From Bacteroidales bacterium (GTDB lineage Bacteria; Bacteroidota; Bacteroidia; Bacteroidales; WCHB1-69), in the NCBI GenBank assembly GCA_045132055.1, contig JBGURP010000007.1, forward strand, positions 138,946-202,945: a stretch of DNA of 64,000 nt, read 5' to 3'. Position numbers and translations under genes: made by a program. Below, piece by piece: positions 1 through 64,000 of the stretch (position 1 is its first letter; every line of letters begins with the position of its first letter). Under the pieces are notes generated by a model. That model searched no databases. It saw nothing but the letters and a program-made list of their open reading frames with translations, and was not told where the DNA came from.

Positions 1-10
1 CCCTTCTACC

Positions 11-46
11 CCCTAACTGCTAACTCTAAACTTTTAACTCTAAACC
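11..46. repeat. degenerate heptamer tandem repeat (CTAACTG/CTAACTC/TAAACTT/TTAACTC units)
   Basis: Read directly in the sequence. Upstream of the first CDS and belongs to the same repeat family as the other intergenic tracts. Confidence 0.6.
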
Positions 47-65
47 AAATAATCCCCCCATTTTT

Positions 66-2138
66 ATGATAAACCCCAAACTCATCAACCCCAAAAGCAT
101 CGTAATCTGCGGTGCCTCCAGTGACATTCACAAGCCGGGCGGCAAAGCCCTGAAAAATCTGTTGGAAAGTGCCTTCAAGGGCGAAGTCTATGCCGTGAAC
201 CCCAAGGAAGACGAGGTACAGGGCATCAAGTGCTACAAGCAGGTGGAAGACCTGCCGCAGGTAGATTGCGCCATCCTCTGCATCGCGGCCAAGTTCTGCG
301 CCCACACAGTGGACGTGCTGACGCAGCAGAAAGGGACGCAAGGCTTCATCATCGTCAGCGCGGGCTTCTCGGAGGAGAATGCCGAGGGTGCTGCCATTGA
401 GAAGCATATCGTGGATGCCATCAACGCCGTGGGCGGATCGCTCATCGGCCCCAACTGCACCGGTTTCCTCAACACCAACTATAGCGGCTGCTTCGACACC
501 CCGATCCCGAAACTCGACCCCAAGGGAGTGGATTTCATCACGGGTAGCGGTGCCACCGCTGTTTTTATCAAGGAATACGGCATGAGCAACGGCCTGAAAT
601 TCAACAGTGTGTGGGCTGTGGGCAACAGCGCACAACTCGGCATTGAGGATGTATTGGAGCATCTGGACGAGACCTTCGATCCCGAGAAGTCCAGCCACGT
701 CATCATGCTCTACATGGAGAAAATCGGCGATCCGCAACGTTTGCTGAAGCATAGCCGTAACCTCATCAACAAGGGCTGTAAAATCGCGGCCATTAAGTCC
801 GGAGGTTCCGCTGCCGGCTCGCGTGCGGCTTCGTCGCACACCGGCGCACTGGCCACCAATGATGCTGCTGTCGATGCCCTGTTCCAGAAAGCCGGCATCG
901 TGCGCTGCCACAACCGTCAGGAGCTGACCACTGTCTGCGCTGTCTTCATGCATCCTGAGATCAAGGGCAATCGCTGCGCGGTCATCACCCACGCCGGCGG
1001 CCCCGCTGTGATGCTCACCGACGTGTTGAGCAACGGCGGAATAGAGGTACCCCCACTCAAGGATCACCCAGCTAGCCCCGCGCTGCTCGCCAAACTCTTC
1101 GGAGGTTCTTCCGTGGGCAACCCCATCGACTTCCTCGCCACCGGCACCGCCGAACAACTCGGCTATATCATCGACACGGTCGAGAACGAGTACACCGACA
1201 TTGACTTTTCCGTGGTTATCTTCGGCTCACCGGGTCTCTTCTCCAACAAGGAGGTCTATGACCTGCTGGATGAAAAGATGAAGACCTGCAAGAAGCCCAT
1301 CTTCCCTGTGCTACCGTCCATCATCAACGTGAAACAGGAGATCGAGGACTTCATCGCCAAGGGACGCATCAACTTCCCGGAGGAGTGTGTGTTAGGCAAC
1401 GCCCTCGTCAAAGTGTGGAACACCCCGAAACCGCAACCCGAGCATGTGGAACTGCCACAGGTGGATGTAGCCCGCATCCGCAAGACCATCGAGCGCTGCG
1501 AGAGCGGTTATCTGGAGATTGCCGATTACAACGAGCTGTTGGACGCCGCCGGCATCTCCCGCAAGAAGTCTGTGGAAGTGGATAAGAAAGAAGATGCGTT
1601 GGCATTCGCCAAAGAGGTAAACTGCGGCAAGGACACGCCGTTGGTCATGAAGGTCGTGGGTCCGCTGCACAAGTCCGATGTGGGCGGCGTAACGCTCAAT
1701 GTGAAAGATCTCGACACCGTCGGCAAGGAGTTCGACCGCCTGATGGCGATCAAGGACACTTACGCCGTGGAGATGTACCCGATGTTGGACGGTACGGACG
1801 TCTATATTGGCGCTATCCGCGACGAGAAGTTCGGCCATCAGATCTTCTTCGGTTTGGGCGGCATCTTTATCGAAGTGCTCAAGGATGTGCAGTCCGCGTT
1901 GGCTCCCATCACGGCTGACGAGGCCAAGCAGATGCTCACGAAGTTGCGTGGCTACAAGATCCTGCAAGGTGTGCGCGGCCAGGAGCCCGTCAACATCGAC
2001 CTCTACGCAGAGCAGGTCGCCCGCGTGAGCGCGCTGGTGCAGGCCGCTCCCGAAATCGTGGAGATGGACCTCAACCCGCTGCTCGGCAACCCGCGCTACG
2101 TGACTGCAGTGGATGCGAGAATCCGAATCGAAAAATAA
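66..2138 (+). CDS. ADP-forming acyl-CoA synthetase / acetate--CoA ligase family protein (CoA-binding, CoA-ligase and ATP-grasp domains)
   Basis: 690-aa ORF. N-terminal CoA-binding motif (IVICGASSDIHKPGG), CoA-ligase-like core (GPNCTGF, SHTGALA) and C-terminal ATP-grasp region (MKVVGPLHKSDVGGV). Confidence 0.8.
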   Translation: MINPKLINPKSIVICGASSDIHKPGGKALKNLLESAFKGEVYAVNPKEDEVQGIKCYKQVEDLPQVDCAILCIAAKFCAHTVDVLTQQKGTQGFIIVSAGFSEENAEGAAIEKHIVDAINAVGGSLIGPNCTGFLNTNYSGCFDTPIPKLDPKGVDFITGSGATAVFIKEYGMSNGLKFNSVWAVGNSAQLGIEDVLEHLDETFDPEKSSHVIMLYMEKIGDPQRLLKHSRNLINKGCKIAAIKSGGSAAGSRAASSHTGALATNDAAVDALFQKAGIVRCHNRQELTTVCAVFMHPEIKGNRCAVITHAGGPAVMLTDVLSNGGIEVPPLKDHPASPALLAKLFGGSSVGNPIDFLATGTAEQLGYIIDTVENEYTDIDFSVVIFGSPGLFSNKEVYDLLDEKMKTCKKPIFPVLPSIINVKQEIEDFIAKGRINFPEECVLGNALVKVWNTPKPQPEHVELPQVDVARIRKTIERCESGYLEIADYNELLDAAGISRKKSVEVDKKEDALAFAKEVNCGKDTPLVMKVVGPLHKSDVGGVTLNVKDLDTVGKEFDRLMAIKDTYAVEMYPMLDGTDVYIGAIRDEKFGHQIFFGLGGIFIEVLKDVQSALAPITADEAKQMLTKLRGYKILQGVRGQEPVNIDLYAEQVARVSALVQAAPEIVEMDLNPLLGNPRYVTAVDARIRIEK

Positions 2139-2144
2139 ATAAAC

Positions 2145-2165
2145 GATTAGAGATTAGAGATGAGG
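2145..2165 (+). repeat. GATTAGA GATTAGA GATGAGG heptamer repeat just after the stop codon
   Basis: Three phased heptads seen directly, 7 nt after the stop at 2136-2138. Confidence 0.7.
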
Positions 2166-2196
2166 AAATGGCTGCAGACATTTCCTCTTTTTTTTC
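2162..2196 (+). terminator. intrinsic terminator
   Basis: Hairpin GAGGAAATG / CATTTCCTC with an 8-nt loop, followed by a T8 run. Confidence 0.75.
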
Positions 2197-2263
2197 TCGG
2201 CACCTTTGCAATTTTTACCGTCTTCATATCGTTAATTGAAAGTTCATTTTTAATCCGCGCTTT

Positions 2264-4720
2264 ATGAAACGGCTCCTCCCCTTTTTCCTGCTGATAGCCA
2301 TGGCAAACATACTTTCAGCTCAAAGCCAATATGCCATTACGGGCACTTTGATCGATTCCCTGAACAAAGAGAAAGTGATGTTTGCCACCATCGGGTTGCT
2401 AACCCCGGACTCCACCGCACAAATGGTGGGCAGGTCTCTGTCGGACGCACAAGGCAAGTTCCAGATTTCCAATGTTCCTGCCGGAGAGTATCGTTTCGTG
2501 GCATCCTTGGTGGGCTATGAGATGCTCAACATTCCCTTGACGGTGAGTGGAGAGAGCCGGACTATTGACATGGGAGATGTTTCCATGCACAAGACGAGCA
2601 CCGATTTAGAGGAGGTGAAAATCATTGGCGAAAAACCGGTTTATATGGTGGATGGCGAAAAGACGCTCTACAACGTGGCCGAGGACCCCACCATCCAGTC
2701 GGGCACGGCTGCGGATGCTTTGCAGAACGCGCCCGGCGTAGAGGTGGACGTAGAGGGAAATGTGACGCTGCGCGGCGTTTCCTCCGTGGAGATCTGGATC
2801 AACAACAAGCCCTCCAACATGAATGCCGAGGCGCTCAAGCAGTTCATCCAGCAGATGCCTGCGGGCAGCATTGAGAAAATAGAGGTCATCACCAACCCCT
2901 CCGCACGCTACAGCGCACAGGGCAACGGCGGCATCATCAATATCATCACGACTTCCAAAATCAAGAAGAACAGCTTTCTCAGCTTCGGCTTGCGCGGTTC
3001 CTCCACGCCCGACATCACCCCCTTTATCTCATACGTCTATGCCAACGAGAAGTTCTCCATCAGCACTTACCTCAACTACTCCTACAGCATCAACAAGGAC
3101 ATGAACGAATCCTTCAGCACCATTCTGACTAATGAGGGAGACACCTCCAGCACCACCCATAGCATCTACGAAATCCGACAACCCTCGCACAACATTGGCG
3201 TGTATATAAACGGTTCATATTCGCCGGACACCATGAACAGTCTTTACTTTTGGGCAGGGACTTACCCTCAAATTGGAAGCCATACTCTTTCGGATTCCAC
3301 TTATTACCAAGAGTATATCTTCAACCCTGGCGACCGTTCATATTATCACAATCAGGTTTCCCACTACACAGGTGCTGGCGGTTACGGCGGACTCTGGTAC
3401 GAGCACAAGTTCAACAGCAGGGGGCACAAAATCAGCACCGACGCGAGTTTTTGGACTTGGGCAAGCAAGAGCAGCGGTGACGATGTCCGTGACTATCTCT
3501 TTATGGACCATTTGGACAAGAATAAAAGATATGAACAAAAGTACAGCATGGTGGGGGTTGATGCCTCCATTGACTACACTATTCCTTACCACAAGGACGG
3601 GGAGATTGAATTGGGTGTGTCGGGAAGCTATGATCCTCGTTTGAATTATTACCGGCTTGACACGTTAGTTTTTTCCACGGACGAGTACGTGATGGACCAG
3701 TTGCGTTCCAAGGATGTGCGGGCCCACAATGGCAGCGTTGACGCATACGTGACGTTGCAACATCGTTTTGGCGGTTTCACCCTCAAGGGTGGCCTGCGTA
3801 CGGAGTATGAAATATACAACCTGCTGATGCTCAATTCGCCTGCCGACAATGTGCACAAGGGTTATTGGGGACTTTATCCTTCCCTCCATCTGAGCTATCG
3901 CACCAAAAACATGCACAACTTCAAGCTCAGCTACACGCGCCGTGTGAACAACCCCGATGGTGATAACCTTACCACATACATAGATTACGGAGAGGATGAG
4001 TACAGCACTGGAAATCCTGATTTACGGCAGACCTTCACCAACTCCATAGAGGCTGGATGGACCAAGTACATCAACAAGTTCGGCAATGTCGGCATCAACG
4101 CCTGGTTCAAGAACAGCAAGGACGAGTTCAGTTCGCAATCGGATGTGGCTTACAGTCCTTTCTTCGGACGTTATGTCACCTTCACGATGCCGGTCAATGC
4201 GGGCAAGTCGCTCAACACGGGCGCGGAATTGAACGTGATGTACCGCCTCAAATCCTTCATGAATATCCGCTTCTATGCCAATGTTTATTACATGAAATCT
4301 TCTTTCCAATTCCGTAAAGAGGAAACACCTTACACAGTTGATAATTTGGGTTACAGTTTCCGTCTGAACTTCTGGGCCAAGATGTGGGATGTGCTGGAGG
4401 TGAACGCCTCGGCCAATTACAGTTCCAAGAGTGTATCCATGTTCACGGTCACGCGCCCGCGCTACAGCATTGATGCCGGATTGCGAGCTGAATTCTGGAA
4501 GCGCCGCATCTCCATCCATTTGGATGTACATGACATCTTCAACTGGAACAAGACCACCACCGATATCAACAATCCCTATTACACATCGAACAGTACCAGT
4601 TGGAGCAGTTGGATGGGCCGCAGCATCCGTGCGGGTATCACCTTCAAGTTCGGCAAGATGGAGCTGGAGGGTGCGCAGGCGCAAGCCCAGGGAGGCGGTG
4701 GCCAAGGGATGGGGATGTAA
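2264..4720 (+). CDS. TonB-dependent-receptor-like outer membrane beta-barrel protein with N-terminal carboxypeptidase-regulatory-like domain
   Basis: 818 aa. Signal peptide (LLIAMANILSAQ), CarboxypepD_reg-like start (ITGTLIDS...GKFQISNVPAGEYRFVASLVGY), plug-like region (NAPGVEVD..GNVTLRG) and alternating beta-strand C-terminus (GITFKFG). Confidence 0.8.
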   Translation: MKRLLPFFLLIAMANILSAQSQYAITGTLIDSLNKEKVMFATIGLLTPDSTAQMVGRSLSDAQGKFQISNVPAGEYRFVASLVGYEMLNIPLTVSGESRTIDMGDVSMHKTSTDLEEVKIIGEKPVYMVDGEKTLYNVAEDPTIQSGTAADALQNAPGVEVDVEGNVTLRGVSSVEIWINNKPSNMNAEALKQFIQQMPAGSIEKIEVITNPSARYSAQGNGGIINIITTSKIKKNSFLSFGLRGSSTPDITPFISYVYANEKFSISTYLNYSYSINKDMNESFSTILTNEGDTSSTTHSIYEIRQPSHNIGVYINGSYSPDTMNSLYFWAGTYPQIGSHTLSDSTYYQEYIFNPGDRSYYHNQVSHYTGAGGYGGLWYEHKFNSRGHKISTDASFWTWASKSSGDDVRDYLFMDHLDKNKRYEQKYSMVGVDASIDYTIPYHKDGEIELGVSGSYDPRLNYYRLDTLVFSTDEYVMDQLRSKDVRAHNGSVDAYVTLQHRFGGFTLKGGLRTEYEIYNLLMLNSPADNVHKGYWGLYPSLHLSYRTKNMHNFKLSYTRRVNNPDGDNLTTYIDYGEDEYSTGNPDLRQTFTNSIEAGWTKYINKFGNVGINAWFKNSKDEFSSQSDVAYSPFFGRYVTFTMPVNAGKSLNTGAELNVMYRLKSFMNIRFYANVYYMKSSFQFRKEETPYTVDNLGYSFRLNFWAKMWDVLEVNASANYSSKSVSMFTVTRPRYSIDAGLRAEFWKRRISIHLDVHDIFNWNKTTTDINNPYYTSNSTSWSSWMGRSIRAGITFKFGKMELEGAQAQAQGGGGQGMGM

Positions 4721-4732
4721 GGATTTTTTTCT

Positions 4733-4740
4733 TATCTTTG
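4733..4740 (+). promoter_or_regulatory. Bacteroidota sigma-A -7 box TATCTTTG (consensus TAnnTTTG) for ppdK
   Basis: Exact TAnnTTTG match about 45 nt upstream of the ppdK ATG. Confidence 0.55.
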
Positions 4741-4785
4741 CACCTCCAAAAAACGAAACTGATTTATTAACTTAAAATCTTGAAT

Positions 4786-7506
4786 ATGAGCAACGTTAAG
4801 TACGTTTATACCTTTGGTGGAAAGACAGCTGAAGGTAAAGCTGACATGAAAAACCTGCTGGGTGGCAAGGGTGCCAACCTCGCTGAAATGTGTCTTTTGG
4901 GTCTCCCTGTACCCGCCGGTCTGACCATCACCACAGAATGCTGCACCGCATACTATGCTAACAACTGCGAACTTCCCGCAGGCTTGATGGATGAAGTGTG
5001 GGCTGGCATGAAGAACGTGGAAAACATCATGGGCCTCAAATACGACGATGCCGAAAATCCTCTGCTCGTCTCCTGCCGCTCTGGCGCACGCAGCTCCATG
5101 CCCGGCATGATGGACACCGTACTTAACATCGGTCTCAGCTCCAAGACGCTCCCCGGCCTCATCAAGAAAACCAACAACCCCCGCTTCGTCTATGACTCCT
5201 ACCGTCGTCTCATCATGATGTACGCCGACGTGGTGATGGAAAAAGCCGAGGGCATTGAACCCGCCGACGGCAAGGGCATCCGCAAGATTTTGGATGACAT
5301 GCTCGATGAGTTCAAATCCATGAAGGGCTACAAGAGCGACACGGAAATCACCGCAGAGGAACTCCTCAAACTCGCCGATGCTTTCAAGGCGAAAATCAAA
5401 GAGGTACTCGGCACTGAGTTCCCGGATGATGCCAAGGCTCAGCTCGAAGGCGGTATCAAAGCCGTGTTCAAGAGCTGGAACGGCAAGAAGGCCATCTCCT
5501 ACCGTCGCATCGAAGGTATTCCAGATGACTGGGGTACCGCAGTGAACGTGCAAGCCATGGTGTTCGGCAACATGGGTGACAACTCCGCTACCGGTGTGGC
5601 TTTCACCCGTAACCCCGCCACAGGCGACAACCAGTTCTACGGCGAATGGCTCATCAACGCACAAGGCGAGGATGTGGTGGCCGGTATCCGTACCCCCAAC
5701 CCGCTGAACGACGAAACCAAGAACGAGCAGAACAAGATGATGCACTCCATGCAGGAGCTGATGCCCGAGACTTACAAAGAGCTTTGCGACATCCGCGAAA
5801 TCTTGGAGAAGAACTACCACGACATGCTGGATGTGGAGTTCACCATCCAGGAAGGCAAGCTCTACATGCTGCAATGCCGCGTGGGCAAACGTACCGGTGT
5901 GGCCGCTCTGACCATGGCACTGGATATGTTGCACGAAGGCCTCATTGATGAGAAGGAAGTGGTGATGCGTCTCACGCCTGCTCAACTCGACGAGTTGTTG
6001 CACCCGATTCTGGATGCCGCTGACGAAAAGAAACATGAAGTTATCGCCAAAGGTCTGCCCGCAGGCCCTGGCGGTGCTGTTGGTGTTATCGCATTGGACA
6101 GCGAGACTTCCAAAGCTTATACTGAGAAGAAAATCAAGAACATCCTCGTCCGTGAGGAGACTAACCCGGAAGATGTGGAGGGTATGCGTTCTGCAACGGG
6201 TATCCTGACCGCTCGCGGTGGTATGACCTCCCACGCCGCTCTCGTGGCCCGTGGTTGGGGCAAGTGCTGCATCGTGGGCTGCGACGCCGTGAAAATCGAC
6301 ATGGCCAGCCGCACCGTCACCATCGCCGGCAAAACCTTCAAAGAGGGCGACCTGCTGAGCTTGAACGGCTCCAAAGGCTGGGTCTATGCTGAAGAGGTGA
6401 AGATGATTGACGCCACCGAGAATCCGCTCTTCCAAGAGTTCATGAAGCTGGTGGACAAATACCGCACCATGGGTGTGCGTACCAACGCCGACAACCCGGA
6501 GGATGCCCAGAACGCCATCAACTTCGGCGCTGAAGGTATCGGTCTGTTCCGTATCGAGCACATGTTCTACGGCAAGAACAGCGAGAAACCGCTGGAGAAG
6601 CTGCGCAACATGATTCTTTCCGACACCTTGGAGGAGCGCGTTTCCGCTCTCAAGGAACTGGAACCCTACATCAAAGAAGCTGCCAAGGGCACTTTGAAGG
6701 TGATGGACGGCAAACCGCTCACCTTCCGCTTGATGGACCCGCCGTTGCATGAGTTCGTTCCGCAAACAGAAGACAAACAACGCGAAAAAGCCAAAGAACG
6801 CGGCATCAGCTTCGAGGAAATCAAGAAGCGCATCGACGCTCTTCACGAGGTGAACCCGATGATGGGCTTGCGTGGTGTACGTCTCGGCATTATCTATTCC
6901 GAAATCACCGAAACCCAGTTCCGCGCTCTGTTTGAGGCCACGGCTGAGTTGATGAAAGAAGGCTTCGACCCGCATTTGGAAATCATGGTTCCGCTCACCA
7001 TCAACGTGAAGGAGCTGGAGCATCAAAAAGCCATCGCCGACCGCGTGCTGGCAGAAGTGGAAGCCAAGTTTGGCGTCAAAATCGAGTATCTGTTCGGCAC
7101 GATGATCGAGATTCCGCGCGCTACGTTAGTGGCCGACAAGATTGCCTCCGTAGCCCAGTTCTTCTCCTTCGGTACCAACGACCTCACCCAGATGACCTTC
7201 GGTTTCTCCCGCGACGATGTAAACGCTATCGTTCACGAGTATGTCGATCAGAAGATTATCCCTGCCGATCCGTTCAACACTTTGGATCAGGAGGGTGTTG
7301 GCCAATTGGTGAAACTCGGTGTGGAGCGTGGTCGCAGCACCCGCGCTAACTTGAAGTGCGGTGTTTGCGGTGAGCACGGTGGTGATCCCGCTTCTGTAGA
7401 GTTCTTCTACAAGGCTGGCATGACCTACGTGTCCTGCTCTCCGTTCCGCGTGCCGGTGGCCCGTTTGGCAGCCGCCCAAGCAGCAATAAAAGATGAGAGA
7501 AAATAG
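4786..7506 (+). CDS. ppdK: pyruvate, phosphate dikinase
   Basis: About 906 aa. N-terminal ATP-grasp region (GGKGANLAEM), swivel phospho-histidine motif (GGMTSHAALVARG) and C-terminal PEP-utilising TIM-barrel motif (FFSFGTNDLTQ). The start was moved from TTG 4780 to ATG 4786. Confidence 0.95.
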   Translation: MSNVKYVYTFGGKTAEGKADMKNLLGGKGANLAEMCLLGLPVPAGLTITTECCTAYYANNCELPAGLMDEVWAGMKNVENIMGLKYDDAENPLLVSCRSGARSSMPGMMDTVLNIGLSSKTLPGLIKKTNNPRFVYDSYRRLIMMYADVVMEKAEGIEPADGKGIRKILDDMLDEFKSMKGYKSDTEITAEELLKLADAFKAKIKEVLGTEFPDDAKAQLEGGIKAVFKSWNGKKAISYRRIEGIPDDWGTAVNVQAMVFGNMGDNSATGVAFTRNPATGDNQFYGEWLINAQGEDVVAGIRTPNPLNDETKNEQNKMMHSMQELMPETYKELCDIREILEKNYHDMLDVEFTIQEGKLYMLQCRVGKRTGVAALTMALDMLHEGLIDEKEVVMRLTPAQLDELLHPILDAADEKKHEVIAKGLPAGPGGAVGVIALDSETSKAYTEKKIKNILVREETNPEDVEGMRSATGILTARGGMTSHAALVARGWGKCCIVGCDAVKIDMASRTVTIAGKTFKEGDLLSLNGSKGWVYAEEVKMIDATENPLFQEFMKLVDKYRTMGVRTNADNPEDAQNAINFGAEGIGLFRIEHMFYGKNSEKPLEKLRNMILSDTLEERVSALKELEPYIKEAAKGTLKVMDGKPLTFRLMDPPLHEFVPQTEDKQREKAKERGISFEEIKKRIDALHEVNPMMGLRGVRLGIIYSEITETQFRALFEATAELMKEGFDPHLEIMVPLTINVKELEHQKAIADRVLAEVEAKFGVKIEYLFGTMIEIPRATLVADKIASVAQFFSFGTNDLTQMTFGFSRDDVNAIVHEYVDQKIIPADPFNTLDQEGVGQLVKLGVERGRSTRANLKCGVCGEHGGDPASVEFFYKAGMTYVSCSPFRVPVARLAAAQAAIKDERK

Positions 7507-7523
7507 ATGAGAGATTAGAGATA
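7492..7523 (+). repeat. phased heptamer repeat GATGAGA GAAAATA GATGAGA GATTAGA GATA overlapping the ppdK stop
   Basis: Perfect 7-nt phasing. Covers the last four codons and the TAG stop (7504-7506) of ppdK. Confidence 0.7.
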
Positions 7524-7530
7524 ACCTGTA

Positions 7531-7559
7531 GAGACGCGGCATGCCGCGTCTCTTTTTTT
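7531..7559 (+). terminator. intrinsic terminator
   Basis: 22-nt perfect palindrome GAGACGCGGCATGCCGCGTCTC followed by T7. Confidence 0.8.
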
Positions 7560-8910
7560 ATTGTTCCAACAACTCCGCATCCACCCCAAACAGCCGGGCG
7601 ATGTTGAACGCCTCCATGGGCACTTCGTCCGCGTCGGTCTCCACCAAGGAGTAGTCCATGTAATCGTGGATATTTCCGACGGTGATAGCCTGGTTCTCTT
7701 TCAGCTGCAAGCCTTTTACGCGCAGGCGTCGGCAGGTGGTGCTGATGCCGCTGTAGTGGGTGGTCACCAGGGTGGTAATGTGCAGCCTCTCGGCCAAGCG
7801 GAGATAGTTGCCCACCAGGATCTTGCCCTCTTCGGGGTTCGTGGTTCTGGCAAGCTCGTCCACCAAGGCCAGCACTTTGTACCCTTGACGACCTGCTTTG
7901 ATGATGCGGTCGATGGTGAGGATCTCCACGGCAAACGAGGAGAGTCCGCTGGTCTCCGACTGCTGGTCGCCGATGCTGCTGATGACCTCATCCACGATGG
8001 AGAGGGTGGCCTGTGTGGCGGGAATGAAAAAGCCGAACTGGAACAGGTACTGCGCTAATGATACAGTCTTGAGCAACACTGACTTGCCAGCCATGTTGGC
8101 ACCGGTGATGAGTACGGCCTCGTTGCCGAAGCGGATGTCAATGGGTTGGAAGGCCTTGCCGCGTTCTTTCAGCGCACTGTCCACCTCTGGGTTCACCATC
8201 TGTATCAACTCACTGAACTGCCCAACGGCAGGGCGGCAAGCGTGCCACTCGAGGGCAAGCCGTGCCTTCGCTAGCACGAGATCGAAATGGGCAAGCGTAT
8301 CCAGATTGTCGGCAATGCCCTTGCCATACGGCACGAGTTGAGACGACAGCTGCGTGCGTATGCGGTCTTCCACCTTCTGCGCCTGGAATCGGTATTCTTC
8401 CGCCTCGGCCACGCTTTTGGCATTGTCGATGCGTTCGCGCCAAGTGGCCAGTTCGTGATCGTAGGCCGAATAAATGTAGAAGTGCGGTATGTTAGTATGC
8501 TCTGGGTCGAGCATCGCCACCACTGCATCCATGTTGGTCAACGGGAAACTCTCGCACTCAATGACCTTAAGGTCATCGGCAATCTTTCGGGTGAGGATGG
8601 CTGTTTTCTTGATTTCAAACAACTGGATATCGTCCAGCACACGGCCGTCCGACAGGGCGTTCAGCGTGGGACGGATATCATTGATTTGATGCAGATGGTT
8701 GCGAATATGCGTGATTTTGGTGCGATATGACTCGTTTTGGAGTATCGCAACGGTCTTCTCCACCAAATCAAACTCTCCTTCTAACTCCTTCACATCAGTG
8801 CAAAACGGCAGATTCAACAGATAATGCCTCCCCAGATTGGAGGTCAGCTGAAGATGCTCGTACACATAGTGCAACGCCGGATTCTGTTCAAAGGAATTCT
8901 TAAAAAGCAT
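7558..8910 (-). CDS. MutS-related ATPase (MutS2-like core and ATPase domains only; no mismatch-binding or Smr domain)
   Basis: About 450 aa. Walker A ITGANMAGKSVLLKTV, MutS signature LALVDELARTTNPEEG and THY motif. An ATG at 8910 is preferred over TTG 8916. Confidence 0.7.
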   Translation of the reverse strand: MLFKNSFEQNPALHYVYEHLQLTSNLGRHYLLNLPFCTDVKELEGEFDLVEKTVAILQNESYRTKITHIRNHLHQINDIRPTLNALSDGRVLDDIQLFEIKKTAILTRKIADDLKVIECESFPLTNMDAVVAMLDPEHTNIPHFYIYSAYDHELATWRERIDNAKSVAEAEEYRFQAQKVEDRIRTQLSSQLVPYGKGIADNLDTLAHFDLVLAKARLALEWHACRPAVGQFSELIQMVNPEVDSALKERGKAFQPIDIRFGNEAVLITGANMAGKSVLLKTVSLAQYLFQFGFFIPATQATLSIVDEVISSIGDQQSETSGLSSFAVEILTIDRIIKAGRQGYKVLALVDELARTTNPEEGKILVGNYLRLAERLHITTLVTTHYSGISTTCRRLRVKGLQLKENQAITVGNIHDYMDYSLVETDADEVPMEAFNIARLFGVDAELLEQ

Positions 8911-8934
8911 ATCCAAATTCTTACAAAAAATATT

Positions 8935-8990
8935 TCATCTCTAATCTCCTCATCTCTAATCTCTAATCTCTCATCTCTCATCTAAAATCC
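8935..8990 (-). repeat. GATGAGA/GATTAGA-type heptamer tract (reads purine-rich on the minus strand)
   Basis: Starts immediately after the permease stop at 8991-8993 and fills the gap to the MutS-like gene. Confidence 0.7.
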
Positions 8991-10334
8991 TCACGCTTTC
9001 CTCAGCCACTTGAAAATCTCTTTCCAGCTGCTCTTCTTGCCGTACATCAGAATGCCCATGCGATACACTTTGGCGGCGAACCACACGCAGAACACGAGGA
9101 ACAGCAAGGCCAAGCCCATGGAGGTAAGCAACTGCCACAACGGCACGCCGGCGGGCAAACGCACCATCATGATGATGGGCGAGGTTAACGGAATCATGGA
9201 AAACCACAACGCCAGCTGGCCATTGGGATTGGTAGAAATGGTCGGTATCAGAATGATGGCCAGCATCAGCGGAATAGTGACTGGCATGGTGTATTGCTGC
9301 GAGTCACTTTCGTTGTCCACCACCGAACCTGTCGCCGCATACAAAGTGGCATAAATCAGGTATCCCACGATGAAGAAGAAGAGGAAACAGAGTATGATTT
9401 CCGTGAAAGAGACAGGGAAATAATCGTTGATTTTCTGGAAAATGTTCACACTGTCGGCTATTCCAGTTTGCTCGGCTGCGTTTTGCAGAGCTTCCTGTGT
9501 TTCTCCGGCGGCCAATTCCGTGGTTGTTTCGGACTGGAACAGATTCGGAGCAGCCAACTGAATGCCGCCCAAAATGCCCATTGTCAGCATTATCCAGATG
9601 GCAAACTGCGTGAGTCCCACAAGCGCGATGCCCACAATCTTGCCGATGAGCAACTGCATGGGCTTCACGGAAGAAATCAACACCTCCACGATGCGGTTGC
9701 TTTTCTCCTCCAACACGCCGCGCAGCACCTGGCTGGCAAAGATAATGATGATGAAATAGATGAAGAAACCGCACATCATGCCGATAATCTCGTTCATCTC
9801 CGCATCATTCTCGCGCTCCATGCCATCGTCATCCACCTGTATCGTGGTGATATCCACTTTGGTAAGATCCTGAAGTTTCTCAAACTTGGCGGGCTCAATA
9901 TGAAGCGAGTCTTGCAGGATGCGGTCGAAAAATATCTCGTTCATCTGGCTTTCCAGTTTGCCCTGCAAGCTCGATGGCAGGTTTTTCTTGTAATAGAGGT
10001 TGCTTTTCAGCCCTTGGCTGTTATTGAGAATATGGAACACACAGTCGTATTGGTCGCCGTTGAGTGCCTCCTGCTTCAGCTGGTTGATGTCACCCGACTG
10101 ATAGCTGAAAGTGGTATTGTCATTTTCCTCAAAAGCATTCAGGAAAATATCTGTATCATCCACTACAAGTACATGGGCAGTCTGCGACTTCTCGCTGTGC
10201 ATGACCAGCAACACAGGCAACACGATGATAGTGGCCAGCAGTACCGGCAACAAGAGGGTCATGATGATGAAGGATTTCTTCTTGACCCTTGTGGTGTATT
10301 CGCGGGATATGATAAGGGATATGTTGTTACTCAT
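8991..10334 (-). CDS. ABC-2 type transporter permease (NatB-like)
   Basis: Multi-pass membrane protein with a large periplasmic loop after TM1. The start was set at ATG 10334, which overlaps the upstream ATPase stop by 8 nt (ATGAGTAA). Confidence 0.75.
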   Translation of the reverse strand: MSNNISLIISREYTTRVKKKSFIIMTLLLPVLLATIIVLPVLLVMHSEKSQTAHVLVVDDTDIFLNAFEENDNTTFSYQSGDINQLKQEALNGDQYDCVFHILNNSQGLKSNLYYKKNLPSSLQGKLESQMNEIFFDRILQDSLHIEPAKFEKLQDLTKVDITTIQVDDDGMERENDAEMNEIIGMMCGFFIYFIIIIFASQVLRGVLEEKSNRIVEVLISSVKPMQLLIGKIVGIALVGLTQFAIWIMLTMGILGGIQLAAPNLFQSETTTELAAGETQEALQNAAEQTGIADSVNIFQKINDYFPVSFTEIILCFLFFFIVGYLIYATLYAATGSVVDNESDSQQYTMPVTIPLMLAIILIPTISTNPNGQLALWFSMIPLTSPIIMMVRLPAGVPLWQLLTSMGLALLFLVFCVWFAAKVYRMGILMYGKKSSWKEIFKWLRKA

Positions 10335-11259
10335 GATGTTGTTGGTTGAAGGTTTGAACTTGTTCGATGAAAATCTCATTCATAGTTGGAAGTATCTCAT
10401 TGAAAGATAGTATATTGCCATACTCAACCAGCATTTTCAGCAAATTGTTGGCCGGTTGGTCATCCTGAATCTTCACCGTATAGGAAGTCGATCGCGGGCT
10501 CGTTTGCTTCTCAATCAATTCGTAAGGATGCTGCAGCAGAGAGGTGACGTCTGAACTGTCTGCAGACATTTCGATGGCGTAGATATTTTTCTTGAAACGG
10601 TTTTTCACATCGTGGATGTTGCCTTCCAGAATTTTCTGCGCATGGTTGATGAGGGCAATCTCATCGCAAATCTCTTCTACCGAAGCCATGTTGTGCGTAG
10701 AGAGAATGATGGTGGCCCCGTCTTTCTTCAATTGCAAAATCTCTTCTTTCAGCAAGTTGGAGTTGATCGGGTCAAAACCGCTGAATGGTTCGTCCAGGAT
10801 GATAAAAGAGGGCTTGTGCAAGATGGTGGTAATGAACTGCAACTTCTGCTGCATACCTTTCGACAACTCTTCCACCGGACGGCTCCACCAGTCCAGAATA
10901 CCGTACTGCTCGAACTTGACGCGCAACCGCTGGTACGCGGTATTGCGGTCAAGGCCCTTGAGACGGGCCAGATACATGGCCTGTTCGCCGGCTTTCATCT
11001 TCTTGTACAGTCCACGTTCCTCGGGCAGATAGCCAATCTGACGCACATCGTCCGCCTCCAAGGGATGGCCTTTGAAATAGACGGTACCCGAATCTGGAAA
11101 GGTTATCTGGTTAAGAATGCGGATAAGGGTAGTTTTGCCGGCACCGTTGGGGCCCAGCAAACCGAAAATGACGCCCTCCGGCACGGACAACGACACATTG
11201 TCCAACGCCAGGTGGTTGCTAAAAGCTTTTGTAACCTGATCTACTTCAATGATGTTCAT
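10327..11259 (-). CDS. ABC transporter ATP-binding protein
   Basis: Walker A GPNGAGKTT, signature LSKGMQQKL and Walker B FIILDEP. Confidence 0.9.
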   Translation of the reverse strand: MNIIEVDQVTKAFSNHLALDNVSLSVPEGVIFGLLGPNGAGKTTLIRILNQITFPDSGTVYFKGHPLEADDVRQIGYLPEERGLYKKMKAGEQAMYLARLKGLDRNTAYQRLRVKFEQYGILDWWSRPVEELSKGMQQKLQFITTILHKPSFIILDEPFSGFDPINSNLLKEEILQLKKDGATIILSTHNMASVEEICDEIALINHAQKILEGNIHDVKNRFKKNIYAIEMSADSSDVTSLLQHPYELIEKQTSPRSTSYTVKIQDDQPANNLLKMLVEYGNILSFNEILPTMNEIFIEQVQTFNQQHHE

Positions 11260-11924
11260 AAATTAATCGGGCCTTTTTTCTTTTTTTTCTTCTTCTTTTT
11301 CTTCTTTTTCTTGGTCGGAGTAACGTAGAAGGAAGCATTGCTGTTGGCTGTATGCAACAGGGCATTGGTGGTAGCAAACGTGAAATCCTCCGGAACGGAA
11401 AGCTTTCCATCCGACAATTCGTTGATCTGGTGCGCTATCAGCGCATCATTCACCGAGTCGCGGTTGTAGGTCAAGTACATCATCTTCAGGTGGTTGGCCA
11501 ACGGGCGCACCAGCACGTTGCGCACATCTTCCGGATAGGTGGCCACCATTTTGATGACATTCTCCATATTTCGTCCGTATGTTCTCAAACGGATGTGATG
11601 CTTGTTGTATTCAGGCTTCACCACTTCCTTCTCCTTGGTTTCGGGCACCGGCTTCGGAAACGGTGAATCAATCTCCAAAGCGTAATCCGACATGATGAAC
11701 AGATGGTCCCAGAGCTTGTGCCAATAGTCGGCAGACTCGCGCTTGCCCACATTGGCCGGATCCTTGACCTCGTTGAGCTGGTCCATCACACGCACAATGG
11801 CGCGGGCTGTCTCATTCCGCTTCTCGCGGTCCTCGATAGCCATGCAATCCTCAATCATCTTCTGCACATTGCGGCCATACTCCTTGATGACTAATTTGTT
11901 TCGTTTGGTGTTGTATTCTATCAT
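11256..11924 (-). CDS. DUF4290-like protein with a C-terminal 13-lysine tract
   Basis: 222 aa. The N-terminus (YNTKRNKLVIKEYGRNVQKMI) is typical of the Bacteroidota DUF4290 family. Its stop overlaps the ABC ATPase ATG by 4 nt. Confidence 0.6.
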   Translation of the reverse strand: MIEYNTKRNKLVIKEYGRNVQKMIEDCMAIEDREKRNETARAIVRVMDQLNEVKDPANVGKRESADYWHKLWDHLFIMSDYALEIDSPFPKPVPETKEKEVVKPEYNKHHIRLRTYGRNMENVIKMVATYPEDVRNVLVRPLANHLKMMYLTYNRDSVNDALIAHQINELSDGKLSVPEDFTFATTNALLHTANSNASFYVTPTKKKKKKKKKKKKKGPINL

Positions 11925-11954
11925 AAAAGGAAAATGATTTTTTCAATTGGTTTG

Positions 11955-11962
11955 CAAAAATA
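11955..11962 (-). promoter_or_regulatory. -7 box TATTTTTG
   Basis: Exact TAnnTTTG on the minus strand, about 30 nt upstream of the DUF4290 ATG. Confidence 0.5.
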
Positions 11963-11990
11963 GAAAAAAACGGGATAACCTATCGGGTCA

Positions 11991-13874
11991 TCATTTCTTC
12001 TTTTCGGGAATCACGGGCAGCGTCGCGAGACTGTCCAGATATGCCTGCTCGCGCGCTGCAAGGCTGTCGCGGACGGCACGCTGACGTAACTTGTAGGAAT
12101 TCTGGTAGATGGCAACGATGGGCTTGGAGTCCACCCGCAACTGATATATCGTGTTGTCCGACGGCCAAGTGCCGTTGCGGAGCTGCACCGGCGGTATGTT
12201 GCTGCAGAAATCCATATAGTAATCCCACGTGCTGTCCAGCTTGCTGTAGGGCACAAATTTCAAATCTATCATGCCTTTTTCCTGCTGGAAGAACAAGACA
12301 CACGCTGCATTGCCATTGGTGGCCACCGTCACGACACTGTCTTCCGTATTCTGGCTGATGTTTTCCCTGTAGATATGCTGAACGAGCCATTGACAAACCG
12401 TCTTGTTGGCATCATCATTGCAATCCAGCTCATACTTGGCATACGCATTGTTGATACCGCCGGAAATCTCGTTGAAATAGAGCGACACCACCGGCCGGTT
12501 GAACATGATATGCCGGATAGGCAAGCAGGAGAGCAGCGCAATGATACCCAAAATCACGACATTGGTATATCTGTCGTTCACCGCACGCAAAGTGCACTCT
12601 ACCCCACTCGCAGCAATCAGCATGAAGAGCGGGTAGATGAAATAGTAGATGGCCCACATGGTATCCGGACGCAAGTAGCTGAAACGGACCTCATGGATGC
12701 AGTACAGGAAAGAATAGAAGAAAATGAAGATGGAATAGAACTTCAGCGACTTCACCGCCGTACTGAAAAAGATAAAGAAGAGCAGCACGCCCGTCAGGAT
12801 GATGGTAGGCGTAGTGATGAAAAGATACTTGATCAGATAGGTTCTCGGAAAGTTGTCCGGTCCGATGATGTGCCCTTTGTATAGCTGGTTGCCGGATTGC
12901 GGGTAGTTGACCGTCAGCAATTCGAAGGCTTTGCGCGGGGCCACCACGGAGCTTTCAAGGAACCACGTGCCCAAACCATGCACCAGATACACGATCAACG
13001 TCGTGCCGAGCAACATCAAGCACAACAAACCCAAAGCCTTGCCGTACTCTTTGGTAAACATCTTCCTGGGCGGATTATAGAGGAAGAAGTTGAGCAACGT
13101 GAACACGATGAAGAAATGCAGTAGCACAAAACCGGCATTGTAGGTGGACAGCGCGAGAAACATACCCAGCAGAATCTTCACACAGCGGAAGATACGGATA
13201 ACCGGCAACTCGCGGGAAAAATAGTACATCTGTGTAATGGTGAACACGAAGCCAAACGCAAACGTCACATCCACCATATTGCTCAGCGAGTACCCGAAAA
13301 AGCGGGGCGAAATGAACAGGAAAAATGCGGTGAAAAACGCCGCACGCCAGTTGAAGGCCTTCAGTATCAAGATGGAAAGATACAAGATAAGCAGCCAGCC
13401 GAATATCGCGCTCAAGCCATGACGGATGGTGAATGTATCTTCAACATGCAACGCTTTGCAGATGGAATAGACCATCAGGTCGATGTATTGCGCCTGTGTG
13501 GAGGCGTACGGATGCATCTTGTAAGCATCCGGATCTCCTGTATTATGAAAATGGTCGTACACCAACGCCGAATAATGGTCCTGCTCCATCTCTCGGGTGG
13601 AAATGCCCACATGACGGCTCATGAGAACCATCACCACCAGCATCACCGCCATGGAAATCATCAGCAGATATTTATAGACATCATCGGCGCTTCTGAGCGA
13701 GAATGAGAACAGTTTCTTCTCCACAGAATATCTGATGTTCTTCTGCGCCTGCTTGGAAAGCCGTATTTCCCAAATATCATCATCAAACAGCTCCTGAGAA
13801 TAAGTAATTCTGGCAAAAAACTGCTTGATAACCTGAAAAATGCGTTCAGTAATATTTAATTTCTCCTTCTCCAT
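11991..13874 (-). CDS. large polytopic membrane protein, possibly a GT-C-type (ArnT/PMT-like) glycosyltransferase
   Basis: About 627 aa with more than 10 predicted TM segments and a soluble C-terminal domain. The start was set at ATG 13874, 4 nt after the WbqC stop. The function is an inference. Confidence 0.45.
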   Translation of the reverse strand: MEKEKLNITERIFQVIKQFFARITYSQELFDDDIWEIRLSKQAQKNIRYSVEKKLFSFSLRSADDVYKYLLMISMAVMLVVMVLMSRHVGISTREMEQDHYSALVYDHFHNTGDPDAYKMHPYASTQAQYIDLMVYSICKALHVEDTFTIRHGLSAIFGWLLILYLSILILKAFNWRAAFFTAFFLFISPRFFGYSLSNMVDVTFAFGFVFTITQMYYFSRELPVIRIFRCVKILLGMFLALSTYNAGFVLLHFFIVFTLLNFFLYNPPRKMFTKEYGKALGLLCLMLLGTTLIVYLVHGLGTWFLESSVVAPRKAFELLTVNYPQSGNQLYKGHIIGPDNFPRTYLIKYLFITTPTIILTGVLLFFIFFSTAVKSLKFYSIFIFFYSFLYCIHEVRFSYLRPDTMWAIYYFIYPLFMLIAASGVECTLRAVNDRYTNVVILGIIALLSCLPIRHIMFNRPVVSLYFNEISGGINNAYAKYELDCNDDANKTVCQWLVQHIYRENISQNTEDSVVTVATNGNAACVLFFQQEKGMIDLKFVPYSKLDSTWDYYMDFCSNIPPVQLRNGTWPSDNTIYQLRVDSKPIVAIYQNSYKLRQRAVRDSLAAREQAYLDSLATLPVIPEKKK

Positions 13875-13878
13875 GGCA

Positions 13879-14520
13879 TTATGATAAGTCATTAAATGAC
13901 GCGTTGAGGGCTTTGAGGTAGTCAACGGCTTCGGGGCCGACATTGAACAACAGGTCTATGATGGAAAGATTGGGCGTAAAGCCGAACCGGTCCTCGAAGA
14001 CCTGATAATACGGAGTGTTAAACCGATATGGATAATCGGGGCTGGCACTTCGTTTGGGGTGGATGAGCGTCCGCAAGTCGGACTGGCATGCCGCTTCGTA
14101 GTCTGTTGTAAGCTTGATTTCAGTCTGGATGCGAAGCAGTTTCACAATCGTCCGTATCAGTTGCAGATTGAAATCGAAGAGTCTTTCGTAGCGTTGTTCG
14201 TAGAAAGAACGTAGGGAGTCCTGATAGTACATAAAATAGGGACTGGTGTTGTAGGCTGTCGTGATGGTACGCCAATGGCTACGCTGCCAGGGGGTGGTGT
14301 TTTCGATGCATGCCTCTGTAATCAAGGGTTTGTGCGTGTCGTGCACCACTGGTATCATCAAAGCCTGCACCCCATTACCCGTCAGGATGCAAGCCCTGTT
14401 GCGGTAACTCTGCTTGCAGTAGTTCTCCCTGCTCTCCATCCACACTTCCTGATTCATCAAAAAGGAGAAGTATTCGATGGGCGGAAGATATGCAGTCGAT
14501 AAGAGCGGGACGGTATTCAA
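13879..14520 (-). CDS. WbqC family protein
   Basis: 213 aa. Family-typical N-terminus (LLSTAYLPPIEYF) and NLSIIDLLFN near the C-terminus. It has a TTG start 2 nt after the protease stop. Confidence 0.7.
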   Translation of the reverse strand: MNTVPLLSTAYLPPIEYFSFLMNQEVWMESRENYCKQSYRNRACILTGNGVQALMIPVVHDTHKPLITEACIENTTPWQRSHWRTITTAYNTSPYFMYYQDSLRSFYEQRYERLFDFNLQLIRTIVKLLRIQTEIKLTTDYEAACQSDLRTLIHPKRSASPDYPYRFNTPYYQVFEDRFGFTPNLSIIDLLFNVGPEAVDYLKALNASFNDLS

Positions 14521-14522
14521 AA

Positions 14523-16196
14523 CTATCGGGCAATAATCATTTTGGATTGGTAGATATGATCATCACACACAATCTCCACAAAGTAGATGCCATCAGACAA
14601 ACCCTTGAAATGCAAATCGAAGGTATTATCCATCAAGACATCCTGAGTGCACACCAACATACCCATGGAGTTATAGACATTGCAGATACCCTTGCCCATC
14701 GGGAACGTTCCTTTCACAGTAATATCGCCGATGCTGGGATTAGGCGAGATGGTAAACACATTGGAAGAGGTGTTGTAATTCTCGATGCCAGCCGGGTTAC
14801 CATCATAGTGCATACCGCGAAGTGACAGCGTTCCCGTATTATCGGGATCAAGCCAAGGTTTCAACTTTCTGGCATTATTAGCATTATTGTTATTGGTCCA
14901 GGAATAGGAGATCTTTCCGTAATTGTCATTACCCTGCGGGTAATCGCATGCACTGGATCCGTTGCTCAAGCTGCCGATGATGAGACCGCTGGCGTTGAAC
15001 AGTGGAGAACCGGAAGAACCTTGTTCCGTACAGCCCTTGTTTTCACCAAATTGTCCATAATACCAGCCTACTGTCCAGAACTTGTTGTACGAGCCACCAG
15101 GACTGGCCACAATTCTCGGGAAGCTGATTTTCTTGTAGTCGCCGCCAGGGTGATGGATGGCTGCACCCACAGAAGAGGAACCGCCTGCATCCCAACCGGC
15201 AAACACCAGTTTGTTCTTCACATTGCTGGGAATACTTCCTGTGACTTTCAATAGCAGGAAGTCGGAGCTGGAGGAAATACTATAATTTTCGCCAGTGTAC
15301 CCAGCGCTAGCCACCATCACACCATTATGGGCCATATTGTAATAAGGTCCTGAACTACCCCCACATGTATTCGTCTGATATTCAAAAACAAATATATAGG
15401 TATCTTCATTAGGATAAGTGGAACAATGGTTGGCCGAATAGACGTACGGGGTTTTGTCTTTTCTCACATTATTGATCATCGCGCCGGAGCAGCGATAGGA
15501 TCCTGTGGAATTGTTAATCGCAATAAGCACTACGGAATTCACCTGATCGCGCCAAGGGTCAGCTATAGGACAAGCCACATCATAATGGCAGTCGCCTTCA
15601 GCTTCTCCCCAATAACCCTTTTCTCCATCCTGGACATGGAAAAGATCTTTGTAGAAATGGCTGATACGGGCCACCGTAACCTCGCCGTGGAAGGGAGCAT
15701 TGGCAGGCTCGTAATATTCCAAAATGATTTCATCACCAAAGATGATATCCGAGGTCATATAGCCGTTCAACTTTTGATACTCCTCGTTGGTATAAGGTCC
15801 GCCAACCTGGCTGCGATCTGCATTATAGACATGCATCGTGGCTCCTTCGGGAATATTGAACTGAGAAAAAACTGCAGACAACATGATAGCGCCCGGGGAG
15901 CTGAACGACAAGCGCCAGATGCGGCTTCCGTCTGCCAATATATCGGTACGGCCACTATTGTGGAAGTTAAAATCCACATTATGGGTATGTCCTATACGCT
16001 CCGGGGTTCCCTTTTCAGCCCGTGCATCCTCCGTCAATAGCTTATCAACATCCACGGCGGGCAGGTCAATTTTGTCAATATTCATTGAGACATTGCTGTG
16101 ATTGAAACTGTACGGTTTCACCGTCACATCGTTTTGAGCAAATGCGGCAAACATGCAAAATGCCACACACGCGAAAGTAAAAAGAGTCTTTTTCAT
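14523..16196 (-). CDS. T9SS-sorted trypsin-like (S1 family, lysyl-endopeptidase-like) serine protease
   Basis: Signal peptide, catalytic-type motifs (CSGAMINN, GSSGSPLF) and a C-terminal T9SS type A sorting domain (ISPNPSIGDITV...GIYFVEI...KMIIAR). Confidence 0.75.
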   Translation of the reverse strand: MKKTLFTFACVAFCMFAAFAQNDVTVKPYSFNHSNVSMNIDKIDLPAVDVDKLLTEDARAEKGTPERIGHTHNVDFNFHNSGRTDILADGSRIWRLSFSSPGAIMLSAVFSQFNIPEGATMHVYNADRSQVGGPYTNEEYQKLNGYMTSDIIFGDEIILEYYEPANAPFHGEVTVARISHFYKDLFHVQDGEKGYWGEAEGDCHYDVACPIADPWRDQVNSVVLIAINNSTGSYRCSGAMINNVRKDKTPYVYSANHCSTYPNEDTYIFVFEYQTNTCGGSSGPYYNMAHNGVMVASAGYTGENYSISSSSDFLLLKVTGSIPSNVKNKLVFAGWDAGGSSSVGAAIHHPGGDYKKISFPRIVASPGGSYNKFWTVGWYYGQFGENKGCTEQGSSGSPLFNASGLIIGSLSNGSSACDYPQGNDNYGKISYSWTNNNNANNARKLKPWLDPDNTGTLSLRGMHYDGNPAGIENYNTSSNVFTISPNPSIGDITVKGTFPMGKGICNVYNSMGMLVCTQDVLMDNTFDLHFKGLSDGIYFVEIVCDDHIYQSKMIIAR

Positions 16197-16219
16197 ATCA
16201 TCTGTTGTTTTAAAGGCTG

Positions 16220-16227
16220 CAAAAATA
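16220..16227 (-). promoter_or_regulatory. -7 box TATTTTTG for the protease operon
   Basis: Exact TAnnTTTG on the minus strand in the divergent intergenic region. Confidence 0.5.
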
Positions 16228-16240
16228 TAAAAAAAAATTG

Positions 16241-16248
16241 TACCTTTG
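16241..16248 (+). promoter_or_regulatory. -7 box TACCTTTG for rsfS-ftsH
   Basis: Exact TAnnTTTG 25 nt upstream of the rsfS ATG. Confidence 0.5.
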
Positions 16249-16272
16249 CCCGCTAATTAATAAACCACACCT

Positions 16273-16653
16273 ATGACCGTAAAAAGAAAAGTCAAGTTTG
16301 AAGGCACGCCCTTTGAAGGAAACATTGAAGAGCTTATCATCCAAGCTCTTATAGAAAAGCAGGGCGTAGATATCCAATGCCTGAACCTGAAAAAGATCAA
16401 CCATACCTATTTCGATTATTTCGTCATCTGCACCGGCACCTCCAAACCGCATGTGGAAACTCTCTGCGATTTTGTGCAGGAGAAGACCCAGCGCGAAGCG
16501 GGCGTGAAACCCATCCATGTGGAGGGCCTGGAGAACTGCGAGTGGATCCTGCTCGACTATTTCAACGTTCTCGTACACATTTTCCAACCCGAGGCACGCG
16601 CCTACTACAACCTGGAAGCATTGTGGAGCGACGCTGACGTACAGAAGTTTTAA
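16273..16653 (+). CDS. rsfS: ribosome silencing factor
   Basis: 126 aa. Motifs DYFVICTG.S..H and WILLDY..VLVHIF are typical of RsfS/iojap. Confidence 0.85.
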   Translation: MTVKRKVKFEGTPFEGNIEELIIQALIEKQGVDIQCLNLKKINHTYFDYFVICTGTSKPHVETLCDFVQEKTQREAGVKPIHVEGLENCEWILLDYFNVLVHIFQPEARAYYNLEALWSDADVQKF

Positions 16654-16676
16654 TCTTTTCTTTAACCCTTTATCAC

Positions 16677-18719
16677 ATGGCTTCAAATCCAGCTAACAAC
16701 AATAATCGTCCGAAATCACCCTTCGACGGTTTGAAAAACCGGAACTCCAATAAAAAGCCGAGATTCTCTTTCGCCTACCTTTATCTGCTGATATTCATCA
16801 TTTTGGGTGTTTACTATTTCATGACAATAGGCACCACTAGTCCCAGGGATGTCACGGACATGGAATTCAACCAGATGGTGAAAAACCGTGAAATCGACCA
16901 CGTGGATTATGTCCGCAAAGATGACCGCGTCAACATATTCCTGAAACAGGATGCCCTGAAGAGCAATCCTGCCTACGAGAAGGTAAAAGACAACACTGCC
17001 GGTCCTCAGTATTACATGACCGTGACCGACTTGAAAGTTTTCAATGACAATTTAAAAGAAGTTAAGGAGAATGCCATCCAGAGCCGTTTGGAGAAGGACT
17101 CCACCCTGTCGGCCAGCGACATCTCCAGCGAGTACGATTTCCCGACCAAGCAGGACAACACGAAAAGCTGGGGCTGGGAGTTCATCATCTGGGTGCTCCC
17201 CACACTCATGATATGCGTGCTCCTGATCTGGTCCATGCGTTCCATGCGTGGCGGCATGGGCGGCGGTGGCAGCATCTTCAACATCGGCAAGTCGCGTGCC
17301 CAGGAGTTCGACGAGAAGTCGGGGCAGCTGGTCACCTTCAAGGACGTGGCCGGCCTGGAGGGCGCAAAGTTCGAAATCGAAGAAGTTGTTGACTTTTTGA
17401 AAAATCCGAAGAAATATACCGTCCTGGGCGGCAAGATTCCCAAGGGCGTACTTTTGGTGGGTCCTCCGGGTACAGGCAAAACCCTGCTGGCCAAGGCCGT
17501 GGCAGGTGAAGCCAAGGTCCCGTTCTTCTCTTTGTCCGGCTCCGACTTCGTGGAGATGTTCGTGGGCGTGGGCGCGTCCCGCGTGCGCGACCTCTTCAAG
17601 ACAGCCAAGGAGAAGGCCCCGTGCATCATCTTCATCGACGAGATTGATGCCATAGGCCGCGCCCGTGGCAAGAATGCCCTCTCCAACGTAAACGACGAGC
17701 GCGAGAGCACGCTCAACCAGCTGCTCACCGAGATGGACGGCTTCTCAACCAACGCCGGTGTCATCATCATGGCCGCCACCAACCGCGCCGACATCCTCGA
17801 CCGCGCCCTGTTGCGCGCCGGCCGCTTCGACCGCCAAATCCAAGTGGAGTTGCCCAACCTCAACGAGCGCAAAGGCATCTTCGGTGTGCACGTGCGCAAC
17901 CTCAAGCTCGGGCCCGACGTAAATCTCGACTTCTTCGCCAAGCAGACTCCGGGATTCTCCGGCGCCGACATCGCCAACGTATGCAACGAGGCCGCCCTGA
18001 TTGCGGCACGCAACAACAAAACCCAGATTGAGAAAGAGGACTTCCTCTCCGCCGTGGACCGTATCATTGGCGGCTTGGAACGTCGCGGCAGTGTCATCTC
18101 CCCTGAGGAGAAACGCTCCATCGCCTTCCACGAGTCTGGCCATGCCTGCGTAAGCTGGATGTTGCGCTATGCCTCCCCGCTGGTGAAGGTCACCATCGTG
18201 CCCCGCGGCAAGGCCTTGGGCGCAGCCTGGTACCTGCCCGAGGAACGGCAGCTGACCACTTACGACCAGCTGGTGGACGAGATGACAGCCACTTTGGGCG
18301 GACGGGCCGCCGAAGAAATCACCTTCGGGCGCGTTTCCACCGGAGCGCTCAACGACCTGGAGCGCGTCACCAAGCAAGCATACGCCATGGTCGTCTATTA
18401 CGGCCTCGACAAGAAAATCGGCAATGTGAGCTACTACGACTCCACAGGCCAACAGGAATACGCCTTCAACAGACCCTACAGCGAGAAGACTGCTCAAGAT
18501 ATTGATGCACAAATCCACGAGCTGGTGGAATCCTGCTACCAAAAGGCGAAGGACATCCTCAACGAGCACAAGGAACAACTCGGAGAGCTTGCCCAACTGC
18601 TGCTGGAGCGCGAAGTCATCTTCACGGAAGACGTGGAACGTATTTTGGGCAAGCGCCCATTTGAGGCACAGGAAAATCCTGTAACTGCCGAAAATGATGC
18701 CAATCCCTCTGAAAAATAA
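16677..18719 (+). CDS. ftsH: ATP-dependent zinc metalloprotease FtsH
   Basis: AAA+ Walker [14 protein letters not shown], Walker [13 protein letters not shown] region and zinc motif HESGHA. Confidence 0.95.
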
Positions 18720-18751
18720 CCGATAATCGTTAATCTATAAACGTGATTCCT

Positions 18752-19438
18752 ATGGCTGACAACCATCAATTTGATTCAAGCATACTGACAGAAAAGGAGA
18801 GCATCCGTCAGAACATCCGCAATGCCCTCTCCAACAAGATGGAAGTACTGAATTCCGAGTTGGACATGAACATGAATGCGGACGTCTATGAGCCCATCGC
18901 CAATCTGTCGGCTTCTTTCATAGAGAAGTTCAGGGAAGCGGGCGGTCTGTACGTGCCTTGCACCAATCAGGACCTCATCCCCATTCTCATCAAGCTGTGC
19001 AAGAGCCAGAAATACCAAAACATCTTGAGCACAAGCCCGTTCTTCTCGCAGTATCTGGACAAGCATCAAGTGCCTTACATCACGGCCCTCGCCCCGGGCG
19101 AGCCCGCCGACGCCGCACTGGTCGTGTCCAACCAGCTGATTGCCCGCACCGGCAGCATCGGGTTCTCCCAAGTGCTCAATGTCTATCCTTCCGTCAAGGG
19201 CCTGGCCCGCGACCTGGTGGTCATCTCCCGCGAGCGCTGCATCTTCCAAGATCTGTATGACGCACTGAAAGCCCAGGTTGCAAAGGACGAGAACAACGCC
19301 TTCCCCATGACTGAATTCCTTTGCCCCACCCACATCGAGAAAGTCGATGGCGTGCCGCAATCCACCCCTGTCAACCCTCGTGTTATCTTATTGTTAGTTT
19401 CCGATCATGAACCCCAAAACGAAGAACCTGCTCGTTAG
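18752..19438 (+). CDS. LUD (LutC/YkgG-like) domain protein
   Basis: About 228 aa in the conserved position between ftsH and cdsA. The C-terminal pattern (ARTGSI..S.......L) resembles the LUD domain. ATG 18752 is preferred over GTG 18743. Confidence 0.45.
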   Translation: MADNHQFDSSILTEKESIRQNIRNALSNKMEVLNSELDMNMNADVYEPIANLSASFIEKFREAGGLYVPCTNQDLIPILIKLCKSQKYQNILSTSPFFSQYLDKHQVPYITALAPGEPADAALVVSNQLIARTGSIGFSQVLNVYPSVKGLARDLVVISRERCIFQDLYDALKAQVAKDENNAFPMTEFLCPTHIEKVDGVPQSTPVNPRVILLLVSDHEPQNEEPAR

Positions 19439-20276
19439 AACATTGGCGGGTGCGGTCTATATCGCACTGATGATTACCGCCGTATTCGTCTTCCCAATGA
19501 TGCCTGTGCTGCTCTGCTTAGTGGCCTGCATCGGCATCTTTGAGCTCTCGAAATTGACTTCCGGCCCCACCGACCATATCAGTCGCATCGTGCTGTCGGC
19601 CGCCACCATTGCCCAATTCGCACTTATTCTCCAATATGGTGTGCAAAAAAGCACTTTCTTCTACAACGCGCCTACCATCACCCTTACGGGGTTCCTGTTT
19701 AGCATACCTCTTATTCTGATATGCATCGGCCTGCTGATGACTATCTCTGAATTGTTCCGCCAGCGTCCGACTCCCGTGGAACACATCGGCTCCGCTCTGT
19801 TTGGCTACTTCTGGATTATCCTGCCATTAGGATTTGTAGCCGTGATGACCCGCATTTGCCCGCAAGCGGTGTTTGCCTTTTTCCTGCTGTTATGGGCCTA
19901 CGACACCTTTGCCTATCTGGGCGGTTCGATGTACGGTCGCAACAAGATGTGCCCGCACATTTCTCCGAAAAAAACCTGGGAAGGAACAATCACAGGACTG
20001 GTCCTGACCATCGTGATGGCCATGGTCTTGCCCAGCATTCCTTACTTCTCCCATCTGCACGCCCCACTGTGGAAGTGGGCTGTTTATGCCATCATCATCG
20101 TGGTGTTCGCCACCTTCGGCGACCTGCTTGAGTCGGTGTTCAAAAGACGCGCCGACGTGAAAGACAGTGGCCACATCATGCCCGGCCATGGCGGCATCCT
20201 CGACCGTTTCGACTCCATGCTCCTCGCCGCACTACCTGCTCTGATTTATGCTCTTTTCGTAATGGTTCTTAAATGA
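19407..20276 (+). CDS. cdsA: phosphatidate cytidylyltransferase
   Basis: Polytopic protein with the CTP-transferase signature [28 protein letters not shown]. Confidence 0.85.
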
Positions 20277-23104
20277 AAAACGACATCATCGAAATACGAG
20301 GCGCCAACGTCAACAATCTGAAAAACATTGATGTGGATATTCCGCGCAACAAGCTGGTGGTTATCACCGGGTTGTCGGGATCGGGCAAGTCGTCGCTGGC
20401 CTACGACACCCTTTACGCCGAGGGACAGCGCCGCTACGTGGAAAGCCTCAGCTCCTATGCCCGCCAGTTTTTAGGCCGTATGCACAAACCGGAGGTGAAA
20501 TCCATCACAGGCATCCCTCCCGCCATCGCCATCCAACAGCGCACCATGTCACACAACCCGCGCTCCACGGTGGGCACGGTGACCGAAATTTACGAATACC
20601 TGAAATTGCTCTATGCCCATATCGGCCATACCTACTCACCTGTCACAGGCAAGGAGGTGCGCCGCGACCATGTCTCCGATGTCATTCGCTACATAGAGAA
20701 AATACCCGAAGGGCGCAGAATATATATTGTATCCCCCTTGGTGCTGCCGTCTGGACGAACCCTCAAAGAGCAGCTGGCTATCCTCAAGCAACAGGGGTTC
20801 AGCCGCGTGGTCTATAACCGCAAACTGGCCGAAATCGATGAATTCCTGAACGGCAAGAAAGCCAATCGCATATCGGAAATGTACGTACTCGTCGATCGTT
20901 TCAAATCTGAAAACATCGAAGCCAACATGAGCCGCCTCTCCGACTCCATCCAGGTGGCCTTCACCGAAGGCAAAGGTGTCTGCATGATCCACACCGAAGG
21001 AGGAGAATCCGTGGTGCAGAAGACCTTCAGCAATCTGTTTGAGATGGACGGTATCGCCTTTGAAGAACCCTCTGTCAACCTGTTCAGCTTTAACAATCCT
21101 TACGGAGCTTGCAAATCATGCTCCGGTACTGGATTCATCGAGGGCGTGGACGTGGACTTGGTCATTCCCAACCGTTCCCTTTCGGTGGCGGAAGATGCTG
21201 TTGCCTGTTGGCACGGCGATGTGCTGAGCGAGTGGAAACAATATTTCATCAAGCAAGCATCTAAACTCAACTTCCCCATACACAGACCTATAGAGGAGCT
21301 TACGCAAGAAGAATTCAACCTGTTGTGGTACGGCGATGAGAAGCACAAAGTGGAAGGTATCACGCAATTTTTCCAATACGTAGCCTCCCGTACCTACAAG
21401 ATTCAATACAGGGTATTGCAGAGCCGCTATCGGGGGCGCGAGTTGTGTCCCGACTGCCATGGCACACGCCTGCGCACCGAAGCGCGTTACGTGAAAGTCA
21501 GCGGCAAGACCATCGTGGATTTGCTGCAGATGCCCGTTTCCGATCTGAAGAATTTCTTCCTGCATTTCAAATACGGCTCTCCCGCAGAAAAGGAGATTGC
21601 CCAGAAAATCGTGGCTGAGCTCACGAACCGCATCACTTTATTGGATGATGTGGGATTGGGCTACCTGACCCTGGACAGAACTACGGGCACGCTTTCGGGC
21701 GGCGAGACACAGCGCATCAATCTGGCCACCTCCCTGGGCAGCAGTCTGGTAGGCTCTCTCTACATCCTCGACGAGCCCAGCATCGGCCTGCACCCGCGCG
21801 ACACGGAGAACCTCATCCGCGTGCTCAAACGCCTGCGCGACATCGGCAACACTGTCGTCATTGTGGAGCACGACGAGTCCATCATCCGCGCCGCAGACTA
21901 CATCATCGACATCGGCCCCAATGCCGGCCAATTTGGTGGCGAAGTGGTCTTCAGCGGTACCTTCAAGGAGTTGATGAAGCACGAACATGACCTTACTGCC
22001 GACTACCTCCGCGGCATGGAGGGCGGTTATCCTGAGGACCTCTGCAAGTCCATCCCCGTGCCCACCCGCCGGAGACGCTGGCGCAACTATATCGAGATCA
22101 TCGGCGCCAAGGCCAACAACTTGAAGAACATCGACGTGAAGATACCTTTGCAGTGCTTCACGGCCATCACTGGCGTGAGCGGCTCAGGCAAGAGCACGCT
22201 CGTCAACAACATCCTCTATCTGGGCATGTTGCGTTTGCTGGACAAAGCCGGCGACAAGCCCGGCAGCTTCACGCGCATCAATGCCGACATGACCAAAGTA
22301 ACGGAAGTCGTGCTGGTGGACCAGGCTCCCATCGGGCGCTCCTCACGCTCCAACCCCGTCACCTACGTAAAAGCGTACGACTATATCCGGGAGCTCTTTG
22401 CCTCACAACCGCTTTCCAAGCAGCGCAACTACAAACCCAGCTTCTTCTCTTTCAACGTGGCTGGCGGTCGCTGCGAAGAGTGCGAGGGCGAAGGCGTCAT
22501 CCACATCAACATGCAGTTCATGGCCGACGTGGAACTGATTTGCCCCTCCTGCAACGGCTCGCGTTTCCGCGAAGAGGCATTGGATGTCAAAATCAAAGAC
22601 AAAGGCATCAACGATATCCTGAGCATGACCATCAACGAGGCTGTGGAGTTCTTCCGTTCGCTTCCGCCGACTGACATTACCAAGAACATTCTCAAACGCC
22701 TCGCTCCGCTGCAAGACGTGGGCTTGGGCTATCTGGTCATGGGCCAGAACTCCTCCACCCTCTCCGGAGGTGAGGCTCAGCGCGTCAAGCTGGCCTATTT
22801 CCTCTCCTTGGAGGACGACCAGCAGAACAAGCTTTTCCTCTTCGATGAGCCGACTACCGGTTTGCATTTCCACGATATCAACAAGCTCTACAAAGCTTTC
22901 AACCGATTGGTGGAACGCGACAACTCCGTCGTGGTTATTGAGCACAACACGGAGCTCATCAAGTGCGCCGACTGGATTATCGACCTCGGCCCAGAAGGCG
23001 GCGAGCAAGGCGGAAGCATCGTATTCGAAGGCACGCCTGAAAAGTTGATCGAACGCAAGAAATCGCACACGGCACAAGCCCTGCGCCACACCCTCTGCCA
23101 CTGA
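20273..23104 (+). CDS. uvrA: excinuclease ABC subunit A
   Basis: 943 aa with two ABC modules ([21 protein letters not shown]), zinc-finger cysteines and LSGGE signatures. It shares an ATGA overlap with the cdsA stop. Confidence 0.95.
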
Positions 23105-23118
23105 ACAATTGAGAATTC

Positions 23119-23276
23119 TCTCCTAACTACTAACTACTAACTACTAACTTCTAACTTCTCACTCCTTTCCTTTCCTCTTCTCCTCTCCTCCTCCATTCCT
23201 CCTTCACCTCTTTCACCCCATTTACCCTTTCCTCCCCCTCAACTTCTGTCCCCTGACTACTGATCCCTGACGACTG
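23119..23276. repeat. about 155-nt strand-asymmetric (pyrimidine-rich on +) morphing short tandem repeat tract
   Basis: TAACTAC x3 -> TAACTTC x2 -> TCACTCC, TTTCC, TCCTC, then CACCTCTTT/CACCCCATTTACCC units. The reverse strand reads GGTGAAAGAGGTGAAGGAGG, as in the tracts at 49.7, 51.7 and 59.0 kb. Confidence 0.7.
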
Positions 23277-23308
23277 TCTAAAGGCATTGATTATCTCAAA
23301 AAAAGGTG

Positions 23309-23316
23309 TATATTTG
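23309..23316 (+). promoter_or_regulatory. -7 box TATATTTG for the M13 peptidase gene
   Basis: Exact TAnnTTTG about 60 nt upstream of ATG 23377. Confidence 0.5.
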
Positions 23317-23376
23317 CCCTCCCCTACCAAAGGGGTGTTTTTATTTGTTACTAATTGATTTTTAACAAGATAGATT

Positions 23377-25437
23377 ATGAATAAAACTATCACATTGTCT
23401 ATTATGGCAGCATTGTTGCTTGTCGTTTTCACAAGTTCTACCCCTATGACCACCAAAGCCAAACCTAAAAAGAGCAAATCCGGCATCACAGCCACCAATT
23501 TGGATAAATCCGTAAAACCTTCCGCCGATTTCTATCAGTATGCCTGCGGCGGCTGGATGAAACTCAACCCGCTGGGCGCCGAGTACGCTCGTTATGGCAG
23601 TTTTGATGTGCTTGGAGAAAACAACCAGAAACAGTTGCAGGAATTAGTGGTGAAACTCGCCGGACAAAAAAACGCTGCCGGCACTGTGGAGCAGAAAGTA
23701 GGCGACCTCTACAAAATGGGTATGGACACCGTGACACTTCAGAATCAAGGAGCACAACCCATCCAGAAAGAGTTGATGAAGATCGCAAAATTGCAACGCC
23801 GCGACCTCTCCACTACTCTCGCCGAGATGTCCCTGGAGGGTTTGCATCCCTTCTTCGGTCTCTTCGGTTCCTCCGACCCTGACAACAGCGACATGACCAT
23901 CGCCTATCTTTGGCAGACAGGTCTGGGCATCGGTGACCGCGACTATTATCTCGAAGCCGACCAGCAGAAGATCCGCGACGAGTACGTAAAGCTGCTGGCC
24001 AAGATGTTCCAAATGTCCGGCTACAGCAAGCATGCCGGCTTTGAGGGCAAAGAGAATGACATGGCTCAGCGCGTGCTGGCGCTCGAGACCATGATGGCCA
24101 ACTATTTCGTGGACAAAACCACGCTCCGCGATCCGTACCAGACCATCCACAAATGCACACCAGCAGAATTTCAGAAGATGATTCCGGCCATCAATTTACA
24201 ACAGTATCTCAAGACTCTGAATCTTTCCGACATAAAGATTGTGAATGTGGGACAACCCACCTATTTTGCAGGTCTCAACAACATCCTGTCCGTATCCGAC
24301 ATGGAGGTGATTCGCGCCTACATGGCCTGGAACGTCATCAATGCAGCCGCTTCATTTCTGAACGATGACTTTGTAAATGCCGACTTTGACTTCTATGGCA
24401 AGGTACTCTCCGGCAAGCAGGAGAACCGCCCGCGCTGGAAACGCGTCATCGGCACCGTCGATGGCTGCCTGGGCGAAGCGCTCGGCCAGATGTATGTGAA
24501 GACTTACTTCCCCGCCGAAGCCAAGACCCGCATGGAGCAGCTGGTCAAGAACCTGCAGTGGGCCCTTGGAGAGCGCATCAAAGCATCTGAATGGATGACG
24601 GAAGTTACCAAGAAAAATGCACTGGACAAACTCGCCACCTTCAAAGTCAAGATTGGCTATCCAGATAAATGGCGCGATTACAGTGCGTTAGAGATCAAAA
24701 ACGATAGCTATTACGACAACGTTCTCCGCGCCCGTCGTTTCGAGAGTGCCTATCGATTGTCCAAAATCGGTAAACCCGTGGATAAGGACGAGTGGCAAAT
24801 GACTCCGCAGACGGTGAATGCCTATTACGAACCCAATACCAACGAAATTTGCTTCCCCGCCGGCATCCTGCAACCGCCGTTCTTCGACATGAATGCCGAT
24901 GATGCGGTCAACTACGGTGCCATCGGCGTGGTAATCGGCCACGAGATGACGCACGGCTTTGACGACCAAGGCCGCAACTATGATCTGAACGGCAACCTCA
25001 CCGACTGGTGGACGGAGGCCGACTCCAAGGCTTTCGAGGAGAGAGCACAAGTGCTGGTCAAACATTTCAACAACATTGAAGTCGCTCCCGGCGTACATGG
25101 CAACGGCTCCTTCACGTTGGGTGAGAATATCGCTGACAACGGTGGATTGAACGTCTCCTACACCGCTTTCCAGAAAGCCAAGGCTGAAGGCGCCATCAAG
25201 GGAGACATGGACGGTTTCACTCCGGAGCAACGCTTCTTCCTCGCATACGCAGGCGTGTGGGCTGCTAATATCCGCCCCGAAGAGATTCTTCGCCGCACCA
25301 AAGAGGACCCGCACTCCCTCGGCCGCTGGCGCGTGAACGGCACCCTGCCCCACATTGATGCTTTCTATCAGGCATTCGGCATCCAACCCGGCGACCCCAT
25401 GTACCTCGCACCGGAGAAACGTGCCAAAATCTGGTAG
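23377..25437 (+). CDS. M13 family metallopeptidase (PepO / endothelin-converting-enzyme-like)
   Basis: 686 aa. Signal peptide, zinc motif VIGHEMTHGFD, downstream ENIADNGG and C-terminal W. Confidence 0.9.
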   Translation: MNKTITLSIMAALLLVVFTSSTPMTTKAKPKKSKSGITATNLDKSVKPSADFYQYACGGWMKLNPLGAEYARYGSFDVLGENNQKQLQELVVKLAGQKNAAGTVEQKVGDLYKMGMDTVTLQNQGAQPIQKELMKIAKLQRRDLSTTLAEMSLEGLHPFFGLFGSSDPDNSDMTIAYLWQTGLGIGDRDYYLEADQQKIRDEYVKLLAKMFQMSGYSKHAGFEGKENDMAQRVLALETMMANYFVDKTTLRDPYQTIHKCTPAEFQKMIPAINLQQYLKTLNLSDIKIVNVGQPTYFAGLNNILSVSDMEVIRAYMAWNVINAAASFLNDDFVNADFDFYGKVLSGKQENRPRWKRVIGTVDGCLGEALGQMYVKTYFPAEAKTRMEQLVKNLQWALGERIKASEWMTEVTKKNALDKLATFKVKIGYPDKWRDYSALEIKNDSYYDNVLRARRFESAYRLSKIGKPVDKDEWQMTPQTVNAYYEPNTNEICFPAGILQPPFFDMNADDAVNYGAIGVVIGHEMTHGFDDQGRNYDLNGNLTDWWTEADSKAFEERAQVLVKHFNNIEVAPGVHGNGSFTLGENIADNGGLNVSYTAFQKAKAEGAIKGDMDGFTPEQRFFLAYAGVWAANIRPEEILRRTKEDPHSLGRWRVNGTLPHIDAFYQAFGIQPGDPMYLAPEKRAKIW

Positions 25438-25457
25438 AGTTTTAATTGGAAATTTAC

Positions 25458-25508
25458 AATGGGGAATGGGAAATTAAATCCAACGATCAATCCCCAATAC
25501 CTAATTCC
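25458..25508. repeat. short degenerate repeats (AATGGGG AATGGGA AATT ... CAATCCCCAATACC)
   Basis: Read directly. A weak member of the intergenic repeat family. Confidence 0.4.
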
Positions 25509-25548
25509 ATAATCTTGATATTTTTTTTACGAACTATAGTTTATTTTT

Positions 25549-26496
25549 ATGACGAACAACAAACTTGCCGTTATTGCCTTTGGCGGTAATGCTTTATTGA
25601 AAAGCCATCAAAAAGGCACCTATCAGGAACAGATAGAGAATGTTACGGAAACCTGCAGATGTCTGGTTCCGATGTTGAAGGCCGGTTACAAAATGGTGAT
25701 CGGTCATGGTAACGGCCCGCAAGTGGGCAATGTGATGTTACAACATAAGGCCGGCAAAGAGACTTTCGAAGTGGAGTCCATGCCGCTGAATTTCTGCGTA
25801 GCCGAGACCCAAGGTTCTATCGGCGCGCTCATTGAAGAGGGTTTCCGCCATATCTTCGCCGAAGAGGGCTGGGATCGTGACACTGTGACCCTGCTCACGC
25901 ACGTGGAGGTGGATGGCAACGACCCACTGTTCCAGAACCCGACCAAGCCCGTGGGGCCCTACGTTTCCAAAGAAGAAGCTGAACAATACCACGATGAGAC
26001 GGGCGACATCTACAAAGAAGACCCGAAGGGCAATGGCTGGCGCAAAGTGGTGGCATCACCCAAGCCTATCCGCATCCAGAACATCAAGCTGGTCCGCAAG
26101 CTGGCCGACGAAGGTATCATCGTGATCACCGTGGGCGGCGGCGGCATTCCCGTGGCCATGAAAGACGGCTACCTGAAAGGTGTGCAGGCCGTGATCGATA
26201 AGGATCTCGCTTCCGCCATCACCGCTGTGGAAATCAATGCTGACGAGTTTTACATCCTCACCGATGTGCCCAAAGTCTATATCAACTTCCGCAAACCCGA
26301 TGAAAAAGCTTTGGACGTAATCACCGTATCTGAAGCCAAACAGTATCTCGCTGATGGCCAGTTCACCGAAGGCTCCATGGCTCCGAAGGTACGCGCCGCC
26401 ATCATGTTCGTGGAAAAGACCGGACACCCCTGCATCATCACCGAGGCCGGAAGACTTGGTGACGAATCCTGCGGCACACGCATAGTAAACGATTAG
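25549..26496 (+). CDS. arcC: carbamate kinase
   Basis: 315 aa with AFGGNALL and GHGNGPQVG motifs typical of carbamate kinase. Confidence 0.9.
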   Translation: MTNNKLAVIAFGGNALLKSHQKGTYQEQIENVTETCRCLVPMLKAGYKMVIGHGNGPQVGNVMLQHKAGKETFEVESMPLNFCVAETQGSIGALIEEGFRHIFAEEGWDRDTVTLLTHVEVDGNDPLFQNPTKPVGPYVSKEEAEQYHDETGDIYKEDPKGNGWRKVVASPKPIRIQNIKLVRKLADEGIIVITVGGGGIPVAMKDGYLKGVQAVIDKDLASAITAVEINADEFYILTDVPKVYINFRKPDEKALDVITVSEAKQYLADGQFTEGSMAPKVRAAIMFVEKTGHPCIITEAGRLGDESCGTRIVND

Positions 26497-26563
26497 AGAT
26501 TAGAGATGAGAGTTATCTCAATCTCTTTTATCTCTAAACTATAAACTTTAAACTCTAAACTAA
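26491..26563. repeat. GATTAGA GATTAGA GATGAGA tract followed by an inverted-sense tract (TCTCAATCTCTTTTATCTCTAAACTATAAACTTTAAACTCTAAAC)
   Basis: The first heptad contains the arcC TAG stop. The purine-rich half is followed by a pyrimidine-rich half, so an imperfect long hairpin is possible. Confidence 0.65.
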
Positions 26564-26594
26564 TATTTTATAAACAACATTAACACCCAAAATT

Positions 26595-27596
26595 ATGGCA
26601 TTCAATTTAAGAAACCGCAACTTTTTGAAATTGTTGGATTTCACTCCTACGGAAATCCAGTACCTGTTGGACCTTGCACGCGACCTCAAACGCGCCAAGT
26701 ACGCCGGCACCGAGCAACCCCGCCTGAAGGGCAAAAACATCGCCCTGATTTTTGAAAAGACCTCCACGCGTACCCGCTGCGCTTTCGAGGTAGCCGCTTA
26801 CGACCAAGGTGCTCACGTTACCTATCTGGGACCTTCAGGTTCTCAAATCGGCATCAAAGAATCTATGGCTGACACCGCCCGCGTGCTCGGACGCATGTTC
26901 GACGGCATTGAATATCGTGGCTTCAAACAGACCACCGTGGAAGAACTCGCCAAATTCGCCGGCGTGCCCGTTTGGAATGGTCTTACAAACGAATTCCACC
27001 CCACCCAGATTCTGGCCGACTTCCTCACAATGAGCGAGCATGTTGACAAACCGCTCAACAAGGTGACCTACGCTTACCTCGGCGATGCCCGTTACAATAT
27101 GGGTAACTCCCTGATGGTGGGTGGCGCCAAGATGGGCATGGATGTCCGCATCGTGGCTCCCAAGGCTCTGCAACCTGACAAAGACCTCATCAAGAAATGC
27201 AAGGAGATCGCCAAAGAAACCGGCGCTACCGTCACCGTCACCGACGACGTGAAGAAGGGCGTGAAAGGCTGCGATTTCCTCTACACCGACGTGTGGGTAT
27301 CCATGGGCGAACCCGTTGAAGTCTGGGAAGAGCGTATCAAACTGCTCAAACCTTATCAGGTGAACAAAGAAACGATGAAACTCACTGGCAACCCGAAATG
27401 CAAATTCATGCACTGTCTGCCCGCTTACCACAACCTGGAGACTCAGGTGGGCCGCGACGTGAACAAACAATTCGGTCTGGATGGCATCGAGGTCACGGAA
27501 GACGTGTTCGAGTCCGAGAACTCCATCGTCTTTGACGAGGCTGAAAACCGCATGCACACCATCAAGGCCGTCATGGTGGCCACGCTGGGTGACTAA
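26595..27596 (+). CDS. argF: ornithine carbamoyltransferase
   Basis: 333 aa with STRTR, HPTQ and HCLP motifs. Confidence 0.9.
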
Positions 27597-27636
27597 CCAA
27601 TACAGGGTAATGGCAACATTATCCTCTATTCTCAAC

Positions 27637-27668
27637 AAAAAAGGGTGAATCTAAATTCACCCTTTTTT
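27637..27668. terminator. bidirectional intrinsic terminator
   Basis: A6-GGGTGAAT-CTAA-ATTCACCC-T6, between convergent argF and the M14 peptidase gene. Confidence 0.8.
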
Positions 27669-27671
27669 ATT

Positions 27672-29375
27672 TTAACCCTTAATGATTCTAGTCTGATAGA
27701 AACTGCGACCCTTATCCAGTATGTGTATCACATAAGCTCCGGCAGGCAAGGAAGTGATATTCAACGTGGAGGTTCCCGCTTCGACGATGGTTTGGTAAAT
27801 CAACCGCCCCTGATCGTCAAACATCAAAAATTCGAATTGCTTAGGCGGATCCACCATAGAGGTGACATACAAATAGCCGTGTGTCGGATTGGGATAGATG
27901 ACAAACGCAGGCGAATTCTGGTCGTCAACACCCGAAAATTTGGAAACCAACTGCACATTTTGGACAACAATCTGTCCATCCGCCACGGACACGGTGATGG
28001 TTTTGGGATAATAATCCTCCGCTGTGTAAGTTACAGAATAGGTGCCTCCTTTAATCGGACGATGGTAGTTGCCCTCCGGGAGCATGGAATAAACCTGCGA
28101 ATGGTCCTTGTCATGATTCTCCACATACACTTCGGCTTCGATAGGCAAACCCGTAACTGAGTCTGTAACGATACCCCGTATGCCATTCAAGGATTCTTCA
28201 ATATAGTCCAACAACGCCTGGCGGGTATAGTTCCAATACTTGTAAAGCTGATTCGAGGAAACCACCTTGTCGGCACTAACCTCAATCGTGACTTCACGGC
28301 ATCCAAGAAAATAATTGTAGCAATCCTGTCGCGAACCTACTGTCGTGTACCAATCGGAGCCACGCACCACACCATCGTCCAAATCTTGCATGTAGTTGTT
28401 GTTCTGCGCATGGCAAGTGTTCGCGAAATTATGCCCCACATACTGCCACCAAAGATCGTCCGCGTGAATCTTATTTGACGATTCCCATGTATCCCAAGGG
28501 TAATTATAGACCTCCGCACCGCCATGGAAATTGGCCGACATCGTGAAATTGTGCGCCATGCCAAAATCCAGCATCGCCCGAACCTCACTGGGATAGTCGC
28601 CATTCTCATTATATGGCACATATACAATAGGATATGAACGGTTTAAATCAATACGCGAATAGTTGCTTCGCGTGCTGTAGGGCGACTCACCCAAAGAATC
28701 ATTGTGATTGCGGTATGTGCCATCTGGATTCTCTATCGGACAAATCCAAAGGTCCACATTGTTGATGATATTCTGGACTTGAGGATCAGAATCGTAATTA
28801 TTCAACAGATATTCAATGAGTCGCAACAACAGATAATACCCCACGGGCTCGTCGCCATGCATGGTGGAAGTATAGAAAAACGCAGGCTTGTTGCCACGCT
28901 CCTGCAGATTGTTGCTGATGTGGGCAGCTAAAATCTTGTGATTGGCAGTCGTATGGTTCAAAATAGGCTCTATTTTGCAAATATTTGGAAACTGGCTCTG
29001 GAAAGTATCCATTGTGGCCACATACGCGCCCCAAGTGGGATAGCGGTTCCATGAATCGGTAAGCTGCTCGTAACTATGCGCCATGCGCACGTTCACCTTC
29101 GAACCCGTTACAATGGTAAACGGGATGCCTTGTGACAAGAAATGGGCATAGTCGTCACGGCCGATGCACAATCTAACCTTGTAACAGTCATACCCTTCTG
29201 CCACAACCTTGTCCACAGAAAACTCGCGACTCACCTCCTTAAGCATCTCGCCCGACAGGCTTGTTTCGATGTACGTCTCCGGCCATTCGCTGTTGAACGG
29301 ACGCAAAGAGTCGATCTGGGCGTATCCGACGGTAAAGATGATGAGAAAAGAGATAAGGGATAGAATTTTATTCAT
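27672..29375 (-). CDS. T9SS-sorted M14 family zinc carboxypeptidase
   Basis: Signal peptide, zinc ligand motifs (MHGDEPVG, NFHGGAEV), a carboxypeptidase-regulatory-like domain and a T9SS type A CTD (IYPNPTHGYLYV...GAYVIHI...RIIKG). Confidence 0.8.
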   Translation of the reverse strand: MNKILSLISFLIIFTVGYAQIDSLRPFNSEWPETYIETSLSGEMLKEVSREFSVDKVVAEGYDCYKVRLCIGRDDYAHFLSQGIPFTIVTGSKVNVRMAHSYEQLTDSWNRYPTWGAYVATMDTFQSQFPNICKIEPILNHTTANHKILAAHISNNLQERGNKPAFFYTSTMHGDEPVGYYLLLRLIEYLLNNYDSDPQVQNIINNVDLWICPIENPDGTYRNHNDSLGESPYSTRSNYSRIDLNRSYPIVYVPYNENGDYPSEVRAMLDFGMAHNFTMSANFHGGAEVYNYPWDTWESSNKIHADDLWWQYVGHNFANTCHAQNNNYMQDLDDGVVRGSDWYTTVGSRQDCYNYFLGCREVTIEVSADKVVSSNQLYKYWNYTRQALLDYIEESLNGIRGIVTDSVTGLPIEAEVYVENHDKDHSQVYSMLPEGNYHRPIKGGTYSVTYTAEDYYPKTITVSVADGQIVVQNVQLVSKFSGVDDQNSPAFVIYPNPTHGYLYVTSMVDPPKQFEFLMFDDQGRLIYQTIVEAGTSTLNITSLPAGAYVIHILDKGRSFYQTRIIKG

Positions 29376-29383
29376 GAACAGGG

Positions 29384-30268
29384 TTATAGTTGCACTAACT
29401 TATGGATTTCGTTGGAAAGATTATCGGAAACGGGCACCAATGGCAGGCGCAACACGTTCTTGATTTTACCTTGGGCAGCCAAAATAGCCTTGACACCGCA
29501 AGGATTGCCCTCTTTGAAGCAGGCTTGCGAAATGTCAAATAGCTTATCGTGGTAAAGACGAGCCTTGATAAACTGATCGTTCATGGCCAAGTGCACCATA
29601 TTGGCGACTTCAGCGGGATAGGCATTGGCCAACACCGAGATAAGACCATCCATGCCGGCAGCCATCATGGGCAACGTAATCAGATCATCGCCCGAAATGA
29701 CCAGAAAATCTTTCGGTTTATGGTTCAGCAAATACAGTATCTGCTTCACATTGCCGGAGGCCTCCTTGATACCGATAATGTTGTGATGACTCTCCGCAAT
29801 GCGGATGGTGGTCTCTGCCAGCATGTTGCAGGAGGTTCTGCTCGGCACATTATACAGGATGATGGGCAGTGGCGAGCTCTTGGCAACCACCTTATAATGC
29901 TCAATCAAACCCAATTGGCTGGGCTTGTTATAATACGGTGTAACCGAGAGAATAGCATCAATGGGCAGCTTGTCCACATCTTTGATACGGTCCAAAATGC
30001 TCTGCGTGTTGGGACCGCCGAGCCCCATCAGCACGGGTACGCGCCCGGCATTGACAGAAGTGATGCAGCGCACGATGTCCTGACGCTCCGTCTTCGACAT
30101 GGTCGGGTACTCACTGGTGGTACCTAACGCCAACAGATAATCCACCTTATTCTGGATGAGATTCTCCACAAGATTCTCCAAACTATGGAAATCCACTTTC
30201 CCCTCGACGGTGAACGGCGTGACGACAGCAACACCCAAGCCTCTGAACTTGTCCAAACTATTTTTCAT
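29384..30268 (-). CDS. dapA: 4-hydroxy-tetrahydrodipicolinate synthase
   Basis: 294 aa. Carries GTTSE-type and YNVP motifs plus an IKEASG motif containing the active-site lysine. Confidence 0.9.
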   Translation of the reverse strand: MKNSLDKFRGLGVAVVTPFTVEGKVDFHSLENLVENLIQNKVDYLLALGTTSEYPTMSKTERQDIVRCITSVNAGRVPVLMGLGGPNTQSILDRIKDVDKLPIDAILSVTPYYNKPSQLGLIEHYKVVAKSSPLPIILYNVPSRTSCNMLAETTIRIAESHHNIIGIKEASGNVKQILYLLNHKPKDFLVISGDDLITLPMMAAGMDGLISVLANAYPAEVANMVHLAMNDQFIKARLYHDKLFDISQACFKEGNPCGVKAILAAQGKIKNVLRLPLVPVSDNLSNEIHKLVQL

Positions 30269-30794
30269 TACCCGTCAGCATTTGAGTGTAGGTGTAAATC
30301 TCTTTCAGATAAGTCTGGTTGTCTTTCGGAGATTTGTCAATAAAAAGATCATACAATGCGCTGTTGGTGCGCTCGCGGCCAATGATGAATTTCGCATTCG
30401 ACTGGGCCAAAATGGCTTTGATAGGCCCATGATAGCGATAGTTGAAATCAATCAGAACATCAAAATCCTTGTTGATGAAATCCTGCACCTGCACCATGGT
30501 AGGGTTGCCGAACCAGTTGAGATGCTTGTTGCAGAAATAGTCCGCAGACAGCTGTTGCAAGCAGAAAAAGGGCACCTCTTTGTCATCAATGTAGCCAATC
30601 ATCTTGACCGTATGCCCGTCGTTTTGCAGATTGTTGAACAGACGGAATATATCCTTATAGGAATTCTCATCGGTGATTTCGCACACGATTCCTATGGATT
30701 TTGCACGAGGCAATGCAAGCAGGCTTCTTTGCCTATTTTTCTTATTATCAGCAAGATGCTTCTGCAGAAAATAATTTTTTATCTTGGAAAACAT
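30258..30794 (-). CDS. conserved hypothetical protein (small cytoplasmic protein upstream of dapA)
   Basis: 178-aa ORF with an 11-nt overlap onto the dapA start and a -7 box upstream. I recognised no motif. Confidence 0.4.
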   Translation of the reverse strand: MFSKIKNYFLQKHLADNKKNRQRSLLALPRAKSIGIVCEITDENSYKDIFRLFNNLQNDGHTVKMIGYIDDKEVPFFCLQQLSADYFCNKHLNWFGNPTMVQVQDFINKDFDVLIDFNYRYHGPIKAILAQSNAKFIIGRERTNSALYDLFIDKSPKDNQTYLKEIYTYTQMLTGNEK

Positions 30795-30822
30795 AGGATT
30801 CTAACGTATATATTCAAGCCTG

Positions 30823-30830
30823 CAAATATA
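30823..30830 (-). promoter_or_regulatory. -7 box TATATTTG
   Basis: Exact TAnnTTTG on the minus strand, directly after the lpxC terminator. Confidence 0.5.
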
Positions 30831-30831
30831 C

Positions 30832-30862
30832 AAAAAAAATAGCGGCAGAGTACTGCCGCTAT
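30832..30862 (-). terminator. intrinsic terminator of lpxD-lpxC
   Basis: ATAGCGGCAG-TACT-CTGCCGCTAT followed by T8 on the minus strand. Confidence 0.8.
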
Positions 30863-30951
30863 CAAACCATTAACCTATGTAAGATAATCGAAAACTATTC
30901 ATGATAGTTTTTCAAAATCGTATAGGTCTTTACGTAAGGGTTTCTATTTTG

Positions 30952-31866
30952 TTACAACAAAATGATATTTTCTTTGATTTTTTTTGCAAAAGAGGTATTT
31001 GCAAAATGTCCAGGACGGTTGGCAACAATCTCCGCGCGCAACGGATAACCCAATAAATAGAGGTCGCCGATGAGATCCAGCAGTTTGTGGCGGGCAGGCT
31101 CATTGTCATGGCGCAACGTGATGTTATTCAGCACATGATCGGGCGTCACGGTAATGTCTTTCTTATTGAAAAACAGCGCCAACTGCTTCAAAACGGCCTT
31201 CTCGGGAATCTTATCGACAAAAACGATGGCGTTATCCACATCACCACCGCGGATCAGGTTGTTCTGAATGAGGAACTGCAACTCATTCAAAAAGACAAAG
31301 GTCCGACAGTTATAGACATCTGGATAGAAATCTTCCAGATTGTTCAACACCGCCTGCTGTTCGGCGAGCACCTTGGTGCCGTAATCCACATTGACCGTCA
31401 TCTTGAAATGATCGGCAGGCTTGATGGTAAGCTCAATCTGCTGTTCCGGGATAGAAAATGTAATCTCTTCTTTCACAGTAGCATAATGGCGCGGCTTGTC
31501 CAGCTCCTTGATGCCTACCTCTTTGATGAGCTCCACATAGACTCTGGAGCTACCGTCCAAAATGGGGGTTTCAGGCCCCATCATCTTCACAAGCACATTG
31601 TCGAGACTCAATCCAGCCAATGCAGCCATAAGATGCTCTATGGTATGCACTTCTGCAGGACCGTCCTTGATGGCAGTACCGCGGGAAGTGTCGAACACAT
31701 TTTCCGGAATAGCCTTGACCACCGGACTACCCGGCAGGTCAACGCGCATGAACTGGATGCCGGAATCCGCGGCAGCGGGCTCCAAGGTCACGGTGACTTG
31801 TTGTCCCGTGTGTAATCCTTTTCCCGATATGGATATCGGGGATAAAATTGTGGTTTGGAAATTCAT
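30952..31866 (-). CDS. lpxC: UDP-3-O-acyl-N-acetylglucosamine deacetylase (stand-alone, no FabZ domain)
   Basis: 304 aa with the LpxC N-terminus (ISGKGLHTG..V...L.PA) and HTIEHLMAAL motif. It ends after the LpxC domain and is followed by a terminator. Confidence 0.85.
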   Translation of the reverse strand: MNFQTTILSPISISGKGLHTGQQVTVTLEPAAADSGIQFMRVDLPGSPVVKAIPENVFDTSRGTAIKDGPAEVHTIEHLMAALAGLSLDNVLVKMMGPETPILDGSSRVYVELIKEVGIKELDKPRHYATVKEEITFSIPEQQIELTIKPADHFKMTVNVDYGTKVLAEQQAVLNNLEDFYPDVYNCRTFVFLNELQFLIQNNLIRGGDVDNAIVFVDKIPEKAVLKQLALFFNKKDITVTPDHVLNNITLRHDNEPARHKLLDLIGDLYLLGYPLRAEIVANRPGHFANTSFAKKIKENIILL

Positions 31867-31907
31867 TATATTAGAAATAGTTTACAATGATTCTAAGTGA
31901 AACGCCC

Positions 31908-32918
31908 TTACTTTTGAAGGTCTTTGACTTGTTGGAACAGATCCGGCAACTTGCGACGATAGACGATGAGCCGTTTTTCCTCACTGAGCGGAATGGCAGG
32001 GTTGCCGAGATACATGCCTCTCTTGAGCGAGTGCGACACACCGGCCTGCGCACCCACGATGGTGCCGTCTTCCACGGTGATGTGACCTGCCACACCAGCC
32101 TGTCCAGCCAGAATGCAATGCTTGCCAACCTTGGCAGAACCTGCAATGCCCACCTGTGCAGCCATGCCCGTGCCCTCGCCCACCGTGACATTGTGCGCAA
32201 TTTGCACCAGATTGTCGATTTTCACGTTATCTTCAATCTTCGTGGAGCCCATAGTGGCACGGTCGATGCAAGTGTTGGCGCCAATTTCGACATTGTTGCC
32301 GATAACCACGTTGCCGATTTGCGGGATCTTGAGGTATTGTCCATCTTGTGCAGCGAAACCAAAACCGTCGGCACCAATGACGGCACCTGCGTGCAGGATG
32401 CAGTCGTTGCCGATCACACAGTCAGCATACACCTTCACGCCAGCATTCAACGTGGTGCGGTCGCCCACCTTCACGTTGTCGCCCAAACAGACCTGCGGAT
32501 AGATGCGTGCGCCGTTGCCGATGACCACATTCTCGCCGATACTGACGAACTCACCGATATAGACGTTCTCGCCAATCTTCGCAGACTCCGAAATGCAAGC
32601 TTTGTCGGAAATGCCGACCTTGGCGTGCATCATGACCGTCTCCTGATAAAAATTCAGCAGTTTGGCAAACGCCAGATAGGAGTTATCGACTTTGATAAGT
32701 GTGCACTTCACCTCGCGCTCGGGCACGAAGTCTTTGTTCACGATAGCCGCGGTGGCTTTGGTGTCATATATATAATGTGTGTATTTCGGATTGGAAAGAA
32801 AAGTGAGCCCACCGGGCACACCTTCTTCAATTTTGCAGATAGTGGTAATCGTGCCTTGAGGGTCGCCAACTACCTTAGCTGCAAGCAATTCCGCAATTTG
32901 AGAAACCGTGTATTTCAT
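31908..32918 (-). CDS. lpxD: UDP-3-O-(3-hydroxyacyl)glucosamine N-acyltransferase
   Basis: About 336 aa with hexapeptide (left-handed beta-helix) repeats throughout. The start was set at ATG 32918 (MKYTVSQIAELL), because the longer ORF reads through the tRNA-Ser gene. Confidence 0.9.
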   Translation of the reverse strand: MKYTVSQIAELLAAKVVGDPQGTITTICKIEEGVPGGLTFLSNPKYTHYIYDTKATAAIVNKDFVPEREVKCTLIKVDNSYLAFAKLLNFYQETVMMHAKVGISDKACISESAKIGENVYIGEFVSIGENVVIGNGARIYPQVCLGDNVKVGDRTTLNAGVKVYADCVIGNDCILHAGAVIGADGFGFAAQDGQYLKIPQIGNVVIGNNVEIGANTCIDRATMGSTKIEDNVKIDNLVQIAHNVTVGEGTGMAAQVGIAGSAKVGKHCILAGQAGVAGHITVEDGTIVGAQAGVSHSLKRGMYLGNPAIPLSEEKRLIVYRRKLPDLFQQVKDLQK

Positions 32919-32936
32919 ATCTCTGAATTTGGGGTG

Positions 32937-32944
32937 CAAAGATA
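32937..32944 (-). promoter_or_regulatory. -7 box TATCTTTG for lpxD-lpxC
   Basis: Exact TAnnTTTG on the minus strand 19 nt upstream of the lpxD ATG. Confidence 0.5.
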
Positions 32945-32951
32945 TAAAAAA

Positions 32952-33006
32952 AGGGGAACATGAGGGAGGAAGAGGTAAAAGAGGTGAATGGGGGACATGG
33001 GGTAAA
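32952..33006. repeat. purine-rich degenerate repeat (GAGGGAGGAAGAGGTAAAAGAGGTGAATGGGGGACATGGGGTAAAA)
   Basis: Same GGTGAA/GGTAAA unit family as at 49.7, 51.7 and 59.0 kb. Confidence 0.55.
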
Positions 33007-33038
33007 AAATATTTTTTGGAAATAAATGATGGAATGAC

Positions 33039-33061
33039 AAAAAAGTGTATTTTTGCCGCCG
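33039..33061 (+). promoter_or_regulatory. tRNA promoter cassette AAAAAAGTGTATTTTTGCCGCCG (contains -7 box TATTTTTG at 33048-33055)
   Basis: An identical 23-mer is found upstream of tRNA-Leu(GAG) at 39051-39073 on the minus strand. Confidence 0.65.
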
Positions 33062-33079
33062 ATTTCAAAAACGAAACCC

Positions 33080-33166
33080 GGAGAGGTGGGTGAGTGGCTG
33101 AAACCAACAGTTTGCTAAACTGTCGATGGGGAAACCTATCCGCGAGTTCGAATCTCGCCCTCTCCG
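33080..33166 (+). tRNA. tRNA-Ser (anticodon GCU), type II with a long variable arm
   Basis: Cloverleaf folded by hand: acceptor GGAGAGG/CCTCTCC, anticodon arm ACAGT-TTGCTAA-ACTGT, variable arm GATGGG-GAAA-CCTATC, T arm GCGAG-TTCGAAT-CTCGC, discriminator G. Confidence 0.9.
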
Positions 33167-33361
33167 CAAACAAAAAGGCGATACGAAAAGTGTCGCCTTA
33201 ATTGTTTGCAGGAAGCCGTCGTCCGCTTGCGGACGTAAGGCTGACGGTAAACAATTAAGTGGGCTTGCGCAGCAAGGCCTTTTTGGTTGCAAGGATGCCC
33301 GCGGCAGCGAAGAGATATCCAATCTCGCCCTCTAAACACGACGCAGGCGTCGTGTTTTTTT
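33167..33361 (+). other. structured tRNA trailer, either candidate small RNA(s) or an integration scar
   Basis: Hairpin at 33175-33199. A 61-nt nested hairpin at 33198-33258 has a 10-bp outer stem (TTAATTGTTT/AAACAATTAA) and an inner CGTCCG-CTTG-CGGACG. A terminator-like hairpin plus T5 sits at 33261-33284. A 13-nt copy of the tRNA 3' end sits at 33321-33333. A strong terminator lies at 33336-33361. Confidence 0.4.
33336..33361 (+). terminator. intrinsic terminator
   Basis: ACACGACG-CAGG-CGTCGTGT (8-bp stem) followed by T7. Confidence 0.8.
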
Positions 33362-33362
33362 G

Positions 33363-33370
33363 TATTTTTG
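33363..33370 (+). promoter_or_regulatory. -7 box TATTTTTG driving the riboswitch transcript
   Basis: Exact TAnnTTTG about 10 nt upstream of the first riboswitch helix. Confidence 0.55.
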
Positions 33371-33377
33371 CCCCCGA

Positions 33378-33560
33378 TTTCACGGTGAGCGGTTCACACA
33401 TGAACCGCGAGAGGGAAACAGGTGCGAATCCTGTACAGTACCCGCTGCTGTAACTCTTCATCCGCTTCGGACACCCCAAAACGCCACTGTTGGTACGCCA
33501 ATGGGAAGGCTCGCCCGAAGGAAGACAAGTCAGAAAACCTGCCGGAAAATCAGCATAGTG
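33378..33560 (+). promoter_or_regulatory. cobalamin (B12) riboswitch
   Basis: Conserved core elements read directly: AGAGGGAAACAGGTGCGAATCCTGTACAGTACCCGCTGCTGTAA, GCCACTG...GGGAAGGC, and the B12 box AAGTCAGAAAACCTGCCGG (33527-33545). It sits in the 5' leader of the 33664 CDS. Confidence 0.85.
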
Positions 33561-33663
33561 ACAGCTTCGGGATGTAGGCTAACACGGAACACGGCTTTGC
33601 TAGTCGCCGTATCTTTTCCCAAAGCAATGGCACCACAAATGTTTAACTTAAAACCAAAAAAGT

Positions 33664-35085
33664 ATGAAAAAGTTATTGTGTGTATTGCTTGCATTGACAA
33701 CTTTAAGCCTTTCGGCACAAAACGACCAACTGCCTGACGACGCCACCCTCGCCGCCGACCAAGTCATCTATTGGGTGGGCAACGGCAACAGCCAAGTGGT
33801 GCTGGCCGTCAATTGGGCCACGCCGGACACCTGCCTTGCCTGGGGCGTGCGCTTTGACGGCGACGAAGCCTTGGTGGCAGACCTTTTGCACACCATCGCC
33901 ATCTTCGACGACCGCTTCTCCTATTCGGGCGACGGCTTACTTGACAGCATCAACTTCAACGACGGTCCGCTGCACTTGATGCGTACCGGCAACTGGTGGA
34001 TATACAACATCAACGGATCCGGCGCCGAACTGGGCTACCAGGAGCAGACCGTGCAACACGGCGATTTCATCAAGTTCGGCGATGAAAGCTGCGGCGTATC
34101 CGACGAAAACTACCAATACGCCTGGACCACAACGGTAATGCCCGTGTGGCTGCCCGACCAGACCAGCCTGCTGTTCACCGACTCCGTGGGCACATCCGGC
34201 TGCCAGGCCATCTACTATAACAATCCCGCCATCCTGGGATGGGCCACGGGCTGCACAGTCACGCGCGGATTCCAGAATATCGCCAATCCCACTTCCTACG
34301 CTGATTACGGCACCGACAGCGACGGCATCGGCTCCAGCAGCGAGTCAACCACCGACGGCGTGGTAAGCCTCGGTGACGGCGGCATTGCCGTGCTCACCTT
34401 CGACATGCCTATCACCGATGGAGAAGGCTATGACTTCGCGGTTTTCGAGAACTCCCTGAACCATACTTTCCTGGAGATGGCCTTCGTGGAAGTGAGTTCT
34501 GACGGCGAGCATTACTACCGTTTCCCGTCCGTCTCCAACACGCAAATTGCCACCCAGATCACCAACGGCGGAGCTGTCGATCCGCGTAAAGTACACAACC
34601 TGGCTGGCAAATACATCGTGGGCTGGGGCACGCCATTCGACTTGGCTGAACTGGCTGGCTACAGCGACCTGGACATCGACAACATCACGCACGTGCGCCT
34701 CGTGGATGTGGTAGGTTGCATTGATCCGCAATATGCCACCACCGACAAGAACGGGCACATCATCAACGACCCCTACCCTACCCCCTGGGGCAGCAGCGGT
34801 TTTGACCTGTCAGGCGTGGCTATCATGAACGGCTGGCAGCCCAATGGCATCGAGGAAGAACAACTCTCAAACGCCCTGTTCGCCTACCCCAACCCGTGCA
34901 CAAGCACGTTGTACATCAACAACAACCAGTCCGAATGCGACATTGAAATATACAATGTCTTCGGCCAACTGGTTTGGAATGAGCATTCCTCCGACAGCCG
35001 GATTCAGATCAACATGCAAAACTTCCCGGATGGCATGTATATAGTCAAATCCGGAACTCAATGTGTAAAAATCGTCAAACGATAA
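33664..35085 (+). CDS. T9SS-sorted secreted protein with an N-terminal DUF4430/transcobalamin-beta-like domain (candidate corrinoid-binding protein)
   Basis: 473 aa. Signal peptide MKKLLCVLLALTTLSLSAQ. Residues about 30-145 show the DUF4430-like pattern (VIYWVG..SQVVLAVNW...DSINF...NWWIYNINGSGAELGYQEQTVQHGDFIKF). The central domain is uncharacterised (GYDFAVFENS...FVEVSSDGEHYYRF...SGFDLSGVAI). The C-terminal T9SS type A domain reads AYPNPCTSTLYI...DGMYIVK...VKIVKR. Confidence 0.6.
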   Translation: MKKLLCVLLALTTLSLSAQNDQLPDDATLAADQVIYWVGNGNSQVVLAVNWATPDTCLAWGVRFDGDEALVADLLHTIAIFDDRFSYSGDGLLDSINFNDGPLHLMRTGNWWIYNINGSGAELGYQEQTVQHGDFIKFGDESCGVSDENYQYAWTTTVMPVWLPDQTSLLFTDSVGTSGCQAIYYNNPAILGWATGCTVTRGFQNIANPTSYADYGTDSDGIGSSSESTTDGVVSLGDGGIAVLTFDMPITDGEGYDFAVFENSLNHTFLEMAFVEVSSDGEHYYRFPSVSNTQIATQITNGGAVDPRKVHNLAGKYIVGWGTPFDLAELAGYSDLDIDNITHVRLVDVVGCIDPQYATTDKNGHIINDPYPTPWGSSGFDLSGVAIMNGWQPNGIEEEQLSNALFAYPNPCTSTLYINNNQSECDIEIYNVFGQLVWNEHSSDSRIQINMQNFPDGMYIVKSGTQCVKIVKR

Positions 35086-35120
35086 TCCATTGCTTTTATC
35101 GGCCCATTCTTAAAAATCTG

Positions 35121-35128
35121 TATTTTTG
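35121..35128 (+). promoter_or_regulatory. -7 box TATTTTTG upstream of the small beta-barrel gene
   Basis: Exact TAnnTTTG 18 nt upstream of ATG 35147. Confidence 0.5.
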
Positions 35129-35146
35129 TCGCTTCAATCAATACAG

Positions 35147-35749
35147 ATGACAAGGATTTATATCTTTTTTACCACGACCCTGCTTTTCCTCTGTACATGC
35201 CAGATCCACGCTCAAGAAGAAGGAAAAGTGTATCGGGGATTTGACGGTGGCATGATGGTTCATGCCGGGTATCTCCAAGGTAACATTTCACCCCTGCAGC
35301 ACCAAGCGAAAGGGGCCACCTTCGGACTTGGGGGAGTGGCTCGCGTGCATCTTGGCAACCATTGGATGATTGGTGGCGAAGGGTACGTGTCAACCTTGAA
35401 TCAGCTGAAAAACGGCAGCTACATCAAATACGGCTGGGGCGGTTTTTTGGGCGAATTCTACTGGGCTTTTAAACACGTGATGCCATACATGGGCGTCACG
35501 ATTGGAGGCGGAGCGGGCACCTATCTGCTGATGTTTGAGGGCGACCGCACAAACTGGCTGCCGGAGTCCAATGCCGTGTTCCACAAACAAACATTCATGG
35601 CCATTGACCCGTTCATCGGATGTGACTTCATCGTTTCCAAATCCGTTCACCTGACCTTGAAGGCCGACTGTCTGCACAGTCTTTCACACGGAAAACTCCT
35701 GATGCCCATGGGACCCCGTTTTTATTTCGGATGCATTTTTTACCATTAG
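35147..35749 (+). CDS. small outer-membrane beta-barrel protein (about 200 aa)
   Basis: Signal peptide (LLFLCTCQIHAQ), alternating aromatic/glycine beta-strand pattern and an aromatic C-terminus (FGCIFYH). The start was moved from TTG 35126 to ATG 35147. Confidence 0.55.
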   Translation: MTRIYIFFTTTLLFLCTCQIHAQEEGKVYRGFDGGMMVHAGYLQGNISPLQHQAKGATFGLGGVARVHLGNHWMIGGEGYVSTLNQLKNGSYIKYGWGGFLGEFYWAFKHVMPYMGVTIGGGAGTYLLMFEGDRTNWLPESNAVFHKQTFMAIDPFIGCDFIVSKSVHLTLKADCLHSLSHGKLLMPMGPRFYFGCIFYH

Positions 35750-35752
35750 AAT

Positions 35753-36211
35753 ATGAACGATAAAGAACAGAAATACGACCTGCTGTTTCGTCAAATCCAA
35801 TCTTTGGCCGAAGGCGAGACGGATGACATCGCGCTGATGGCCAATATGGCTGCGGCCATTCATGACACTTTCCATTTCTGGTGGACAGGATTCTATCGTG
35901 TAATAGGTAACGAATTGGTATTGGTATTGGGACCGTTCCAGGGCCCGCTCGCGTGCACGCGCATCGCATACGGGCGCGGCGTGTGCGGCACCGCCTGGCA
36001 GGAGGAGCGCACTTTGGTGGTCCCCGACGTTCATCAATTCAAGGGACACATCGCGTGCAGCAGTGCCTCCAACAGCGAAATCGTGGTGCCCGTGTTCCGC
36101 GACGGCAAAATCATCGCCGTGCTCGACATCGACAGCGAGCACTACAACACCTTCGACGAAACGGATCGTGTTTGGCTAGAACGGATAGTAGCAATCCTCT
36201 CTAATCTCTAA
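35753..36211 (+). CDS. GAF domain protein (free methionine-R-sulfoxide reductase, MsrC/YebR-like)
   Basis: 152 aa with the motifs W.GFYR......LVLGPFQG..AC.RI..G.GVCG and HIAC...S.SEIVVP. Confidence 0.8.
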   Translation: MNDKEQKYDLLFRQIQSLAEGETDDIALMANMAAAIHDTFHFWWTGFYRVIGNELVLVLGPFQGPLACTRIAYGRGVCGTAWQEERTLVVPDVHQFKGHIACSSASNSEIVVPVFRDGKIIAVLDIDSEHYNTFDETDRVWLERIVAILSNL

Positions 36212-36222
36212 TCTCTAATCTA
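36197..36222. repeat. TAATCTC heptamer repeat spanning both stop codons of convergent genes
   Basis: CTCTCTAATCTCTAATCTCTAATCTA. It encodes ..SNL* of the GAF gene on + and contains the stop (CTA = TAG) of the DUF975 gene on -. Confidence 0.7.
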
Positions 36223-36871
36223 TCATCGCCGCCATCTCGGCTTCTTCCTGAGCTTTCAAGTCTTCATAAAACTCAGCCACTGACACTTGTATATACGGAA
36301 TCAGCCACAGAAAGCCGATACCCATCGTGAACAAGCACAGGATGAACCAGCCGATGAAACTCAAATAGAGCACGAAGAGATCCCATTTGTGACCATTCAT
36401 CATATCCATACTTCTCTCAATACACTCATTGGCAGAGAGTTCTGGATGATCCTTGGAAATATAGATGGTCATGGCATAGGAAAACGACTTAATGATGCCA
36501 GGAATAATCAACAGCACCGCCCACAACATTATCAAGATGCCCATTAGAAGCTGCACACCTATAGCGCGTCCATAAGTTTTGAACCCGTCAAACATGCGTT
36601 CCACTGTATCCTCTTTGCTTCCACGAATAAACTGCAGGAAGCAGAGCGTAAAACCATACGCCAGCGGTATCAACACAAATAGGGAAACCAACATACTTGC
36701 ACTCGAAAAAGCGATTGCAGCAGAAGAATGTGGCAATGCTGCATTGAGCGCGCGAGGCACTCCGCAAACGGATGCAATCAAAAAATAAACCAGCGTGGCC
36801 AACACGGGCATGGTCCAGAAACCGGAGAGTTCATTGCGAGCCGCAGCTCTAAGTTCTTTGTTTGTTCGCAT
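36215..36871 (-). CDS. DUF975 family membrane protein
   Basis: 218 aa with about 5 TM segments. The N-terminus (ELRAAARNELSGFW) is typical of DUF975. Confidence 0.6.
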   Translation of the reverse strand: MRTNKELRAAARNELSGFWTMPVLATLVYFLIASVCGVPRALNAALPHSSAAIAFSSASMLVSLFVLIPLAYGFTLCFLQFIRGSKEDTVERMFDGFKTYGRAIGVQLLMGILIMLWAVLLIIPGIIKSFSYAMTIYISKDHPELSANECIERSMDMMNGHKWDLFVLYLSFIGWFILCLFTMGIGFLWLIPYIQVSVAEFYEDLKAQEEAEMAAMID

Positions 36872-36916
36872 AATTCAAAGTTTTATAATGATTAATATTG
36901 ATAAAAAACAAACACA

Positions 36917-37705
36917 TCAGGGATTCCGGATTTCCCGCCGCACGATTTTGGACAAAACCGATGTCTTCAACACATTGGGTACCAGAGAAGAAAGACAATA
37001 GCTGACCGGATTGATGACAATGAGGCGTTTACCCCGCAAGGTCTGCCGCACGCACTTGCACGCAATGGCTTCGGTGGACTTGAGTGTAAACTTCCCTAAA
37101 AAGCCTTGTTTCAAGATACGTTCCGTCACCTCCGCATTGGTGGCCATGGCTCCCGGCGAGGCCACACTCACCGACACTGACGTACCCTTCAGCTCCTCGC
37201 GCAAACCCAAAGAGAAAGAAAGCACAAAACTTTTGCTGGCGGGATATACCGTCTTGAAGCCTATGGGCGTGTGCGCAGCCATGCTGCCCACATTCAGTAT
37301 ATGGCTTTGGGGTTGACGTTTGAGATTCGGCAATAACTGGTGCGTGAGCAATGTCGTACAACGTACATTCAGATCGATGATATTCTCCAGATATTCGACG
37401 CTGGCATCCTCAAAGCCATGGGTGCCACCCACGCCAGCATTGTTAACCAGCATAAAGACCTCAAACTGACAATTGATGGTCTTCGCCATCCTCAGCACAT
37501 TCTCACTTTTAGTCAAATCTGTGATATAGCATTCAGAAGGAACGTGATACGTGGTCACAATTTCGTCACACACTTCGCGCACGCGCTCATTGGTACCCAC
37601 CAGAATTGTGGGTATGCCGCGCCGTGCAAGCTCCCTGGCAATATCCTTGCCCAACCCGCGGCTCGCACCCGTCACCAAAGCATAGCGTCGTGAATTATTG
37701 TCCAT
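36917..37705 (-). CDS. SDR family oxidoreductase
   Basis: TGASRGLG cofactor motif, NNAG and the YPASK catalytic motif. ATG 37705 is preferred over TTG 37711. Confidence 0.85.
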   Translation of the reverse strand: MDNNSRRYALVTGASRGLGKDIARELARRGIPTILVGTNERVREVCDEIVTTYHVPSECYITDLTKSENVLRMAKTINCQFEVFMLVNNAGVGGTHGFEDASVEYLENIIDLNVRCTTLLTHQLLPNLKRQPQSHILNVGSMAAHTPIGFKTVYPASKSFVLSFSLGLREELKGTSVSVSVASPGAMATNAEVTERILKQGFLGKFTLKSTEAIACKCVRQTLRGKRLIVINPVSYCLSSLVPNVLKTSVLSKIVRREIRNP

Positions 37706-38810
37706 CCCCAATCTCTTTTTTGTAGCATCTTCTTCTGGCCATCAGCTCTGCGCCATATCTGGGCCAGATGCGGGCGGCCGTGTTGTCTTCCAGCTGCTGC
37801 GAGGTAAACGCAAACTTGTAGCCATTGGCCAGAAACGCCTCATGCAACTGCTGATGGTAAATGGCATGGATTCCGCTGTTGTGGTACTCCGGCAGCACCC
37901 CCGTGAGAAACATATCTACATACTGGTTGTGTTTCAAAGCACGCAAGATGTGTATCCAGCCGAACGGGAACAGACTGCCGTTAGCTTTGCGGTAGGCCTC
38001 GCTCAACGAGGGCAGGCAGAACGCAAAGCCGACCAATTTGCCGTTCTCATCCTCCAACATGGAAGAAAGCTGTGTGTTGGCCACCTGGAAATTCTCGTCC
38101 ACGGCCCAGTTGATTTCATCTTCGGTCAGCGGAATAAAATTATACAGGTTGGCATAACTCTTGTTCAAAGCCAGGAAAAACTCCTTGCCGGACTCCCTGA
38201 GTTCCGCTTTGCATTTGAAATGACGCAAATGGACATGGTACTTCTCCGCCATCATCGCCGAAAGTTTCTTAATACGTTCGGGAACTTCATTAACCGGCAC
38301 CTTATATTGTATATAGTCAACCTCTTTCTCGTATCCCAACTGCTCCACCAATTTAGGATAGTAGGGATAATTGTAGTCGGCGCAGATGGAGGGCATCACC
38401 TCGAAACCGTCCACCAACATGGCCTGTTTTTCCATATTGGAAAAGCGCGACGGACCGGAAATCGTGTCCATGCCTTGAGCCTTGCCCCACTCCTCCACCG
38501 TATTGAACAGTGCGCGGGCCACTTCGAGATTGTCAATCACGTCAAACCAGCCGAAGCGAACGCGTTTCTGTCCTTTCAGCTCATTGCATTTCCGGTTAAT
38601 AAGACCGCCGATGCGCCCCACCACCTTGCCATCCTGGTATGCCAGCCAGAACTTGGCATCGCAAAAGGCCAGTGCCGGATGCTGGGTCATGATTTTGATC
38701 TCCCCTTTTTCCAAAGCCGGCACAAAATAAGGACAGTCTTTGTACAACTGTTTAGGGAATTGCACAAACTTCTTGATTTCTTGTGGAGTTGAGACTTCTT
38801 TGATCGTCAT
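37695..38810 (-). CDS. GNAT-like N-acyltransferase family protein (about 370 aa, uncharacterised)
   Basis: Two-lobed architecture with an acyl-CoA N-acyltransferase-like C-terminal half (GVLPEYHNSGIHAI). It overlaps the SDR start by 11 nt. The function is inferred. Confidence 0.45.
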   Translation of the reverse strand: MTIKEVSTPQEIKKFVQFPKQLYKDCPYFVPALEKGEIKIMTQHPALAFCDAKFWLAYQDGKVVGRIGGLINRKCNELKGQKRVRFGWFDVIDNLEVARALFNTVEEWGKAQGMDTISGPSRFSNMEKQAMLVDGFEVMPSICADYNYPYYPKLVEQLGYEKEVDYIQYKVPVNEVPERIKKLSAMMAEKYHVHLRHFKCKAELRESGKEFFLALNKSYANLYNFIPLTEDEINWAVDENFQVANTQLSSMLEDENGKLVGFAFCLPSLSEAYRKANGSLFPFGWIHILRALKHNQYVDMFLTGVLPEYHNSGIHAIYHQQLHEAFLANGYKFAFTSQQLEDNTAARIWPRYGAELMARRRCYKKEIGDGQ

Positions 38811-38837
38811 GAGCACAGTGGATTTTAATTATCTTGG

Positions 38838-38845
38838 CAAAGATA
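38838..38845 (-). promoter_or_regulatory. -7 box TATCTTTG
   Basis: Exact TAnnTTTG on the minus strand upstream of the GNAT-like gene. Confidence 0.5.
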
Positions 38846-38905
38846 GGAAAAAAAAATTATACAATTCAATCGTCTATTTTGGAAAAAAGAAGGGAGAATG
38901 CACAA

Positions 38906-38938
38906 ACAAAAAAAAATCCTGAAAAACTTCAGGATTTT
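38906..38938 (-). terminator. intrinsic terminator after tRNA-Leu(GAG)
   Basis: AAAATCCTGAA-GTTT-TTCAGGATTTT followed by a T-run on the minus strand. Confidence 0.8.
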
Positions 38939-38959
38939 CTCAATTTCTGTCTGCTTCAG

Positions 38960-39043
38960 TGCCCAGGACAAGAGTCGAACTTGCACGGGAGTACTCCCAC
39001 TACCCCCTCAAAGTAGCGTGTCTACCAATTCCACCACCTGGGC
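38960..39043 (-). tRNA. tRNA-Leu (anticodon GAG), type II
   Basis: Hand-folded: acceptor GCCCAGG/CCTGGGC, anticodon arm CTACT-TTGAGGG-GGTAG, long variable arm, T loop TTCGACT. Confidence 0.9.
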
Positions 39044-39050
39044 TCGTTTG

Positions 39051-39073
39051 CGGCGGCAAAAATACACTTTTTT
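39051..39073 (-). promoter_or_regulatory. tRNA promoter cassette (same 23-mer as at 33039-33061; -7 box at 39057-39064)
   Basis: The minus strand reads AAAAAAGTGTATTTTTGCCGCCG, ending 8 nt before the tRNA 5' end. Confidence 0.65.
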
Positions 39074-39158
39074 TCATACGGCAAATCATTTTTTCAAAAA
39101 AAATATTTTTTTTCAAAAAAATATCGTATATTTGCAACCTTGAAAATTTATATATAAA

Positions 39159-39980
39159 ATGGCGCAGAAGAAAGTCCTATTCATCACCCCTGAGATATTC
39201 CCTTACTTCCCGGAAGGGTACATCTCCAACATTTGTCGTTATCTCCCCCAGGGCATCCAGGAGCGCGAGAACGAAATCCGCACGTTCATGCCCAAGTTCG
39301 GGTGTGTCAATGAGCACCGGCACATGCTTCACGAGGTGATACGGCTGTCTGGACAGAACATCATCATCGAGGACACCGACCATCCGCTGATCATCAAAGT
39401 GGCCTCCCTGCAGAACGTCCGCATGCAGATTTATTTCATTGACAGTGAAGACTTTTTCAAAAGAAAGACCCCTTATTACGACGAAGAGGGCAACTTCTAC
39501 CCCGACAACGACTCGCGGGCCATTTTCTACGCCAAAGGTGTGGTGGAAACCGTCCGCAAGCTGGGCTGGGAACCTGACATCATCCACTGCAGCGGCTGGA
39601 TTTCCGCACTGGTGCCCCTGTTCATCAAGACACTCTACAAGGACAACCCCCTGTTCCAGGGCACCAAAATTGTCTATTCCATCATGCCTGACGCCTTCCC
39701 GGAGAAATTCTCCCCCAACTTCGCTAAAAAACTGCGCCTGACCGGCATCCCGAGCAAGTGCCTGACCCATTTCAGAGCGCCCGGCTACGACCAGATCATC
39801 CAACTGGCAGTAGATTACGCCGACGCTGTCGCCCTCACGATAGACACCAAGAAAAAACTCATCACCTACGTGGAGCAATCCGGCAAACCCGTTCTGCAAC
39901 ACCCCGATGACGACAACTACGTGGACATGTACGACGAGTTCTACGACCAAATTCTGCTTGAGTCTTCTGATACGGAATAA
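39159..39980 (+). CDS. short glycogen/starch synthase-like protein (GT5 N-terminal domain only)
   Basis: 273 aa. KVLFITPEIFPY... and the DIIHCSGW motif match the glycogen synthase N-domain. It is in the typical Bacteroidota pairing with a DUF4270 gene. Confidence 0.75.
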   Translation: MAQKKVLFITPEIFPYFPEGYISNICRYLPQGIQERENEIRTFMPKFGCVNEHRHMLHEVIRLSGQNIIIEDTDHPLIIKVASLQNVRMQIYFIDSEDFFKRKTPYYDEEGNFYPDNDSRAIFYAKGVVETVRKLGWEPDIIHCSGWISALVPLFIKTLYKDNPLFQGTKIVYSIMPDAFPEKFSPNFAKKLRLTGIPSKCLTHFRAPGYDQIIQLAVDYADAVALTIDTKKKLITYVEQSGKPVLQHPDDDNYVDMYDEFYDQILLESSDTE

Positions 39981-39986
39981 ACTGCG

Positions 39987-41303
39987 ATGAAAAAGTATTT
40001 CCTTTCCATTCTCCTTGCCGCCATTATCGGCTGCTTCTCTGCATGCCAACACGATGTATCATCTATCGGGTTAGGCCTGATTGACGAAGTGGGCACGGAT
40101 TTCAACGACACCACGACCATTGTCGCCTACTCCTGCCTGGAAGACACCATCTTGACAAGCAAGCTCTCTTCCAACCTCGTCGGCGAACTCCACGACCCTG
40201 TCTTCGGAGACAGCAAGGCAGCCACCTACGCACAATTCGCCCTGAGTGGCTCCGCCGTCAATTTCGGCACCAACCCTGTGGTGGATTCCGTGGTGCTGAC
40301 CCTCCAACTGTCGTCTTACTACGGCGACACCAACTCCCGAGTAGGCATCCGCGTGTACAGGCTGACAGAAAGCATGTCCTCCGACGAAAAATATTACCAC
40401 TTCAGCACGCTCAACCACGATGCCACTCCGCTGAACTACAGCTTGACCAGCTACACTATCCAGCCCAAAACGAATGTCGTTGTGGACACCAACTCGTACA
40501 ATCCACACCTTCGTATCCGGCTGTCGCAGGCTTTCGGCCAATACCTGCTCAACAACCAAGCACACATGCTCAGCAATAGCAGTTTCCAGCAGTTCTTCAA
40601 AGGACTCTGCATCGAAACCATATCCCATACAGGTTCCACTGGATACATGCTCATCACCAATATGACCAGTGCGTTGTCCTGCATTTCCTTGTATTATCAT
40701 AACGAGTCCGGTTCACACCTGAAATATGATTTCGCCTGCAACAGCGATTGTGCACGTTTCACCAACTTCTCCCATAACTACCAAAGCTCCAGCTATCCTG
40801 ATTTCGTCCAGCAAGTACTGAACGGGCAACACGCTATCGGAGAAGAAATCCTGTTCGTCCAAGCCTCGGGCGGCGTCAAGACACGCCTCACATTCCCGCA
40901 TCTTCAGCAGGCTTTCGCCCGACTGAACAACCGTGTGGTCATCAACAAGGCTGAACTAGTCATCACGGATGTCTCCCCCAACGAGCAATATCTGATACAT
41001 CCCGCATCCCTATCCATTCAAGGCATCAACGTCAATTCAGGAAGCATCATGTATCTGCCTGATGATGAATATTATACCAGCTCATCATATTTTGGTGGCA
41101 CATACGATTCCCAAAAGCATGAATACCGCTTCCGCGTCACCAAATACGTGCAGAACCTCATCCTGCAGAACGCCGACCTCTCCAACTCCATCAACCTGGT
41201 GGTCAAAGGTTCCGGCGTGCGCGCCAATCGCCTCATGTTCGGCGGTCCTCAATTGACCGATGACAAACGGCTCAGGCTGGAGCTTTCCTACACCACGTAC
41301 TAA
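39987..41303 (+). CDS. DUF4270-like lipoprotein
   Basis: 438 aa with a lipoprotein signal (LAAIIGCFSAC). It sits in the conserved position downstream of the short glycogen synthase. Confidence 0.55.
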   Translation: MKKYFLSILLAAIIGCFSACQHDVSSIGLGLIDEVGTDFNDTTTIVAYSCLEDTILTSKLSSNLVGELHDPVFGDSKAATYAQFALSGSAVNFGTNPVVDSVVLTLQLSSYYGDTNSRVGIRVYRLTESMSSDEKYYHFSTLNHDATPLNYSLTSYTIQPKTNVVVDTNSYNPHLRIRLSQAFGQYLLNNQAHMLSNSSFQQFFKGLCIETISHTGSTGYMLITNMTSALSCISLYYHNESGSHLKYDFACNSDCARFTNFSHNYQSSSYPDFVQQVLNGQHAIGEEILFVQASGGVKTRLTFPHLQQAFARLNNRVVINKAELVITDVSPNEQYLIHPASLSIQGINVNSGSIMYLPDDEYYTSSSYFGGTYDSQKHEYRFRVTKYVQNLILQNADLSNSINLVVKGSGVRANRLMFGGPQLTDDKRLRLELSYTTY

Positions 41304-41428
41304 TTGGCCGTTGGCCATTAGCCATTGGCTGTTAGCCGTATAATTGACTTTACATTCTACTCTTCTACTCTTTTACTCTTATACTCCTTTTACCCCTTGT
41401 ACCCTTTTCACCTTTTCACCCTATTCTC
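41304..41428. repeat. two adjacent morphing repeat tracts (TTGGCCG heptads, then CTACTCTT/CCTTTTCAC units)
   Basis: TTGGCCG TTGGCCA TTAGCCA TTGGCTG TTAGCCG, then TTCTACTC TTCTACTC TTTTACTC TTATACTC CTTTTACCCC TTGTACCC TTTTCACC TTTTCACC. The tract fills the entire intergenic gap. Confidence 0.75.
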
Positions 41429-42070
41429 ATGGCGGATAATTTTTTGGAAAAGAAGCTTGATGAATTTCATAACGGCAAGAAAAAGACCGTCATCAAACCC
41501 GTCGGGCAGTCGTTGGACACGCTGCTGCTGAAAAACCGCAGCTACCGAGGCTACGACAAGCAACGGACGGTGAGCATGGAGACGCTGAAGAGCATCGTCG
41601 GGGTCTGCAACAAAATCCCCTCTGCTCGCAACCAGCAAGTTCTGCGGTTCAAGCTGGTGACGCGCGACAGCGGTGCGGACACGGTGTTAGCCAATATCAA
41701 GTTGGGCGGCGCGCTGCCGGAGCTACACCTGCCGCTCCAAGGCACGGAACCTGAAGCCTTCATCATCGTATGCAGCACCATAGCCGAGAACAAACTGGTA
41801 GATATTGATGCCGGCATCGCGGTCCAAAGCATGCTGCTGAAAGCCGTGGAGCTGGGTTTCAACGGCATCATCATCGGCGCATTCAACAAAGAGCGCATCA
41901 CGGAAGAGTTCCAACTCCCCTATGAGCCGCTGCTCATACTGGCTATCGGGAAAGGCAACGAGAGCATCCGTCTCACCGAAATCGGAGAAAACGACGACCA
42001 CAGGTACTATCGACAAGACGGCACCCATTACGTCCCTAAAGTGAAAATCGAAGATTTGCTGCTGCCGTAG
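41429..42070 (+). CDS. nitroreductase family protein
   Basis: 213 aa. The RSYRGY motif near the N-terminus and the PSARNQQ motif are typical of the NADH/FMN nitroreductase fold. Confidence 0.8.
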   Translation: MADNFLEKKLDEFHNGKKKTVIKPVGQSLDTLLLKNRSYRGYDKQRTVSMETLKSIVGVCNKIPSARNQQVLRFKLVTRDSGADTVLANIKLGGALPELHLPLQGTEPEAFIIVCSTIAENKLVDIDAGIAVQSMLLKAVELGFNGIIIGAFNKERITEEFQLPYEPLLILAIGKGNESIRLTEIGENDDHRYYRQDGTHYVPKVKIEDLLLP

Positions 42071-42072
42071 CC

Positions 42073-43848
42073 TTATTGTTCGTTGCCGTTGCTCGGGCGG
42101 ATATCCTTCACGTTGAGTTGGATATTCACCACATTGTTCCACACATTCTCCTCCACATGATACAGGACATCGAATGTCTTGTTGTCCTTGATCATCTCCA
42201 ACTTGTCTTTTTGGTTGAAAGCAATCACGTCGATAGGCTTCACAACTCTGTCGGGATATTGCACCCGCGCCTTGAGATGCTTGTCGCCGACAATACGGGC
42301 CACACCCTCGTCCACCACGTTGTTGGACTGGAAAATCGGCTCCATGTTGCCCGGACCGAACGGGGCAAAACGTTTCAAGTTATTGAGGAAGCTATGGGTG
42401 ATTTCTGACAAATCCAACGGCATATCCACGGAAATTTCCGGCACAAACGAGGATTCTTCCAAATTATCGCTCACATATTGCTCAAATTTCTCTATAAACT
42501 CCTCCAGATTCTCCTCTTTCATAGAAAGACCTGCAGCGAACTTGTGTCCTCCGAAGTGCTCCAACAAATCGGAGCAATAGTCAATACCATCATAGATATT
42601 GAACTCTTTAACCGAACGGGCGGAACCGGTAATGAGGCCATCGGAAGACTTGGTCAGGACGATAGTCGGTTTATAGAAGACCTCCACCAAACGGGAAGCC
42701 ACAATACCGATGATACCCTTGAACCAGTTGGGGTTATATATGACAATGCTCTTCCGGTTGATGTATTCATGCGACGTACGAATCGTATGGATAGCTTCTT
42801 CCGTAGCATTTCGGTCTTGTTCCTTACGTTCCTCATTGAGGGTATTGATACGCTTGCCGATATCCACAGATTTATACTCGTCTTCGCTGATGAACAATCT
42901 GACCGACTCGCGGCCGCTTTTCATTCTGCCAGCAGCGTTGATACGCGGTCCCACATAGAAGACAAGGTCGGAAATGGAGATAACGCGGGAGAAAATGGTC
43001 TCCTCCTTGAAGGGATAATGCAGTTTGATGCCTGCCTGATCCAAGATGGATTTTATACCTACCCGAGGGAATTTATTGATAATCTCGAGGCCGAAATGGG
43101 CCAGAATTCTGTTCTCACCCGTAATAGCCACGATATCGGAGGCGATACTGATGGCTACCAAATCCATACGGGAGAGCCACAGCTGATCAGGCAATTTGAA
43201 TTTCTGGCAATAGCCTTGGATAAGTTTGAAGCCCACGCCACAACCGGAAAGTTCCTTGTAAGGATACGGACAATCTTTACGTTTGGGGTCAAGGATGGCA
43301 ACCGCAGGAGGAAGCTCATCACCTTCCAGATGATGGTCGCACACAATGACGTCAATACCGTATTTGTTGGCAAGTTCCACTTTGTCATTGGCTTTGATGC
43401 CGCAGTCGAGGGATATCAGCAAGTTCACATTATTGTCACGGCAGTATTCCACGCCCTGTTCAGAGATGCCGTAGCCTTCGGAATAACGGTCGGGCACATA
43501 ATACTCAACAAGGTTTTTGGATTCGGATCCGATGATTTCGCAAAGGAAAGAGTACAGCAGGGCAACGGCGGAGGTCCCGTCCACGTCATAGTCACCGTAA
43601 ACGAGGATTTTCTGATTGTCGATGATGGCGTCGGAAAGACGTTTGACCGCCTTGTCCATGTCCTTCATCAAGAAAGGGTTGTGCAGTCTGCTGATGTCAG
43701 GATTGAAGAAATCCTCAGCCGCCTCGGGCGTGTTGATGCCTCTTTGAATCAGCAAAGCCGCCAGCGGTTTTTCTATGGACAAGCGCGATGCAAGCCTTTC
43801 TACAGCCGCATTATCAGGGAGTTCGTTGCATATCCACCGTTTTTTCAT
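42073..43848 (-). CDS. recJ: single-stranded-DNA-specific exonuclease RecJ
   Basis: 591 aa with DHH motifs (GDYDVDGTS, DHH) and a DHHA1 region (GGHKFAAG). Confidence 0.9.
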   Translation of the reverse strand: MKKRWICNELPDNAAVERLASRLSIEKPLAALLIQRGINTPEAAEDFFNPDISRLHNPFLMKDMDKAVKRLSDAIIDNQKILVYGDYDVDGTSAVALLYSFLCEIIGSESKNLVEYYVPDRYSEGYGISEQGVEYCRDNNVNLLISLDCGIKANDKVELANKYGIDVIVCDHHLEGDELPPAVAILDPKRKDCPYPYKELSGCGVGFKLIQGYCQKFKLPDQLWLSRMDLVAISIASDIVAITGENRILAHFGLEIINKFPRVGIKSILDQAGIKLHYPFKEETIFSRVISISDLVFYVGPRINAAGRMKSGRESVRLFISEDEYKSVDIGKRINTLNEERKEQDRNATEEAIHTIRTSHEYINRKSIVIYNPNWFKGIIGIVASRLVEVFYKPTIVLTKSSDGLITGSARSVKEFNIYDGIDYCSDLLEHFGGHKFAAGLSMKEENLEEFIEKFEQYVSDNLEESSFVPEISVDMPLDLSEITHSFLNNLKRFAPFGPGNMEPIFQSNNVVDEGVARIVGDKHLKARVQYPDRVVKPIDVIAFNQKDKLEMIKDNKTFDVLYHVEENVWNNVVNIQLNVKDIRPSNGNEQ

Positions 43849-43871
43849 AATAGAACTTTTTTTGCCAGCGG

Positions 43872-43879
43872 CAAAGATA
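43872..43879 (-). promoter_or_regulatory. -7 box TATCTTTG for recJ
   Basis: Exact TAnnTTTG on the minus strand 24 nt upstream of the recJ ATG. Confidence 0.5.
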
Positions 43880-43921
43880 AGTAATAATATTTAGATATGC
43901 AAGCGAAAAAAATGAAAAAAA

Positions 43922-45370
43922 TTACAACTTCATTTTTATGTCAATATCATCCACGTAAAGCTTCATTTTCTTGTCTGTTTCGTACAGATTGTTGACTGTA
44001 CGGCAAGCATGCAGAACGGTTGCGTGGTCTTTGTTGCCGCAGTACGCGCCGATGATGGAAAGTGGCAATTTCGTGTACTTGCGGGCAAAATACATGCTCA
44101 ACTGACGGGCCTGCACAATCTCGCGCTTACGCGTCTTGGCATTGATGGCGTCAGTGGAAATCTTGAAGTAGTCGCAGATAATCTTCTGAATGTACTCGAT
44201 AGAAATCTCCTTCGCGTTGGTTTTCACGTACTTGTCCACCATCTCCTTGGCCAGTTCAACGGTGATGGCCTTGTGGTTCAGGGAAGCCTGCGCCAGAATG
44301 GCGATCATGGCGCCTTCCAGCTCGCGGGTGTTGGACGTGATGCACAACGCCAAATAGTCCACAACCTCTTTCGGGAAGCTGATGCCGTTGTTTTCCAATT
44401 TCTTGTTGATGATGGCGATACGCGTCTCCAAGTCCGGCACTTGCAGGTCAGCCGTCAAGCCCCATTTGAAGCGGTTCAGCAGACGAGGCTCGAAACCGGA
44501 AATCTCCACCGGCGACTTGTCGGAGGTAATGATAATCTGCTTGCCTTTCTGGTGTAAGGAGTTGAAAATATGGAAGAAGGCCTCCTGCGTCTTGGCCTTG
44601 CCGCCGGAGATAAACTGAATATCATCAATAATCAGCATATCCACCGACTGGTAAAACCAGATGAAATCGGGCACATTCTTGTTCTTAATAGCCTCAATGT
44701 ATTGCTGATAGAAGGTGTCCGAGCTGACATACACCACGGTTTTGTCCGGGAAATTGATCTTGGTCTGGATGCCGATGGCGTTCACGAGGTGCGTTTTTCC
44801 CAAACCCACATCCGAGTAGATGAACAGAGGGTTGAAGGAGGTTTGCCCGGGTGCCTGCGAGATAGCCCAGCCGGCAGAACGGGCCAGACGGTTGCAATCG
44901 CCCTCCACATAGTTGTCGAAGGTCAGCGTATCGATAAGATTGGACGGGATTTTATGTTTCTGGATGCCTGGCAAAACGAAAGGATCCGGGATTTCCTTGT
45001 TGGAGGTGTTATAGACATCGATGGGAGCCAACGTAGGCGGATTGCTTACAGCGGGACGGTGGTGGGAAGGCAACGTGATAGTCTTCGCCTTGTGCGGATC
45101 CTCTTGCTTCTCCATCAGGATGCGGTACTTGAGTTTACCCGACTGTCCAAGTTCTTTACGAATCACACTCTTCAACACTTTCACATAGTGTTCCTCCAAA
45201 AATTCATAATAGAGGTGACTCGGCAGCTGCAGCACCAAAGTGTTATCTTCCAAAGAAACAGGCACGATAGGGGCAAACCATGTTTCGTATGCTTCTTCTC
45301 CAACAATATCAGCTATAGTGTGCAGGCAATTCTGCCAAATCTGAACATAATCCCGGGTAATCTTATCCAT
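43922..45370 (-). CDS. dnaA: chromosomal replication initiator protein DnaA
   Basis: AAA+ Walker A (GLGKTHL), box VII and a C-terminal DNA-binding domain (VQARQLSMYFARKYT..SL..IG). ATG 45370 is preferred over TTG 45376. Confidence 0.95.
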   Translation of the reverse strand: MDKITRDYVQIWQNCLHTIADIVGEEAYETWFAPIVPVSLEDNTLVLQLPSHLYYEFLEEHYVKVLKSVIRKELGQSGKLKYRILMEKQEDPHKAKTITLPSHHRPAVSNPPTLAPIDVYNTSNKEIPDPFVLPGIQKHKIPSNLIDTLTFDNYVEGDCNRLARSAGWAISQAPGQTSFNPLFIYSDVGLGKTHLVNAIGIQTKINFPDKTVVYVSSDTFYQQYIEAIKNKNVPDFIWFYQSVDMLIIDDIQFISGGKAKTQEAFFHIFNSLHQKGKQIIITSDKSPVEISGFEPRLLNRFKWGLTADLQVPDLETRIAIINKKLENNGISFPKEVVDYLALCITSNTRELEGAMIAILAQASLNHKAITVELAKEMVDKYVKTNAKEISIEYIQKIICDYFKISTDAINAKTRKREIVQARQLSMYFARKYTKLPLSIIGAYCGNKDHATVLHACRTVNNLYETDKKMKLYVDDIDIKMKL

Positions 45371-45554
45371 ACGCAAGCAATCTATTTTATTTCACTATAA
45401 AAGAGGTTATTAACAATATCCTCTCATTCGTTTTTCCAGACTGCAAAAATGAACAAAAAAAAGTTAAAAAAACAGCCCCTACACCCTTGATTTTTAAAAA
45501 AAATAGTGTAAAACAAAGACTGTTTTAACGGGATATGAACAGATTTAACTGATT

Positions 45555-46265
45555 TTATTTCAATATATTACAAAAGTCTTTATACTTTCCGACATCCATC
45601 CAATCATCTTTCTGATGCCAATAGCCTTGAATGTGCAATTCTCCGGCCTTATGAACATAAAAAGGCACGATGGAACTCTTCTCCACAGTAGGCAAATTGT
45701 TCATAACTTTCTGATTCACCACATGAATTCCACTGAATGCCAAGGGGATGGCATCGGGAATATTCCGGGACAGGATTTCCTCGCCCGTTTGTACATTCCG
45801 CCAGCCGCACAGTGACAGGTCCTCAGGATCGAAGAGCAGATAACGTGCGGTGTTGCGGTCACGCACCGCAAGCGTGGCATCTGCGCCGGAGGCAACATGG
45901 TGTTCCACCAACTTTGCCAGGTCGATATTGGAGAGGATATCCACATTGTGCAGCAGCACGTGGTCGCTGTTAGCGAAAAGCGGTGCGGCGAACTTGAGGC
46001 CACCTGCCGTATCGCGCAGATAGGCACGTTCGTCCGAAACGCGCACTCGAGCGTCTTTTGGATGCTCCTTCAGGAAATCGATGATCTGGTCGGGGAAATG
46101 GTGCACATTGACCACAATATCATGAATACCGGCGGCGATGATCTTGTCGAGCACATGCTCCAACAGAGGCTTGCCCTCATACTCAACCAGCGCTTTTGGG
46201 CGGTTGGCCGTAAGCGGATAAAGTCTTGTGCCCAAGCCGGCGGCGAAGATTAATGCGGATGTCAT
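45555..46265 (-). CDS. sugar-phosphate nucleotidyltransferase family protein (MurU/GlmU-N-like)
   Basis: N-terminal AAGLGTRLYPLT..RPKAL motif of the NTP_transferase fold. Confidence 0.75.
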   Translation of the reverse strand: MTSALIFAAGLGTRLYPLTANRPKALVEYEGKPLLEHVLDKIIAAGIHDIVVNVHHFPDQIIDFLKEHPKDARVRVSDERAYLRDTAGGLKFAAPLFANSDHVLLHNVDILSNIDLAKLVEHHVASGADATLAVRDRNTARYLLFDPEDLSLCGWRNVQTGEEILSRNIPDAIPLAFSGIHVVNQKVMNNLPTVEKSSIVPFYVHKAGELHIQGYWHQKDDWMDVGKYKDFCNILK

Positions 46266-46270
46266 GATGA

Positions 46271-46291
46271 TAGTTTAGAGTTTAGAGATTA
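46271..46291. repeat. TAGTTTA GAGTTTA GAGATTA heptamer repeat overlapping the pcm stop
   Basis: On the minus strand it encodes the ..SNL* end of Pcm (AGT AAT CTC TAA). Confidence 0.6.
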
Positions 46292-46929
46292 CTGACGCGT
46301 TCTTTGAGCATGGGGACGAAGAGGAAGTCGCCGAAGGTTTCCTCGTCATATTGATTGTCATCGACTTTGACGATGCGCTTCATGGTATGCGACTCGTCGC
46401 CCACGGGGATGACCATGATGCCGCCCACGGCCAATTGTTGCAGAAGGGCCGCAGGGACCTCCGGAGCACCGCACGTGACGATGATTTTGGAGTACGGGGC
46501 GAATTTCGGATAGCCCTGGAAGCCGTCGCCGTAGTAGAGCACGATGCGGTCGTCCAGTTTCTCGAGCAGGCGCTTGGCACTCAGGTGCAGTTGCTGCTGG
46601 CGTTCGACGGAGAACACGCGCGCGCCCATGGCGCTGAGGATAGCGGCCTGGAAACCAGAGCCTGTGCCAATCTCTAGCACCTTGTCGCCGGGCTGCACCT
46701 GCAGCAGCTGTGACTGAAACGCCACTGTGTATGGATGGGAAATTGTCTGCCCGTTCATCAGCTTCAGGGCCTTGTTCTCGTAAGCCTTGTCCCACAGAAA
46801 TGACTCCACAAACCGGTGCCGTTCCACCTTGTCGAAGGCCTTCAGCACATTCTCGTCCGTGATGCCCTTCTGACGAAGCTCCTCAATCAGCCGTTTCTTT
46901 GCTCCTAATAAGAGATAGTTGTCGGTCAT
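46282..46929 (-). CDS. pcm: protein-L-isoaspartate O-methyltransferase
   Basis: 215 aa with the SAM-binding motif VLEIGTGSGFQAA and QTISHPYTVA. Confidence 0.9.
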   Translation of the reverse strand: MTDNYLLLGAKKRLIEELRQKGITDENVLKAFDKVERHRFVESFLWDKAYENKALKLMNGQTISHPYTVAFQSQLLQVQPGDKVLEIGTGSGFQAAILSAMGARVFSVERQQQLHLSAKRLLEKLDDRIVLYYGDGFQGYPKFAPYSKIIVTCGAPEVPAALLQQLAVGGIMVIPVGDESHTMKRIVKVDDNQYDEETFGDFLFVPMLKERVSNL

Positions 46930-46948
46930 TCTTCAAAATTTCAGTCTG

Positions 46949-46956
46949 CAAAGATA
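46949..46956 (-). promoter_or_regulatory. -7 box TATCTTTG for pcm
   Basis: Exact TAnnTTTG on the minus strand directly after the clpB terminator. Confidence 0.5.
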
Positions 46957-46957
46957 A

Positions 46958-46993
46958 CAAAAAAGGCGGCAGGAGTCAAGCTCCGCCGCCTTT
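46958..46993 (-). terminator. intrinsic terminator of clpB
   Basis: GC-rich imperfect hairpin AAAGGCGGCGG...CTGCCGCCTTT followed by T6 on the minus strand. Confidence 0.7.
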
Positions 46994-47016
46994 ATTATCA
47001 ACATTTAATGTTACAT

Positions 47017-49614
47017 TTATTTCTTATAGAACACGAACTTGCCGTCCTCCACCGAATCCACCATGATGGTGCAATCGCGGTCGATGTCCTCCGCGAGGAT
47101 GATCTTGGAAAGCTCGTTCAGAATCCGCTTCTGGATGACCCGCTTGAGCGGACGCGCGCCATACACGGGATCGTAGCCAAGCTGCAAGAGCAAGTCCAAA
47201 GCATAGCGACTGAACTCCAACTTGATGTTTCGCGGCTCCAGCAACTTCTCAAGCTGACTGATTTGCAGGTCAATGATGGACCGGATTTCGCGCTTGGAAA
47301 GCGGCTGGAACATCACAATCTCGTCAATACGGTTCAGAAACTCAGGTTTCAGCGTCTTCTTGAGCAAGTCGGTCACCTCAGCCTTGGTGCGTTCAAAGAC
47401 TTCCATATCGGAGAAATTGGCTCTGTCGGCATAGTTCTCCTGGATGATATTGGAACCTAGGTTGGAGGTCATGATGATAATGGTGTTCTTGAAGTCGGCC
47501 ACCCTACCCTTGTTGTCCGTCAGTCTTCCGTCGTCCAAAACCTGCAACAGCACGTTGAACACATCCGGATGCGCTTTCTCGATTTCGTCAAACAGGATAA
47601 CAGAATAGGGTTTACGACGCACCTTTTCGGTCAGCTGGCCACCCTCATCGTAGCCTACATAGCCTGGGGGCGAACCGATCAGTCGGGAAACGGAATAGGA
47701 CTCCTGGAACTCGCTCATATCGAACCTAATCATAGCATCTTCCGTATTGAACAGATACTCTGCCAACGCTTTGGCTAGCTCGGTTTTACCCACACCCGTG
47801 GTGCCCATGAAGATAAACGATCCGATAGGGCGTCTGGCGTCCTGCAAGCCGGCTCTACTCCGGCGGATAGCATCTGCCACGGCACAAATAGCCTCGTCTT
47901 GGCCTATCACCCGTTTGTGGAGTTCCTCTTCCAGATTGAGCAACTTCGATTTCTCGCTCTGCATCATCTTGGTGACCGGAATGCCGGTCCAACGGGCCAC
48001 CACCTCGGCAATGTCGTCTGCACTCACCTTCTCGTCAATCATGGCATCATCACCCTGCAAAGTCTCCAGTTCTTTCTGCAACTTCACAATCTGGTCTTCG
48101 TCACTCTTGATGAGACCATAGCGCAACTCCGCCACACGGCCGTAGTTGCCCTGGCGCTCCTCATTAGCAGCCTCCAGTTTGTAGGTCTCTATTTCATCCT
48201 TGCAATGCTGGATTTTGTCCATAATCTCCTTCTCACTGCGCCATTTGGTAGAAATCTCATTACGTTTCTCCTGCAATTCGGCAATCTTCTTGCTCAATTC
48301 TTCCACTTTTTCGGTAGCATTCTCGCGCTTGATGGCCTCGCGCTCAATCTCTAACTGGCTGATTTTGTGCTCCACTTCATCCAGCTCCTCGGGTACCGAG
48401 TTGATTTCCAGTTTCAGTTTGGCTGCTGCCTCGTCAATCAAGTCGATAGCCTTGTCGGGCAGAAAACGGTCGCCGATATAGCGTTGCGACAGCTCCACAG
48501 CGGCAATGATGGCTTCGTCCAGAATCTTCACTTTGTGATGGTTCTCGTAACGCTCTTTCAAACCGCGCAAGATGGAAATAGCGGAATATTTGTCAGGTTC
48601 CTCAATCTTCACAGGCTGGAAACGACGCTCAAGGGCCTTGTCTTTTTCAAAGTATTTCTGATATTCGTCCAAGGTGGTGGCACCGATAGAGCGGAGCTCG
48701 CCACGGGCCAGTGCAGGTTTCAGGATGTTGGCGGCGTCCATGGCTCCGTCGCCCGACGCGCCCGCACCTACCAGCGTGTGGATTTCGTCGATGAAGAGGA
48801 TAATCTCACCGTTCGACTGCACCACCTCGTTGATAACCGCTTTCAGACGCTCCTCAAACTCGCCTTTGTACTTGGCACCGGCAATCAGCGCGCCCATATC
48901 CAGCGAATACAACTTCTTGGTTTTCAGATTTTCCGGAATATCACCGCTTACCAAACGTTGGGCCAGGCCCTCGGCAATAGCAGTCTTACCCACACCAGCT
49001 TCACCAATCAGAATCGGGTTGTTTTTGGTTCTTCTGGATAAGATTTGTAACACTCGCCGAATCTCCTCGTCACGGCCAATCACCGGATCGAGTTTGCCCT
49101 GGCGCGCCATGTCGTTCAAATTCTTGGCGTATTTGTTCAGCGCATTGTACGTTTCCTCGTTGGAGGCACTCGTCACCTTGCTGCCCTGATGCAGCTCCGT
49201 GATGGCGCTCTTCAGCCCTTTCTCCGTCATGCCGGCATCCTTCAATATCTGTGAGCACTTGTCATTAGACATGAAGATGCCATACAGCAAATGTTCCAAG
49301 GAAACGAATTCATCGCCGGAGTCCTGACAGAAGATGATGGCCTTCTGCATGGCGGTTTGCGCACTGCCCGCCAGATAAAAATCGCCTCCGGAAACCTTTG
49401 GCAAGCGGGCAATCTCACGATCCACAACAGTAGCAATGGTCTTAGGGTTACAATCCTGCTTCTTCAACAGGAAGGGTATCACATTATCGTCCACGTCTAA
49501 CATGGACTTCAACAAATGAAGCGTCTCTATCTGCTGGTTCTGATTGCGCATGGCAATCATCTGCGCATTAGAAATCACTTCCTGGGTTTTAATCGTTAAA
49601 TTATTCGGGTTCAT
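47017..49614 (-). CDS. clpB: ATP-dependent chaperone ClpB
   Basis: 865 aa with two AAA+ modules (GEAGVGKTAI, GTTGVGKTELAK), a long middle coiled-coil and a Clp N-domain. Confidence 0.95.
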   Translation of the reverse strand: MNPNNLTIKTQEVISNAQMIAMRNQNQQIETLHLLKSMLDVDDNVIPFLLKKQDCNPKTIATVVDREIARLPKVSGGDFYLAGSAQTAMQKAIIFCQDSGDEFVSLEHLLYGIFMSNDKCSQILKDAGMTEKGLKSAITELHQGSKVTSASNEETYNALNKYAKNLNDMARQGKLDPVIGRDEEIRRVLQILSRRTKNNPILIGEAGVGKTAIAEGLAQRLVSGDIPENLKTKKLYSLDMGALIAGAKYKGEFEERLKAVINEVVQSNGEIILFIDEIHTLVGAGASGDGAMDAANILKPALARGELRSIGATTLDEYQKYFEKDKALERRFQPVKIEEPDKYSAISILRGLKERYENHHKVKILDEAIIAAVELSQRYIGDRFLPDKAIDLIDEAAAKLKLEINSVPEELDEVEHKISQLEIEREAIKRENATEKVEELSKKIAELQEKRNEISTKWRSEKEIMDKIQHCKDEIETYKLEAANEERQGNYGRVAELRYGLIKSDEDQIVKLQKELETLQGDDAMIDEKVSADDIAEVVARWTGIPVTKMMQSEKSKLLNLEEELHKRVIGQDEAICAVADAIRRSRAGLQDARRPIGSFIFMGTTGVGKTELAKALAEYLFNTEDAMIRFDMSEFQESYSVSRLIGSPPGYVGYDEGGQLTEKVRRKPYSVILFDEIEKAHPDVFNVLLQVLDDGRLTDNKGRVADFKNTIIIMTSNLGSNIIQENYADRANFSDMEVFERTKAEVTDLLKKTLKPEFLNRIDEIVMFQPLSKREIRSIIDLQISQLEKLLEPRNIKLEFSRYALDLLLQLGYDPVYGARPLKRVIQKRILNELSKIILAEDIDRDCTIMVDSVEDGKFVFYKK

Positions 49615-49690
49615 AGTGTTTTTTCCTTTCTATTAAGACAACACATTTAATCAATAATGTTGCCAAAATCATTTTACTGACAGAATGGCA

Positions 49691-49730
49691 GTAGAGAGGT
49701 AAATGGGGTGAAGGAGGTGAAAGGGGTGTG
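49691..49730. repeat. purine-rich degenerate repeat (GGTAAATGG GGTGAAGGA GGTGAAAGG GGTGTG)
   Basis: Read directly. About 9-nt units of the same family as at 51.7 and 59.0 kb. Confidence 0.6.
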
Positions 49731-49752
49731 TATTTTTTTGTATTTTTGCGCT

Positions 49753-51684
49753 ATGAAAAAACCGGACATGCATACAACTTTACTATGGCGGAGAATACTG
49801 TTCCCGATGTGTGTCATATTGTTAATTTTCAGTGGTTTCGGACACATTTACGCCCAAGAAACCGAAAAGAAAACGCGGACCATTGACTCCGCGATGGCCC
49901 TGTCGCCCGCCTACATGCCCGTATATACCGCCGACTTCCCCACTGTAACCTTCAAACCATTACAATATCATCTGGTAGATACCTCCATCTTCCACACCTC
50001 CGATTTTTCCCCATTCCTGGAACCTCAGAACCTGTATCAGACGCTTGGCATCAACGGACAAGCGCACAAGTCTGTCGTTTTCGACTATGAGCGGGAGATG
50101 GGCTTCACTATGATCAAGTTGCCTTTCGAACTCTTTTTCAAACAGCAGAAAGATCTCAGACGTTACAACGTACAACCTTGTTACACAGTTATTTCGTACA
50201 ATTACGGAGTTACTGCCGAGCACGCCATCTTCGCCACCCACGCACAGAAAATCAAGAATTTTGAATTTGCCTTCAACCTGACAGGATTGGCCAACAAAGG
50301 CTATTTCCTGCATCAGAAAGTCAATATGCTGAACACCGACTGGCAGTTGCATTATCACACAAAGGACAGCATCTACGGGTTATCCATCTCGTACATCCTC
50401 AACCATCTCAAGCAAGAGGAGAACGGCGGGTTGAGCGACTTGCACTCCTTCATTGACCGTGACCGCCAAGATGCGAATCTAACTACCTCACTGAGCAACT
50501 TCAACGTCATGTTCAGCAATGCCAGCTCTCTCATCAACACTCATGATGTTCTTTTCCAACAGTATGTCAACCTTCGTGACAAGAAAAACCGCTATTACGG
50601 TACCATCACCCATTCGTTCCAGTTCAAGAAAATGAACTGCAATTTCTCCGACTACAACCTCAACAACGATTTTTACCAGAACCGGTACTTTATCAGCACC
50701 GACACGACAAGGGATTCCATCAATTATTATGGAATTGCCAACACGCTGCAATGGTCCAACTACAGTCCCACCATGCGGCAAAGCGAGAGTGGCTACTTTT
50801 TCCGCTTCGCTGGCGGCATCCAGCACGAGTTTGTGCGCGCCCGCATGCCCCGATACACAGCCAACAGTTTCACACTGTTCGCCCGCACCTCCATCCGGCT
50901 TTTCAAGGTTTGGGACATCTATGGCAACATCTCCTATTCATTCCTCAAATACATCAAGAATGATGCCCACGCAGGCGGCACCGCCACTTTCGCCATAAAC
51001 CGGAAACACCGCCATTATATCGGTTTTGAGGCCAATTTCTACCGCAGATCCCCGGATTTCATTCTGACCCACTATGTTGGCAACCATAACATGTGGACCA
51101 ACACATGGAAAAAGCAGAACATCCTCAAGCTAAACGCCTTCTATACCATTTTCGACTACAAAGTCAGCTTCAACTACTTCATGTTGAACAACTATGTATA
51201 TTTGAACAGCAAATGCGAACCCCAAGTCTGCGACAAGGGCGTCAACCTCGTCCAACTCAACCTGTTCGCCCCGCTACGGGTCAAGGGTTTCTACATGGAC
51301 CTCAACGTGGCCGTACAGCACTCAACCCAATCCTGTATTTCCGTGCCGCTTTTTGCCGGCAAACTCTATGTCGCTTACCAGTTCAAGATTTTCAGGAACA
51401 GATTGCACATCCAGCTGGGTGGTGATTTGATGTACAACACCTTGTATTACGGTGATGCCTACAACCCGCTGATGCACCAGTTCTATCACGAAGACAACGA
51501 GCAGGTGGGCAATTACCTGTATTTTGACCTGAACCTCACCCTGCGTGTGGAGCGTATCGCCTTCTACGTCAGGGGCGGCAACCTGCTGGCGGGCGTATTC
51601 GGATTCAATTACATGACCACACCGTTCTATCCGATGCAAGGACGGAATCTGGAGTTGGGCATCACGTGGAGGTTCTATGATTAG
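49753..51684 (+). CDS. putative porin family outer membrane protein
   Basis: About 643 aa with a signal-like N-terminus, a beta-strand-rich sequence and a C-terminal LELGITWRFYD. The start is uncertain (ATG 49753 or 49768), because a -7 box TATTTTTG lies at 49741-49748. Confidence 0.55.
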   Translation: MKKPDMHTTLLWRRILFPMCVILLIFSGFGHIYAQETEKKTRTIDSAMALSPAYMPVYTADFPTVTFKPLQYHLVDTSIFHTSDFSPFLEPQNLYQTLGINGQAHKSVVFDYEREMGFTMIKLPFELFFKQQKDLRRYNVQPCYTVISYNYGVTAEHAIFATHAQKIKNFEFAFNLTGLANKGYFLHQKVNMLNTDWQLHYHTKDSIYGLSISYILNHLKQEENGGLSDLHSFIDRDRQDANLTTSLSNFNVMFSNASSLINTHDVLFQQYVNLRDKKNRYYGTITHSFQFKKMNCNFSDYNLNNDFYQNRYFISTDTTRDSINYYGIANTLQWSNYSPTMRQSESGYFFRFAGGIQHEFVRARMPRYTANSFTLFARTSIRLFKVWDIYGNISYSFLKYIKNDAHAGGTATFAINRKHRHYIGFEANFYRRSPDFILTHYVGNHNMWTNTWKKQNILKLNAFYTIFDYKVSFNYFMLNNYVYLNSKCEPQVCDKGVNLVQLNLFAPLRVKGFYMDLNVAVQHSTQSCISVPLFAGKLYVAYQFKIFRNRLHIQLGGDLMYNTLYYGDAYNPLMHQFYHEDNEQVGNYLYFDLNLTLRVERIAFYVRGGNLLAGVFGFNYMTTPFYPMQGRNLELGITWRFYD

Positions 51685-51737
51685 GTGCATGGGGTGCATG
51701 GGGTGAAAGAGGTGAAAGAGGTGAATGAGGTAAAACG
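51685..51737. repeat. GGTGCATGG GGTGCATGG GGTGAAAGA GGTGAAAGA GGTGAATGA GGTAAAACG nonamer repeat
   Basis: Six phased 9-nt units starting directly after the porin stop. Confidence 0.75.
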
Positions 51738-51754
51738 ACAACAACATACTAAAA

Positions 51755-53125
51755 ATGACATACAGAATTGAAAAAGACACTCTCGGAGAGATGAGGGTGG
51801 AGAGCGACAAATTATGGGGAGCGCAGACGCAGCGCGCCATGGAGAATTTCGTAATCGGCAAGAAACGGATGCCCATTGAAATCATATACGGCATCGTGAC
51901 AGCCAAGAAGGCGGCGGCATGCGCCAACTGCGACCTCGGCGTGCTTCCGGAAGACAAACGCAACCTCATCGTCCAGGCGTGTGACGAAATATTGGCAGGC
52001 AAATGGGACGAGCAATTCCCACTACACATCTGGCAAACCGGCTCTGGCACCCAGACAAACATGAATGTCAATGAGGTAATCGCGCACCTCGGGCAGTTGA
52101 TGTACGGGGGCAAATTGGACGACTCCCCACTCTATCTGTCGCCCAACGACGACGTGAACAAATCACAGTCCACCAATGACATCTTCCCGACGGGCATGAG
52201 GATTGCAGCCACCAAGATGCTGTTGGAGTTCACCATCCCGGCCATTGAACGACTGATGGCCACTTACCGCGTCAAGATTGAAGAGTTTGCCGACATCAAG
52301 AAAATTGGGCGCACGCACATGATGGACGCCACCCCCTTGACTCTGGGACAAGAATTGTCGGGCCATCTCTCGCAACTGGAACACAGTCTGGGCGCAATCC
52401 ATGGCAGCCTGAAGCATCTCATGGAGCTCCCTATCGGCGGCACAGCCGTGGGTAATGGCATCAACACGCCAGAAGGATACGACAAACTGGCATTGCAATA
52501 CATCAACATGTTCACTGGGCTGAATTTCACCAATACGCCGAACAAGTTCGAGGCCATGGCCACGCACGATTCCATGGCAGAGATGTCGGGCAGCCTGAAG
52601 CGTCTGGCCGTCTCGTTGATGAAGATCGCCAACGACTTCCGGTTGCTGAACTCCGGTCCGCGCTGCGGACTAGGTGAGGTAATACTGCCCGCCAACGAGC
52701 CAGGTTCCTCCATCATGCCCGGCAAGGTGAACCCTACGCAGTGCGAAGCCCTGTCGCAAGTGTGCTGCCAAGTCATCGGCAACGACGTGGCCATCACCAC
52801 CGGTGCTATGCAGGGACACTTGCAACTCAACGTGTTCATGCCGCTTATCGGGCGCAATCTCCTACAATCGTCCCGTTTGCTGGCCGATGTCATCAACTCC
52901 TTCAATGACCACTGTCTGCAAGGCGTGGTGGCCAACCGCGGGCGCATCGCTATGCATCTGAAAAACTCGCTGATGCTGGTCACCAAGCTCAACCCGCACA
53001 TCGGCTACTATAACGCTGCTAAAATCGCACAACATGCGCTGAAAGAGGGACTTACATTAAGAGAGTCCGCACTGGAGCTGGGATTGGTGAGTGAGAAGGA
53101 TTTTGATGAGTGGATGAAGATTTGA
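51755..53125 (+). CDS. fumC: class II fumarate hydratase
   Basis: 456 aa. WQTGSGTQTNMN and GSSIMPGKVNPTQCEA signatures favour FumC over aspartase. Confidence 0.9.
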   Translation: MTYRIEKDTLGEMRVESDKLWGAQTQRAMENFVIGKKRMPIEIIYGIVTAKKAAACANCDLGVLPEDKRNLIVQACDEILAGKWDEQFPLHIWQTGSGTQTNMNVNEVIAHLGQLMYGGKLDDSPLYLSPNDDVNKSQSTNDIFPTGMRIAATKMLLEFTIPAIERLMATYRVKIEEFADIKKIGRTHMMDATPLTLGQELSGHLSQLEHSLGAIHGSLKHLMELPIGGTAVGNGINTPEGYDKLALQYINMFTGLNFTNTPNKFEAMATHDSMAEMSGSLKRLAVSLMKIANDFRLLNSGPRCGLGEVILPANEPGSSIMPGKVNPTQCEALSQVCCQVIGNDVAITTGAMQGHLQLNVFMPLIGRNLLQSSRLLADVINSFNDHCLQGVVANRGRIAMHLKNSLMLVTKLNPHIGYYNAAKIAQHALKEGLTLRESALELGLVSEKDFDEWMKI

Positions 53126-53208
53126 TAAGAGATTAGAGTTTTCCTTGAGCAGCCCCGTTAGGGGCAAAAGCTTGGTAGAAATAATAGATTATTGATTATT
53201 GTTAATAT

Positions 53209-53898
53209 ATGGGGATTATTTTGATAGCTTCGCTTGCGCCGGTCATCTTTTTGATGATTTACATCTATGCGAAAGACCAGTTTCAGAAAGAGCCTTTCAG
53301 ACAGCTGATGAAGGCTTTTCTGGGCGGCATTCTGGCTGGTTTGTTGGATGTGCTTTTGCTGTCTGTGTTTGGCGTATCGGATCTGCAGCCTTTCCCTGGC
53401 GCTCACGGGCAGGCATTCTACCAAGCATTCTTCCTGGCGGGACTGCCAGAAGAATTTTGCAAATTGCTTTTTCTATATCTCTTCATCTGGAACAGCCGCT
53501 ATTTTGACGAGTATTATGACGGCATTGAATACGCTGCCTTCGTGGGACTGGGATTTGCAGGATTGGAAAACATCATGTATGTCATGCAAGGAGGCTTGGG
53601 CGTGGCTGTGAGCCGTGCACTTTTTGCTGTGCCCGCACACTTCTTCTTCGCCATCATTATGGGCTATTTCTTCGCCTTCGCCAAGTTTAGGCCGGAAAAG
53701 AAAACATGGTACCTACTTCTCGCATTACTATGCCCTGCCATCTTGCACGGCATATACGATTTCATCCTGATGTATGCCAACCTCATCCAAAACACTGACA
53801 CCGCCATCGCCGCCCTTCTCAACCTCGGATTCTTCATCTTCTTCATATTCATCTGGAAATTGGCTATCAGACGGGTAAACCGGATGGTGGGTCGATGA
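53209..53898 (+). CDS. PrsW family intramembrane protease
   Basis: 229 aa, polytopic, with an EEFCK motif (E-E-x-x-K) and a paired-His region (HGIYDF) typical of PrsW/YhfC-type proteases. Confidence 0.7.
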   Translation: MGIILIASLAPVIFLMIYIYAKDQFQKEPFRQLMKAFLGGILAGLLDVLLLSVFGVSDLQPFPGAHGQAFYQAFFLAGLPEEFCKLLFLYLFIWNSRYFDEYYDGIEYAAFVGLGFAGLENIMYVMQGGLGVAVSRALFAVPAHFFFAIIMGYFFAFAKFRPEKKTWYLLLALLCPAILHGIYDFILMYANLIQNTDTAIAALLNLGFFIFFIFIWKLAIRRVNRMVGR

Positions 53899-53906
53899 TT
53901 TTTTTA

Positions 53907-53914
53907 TACTTTTG
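53907..53914 (+). promoter_or_regulatory. -7 box TACTTTTG for the malic enzyme gene
   Basis: Exact TAnnTTTG. It argues against the TTG 53912 start and for ATG 53939. Confidence 0.5.
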
Positions 53915-53938
53915 CCCGCATTTTTAAAACATCGCTAT

Positions 53939-55387
53939 ATGACCGACACCCTGTCTTTAGACCATATCGAAGATCTCTTCCCTGCCGATTTTACAGAAGA
54001 GCAGAAAGCCAAAGCCAAAACTCTGTTTTACAAGAAGATGTCCATTGCCGCGCATAAATTCTACGGCGGCAAGATGCAGACATTGCCCAAAGCGCCCATC
54101 TATGGGTTCAACTGGTTCAACGTGTGGTACACGCCCGGCGTCTCCGCCGTTTCTACCACTATCCGCGACGACAACGACCAGTCGTTCTACCTCAGCAACC
54201 GCTCCAATCTGGTGGCGGTGGTGAGCGACAGCACGCGCGTGCTGGGCGACGGCGACTGCACCCCTCCCGGCGGACTGGGCGTGATGGAAGGCAAGGCCAT
54301 GCTGATGAAATACTTGGGCGGCGTGGATTCCGTGCCCTTGTGCATTGACAGCCGCGATGAAAACGGTGAACACCAGGCCGACAAGCTCATCGACTTTGTG
54401 AAGATGGTGCAACACAGCTTCGGCGCCATCAATCTGGAAGACATCTCGCAACCCAACTGCTACCGTGTGCTGGACACACTGCGCGAAGAGTGCGTCATCC
54501 CCGTCTGGCACGACGACGCACAAGGCACCGCCTGCGTCACCTTGGCAGGTCTCATCAACGCGCTGAAGATTGTGAACAAGAAGATGGAAGACATCAAAGT
54601 GGTGCTTTACGGCGCCGGTGCCGCCAACACCACCATCGCACGACTGATGATTACCGATGGTGTGAAACCGGAAAACTTCATCATCTTTGACACCAAAGGC
54701 ACGCTGCACAAGAACCGCACACAGTACCGCGACGACAAACGTTTTTACCGCAAGTGGGAGTTGTGCGAAACCACCAACCCCAACTGCATCGAAACGCACG
54801 AAGAGGCTTTCAAGGATGCCGATGTGCTCATCGCGCTCTCCAAGCCGGGTCCGGACACCATCAAGCCTGAGTGGATCCAGCTGATGGCCGACAAGGCCAT
54901 CGTGTTCGCCTGCGCCAACCCCGTGCCGGAAATCTATCCCTACAAGGCCAAGGAAGCTGGTGCATACATCGTGGCCACCGGACGCGGAGACTTCCCCAAC
55001 CAGGTCAACAACTCGGTATGCTTCCCCGCCATTTTGAAGGGTACACTGCTGGTATCGGCCAGCAAGATCACCGACAGCATGGCAATTTGCGCGGCGCACT
55101 CCATCGCAAAATACGCAGAGAACCAAGGCATTACCGCCGAGCGCATCATGCCCACTATGATGGACAGCGATCTCTTCCCCACCGTAGCCGCCGACGTGGC
55201 CATGCAGGCTATGGCTGACGGTGTAGCCCGCAAACAACGCACTTGGCAGGAGGTCTATGACATCGCCAAACACGACATTGACGAGACCCACGCCATCGTG
55301 GAACAATTTGAATCCAACGGGGTTATCCGCGAATTTCCGGAAGAAGAAATCCGCAACATTGTCCGTCAGGTTTGCAGTGAGTTATGA
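53939..55387 (+). CDS. NAD(P)-dependent malic enzyme (short form, no PTA domain)
   Basis: About 482 aa with the motifs WYTPGVS, VVSDSTRVLGLGD-like (VLGDGDCTPPGGLGVMEGK) and a GAGAAN Rossmann motif. Confidence 0.85.
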   Translation: MTDTLSLDHIEDLFPADFTEEQKAKAKTLFYKKMSIAAHKFYGGKMQTLPKAPIYGFNWFNVWYTPGVSAVSTTIRDDNDQSFYLSNRSNLVAVVSDSTRVLGDGDCTPPGGLGVMEGKAMLMKYLGGVDSVPLCIDSRDENGEHQADKLIDFVKMVQHSFGAINLEDISQPNCYRVLDTLREECVIPVWHDDAQGTACVTLAGLINALKIVNKKMEDIKVVLYGAGAANTTIARLMITDGVKPENFIIFDTKGTLHKNRTQYRDDKRFYRKWELCETTNPNCIETHEEAFKDADVLIALSKPGPDTIKPEWIQLMADKAIVFACANPVPEIYPYKAKEAGAYIVATGRGDFPNQVNNSVCFPAILKGTLLVSASKITDSMAICAAHSIAKYAENQGITAERIMPTMMDSDLFPTVAADVAMQAMADGVARKQRTWQEVYDIAKHDIDETHAIVEQFESNGVIREFPEEEIRNIVRQVCSEL

Positions 55388-56928
55388 AAAAAAGAATCAT
55401 CGTAACGCTGTTCTTCATTGTAGGTATCACCTCAATCCTGCTGATTCTCTCCATCTTCAAGCTTTACACAGAGGCGGAGAAGGTGCAACGCAGCATCTTT
55501 GTCAACGAGGTGCTGACCGCCGGAGATGAGATGGTGAGCCGTATTGATGCGCTTATCAAGAACGACACTTTGCCGGAAGACCAACTGGACAGCGTGAACA
55601 GTCAGTTGCCTGACACTACGGCGGTGGTCTCCGAGCAAAGGGCACGGCGTTTCCTTCTGGACTCCATCTCCTACCAGCCCATCGGCATCATCCAGACCGT
55701 CATTTTCGTCAAAGAGAACAATTCTCGCATCATAGAGGACGACACCACCTATTTCAGCGATGCGTACCGCAAAATGTTCCCCTTGAACAACGATCCGTGG
55801 TCGCCGAAAAACGCCAAAGGCAACGTCTCTTCCATGGTTGCCAACATGGATGTCAACCTTGTACAGATGGACAGTAGCACCATCCAATTGCTCAGTCCCG
55901 AGTTTCTGTACCGTCTGATCAAGTCATGCCTGGCAGACGAGAACATTGACGCACGCTTCGATTTCGCTATTTATAACGCCTTCACCACCGACTTTGTCGT
56001 GATGCCGGAATTCACCGACGAGGAGACAATGCTGCAAAGCGAATATGTGTTCAGATTGAAATATAACGAGAAAGTCACTTCGCCCAACTATCTCATTCTA
56101 TACTTCCCTGCTGAGCGCGGCATCTTTTTACAGCGCATGAGTACCATTGTCGGGTTGATTATCTGCCTGCTGATTGTATGCTTCACCATCTCTTTTGTGG
56201 CACTTTACTCCCTATATCGCCAGAAAAAGGTGTCAGAAGTCACCAACGAGTTCGTCAACAACATGACGCACGAGTTCAAAACGCCCATTTCCACCATCTC
56301 GCTGGCCTGCGAGGCCCTGTCAGACCCCAATCTGCATAGTGACGCCTCCATGAGAGAAGCCTATATCAGCATCATCCGTGATGAAAACGACCGTCTGAAG
56401 GACATGGTCAACAACATCCTCCAGATTGCGCAACTCAAGAAGGGACAAGTGAAGATGAACATCGAGTTGTTGGATATGCACGAGCTCATCCACAAGGTGA
56501 CCGACAGTGTGGCGTTGCAGATCAGCTCTACCAATGGCACGCTGAATCTGGCTTTGAACGCCGACACCTACAAGATTTTCGGTGACCGCCACCACTTGGC
56601 CAATGTCATCATCAACTTGGTGGAAAACGGCATTAAATACTCTACTTCAAAACCGGAGATCCTCATCAACACGCAGTCCGACAAGAAATATTTCATGCTT
56701 TCCGTCACCGACAAGGGCATCGGTATCCCCAAGAAAGCGTTGGGCAGCATTTTTGACAACTTTTACCGCGTACCCAAGGGCAACGTGCACAACGTAAAAG
56801 GATATGGCCTTGGATTAGGGTACGTGAAGAAAATCGTATCCCTGCACCACGGCCATATTGAAGTTCAAAGTGAAGAGGGCAAAGGCAGCACATTTGTGGT
56901 TTATCTGCCTTTGAAAAGCACCAAATAG
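55384..56928 (+). CDS. sensor histidine kinase
   Basis: Two TM segments flank a periplasmic domain of about 230 aa. H-box NNMTHEFKTP and the HATPase N/G boxes (ENGIKYS, DKGIGI, GYGLGL) are present. It shares an ATGA overlap with the malic enzyme stop. Confidence 0.85.
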   Translation: MKKRIIVTLFFIVGITSILLILSIFKLYTEAEKVQRSIFVNEVLTAGDEMVSRIDALIKNDTLPEDQLDSVNSQLPDTTAVVSEQRARRFLLDSISYQPIGIIQTVIFVKENNSRIIEDDTTYFSDAYRKMFPLNNDPWSPKNAKGNVSSMVANMDVNLVQMDSSTIQLLSPEFLYRLIKSCLADENIDARFDFAIYNAFTTDFVVMPEFTDEETMLQSEYVFRLKYNEKVTSPNYLILYFPAERGIFLQRMSTIVGLIICLLIVCFTISFVALYSLYRQKKVSEVTNEFVNNMTHEFKTPISTISLACEALSDPNLHSDASMREAYISIIRDENDRLKDMVNNILQIAQLKKGQVKMNIELLDMHELIHKVTDSVALQISSTNGTLNLALNADTYKIFGDRHHLANVIINLVENGIKYSTSKPEILINTQSDKKYFMLSVTDKGIGIPKKALGSIFDNFYRVPKGNVHNVKGYGLGLGYVKKIVSLHHGHIEVQSEEGKGSTFVVYLPLKSTK

Positions 56929-56930
56929 GA

Positions 56931-57611
56931 TTACATCACAAACTTGAACCCAATTCCATGCACGTTGATGATCTGGATGCTGGGTTCACTCTTGAAGTAT
57001 TTTCTCAACTTTGTGATATACACATCCATGTTACGGGCGTTATAATAGCTATCGTCGCCCCAGATCTTCTTCAGCGCATAGCCACGCTCCAACACGTCGT
57101 TTTTCTTCTCCAAGAGCATCTGCAAGAGTTCAGCTTCGCGAGTCGTAATCTTACGCTCTTCACCATCTATAATCAGCAGCTGGCGTTTCTTATCGAACTG
57201 GATGCTGCCCAGTTGGACAATCACCTCCTCCGGCTCCTGGTTGGTGGTACGGCGCAACAGCGCCTGAATGCGAGCCACCAGCACGTCAATGGAGAACGGC
57301 TTGGTGATGTAATCGTCGCCACCGATGGACAAACCTTTAATCATATCCTCTTGCAAATTCTTGGCAGTCAAGAAGATGATTGGAATTTTCTTATCCTGTT
57401 TCCGGATTTCCTGAGCCAGCGTAAAACCATCCATCAGCGGCATCATCACATCAATGATGCAGATGTCAAAATCGCCTTTGCAGAACATCTCGAAGGCAAT
57501 CTCGCCATTGGTGGCATGATGAATTTGATAGCCCTTGCCTGTCAGGTAGGTAGTGAGCACCTTGCCCAGATTAACATCGTCTTCAGCGAAAAGAATTTTT
57601 ACAGGTTCCAT
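56931..57611 (-). CDS. OmpR-family response regulator (RprY-like)
   Basis: Receiver domain (ILFAEDD...DVMMPLMDG...LTAK) plus a winged-helix output domain (LT..E..LL..L). Confidence 0.9.
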   Translation of the reverse strand: MEPVKILFAEDDVNLGKVLTTYLTGKGYQIHHATNGEIAFEMFCKGDFDICIIDVMMPLMDGFTLAQEIRKQDKKIPIIFLTAKNLQEDMIKGLSIGGDDYITKPFSIDVLVARIQALLRRTTNQEPEEVIVQLGSIQFDKKRQLLIIDGEERKITTREAELLQMLLEKKNDVLERGYALKKIWGDDSYYNARNMDVYITKLRKYFKSEPSIQIINVHGIGFKFVM

Positions 57612-57668
57612 GATATAACGATTAGAGATTAGAGATTATAGATTAGAGATGTATGATTATTGATAACC
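57612..57668. repeat. eight GAT-phased heptads (GATTAGA x2, GATTATA, GATTAGA, GATGTAT, GATTATT, GATAACC)
   Basis: Starts right next to the response-regulator ATG and lies between it and the eno stop. Confidence 0.7.
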
Positions 57669-57700
57669 TATAATCGATAAACGATCATCGGTTCAAAAAA

Positions 57701-59002
<1,302 letters not shown>

Positions 59003-59012
59003 TTAAAACGTG

Positions 59013-59020
59013 CAAAGATA
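59013..59020 (-). promoter_or_regulatory. -7 box TATCTTTG for eno
   Basis: Exact TAnnTTTG on the minus strand 23 nt upstream of the eno ATG. Confidence 0.55.
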
Positions 59021-59029
59021 ATAAAAATT

Positions 59030-59205
59030 AGGTAAATGAGGTAAAAGGGGTGAAAGAGATTAAAGGAGAAGATTAGAAGATTAGAAGATTAGAAGATTAG
59101 GAGATTGGGAGATTGGGAGATTAGAAGATAAGGTGGTGAATAGGAGATTAAGTTTTTGAACTTTGAACCTTGAATTCTCAATTCTCAATTCCCTCAATTA
59201 TAATC
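59030..59205. repeat. about 175-nt composite tract of three successive morphing short tandem repeats
   Basis: GGTAAATGA GGTAAAAGG GGTGAAAGA | GAAGATTA x3 GGAGATTG x2 GGAGATTA GAAGATAA | TTTGAAC TTTGAAC CTTGAAT TCTCAAT TCTCAAT TCCCTCAAT. The last block encodes the rsmI C-terminus (IEGIEN*). Confidence 0.8.
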
Positions 59206-59849
59206 ACGAACTCCCCTTTGACTTCGGATTGGGAGAAGTGTGCGACGGCTTCTTCAAGGGTGCCGCGGAAGGTGTGGGCGTGGATTTTGGAGATTTCCTT
59301 GGAGACGGAGATTTTGCGATCTGGGCCCATGATTTCGAGCATCTTTTCGAGCGATTTTAGCAGGCGGTGGGGAGATTCGTAGAAAACGACCGTCTCTTCC
59401 ATCTCAGCCACGCGCTTGAGGAGGGTTTCCTTGCCCTTCTTGTGCGGGAGAAAGCCGTAGAAGTAGAAGCTGCTACACGGGAGTCCCGACTGCACGAGAG
59501 CCGGCACGAAGGCGGTGGCGCCAGGCAGGCACTCCACCTCGATGTCGTTGGCCACGCACTCGCGCACGAGGAGGAAGCCTGGGTCGGAGATGCCAGGAGT
59601 GCCGGCATCGCTCACGAGGGCCACCTGCTCATGGGTTTTGATTTCGGCAAGGAACCGCGCCATCTGTGCGTGCTCGTTGAAGATGTGGTACGCCATACAG
59701 CGCTTTTCTATCTCATAGTGTTTCAGTAATTTGGCGGTGGTGCGGGTATCCTCGCAGAGGATCAAATCCACGGAGCGCAACACATTGAGCGCCCGGAGGG
59801 TGATGTCCTCCAGGTTGCCAATAGGGGTAGGAACGATGAAGAGTTTCAT
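59178..59849 (-). CDS. rsmI: 16S rRNA (cytidine1402-2'-O)-methyltransferase
   Basis: 223 aa. The N-terminal LFIVPTPIGNLEDITLRAL..L.....ILCEDTR motif matches the tetrapyrrole-methylase-fold RsmI. Confidence 0.9.
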   Translation of the reverse strand: MKLFIVPTPIGNLEDITLRALNVLRSVDLILCEDTRTTAKLLKHYEIEKRCMAYHIFNEHAQMARFLAEIKTHEQVALVSDAGTPGISDPGFLLVRECVANDIEVECLPGATAFVPALVQSGLPCSSFYFYGFLPHKKGKETLLKRVAEMEETVVFYESPHRLLKSLEKMLEIMGPDRKISVSKEISKIHAHTFRGTLEEAVAHFSQSEVKGEFVIIIEGIEN

Positions 59850-59868
59850 TGTAATCGCATTTGAAGTG

Positions 59869-59876
59869 CAAAGATA
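59869..59876 (-). promoter_or_regulatory. -7 box TATCTTTG for rsmI
   Basis: Exact TAnnTTTG on the minus strand 20 nt upstream of the rsmI ATG. Confidence 0.5.
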
Positions 59877-59918
59877 AAAAAATGTAGGGGCGAATAATTA
59901 TTCGCCCCTACATTTTTT
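59874..59918. terminator. bidirectional intrinsic terminator
   Basis: 32-nt perfect palindrome ATGTAGGGGCGAATAATTATTCGCCCCTACAT flanked by an A-run and a T-run. Confidence 0.85.
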
Positions 59919-59921
59919 CAG

Positions 59922-60003
59922 TGCCCGGAACAGGACTTGAACCTGCACGCCTTTCGGCACACGCACCTGAAACGTGCGCGTCTACCACTTCCGCCATCCG
60001 GGC
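59922..60003 (-). tRNA. tRNA-Leu (anticodon CAG), type II
   Basis: Hand-folded: acceptor GCCCGGA/TCCGGGC, anticodon arm CACGT-TTCAGGT-GCGTG, 13-nt variable arm, T arm GCAGG-TTCAAGT-CCTGT. Confidence 0.9.
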
Positions 60004-60005
60004 AG

Positions 60006-60980
60006 TTAGTAAATACCCTCCTTGATGATATCGTGGAGATGAATCACTCCGAGATACCGGTCTCCGCTGTCCAGAACGAAGAGGTTCGTGATGTTCTTGC
60101 TCTTCATCAGTTCCAGCGCGTCCACGACGAGGGTGTCTTCGTGGACCGATTTCGGTTGTTTGGTCATCACATCCTGTGCGGTAAGTTGGCTGTAGTCGGG
60201 ATTGCGTTCCAGCATTCGCCGGAGATCGCCGTCGGTGATGGCGCCCACCACCTTCTCATCCTCAACCACGGCCGTGACGCCGAGGCACTTGCCGGAGATT
60301 TCCAGAATCACCGTCTGCATCGGGTCAGTGGGGGCCACCATGGGAACGTCGTTGAACTTGTACAAGTCCTTGACCTTCATATAGAGGCGTTTCCCCAGAA
60401 TGCCACCCGGGTGGAGCTGTGCGAAATCTTCGGAAGTGAAGCCGCGCAGTTTGATCAGGGTGGAGGCAAGGGCGTCGCCCAGGGCCAGCTGCGCCGTGGA
60501 GCTGCAGGTGGGGGCCAGGTTGTTGGGGCTCGCTTCGCGTTCCACCGTGCAGTTGAGCACATAATGCGCTTCGTGAGCCAGATGCGACTCCGTATTGCCG
60601 ACCATTGCAATCAGGATGTTGCCATTTTTCTTCAGAAAGGGCGTCAACAATGAAATTTCAGGTGTATTGCCGCTCTTGGATATGCAAAGAACCACATCGT
60701 CGGGCTGAATCATGCCCAGATCCCCATGAATGGCGTCCGCCGCGTGCATGAAGACCGCCGGTGTTCCCGTGGAGTTGAGCGTGGCGACAATCTTCTGTCC
60801 TATAATCGCGCTCTTCCCGATTCCGGTTACGATGACCCGGCCTTTTGAATGCAAAATCGTTTCCACACTTTTCGCAAAATCATCCGAAAGATACTGTTGG
60901 AGTTTCTGTACGGCGTCGGCCTCCTCCTGCAACACCTTTGCGGCGTAGTTGATTATGCTGTTGTTGTCTTTCAAATCCAC
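60006..60980 (-). CDS. kpsF: KpsF/GutQ family arabinose-5-phosphate isomerase
   Basis: SIS domain (GRVIVTGIGKSAIIG) followed by tandem CBS domains. Confidence 0.85.
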   Translation of the reverse strand: MDLKDNNSIINYAAKVLQEEADAVQKLQQYLSDDFAKSVETILHSKGRVIVTGIGKSAIIGQKIVATLNSTGTPAVFMHAADAIHGDLGMIQPDDVVLCISKSGNTPEISLLTPFLKKNGNILIAMVGNTESHLAHEAHYVLNCTVEREASPNNLAPTCSSTAQLALGDALASTLIKLRGFTSEDFAQLHPGGILGKRLYMKVKDLYKFNDVPMVAPTDPMQTVILEISGKCLGVTAVVEDEKVVGAITDGDLRRMLERNPDYSQLTAQDVMTKQPKSVHEDTLVVDALELMKSKNITNLFVLDSGDRYLGVIHLHDIIKEGIY

Positions 60981-60986
60981 GATTCC

Positions 60987-61898
60987 TTATTCTGAATTTT
61001 TAGACTTTTTAGCAGATATGGCACGGCTAAATCTCTCATACTTCCTTCGTGCCATCGCAGTGTCTCCAAAGTAGGTCTTGAAATCCTCCGGAGAGAGGTT
61101 TTCCATCTCCTCATTTTGGAGCTGCAAAAATAATGAACTTTTCAATACATTCGGACGTGAGCCGATATTTTTTTTGTTTTTCGGACAAACCTCCTGGCAA
61201 CGGTCGCAGCCAAACACCAACGGAGCCTCCGCAAGTACCGAATTATCAGGGGTTTTGTTCTCCACCGTCTGATAGGCAAAGCACTTATTCGCATCCACCT
61301 TGTAAGGCGACAAGGCATGCGCGGGACAGCTGTTCACACACAACATGCAGTCGCCGCAGTCGGACTTTTTCGGAGAATCGTACACATCAAACTCGCAAGT
61401 TGTCAGTATGGTGCCGAACACAAAATAGGAACCCTCGTCGTTGTGAACCAGCCCGTTTTTGCCATAGCAGCCCACGCCGGCCTCCACTGCCCAGTTTTTC
61501 TCCGAAATGCAGGAACTATCTACCGTGATACGGCATTGCACCGAAGGGTCAACTTCTGTCATCTTATCCACCACCGTTTGCAACATACGTTTCACCAGCT
61601 GGTGGTAATCCTCAATCCAGGTGTAGCGCGCCATGCGGTACTTGTCGCTGGCGGGCTGCTCGGCAATGCGGTAGTCGAGGGCGCCAACAATGACACTGCG
61701 GCAACCCGGAAGCAGATCTTCTGGGTTAAAGCGCTTATCGACATCCCTTTCCAAGAAGTGCATGTCAGCATGTCTCCCCTCCCCTATGGCGGCTTTGAAT
61801 TGTTCCTCGGCATCGCGCAGCACGTGCGCACGCGCCACGCCCGCACACGAGAAGCCTGCCTCACAACACCATGTCTTCACCTGCTGCGCCTGCATCAT
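60987..61898 (-). CDS. queG: epoxyqueuosine reductase
   Basis: 303 aa with two 4Fe-4S ferredoxin motifs (CGDCMLCVNSCP, CDRCQEVCP) in the QueG arrangement. Confidence 0.85.
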   Translation of the reverse strand: MMQAQQVKTWCCEAGFSCAGVARAHVLRDAEEQFKAAIGEGRHADMHFLERDVDKRFNPEDLLPGCRSVIVGALDYRIAEQPASDKYRMARYTWIEDYHQLVKRMLQTVVDKMTEVDPSVQCRITVDSSCISEKNWAVEAGVGCYGKNGLVHNDEGSYFVFGTILTTCEFDVYDSPKKSDCGDCMLCVNSCPAHALSPYKVDANKCFAYQTVENKTPDNSVLAEAPLVFGCDRCQEVCPKNKKNIGSRPNVLKSSLFLQLQNEEMENLSPEDFKTYFGDTAMARRKYERFSRAISAKKSKNSE

Positions 61899-61901
61899 GA
61901 C

Positions 61902-62546
61902 TTATAGCTTCAACTCTTTGAATTTTTCGGGAATACGGATGCCTGTCGGACCCGGCACATTGAACCGGATAACCTTGAGATGAGCCCGGATTTCCGTCAA
62001 CTGATGCAAATCCTTGAGCACCAACTCCGTGAAAAACGATTGCGTGGAATCCACAGCTGCATAGTCGTGGTACTCGCAGGCAAAGCGCGAGTGTTCCAAC
62101 CGCTCATCCCCATGCCCGTTGAGCACATCCTGCACAAAGGCAAAATCCACGGGCATTTTCAGCAACAGCCTAAGCGGCGCGTAGGTGCCGCAATAGTACT
62201 GATAGGTCAGTTTGTTTACATATTTCACACTGTCCGGGGTGAACACTGCACGCATCACTTCAATGCCGTATGCGCTGACATTCAGATAGATAATGCTGTC
62301 CACGCGGTTCACCATGAAGATATTGCAAGTGCGCGTGCCGCCTGTGTCCACAATGTCGGCCTTGCCACGGTAAGAAAGCCACTGGTAACCGGAAGCCAAC
62401 GGAGGCAGTGTATCAAGTTGATCGAACACTTCTGCCGTTTGTGGTTCAGCACTGTCCTCCGTTTGGGAAAATGCCAAAAGAGGCATCCCAAAAAACAGGA
62501 TGCCCATAAAGGAAAAGTGCACAATATGCTTGAATAATGCTGACAT
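61902..62546 (-). CDS. secreted or lipoprotein-like protein, possibly DUF4292 (LolB-like fold)
   Basis: 214 aa with a signal peptide. The pattern RVDSIIYLNVSAYGIEVMRAVFTPDSV resembles DUF4292. Its ATG overlaps the upstream stop (TAATG). Confidence 0.4.
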   Translation of the reverse strand: MSALFKHIVHFSFMGILFFGMPLLAFSQTEDSAEPQTAEVFDQLDTLPPLASGYQWLSYRGKADIVDTGGTRTCNIFMVNRVDSIIYLNVSAYGIEVMRAVFTPDSVKYVNKLTYQYYCGTYAPLRLLLKMPVDFAFVQDVLNGHGDERLEHSRFACEYHDYAAVDSTQSFFTELVLKDLHQLTEIRAHLKVIRFNVPGPTGIRIPEKFKELKL

Positions 62547-64000
62547 TATCGGATAAGCGTGAATGTACCCGTCACAGCCGGCTGACCGTTGCCACGCAGG
62601 TCATCCATTTGTGTCCAATGGTGAATGTAGTACACATACACCCCCGATGGCATCTCTATGCCATTCGGGTCGCGGCCATCCCAGCCTTCGGCGGGGTTAG
62701 AGGACTTGAACATAAGTCTGCCAGCCCGATCGTAAATAAGCATCAGGTATTTAGCCATTTCAACACCCTCATAAACGGGTTTGAAAACATCATTAAGGCC
62801 GTCATCATTGGGGGTGAAAGCATTCGGCATCACGAAGGAAACTGGCACATATACGCGAACATGCTCGGTCACGGAGTCCCGGCATTCAAATTCATTGGTG
62901 CCGGCAAGGGTAATGTCATACGAGCCCACATGGACAAAATCATGGGAAACAGTGTGCTGGTTCTCCACAATGTTATTTTCTGGATTGTACCGGTCGTTGA
63001 AATTCCACACGATGTCATAATCAGGATCGCAGTTGGTATGGCAAGTAAGGGTTCCAACGCCATGCTCAATAACCACCTCCTCAGGAGAATAGGTGAATGA
63101 AAGTTCCGGAAGCGGGTTCACCTTCACCGTGATAGTGTCCATGGTGAAGCATTCCTCATCATCAGGATGCACGGCCTTGACCACATAATCAGCGGTTGCC
63201 GCAGGACGCACTACCAGCACATCGCTCTCGAGCCCATTGGCCCAACGCAGAATATAGGAGGGTGAGTCCACTGCTGCTACCAAACGCGCCATATCGCCGA
63301 GACAAATCACGGTATCGCCCGTAATAACAGGAACGGCCATGGTGTCCACATTGACGACAGTCTTGGCAGTACGTTGGCAGTTGTTGTCAAAAATAACCTT
63401 CAATTCATATTCTTGGGTTGAGCGAGCCACCAAGCTCAAAGTGTCACTCGTGTCGGTGGTGCTCCAATAATAGTCTTGTGGATGGATATCTGTTGTATCT
63501 CCGAAAACAGGCTTAAGCGTAACCGTTTTCCCTGGGCACACGGTAAGTGTATCCAAGGCTAAATCAGGCACTTCCACACTCACATGAACCGTATCATACA
63601 AGTCGAACGAGTTATTACCTGCATTGGTGAAGTGGTATTTGATAATGTAATCTGTGGTTTGCTGCGGATCCACTGCCAGTTTTTTCGAGTGACCTATGGA
63701 CGTGGAATCAGAGACAGTGTTCTCGAACCATTCGATGGTGGCATCTTCGTCCATCGGGGTGATGGGGGTGAAACGCCAAGCTTCGCTCTGATTCTGCTGA
63801 ACAGACCAACTTGTCATGTCCCTGCCAGGAGCAATTAATATTTGCGAAGAAGTGCTGTTCTGGAGGCCAATAATTCCTTCGTTATTGTTGCTAGGTCCAT
63901 TAGTACTGGCACAGCATTGTCTTTTCTTGACAAAAATGTCAATAATGTTCGTACCTTCATACAGCACCATCTGGTACGTACATTTATTGGAATTATTACC
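62546..64000 (-). CDS. large T9SS type B (gliding-motility-associated C-terminal domain) cargo protein, 5'-truncated by the window edge
   Basis: The ORF is open to position 64000. Ig-like repeats are followed by the CTD motif FTPNDDGLNDVFKP...GVYVYYI. Confidence 0.75.
   Translation of the reverse strand, partial: GNNSNKCTYQMVLYEGTNIIDIFVKKRQCCASTNGPSNNNEGIIGLQNSTSSQILIAPGRDMTSWSVQQNQSEAWRFTPITPMDEDATIEWFENTVSDSTSIGHSKKLAVDPQQTTDYIIKYHFTNAGNNSFDLYDTVHVSVEVPDLALDTLTVCPGKTVTLKPVFGDTTDIHPQDYYWSTTDTSDTLSLVARSTQEYELKVIFDNNCQRTAKTVVNVDTMAVPVITGDTVICLGDMARLVAAVDSPSYILRWANGLESDVLVVRPAATADYVVKAVHPDDEECFTMDTITVKVNPLPELSFTYSPEEVVIEHGVGTLTCHTNCDPDYDIVWNFNDRYNPENNIVENQHTVSHDFVHVGSYDITLAGTNEFECRDSVTEHVRVYVPVSFVMPNAFTPNDDGLNDVFKPVYEGVEMAKYLMLIYDRAGRLMFKSSNPAEGWDGRDPNGIEMPSGVYVYYIHHWTQMDDLRGNGQPAVTGTFTLIR

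Follow-up and report, generated by a model that had tools for sequence, protein, structure and literature searches.

The gene at 33664-35085 of the window, by which we mean the whole 64,000-nt (64-kb) stretch of Bacteroidales DNA analyzed here, codes for a member of a very large protein family, as yet without a name, whose genes nearly always lie behind B12 riboswitches. Given this location, and the frequent presence of B12 transporter genes alongside, the family is probably a new kind of B12 catcher acting outside the cell. For the window protein itself, we consider it fairly likely that it is repressed by B12, exported by the T9SS and accessory to corrinoid capture, and that it would feed a BtuBG system encoded elsewhere in the genome.

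A covariance-model search of the 64-kb window located a cobalamin riboswitch aptamer (RF00174) on the forward strand at 33366-33560. The match spans the full model (positions 1-189) and scores 97.9 bits, far above the gathering score of 31.5 (E 3.2e-23); no second cobalamin riboswitch was found by this search anywhere else in the window. The same interval scored 141.6 bits with a purpose-built covariance model (R1) and contains the B12 box GCCACTG at 33483-33489, and alignment of the window riboswitch with 25 related ones gave 50 invariant columns. The first-pass annotation of this DNA had called the riboswitch and placed its end correctly at 33560, but its proposed start, 33378, lies 12 nt inside the actual match. 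It had also pointed to a promoter box at 33363-33370 on the same strand, and this box indeed reads TATTTTTG, fits the Bacteroidota -7 consensus TAnnTTTG and overlaps the 5′ end of the riboswitch. The placement recurs in related loci, where 69 of 75 riboswitches have TAnnTTTG exactly 3 nt ahead of the point at which the model begins, compared with a background of 1.8% of random 45-nt windows. Transcription would start from this box, which overlaps the beginning of the Rfam aptamer match.

Between the aptamer and the ORF lies a leader, or expression platform (33561-33663, forward strand), which showed no significant fold (z-score 0.76). We sought a conserved terminator or sequestering helix in 14 aligned leaders and found neither these nor a consensus structure. 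A hairpin-like element, AGCTTCGGGATGTAGGCT at 33563-80, is kept across the 14 leaders, and in the window leader a U-rich run follows a weak terminator-like stem (33592-33606). The B12 riboswitch promoters of Bacteroides thetaiotaomicron are repressed by B12 (PMC12751083). The window gene would form a single-gene, B12-repressed unit in which the aptamer binds cobamide and turns expression off when cobamides are plentiful, and in which the protein is made when they are scarce.

Directly downstream of the leader is an ORF of 473 aa (33664-35085, forward strand). Its N-terminus, MKKLLCVLLALTTLSLSA/QN, looks like a Sec signal peptide (residues 1-18; 33664-33717, forward strand), in agreement with the first-pass annotation, with cleavage predicted before Gln19, a residue that is at least 90% conserved in the family alignment (A1). 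No lipobox was seen on reading the N-terminus; the sorting features of the protein are this Sec signal and a T9SS domain. The latter, a type A C-terminal sorting domain at residues ~404-473 (34873-35082, forward strand), had likewise been recognized from the start: Por_Secre_tail (PF18962) matches residues 408-467 with 49 bits against a cut-off of 27 (E 7.4e-13), TIGR04183 matches with 46 bits against a cut-off of 23 (E 3.9e-12), and the solved T9SS C-terminal domains 8GLK and 8GLJ are matched as well. Following Sec export and removal of the signal before Gln19, the T9SS would carry the protein over the outer membrane by way of this domain, leaving it surface-anchored or released. The window encodes one other T9SS cargo, an M14 peptidase (27672-29375) carrying such a sorting domain, which hints at T9SS machinery in the genome.

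The N-terminal domain of the mature protein (residues ~26-162; 33739-34149, forward strand) had been assigned to DUF4430 and related to the beta domain of transcobalamin and intrinsic factor. In the window protein the Pfam model PF14478 matches residues 109-138, exactly where the DUF4430 motif had been claimed, but with 16.6 bits (E 0.011) it stays below the cut-off of 23.8, as it does when searched against the domain alone (18.2 bits); NCBIfam gave no match for this domain. At the family level the assignment held, as DUF4430 was matched by 27 of 35 homologues (E ≤ 0.01; best E 1.2e-9) and by 16 of 30 isolated N-terminal domains, one of which reached 26.3 bits. The assignment of the sub-threshold window copy is credible only via these homologues. 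Relatives carry the domain in one to five repeats. The AF2 model (pLDDT mostly 80-94) orders the elements as E43-51, E56-64, H71-81, E85-90 and E92-100, followed by further strands; this order of two strands, helix, hairpin and strands is consistent with a beta-grasp having a hairpin after the helix. In transcobalamins, DUF4430 forms the C-terminal domain (PMC4350170), and the transcobalamin-like beta-grasp clade, DUF4430 included, has been predicted to bind B12 in bacteria (PMC1796856). The window protein would resemble transcobalamin and intrinsic factor in its W-x-Y-N-x-N-G...G-D-x-I-K-F pattern, which fits the C-terminal half of PF14478, as well as in its predicted secondary-structure order. 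Unlike transcobalamin, however, it has no alpha domain, and therefore no more than one half of the sandwich with which transcobalamin binds would be present. Transcobalamin was not among the Foldseek matches listed for the full-length model.

The most conserved part of the protein family is the central domain, a jelly-roll-like stretch of ~225 aa at residues ~170-395 (34171-34848, forward strand). It matched no Pfam or NCBIfam family at E ≤ 1, and the first-pass annotation was right to call it uncharacterized; the want of a Pfam model may also be why neighborhood analyses have missed it. The central-domain family comprises at least 2,715 clusters at 50% identity (E ≤ 1e-3), with the top 150 matches listed in the representative-cluster search being strong family members only. 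Between rumen Bacteroidales and marine Flavobacteriaceae, 43 columns are invariant, and the many invariant polar residues include D238, D257, E262, N263, E271, S278, S279, K316, D348, D361, N368 and D381. These many polar residues could form a catalytic or metal site, as would be expected if the domain were an enzyme that frees or remodels extracellular corrinoids, for example by releasing B12 from dietary or host carrier proteins or by altering cobamide side chains, and riboswitch control suits any function in B12 acquisition. We nevertheless regard an enzyme as very unlikely. No hydrolase or transferase family was matched in Pfam or NCBIfam, the fold matches of the central domain are non-catalytic jelly-roll binding modules, and a conserved cluster of acidic residues in BtuH serves structurally, as a Ca/Na site (PMC13616437).

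The family-wide association with B12 regulation was assessed in the best 80 related loci from GTDB species genomes. A same-strand cobalamin riboswitch lies upstream of the family gene, with no opposite-strand ORF between, in 72 of the 80, and the eight weakest of these riboswitches were confirmed with Rfam at 75-110 bits. Five of the eight riboswitch-less loci have less than 1.5 kb of upstream sequence; the others (L040, L058 and L068) lack a riboswitch despite at least 5.9 kb. This distribution is a good comparative fit to the idea, already put forward in the first-pass annotation, that the gene may encode a B12-repressed, exported corrinoid-capture protein.

Among the 72 riboswitch-linked loci, 34 have btuG and/or btuB in the same-strand cluster of the family gene (btuG, encoding a DUF5074 protein, in 32 of them). 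The first cluster of neighbors consists of DUF5074 beta-propellers that match PDB 8P97_B, of the BtuG family (E 8e-29), and the second of TonB-dependent receptors whose best NCBIfam match, to the B12 receptor model, falls well short of the cut-off. It had been proposed that the riboswitch controls the window gene instead of a BtuB transporter. This is correct for the window locus, where tblastn with 60 proteins from related loci detected no btuB, btuG or BtuG-like gene in the 64 kb, but it does not extend to the family, in which the shared clusters argue for an accessory of the BtuBG system and not a replacement of it. As btuB and btuG are absent within 30 kb on either side of the window gene, its receiving transporter is assumed. 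An ORF of 200 aa located downstream (35147-35749) might have been an operon partner, but we rejected this: it has its own TAnnTTTG box and no family match, and it adjoins a family gene only in the 92%-identical relative L081, in none of the 80 GTDB loci.

Structural comparisons were made with the full-length model and with the central domain. The full-length model gave diffuse multi-domain beta-sandwich matches in Foldseek (TM <0.25), among which 7BIZ ranked 37th. Since these were uninformative, the central domain was re-predicted on its own, yielding a model with pLDDT 85 and pTM 0.87 (AF2). The best PDB fold match of the isolated domain was 8blw_B, which is BtuG1 (BT1490), a B12-binding lipoprotein of B. 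thetaiotaomicron; the match is weak (E 3.5e-4, TM 0.45, 15% identity, rmsd 10 A), and BtuH2 (7BIZ) was absent from the top 50. With the BtuG1 chain of 8BLW as best match, the earlier claim of a fold different from that of BtuG and BtuH is not established for the central domain. At the sequence level, searches of the family profiles against all PDB sequences (E ≤ 10) returned T9SS C-terminal domains only, with no 7BIZ, 8BLW or transcobalamin. Searched against the same sequences, the window protein too matched nothing but T9SS C-terminal domains, and neither it nor the family profiles retrieved transcobalamin, BtuH, BtuJ or BtuG. The possibility that the central domain is a divergent BtuJ was discarded because hhalign against DUF4465 gave a probability of only 0.24%.

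The other Foldseek matches of the central domain were generic jelly rolls of the CBM32 and F5/8 type C kinds, which usually bind sugars; carbohydrate-binding modules together with discoidin-like domains made up most of ranks 3-50. Together with the lack of a transporter gene near the window gene, the prevalence of carbohydrate-binding modules and discoidin-like domains among the matches could indicate a glycan-binding or adhesin-type T9SS surface protein under incidental B12 control, as is the case for some B12-independent isozymes. We find such an unrelated function very unlikely, as it would leave unexplained the riboswitch linkage in 72 of 80 loci, the operons with btuB and btuG, the fusions to DUF4465 and the transcobalamin-like N-terminal domain.

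The architectures of the relatives bear on which part of the protein would contact corrinoids. Across Bacteroidota the riboswitch goes with the central domain and not with DUF4430. Proteins made of the central domain and the T9SS domain alone, which are the most frequent form in Flavobacteriia, are encoded by the lone gene under the riboswitch in L065, L074 and L077, with no binder or transporter gene nearby. In six T9SS proteins the central domain is fused to DUF4465, in six loci a stand-alone DUF4465 protein with a T9SS domain neighbors the central-domain gene, and in P0315 a PEP-CTERM-anchored central domain adjoins a PEP-CTERM-anchored DUF4465 segment. The use of PEP-CTERM instead of T9SS signals in some relatives suggests that the central domain also occurs outside Bacteroidota. 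B12 binding by DUF4465 (BtuJ) was demonstrated experimentally, and among 824 DUF4465 proteins a T9SS sorting domain is present in 229 and PEP-CTERM in 88 (Juodeikis et al., 2025, PMC12751083). The first-pass annotation knew of no description of such a T9SS-dependent system; T9SS-tagged B12 binders have been noted for DUF4465, so the route is not wholly new, while our searches of the literature on T9SS combined with B12, cobalamin or riboswitch returned no description of the window family.

The recurrent pairing of the central domain with differing modules of putative or proven binding capacity (one to five copies of DUF4430, or DUF4465) may alternatively mean that only these add-on modules, DUF4430 here and DUF4465 in relatives, bind corrinoid. 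The central domain would then be a docking piece or scaffold that keeps these binders at the surface or against BtuG/BtuB and does not itself bind B12. A conserved protein partner would suit the 43 columns that are invariant across classes, and BtuL and BtuK2 are known non-binding proteins whose presence in B12 loci indicates that genes there need not bind B12 (PMC12751083). Such an adaptor role is, in our judgment, unlikely, given the abundance of the short forms in Flavobacteriia, their presence at riboswitches that control no other gene and have neither a binder nor a transporter close by, and the B12-binding lipoprotein chain as the best fold match of the central domain. We tentatively propose a broader reading, which is possible though short of probable: the ~225-aa central domain may be an unrecognized class of extracellular corrinoid binder, standing beside BtuG, BtuH, BtuJ and BtuK and present in thousands of species, and the arrays of one to five beta-grasp domains in front of it may form secreted B12 "sponges" with several binding sites, whose delivery would depend on the T9SS and not on lipoprotein export or vesicles.

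Comparison with known B12-capture systems shows both shared and distinct features. BtuJ1 and BtuJ2 (DUF4465, PF14717) are riboswitch-controlled surface or extracellular accessories of BtuBG loci, proposed to provide a first capture step or a reservoir, and in this the window family, to whose central domain DUF4465 proteins are neighbors or fusion partners, would resemble them. However, the window protein has no DUF4465 match (E ≤ 1), BtuJ1 and BtuJ2 are lipoproteins, and binding is proven for BtuJ whereas for the window protein it is predicted. The BtuH1 and BtuH2 proteins and the BtuH-type domain of BtuG1/BtuGH (BT1490; 7BIZ, 8BLW) are similarly accessory proteins of B12 loci in which a compact globular domain is joined to spacer or partner domains. 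The window family differs in having no sequence-profile similarity to 7BIZ or 8BLW, and while the lipoproteins of the BtuH type have PKD or propeller domains as partners, the window protein combines its Sec signal with DUF4430 and a T9SS domain. BtuG, a DUF5074 beta-propeller, is extracellular and belongs to the same regulon as the window family, often to the same operon. Its propeller (PF16819) contrasts with the predicted beta-grasp and jelly roll of the window protein, for which neither the model nor Pfam indicates a propeller, and it forms a lid on BtuB, nothing similar being known for the window family. In B. thetaiotaomicron, BtuH, BtuJ, BtuG and BtuK are described as surface lipoproteins (SPII and lipoprotein export signal), whereas the window protein is without a lipobox.

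On our preferred reading, the exported protein would capture corrinoids outside the cell through its beta-grasp domain, its central jelly-roll domain or both, and would hand them to BtuG-BtuB, the genes for which would lie elsewhere in the genome. It would thereby play a part comparable to the one that the lipoproteins BtuJ and BtuH have in B. thetaiotaomicron.

Communities in the gut, the rumen and the sea are shaped by how their members compete for B12 and its analogues. For Bacteroidota, the accepted uptake model, comprising BtuB-BtuG, the BtuH, BtuJ and BtuK lipoproteins and vesicles, derives from B. thetaiotaomicron, which to our knowledge has no T9SS. Our analysis suggests that Bacteroidota with a T9SS, among them rumen Bacteroidales, Flavobacteriia, Sphingobacteriia and Cytophagia, may use different, unannotated exported proteins for B12 uptake, and that the window family may share one component with animal transcobalamin, in the form of a relative of its B12-contacting domain. 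With a Pfam or NCBIfam model of the central domain, thousands of entries now named only "T9SS type A sorting domain-containing protein" would at once be re-annotated, and B12 regulons would be predicted better. Should the central domain bind corrinoids, it would provide a new scaffold for B12 capture and allow one to test directly whether secreted binders behave like siderophores.

We found here a promoter box, a cobalamin aptamer and a single gene whose product carries a putative Sec signal and a T9SS sorting domain. The first-pass annotation had placed a B12 riboswitch ahead of a secreted-protein gene, and the RF00174 check bore this out: Rfam reports a cobalamin riboswitch covering the whole model at 33366-33560 on the forward strand (97.9 bits against a gathering score of 31.5, E 3.2e-23), the sole riboswitch that it detects in the 64-kb window. 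The octamer TATTTTTG at 33363-33370 (+), likewise proposed earlier as the promoter box, fits TAnnTTTG, the -7 box consensus of Bacteroidota promoters. Such a box lies exactly 3 nt ahead of the riboswitch model start in 69 of the 75 related cobalamin riboswitches that have upstream sequence in L001-L080 (the 80 best related loci from GTDB species genomes), against a chance level of 1.8% of random 45-nt windows. Given this fixed spacing, transcripts in these Bacteroidota would have their 5′ ends within the first bases of the Rfam aptamer model. The 5′ edge of the promoter-riboswitch unit is well delimited, since a tRNA-Ser(GCT) gene (33080-33167, +) lies just 5′ of it and a terminator-like hairpin (33334-33357) directly upstream of the box. 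Two more terminator-like hairpins (33175-33199 and 33261-33280) were found between the tRNA and the riboswitch promoter, an interval with no convincing ORF. The leader between riboswitch and ORF (33561-33663, +) contains a conserved element, AGCTTCGGGATGTAGGCT (33563-33580), common to 14 aligned leaders, and a weak terminator-like stem (33592-33606); neither a consensus structure in the 14 leaders nor a significant fold was detected.

The ORF behind the riboswitch (33664-35085, +) encodes 473 aa. Its N-terminus, MKKLLCVLLALTTLSLSA/QN, reads as the Sec signal claimed for it, and the Gln right after the predicted cleavage point is at least 90% conserved among aligned homologues. As previously annotated, the protein ends in a type A sorting domain of T9SS (PF18962, E 7.4e-13; TIGR04183, E 3.9e-12). 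The next ORF (200 aa; 35117-35749 including its box, ATG at 35147) has a signal-like N-terminus. We rejected it as part of the riboswitch unit, which we treat as one gene, because it has its own TATTTTTG box (35117-35124), lacks a family match and recurs only in L081, a 92% identical relative; the 80 GTDB loci are all without it. L081 also retains the GAF-domain gene found at 35753-36211 in the window, and its upstream region, which encodes a DnaG-like primase and an Amidase_2 protein, is unlike the window's.

A tblastn search of the window with 60 BtuB, BtuG and BtuG-like proteins of related loci gave zero matches. A TonB-dependent receptor of the OMP_b-brl_3/CarboxypepD_reg type is encoded at 2264-4720 (+) with no riboswitch ahead; as it was not matched by the BtuB-like cluster, it is probably unrelated to B12. 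The window also encodes a second T9SS cargo, an M14 zinc carboxypeptidase with CarboxypepD_reg and T9SS sorting domains (27672-29375, -), as well as tRNA-Leu(CAG) (59921-60003, -) and tRNA-Leu(GAG) (38959-39043, -), the latter called by ARAGORN and not reported at Rfam's gathering threshold.

A protein search with the sorting domain left out of the query returned more than 7,000 relatives, named only as "T9SS type A sorting domain-containing protein" or "hypothetical". Their alignment falls into three parts. An N-terminal domain of some 140 aa comes first, then a central domain of roughly 225 aa (window residues ~170-395) with very high conservation, and last the sorting domain. Full-length forms belong to Bacteroidales MAGs of rumen and gut; short forms of about 325 aa, comprising only the central and sorting domains, occur in Flavobacteriaceae (Algibacter, Winogradskyella, Mariniflexile), Sphingobacteriaceae, Cytophagales and Saprospiraceae. 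The Algibacter short form, used as a second query, retrieved a very large Flavobacteriaceae set, again named only for the sorting domain. When 1.84 billion cluster representatives were searched exhaustively with a profile of the central domain, 2,715 clusters at the 50% identity level matched with E<=1e-3, among them 1,126 with E<=1e-30. Scanning one GTDB genome per species yielded 558 relatives, and the 80 loci retained are the best-scoring of these rather than a random sample.

To locate riboswitches in all loci, we used a covariance model built from 26 riboswitches of related loci. In 72 of the 80 best-scoring loci a cobalamin riboswitch lies upstream of the family gene on the same strand, with no opposite-strand ORF in between. 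The seed riboswitches were chosen by regular expression in the same loci, and the eight weakest of the 72 were independently confirmed by Rfam (75-110 bits). Rfam also detects no riboswitch in the available sequence of the remaining eight, five of which have less than 1.5 kb upstream, leaving three real exceptions (L040, L058 and L068). At least 33 loci share the window's arrangement, with the family gene directly behind the riboswitch, and in 34 the same-strand cluster also holds a BtuG-type and/or BtuB-like gene; these maps rest on BLAST clustering and a plain longest-ORF caller, which may have fused or divided genes in some of the longer ORFs. The gene order is typically riboswitch-btuG-X or riboswitch-btuB-(DUF4465 with T9SS domain)-X-btuG, X being the family gene. 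The BtuG-type proteins are DUF5074 beta-propellers that match PDB 8P97_B of the BtuG family (E 8e-29), and PF16819 is a propeller family adjoining B12 transporters (PMC13398666). The BtuB-like proteins are TonB-dependent receptors whose best NCBIfam match, well below cut-off, is the vitamin B12 receptor model. In L065, L074 and L077 the riboswitch is followed by just one gene, for a protein of central and sorting domains only, with Lon protease on one side and unrelated opposite-strand genes on the other. We consider it fairly probable that the window protein is a riboswitch-repressed, T9SS-exported protein for extracellular corrinoid capture on behalf of BtuG-BtuB, and we are more confident of its regulation and role in B12 acquisition than of direct binding.

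Several loci have further features. In two (L026:9901-12454 and L049, with the same gene clusters), the family gene behind the riboswitch is followed directly, on the same strand, by nrdD and nrdG, which encode the anaerobic, B12-independent ribonucleotide reductase and its activase. L028, L042 and L046 have two cobalamin riboswitches each; in the latter two each precedes a family paralogue, and in L028 the second extends to the end of the available sequence. The sole Pfam match of a protein of 428-437 aa (cluster c111; L067:3915-5198 and L068) is its T9SS sorting domain. This protein is encoded ahead of the family gene and btuB-btuG and may be another accessory protein that lacks annotation; in L068 this operon is without any riboswitch.

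The B12 link of the family is carried by the central domain, which is tied by position and fusion to B12 riboswitches, btuBG and DUF4465. DUF4465 is the BtuJ family, in which B12 binding has been shown experimentally for ten proteins including BtuJ1 and BtuJ2 (PMC12751083, PMC13398666). Among the best 150 matches of the central-domain profile search, six (P0254, P0285, P0291, P0340, P0354 and P0378) have the order central domain, DUF4465, T9SS domain, P0354 with two DUF4465 copies, and the reverse order of the first two is found in L070:143-1807 and L080:7269-8912. Stand-alone, BtuJ-type DUF4465 proteins with a T9SS domain are encoded in six loci (L056:7242-8240, L063:6952-7944, L069:451-1434, L071:2399-3394, L073:6952-7944 and L076:6937-7932). 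For the L063 copy, solved DUF4465 structures are matched at E 1e-16. Five of the six genes have btuB on one side and the central-domain gene on the other; the sixth, on the short contig L069, which has no btuB in the available sequence, directly follows the riboswitch. These partners also suit an adaptor role, with corrinoids bound by DUF4430 or DUF4465 only, which we regard as unlikely; the genes in which the central domain stands alone behind a riboswitch fit capture by the family protein itself. Kinship of the central domain with DUF4465 was rejected at the profile level (hhalign probability 0.24%). Two relatives bear other anchors: in P0315 a central domain and, after it, a DUF4465 segment each have a PEP-CTERM anchor, a layout that we attribute to the gene caller having joined two neighbouring genes, and P0383 has a central domain with a PEP-CTERM-type anchor followed by a prepilin-type methylation motif/DUF1559 segment. 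This suggests relatives outside Bacteroidota that would use another surface-sorting system.

The central domain has zero Pfam or NCBIfam matches at E<=1, and 43 of its columns are invariant between rumen Bacteroidales and marine Flavobacteriaceae. Predicted alone (pLDDT 85, pTM 0.87), its best Foldseek match in the PDB is 8BLW chain B (E 3.5e-4, query-normalised TM 0.45, 15% identity), which is BtuG1 (BT1490), a B12-binding lipoprotein with a BtuG propeller and a BtuH-type domain. This likeness is suggestive but weak, as it points to chain B as a whole rather than to one of its two domains, BtuH2 (7BIZ) appears only at rank 37 of the full-length fold search and is absent from the top 50 matches of the isolated domain, and HMM searches against PDB sequences found neither protein. 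Next come CBM32, F5/8 type C and APC10-type jelly rolls (TM 0.27-0.37). With such folds, an unrelated glycan-binding surface protein might be proposed, which the recurrent riboswitch and btu linkage makes very improbable in our view; an extracellular enzyme that releases or remodels corrinoids, which riboswitch control would also suit, seems only marginally less so.

The capture reading also draws on the N-terminal domain, annotated earlier as DUF4430/transcobalamin-like. In the window protein the match covers residues 109-138, the motif on which that call was based, but scores 16.6 bits, below the Pfam cut-off of 23.8. DUF4430 was found in 27 of 35 full-length members (best E 1.2e-9) and in 16 of 30 isolated N-terminal domains, one of them above the cut-off (26.3 bits); the assignment is thus well founded for the family, with the window copy below threshold. 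In transcobalamins, DUF4430 forms the C-terminal domain (PMC4350170), and B12 binding was predicted for bacterial members of this clade (Burroughs et al., 2007; PMC1796856). In the AlphaFold model (pLDDT 81.8), the order of elements (two strands, helix 71-81, hairpin 85-90 and 92-100, more strands) is consistent with the clade. By HMMs built here, one to five copies precede the central domain in related loci, and this duplication accounts for the ~620 aa of many relatives. Riboswitch-controlled giants of 2,100-2,400 aa (L020:3025-9735, L036:2730-9881, L042:3537-9905 and L079:3267-9929) combine two to five, mostly four, DUF4430-like repeats with the central and T9SS domains, plus fn3 domains in both that were Pfam-scanned (L020 and L036), and could be multi-site binders.

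T9SS exports type A cargo across the outer membrane, after which it is either anchored or released; the window protein would follow this route, bind corrinoids outside the cell and hand them to a BtuG-BtuB complex encoded elsewhere. High cobamide would shut the gene off; in B. thetaiotaomicron, B12 and pseudocobalamin repress B12-riboswitch promoters almost completely (PMC12751083). The accessory B12 proteins of that species (BtuG, BtuH, BtuJ, BtuK and BtuL) are all lipoproteins, some enriched in vesicles (PMC13616437, PMC12751083), whereas the window protein has no lipobox and no DUF4465, DUF5074 or PKD domain. Its proposed role resembles that of BtuJ and BtuH, yet it belongs to neither and has no sequence similarity to BtuH. 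The earlier suggestion that a T9SS-dependent B12 system was undescribed needs narrowing, since T9SS sorting domains are reported on 229 of 824 DUF4465 proteins, and PEP-CTERM on 88 (Juodeikis et al., 2025; PMC12751083). It holds for the family itself: our literature search found no description of the family, the central domain or a B12-riboswitch-controlled bacterial DUF4430 protein with a T9SS signal. The study of DUF4465 gene neighbourhoods (PMC13398666) took neighbours from Pfam annotation, by which the central domain would have been missed. The family would add to the extracellular accessory proteins known from Bacteroidota B12 uptake, and its central domain is possibly a new class of corrinoid binder.
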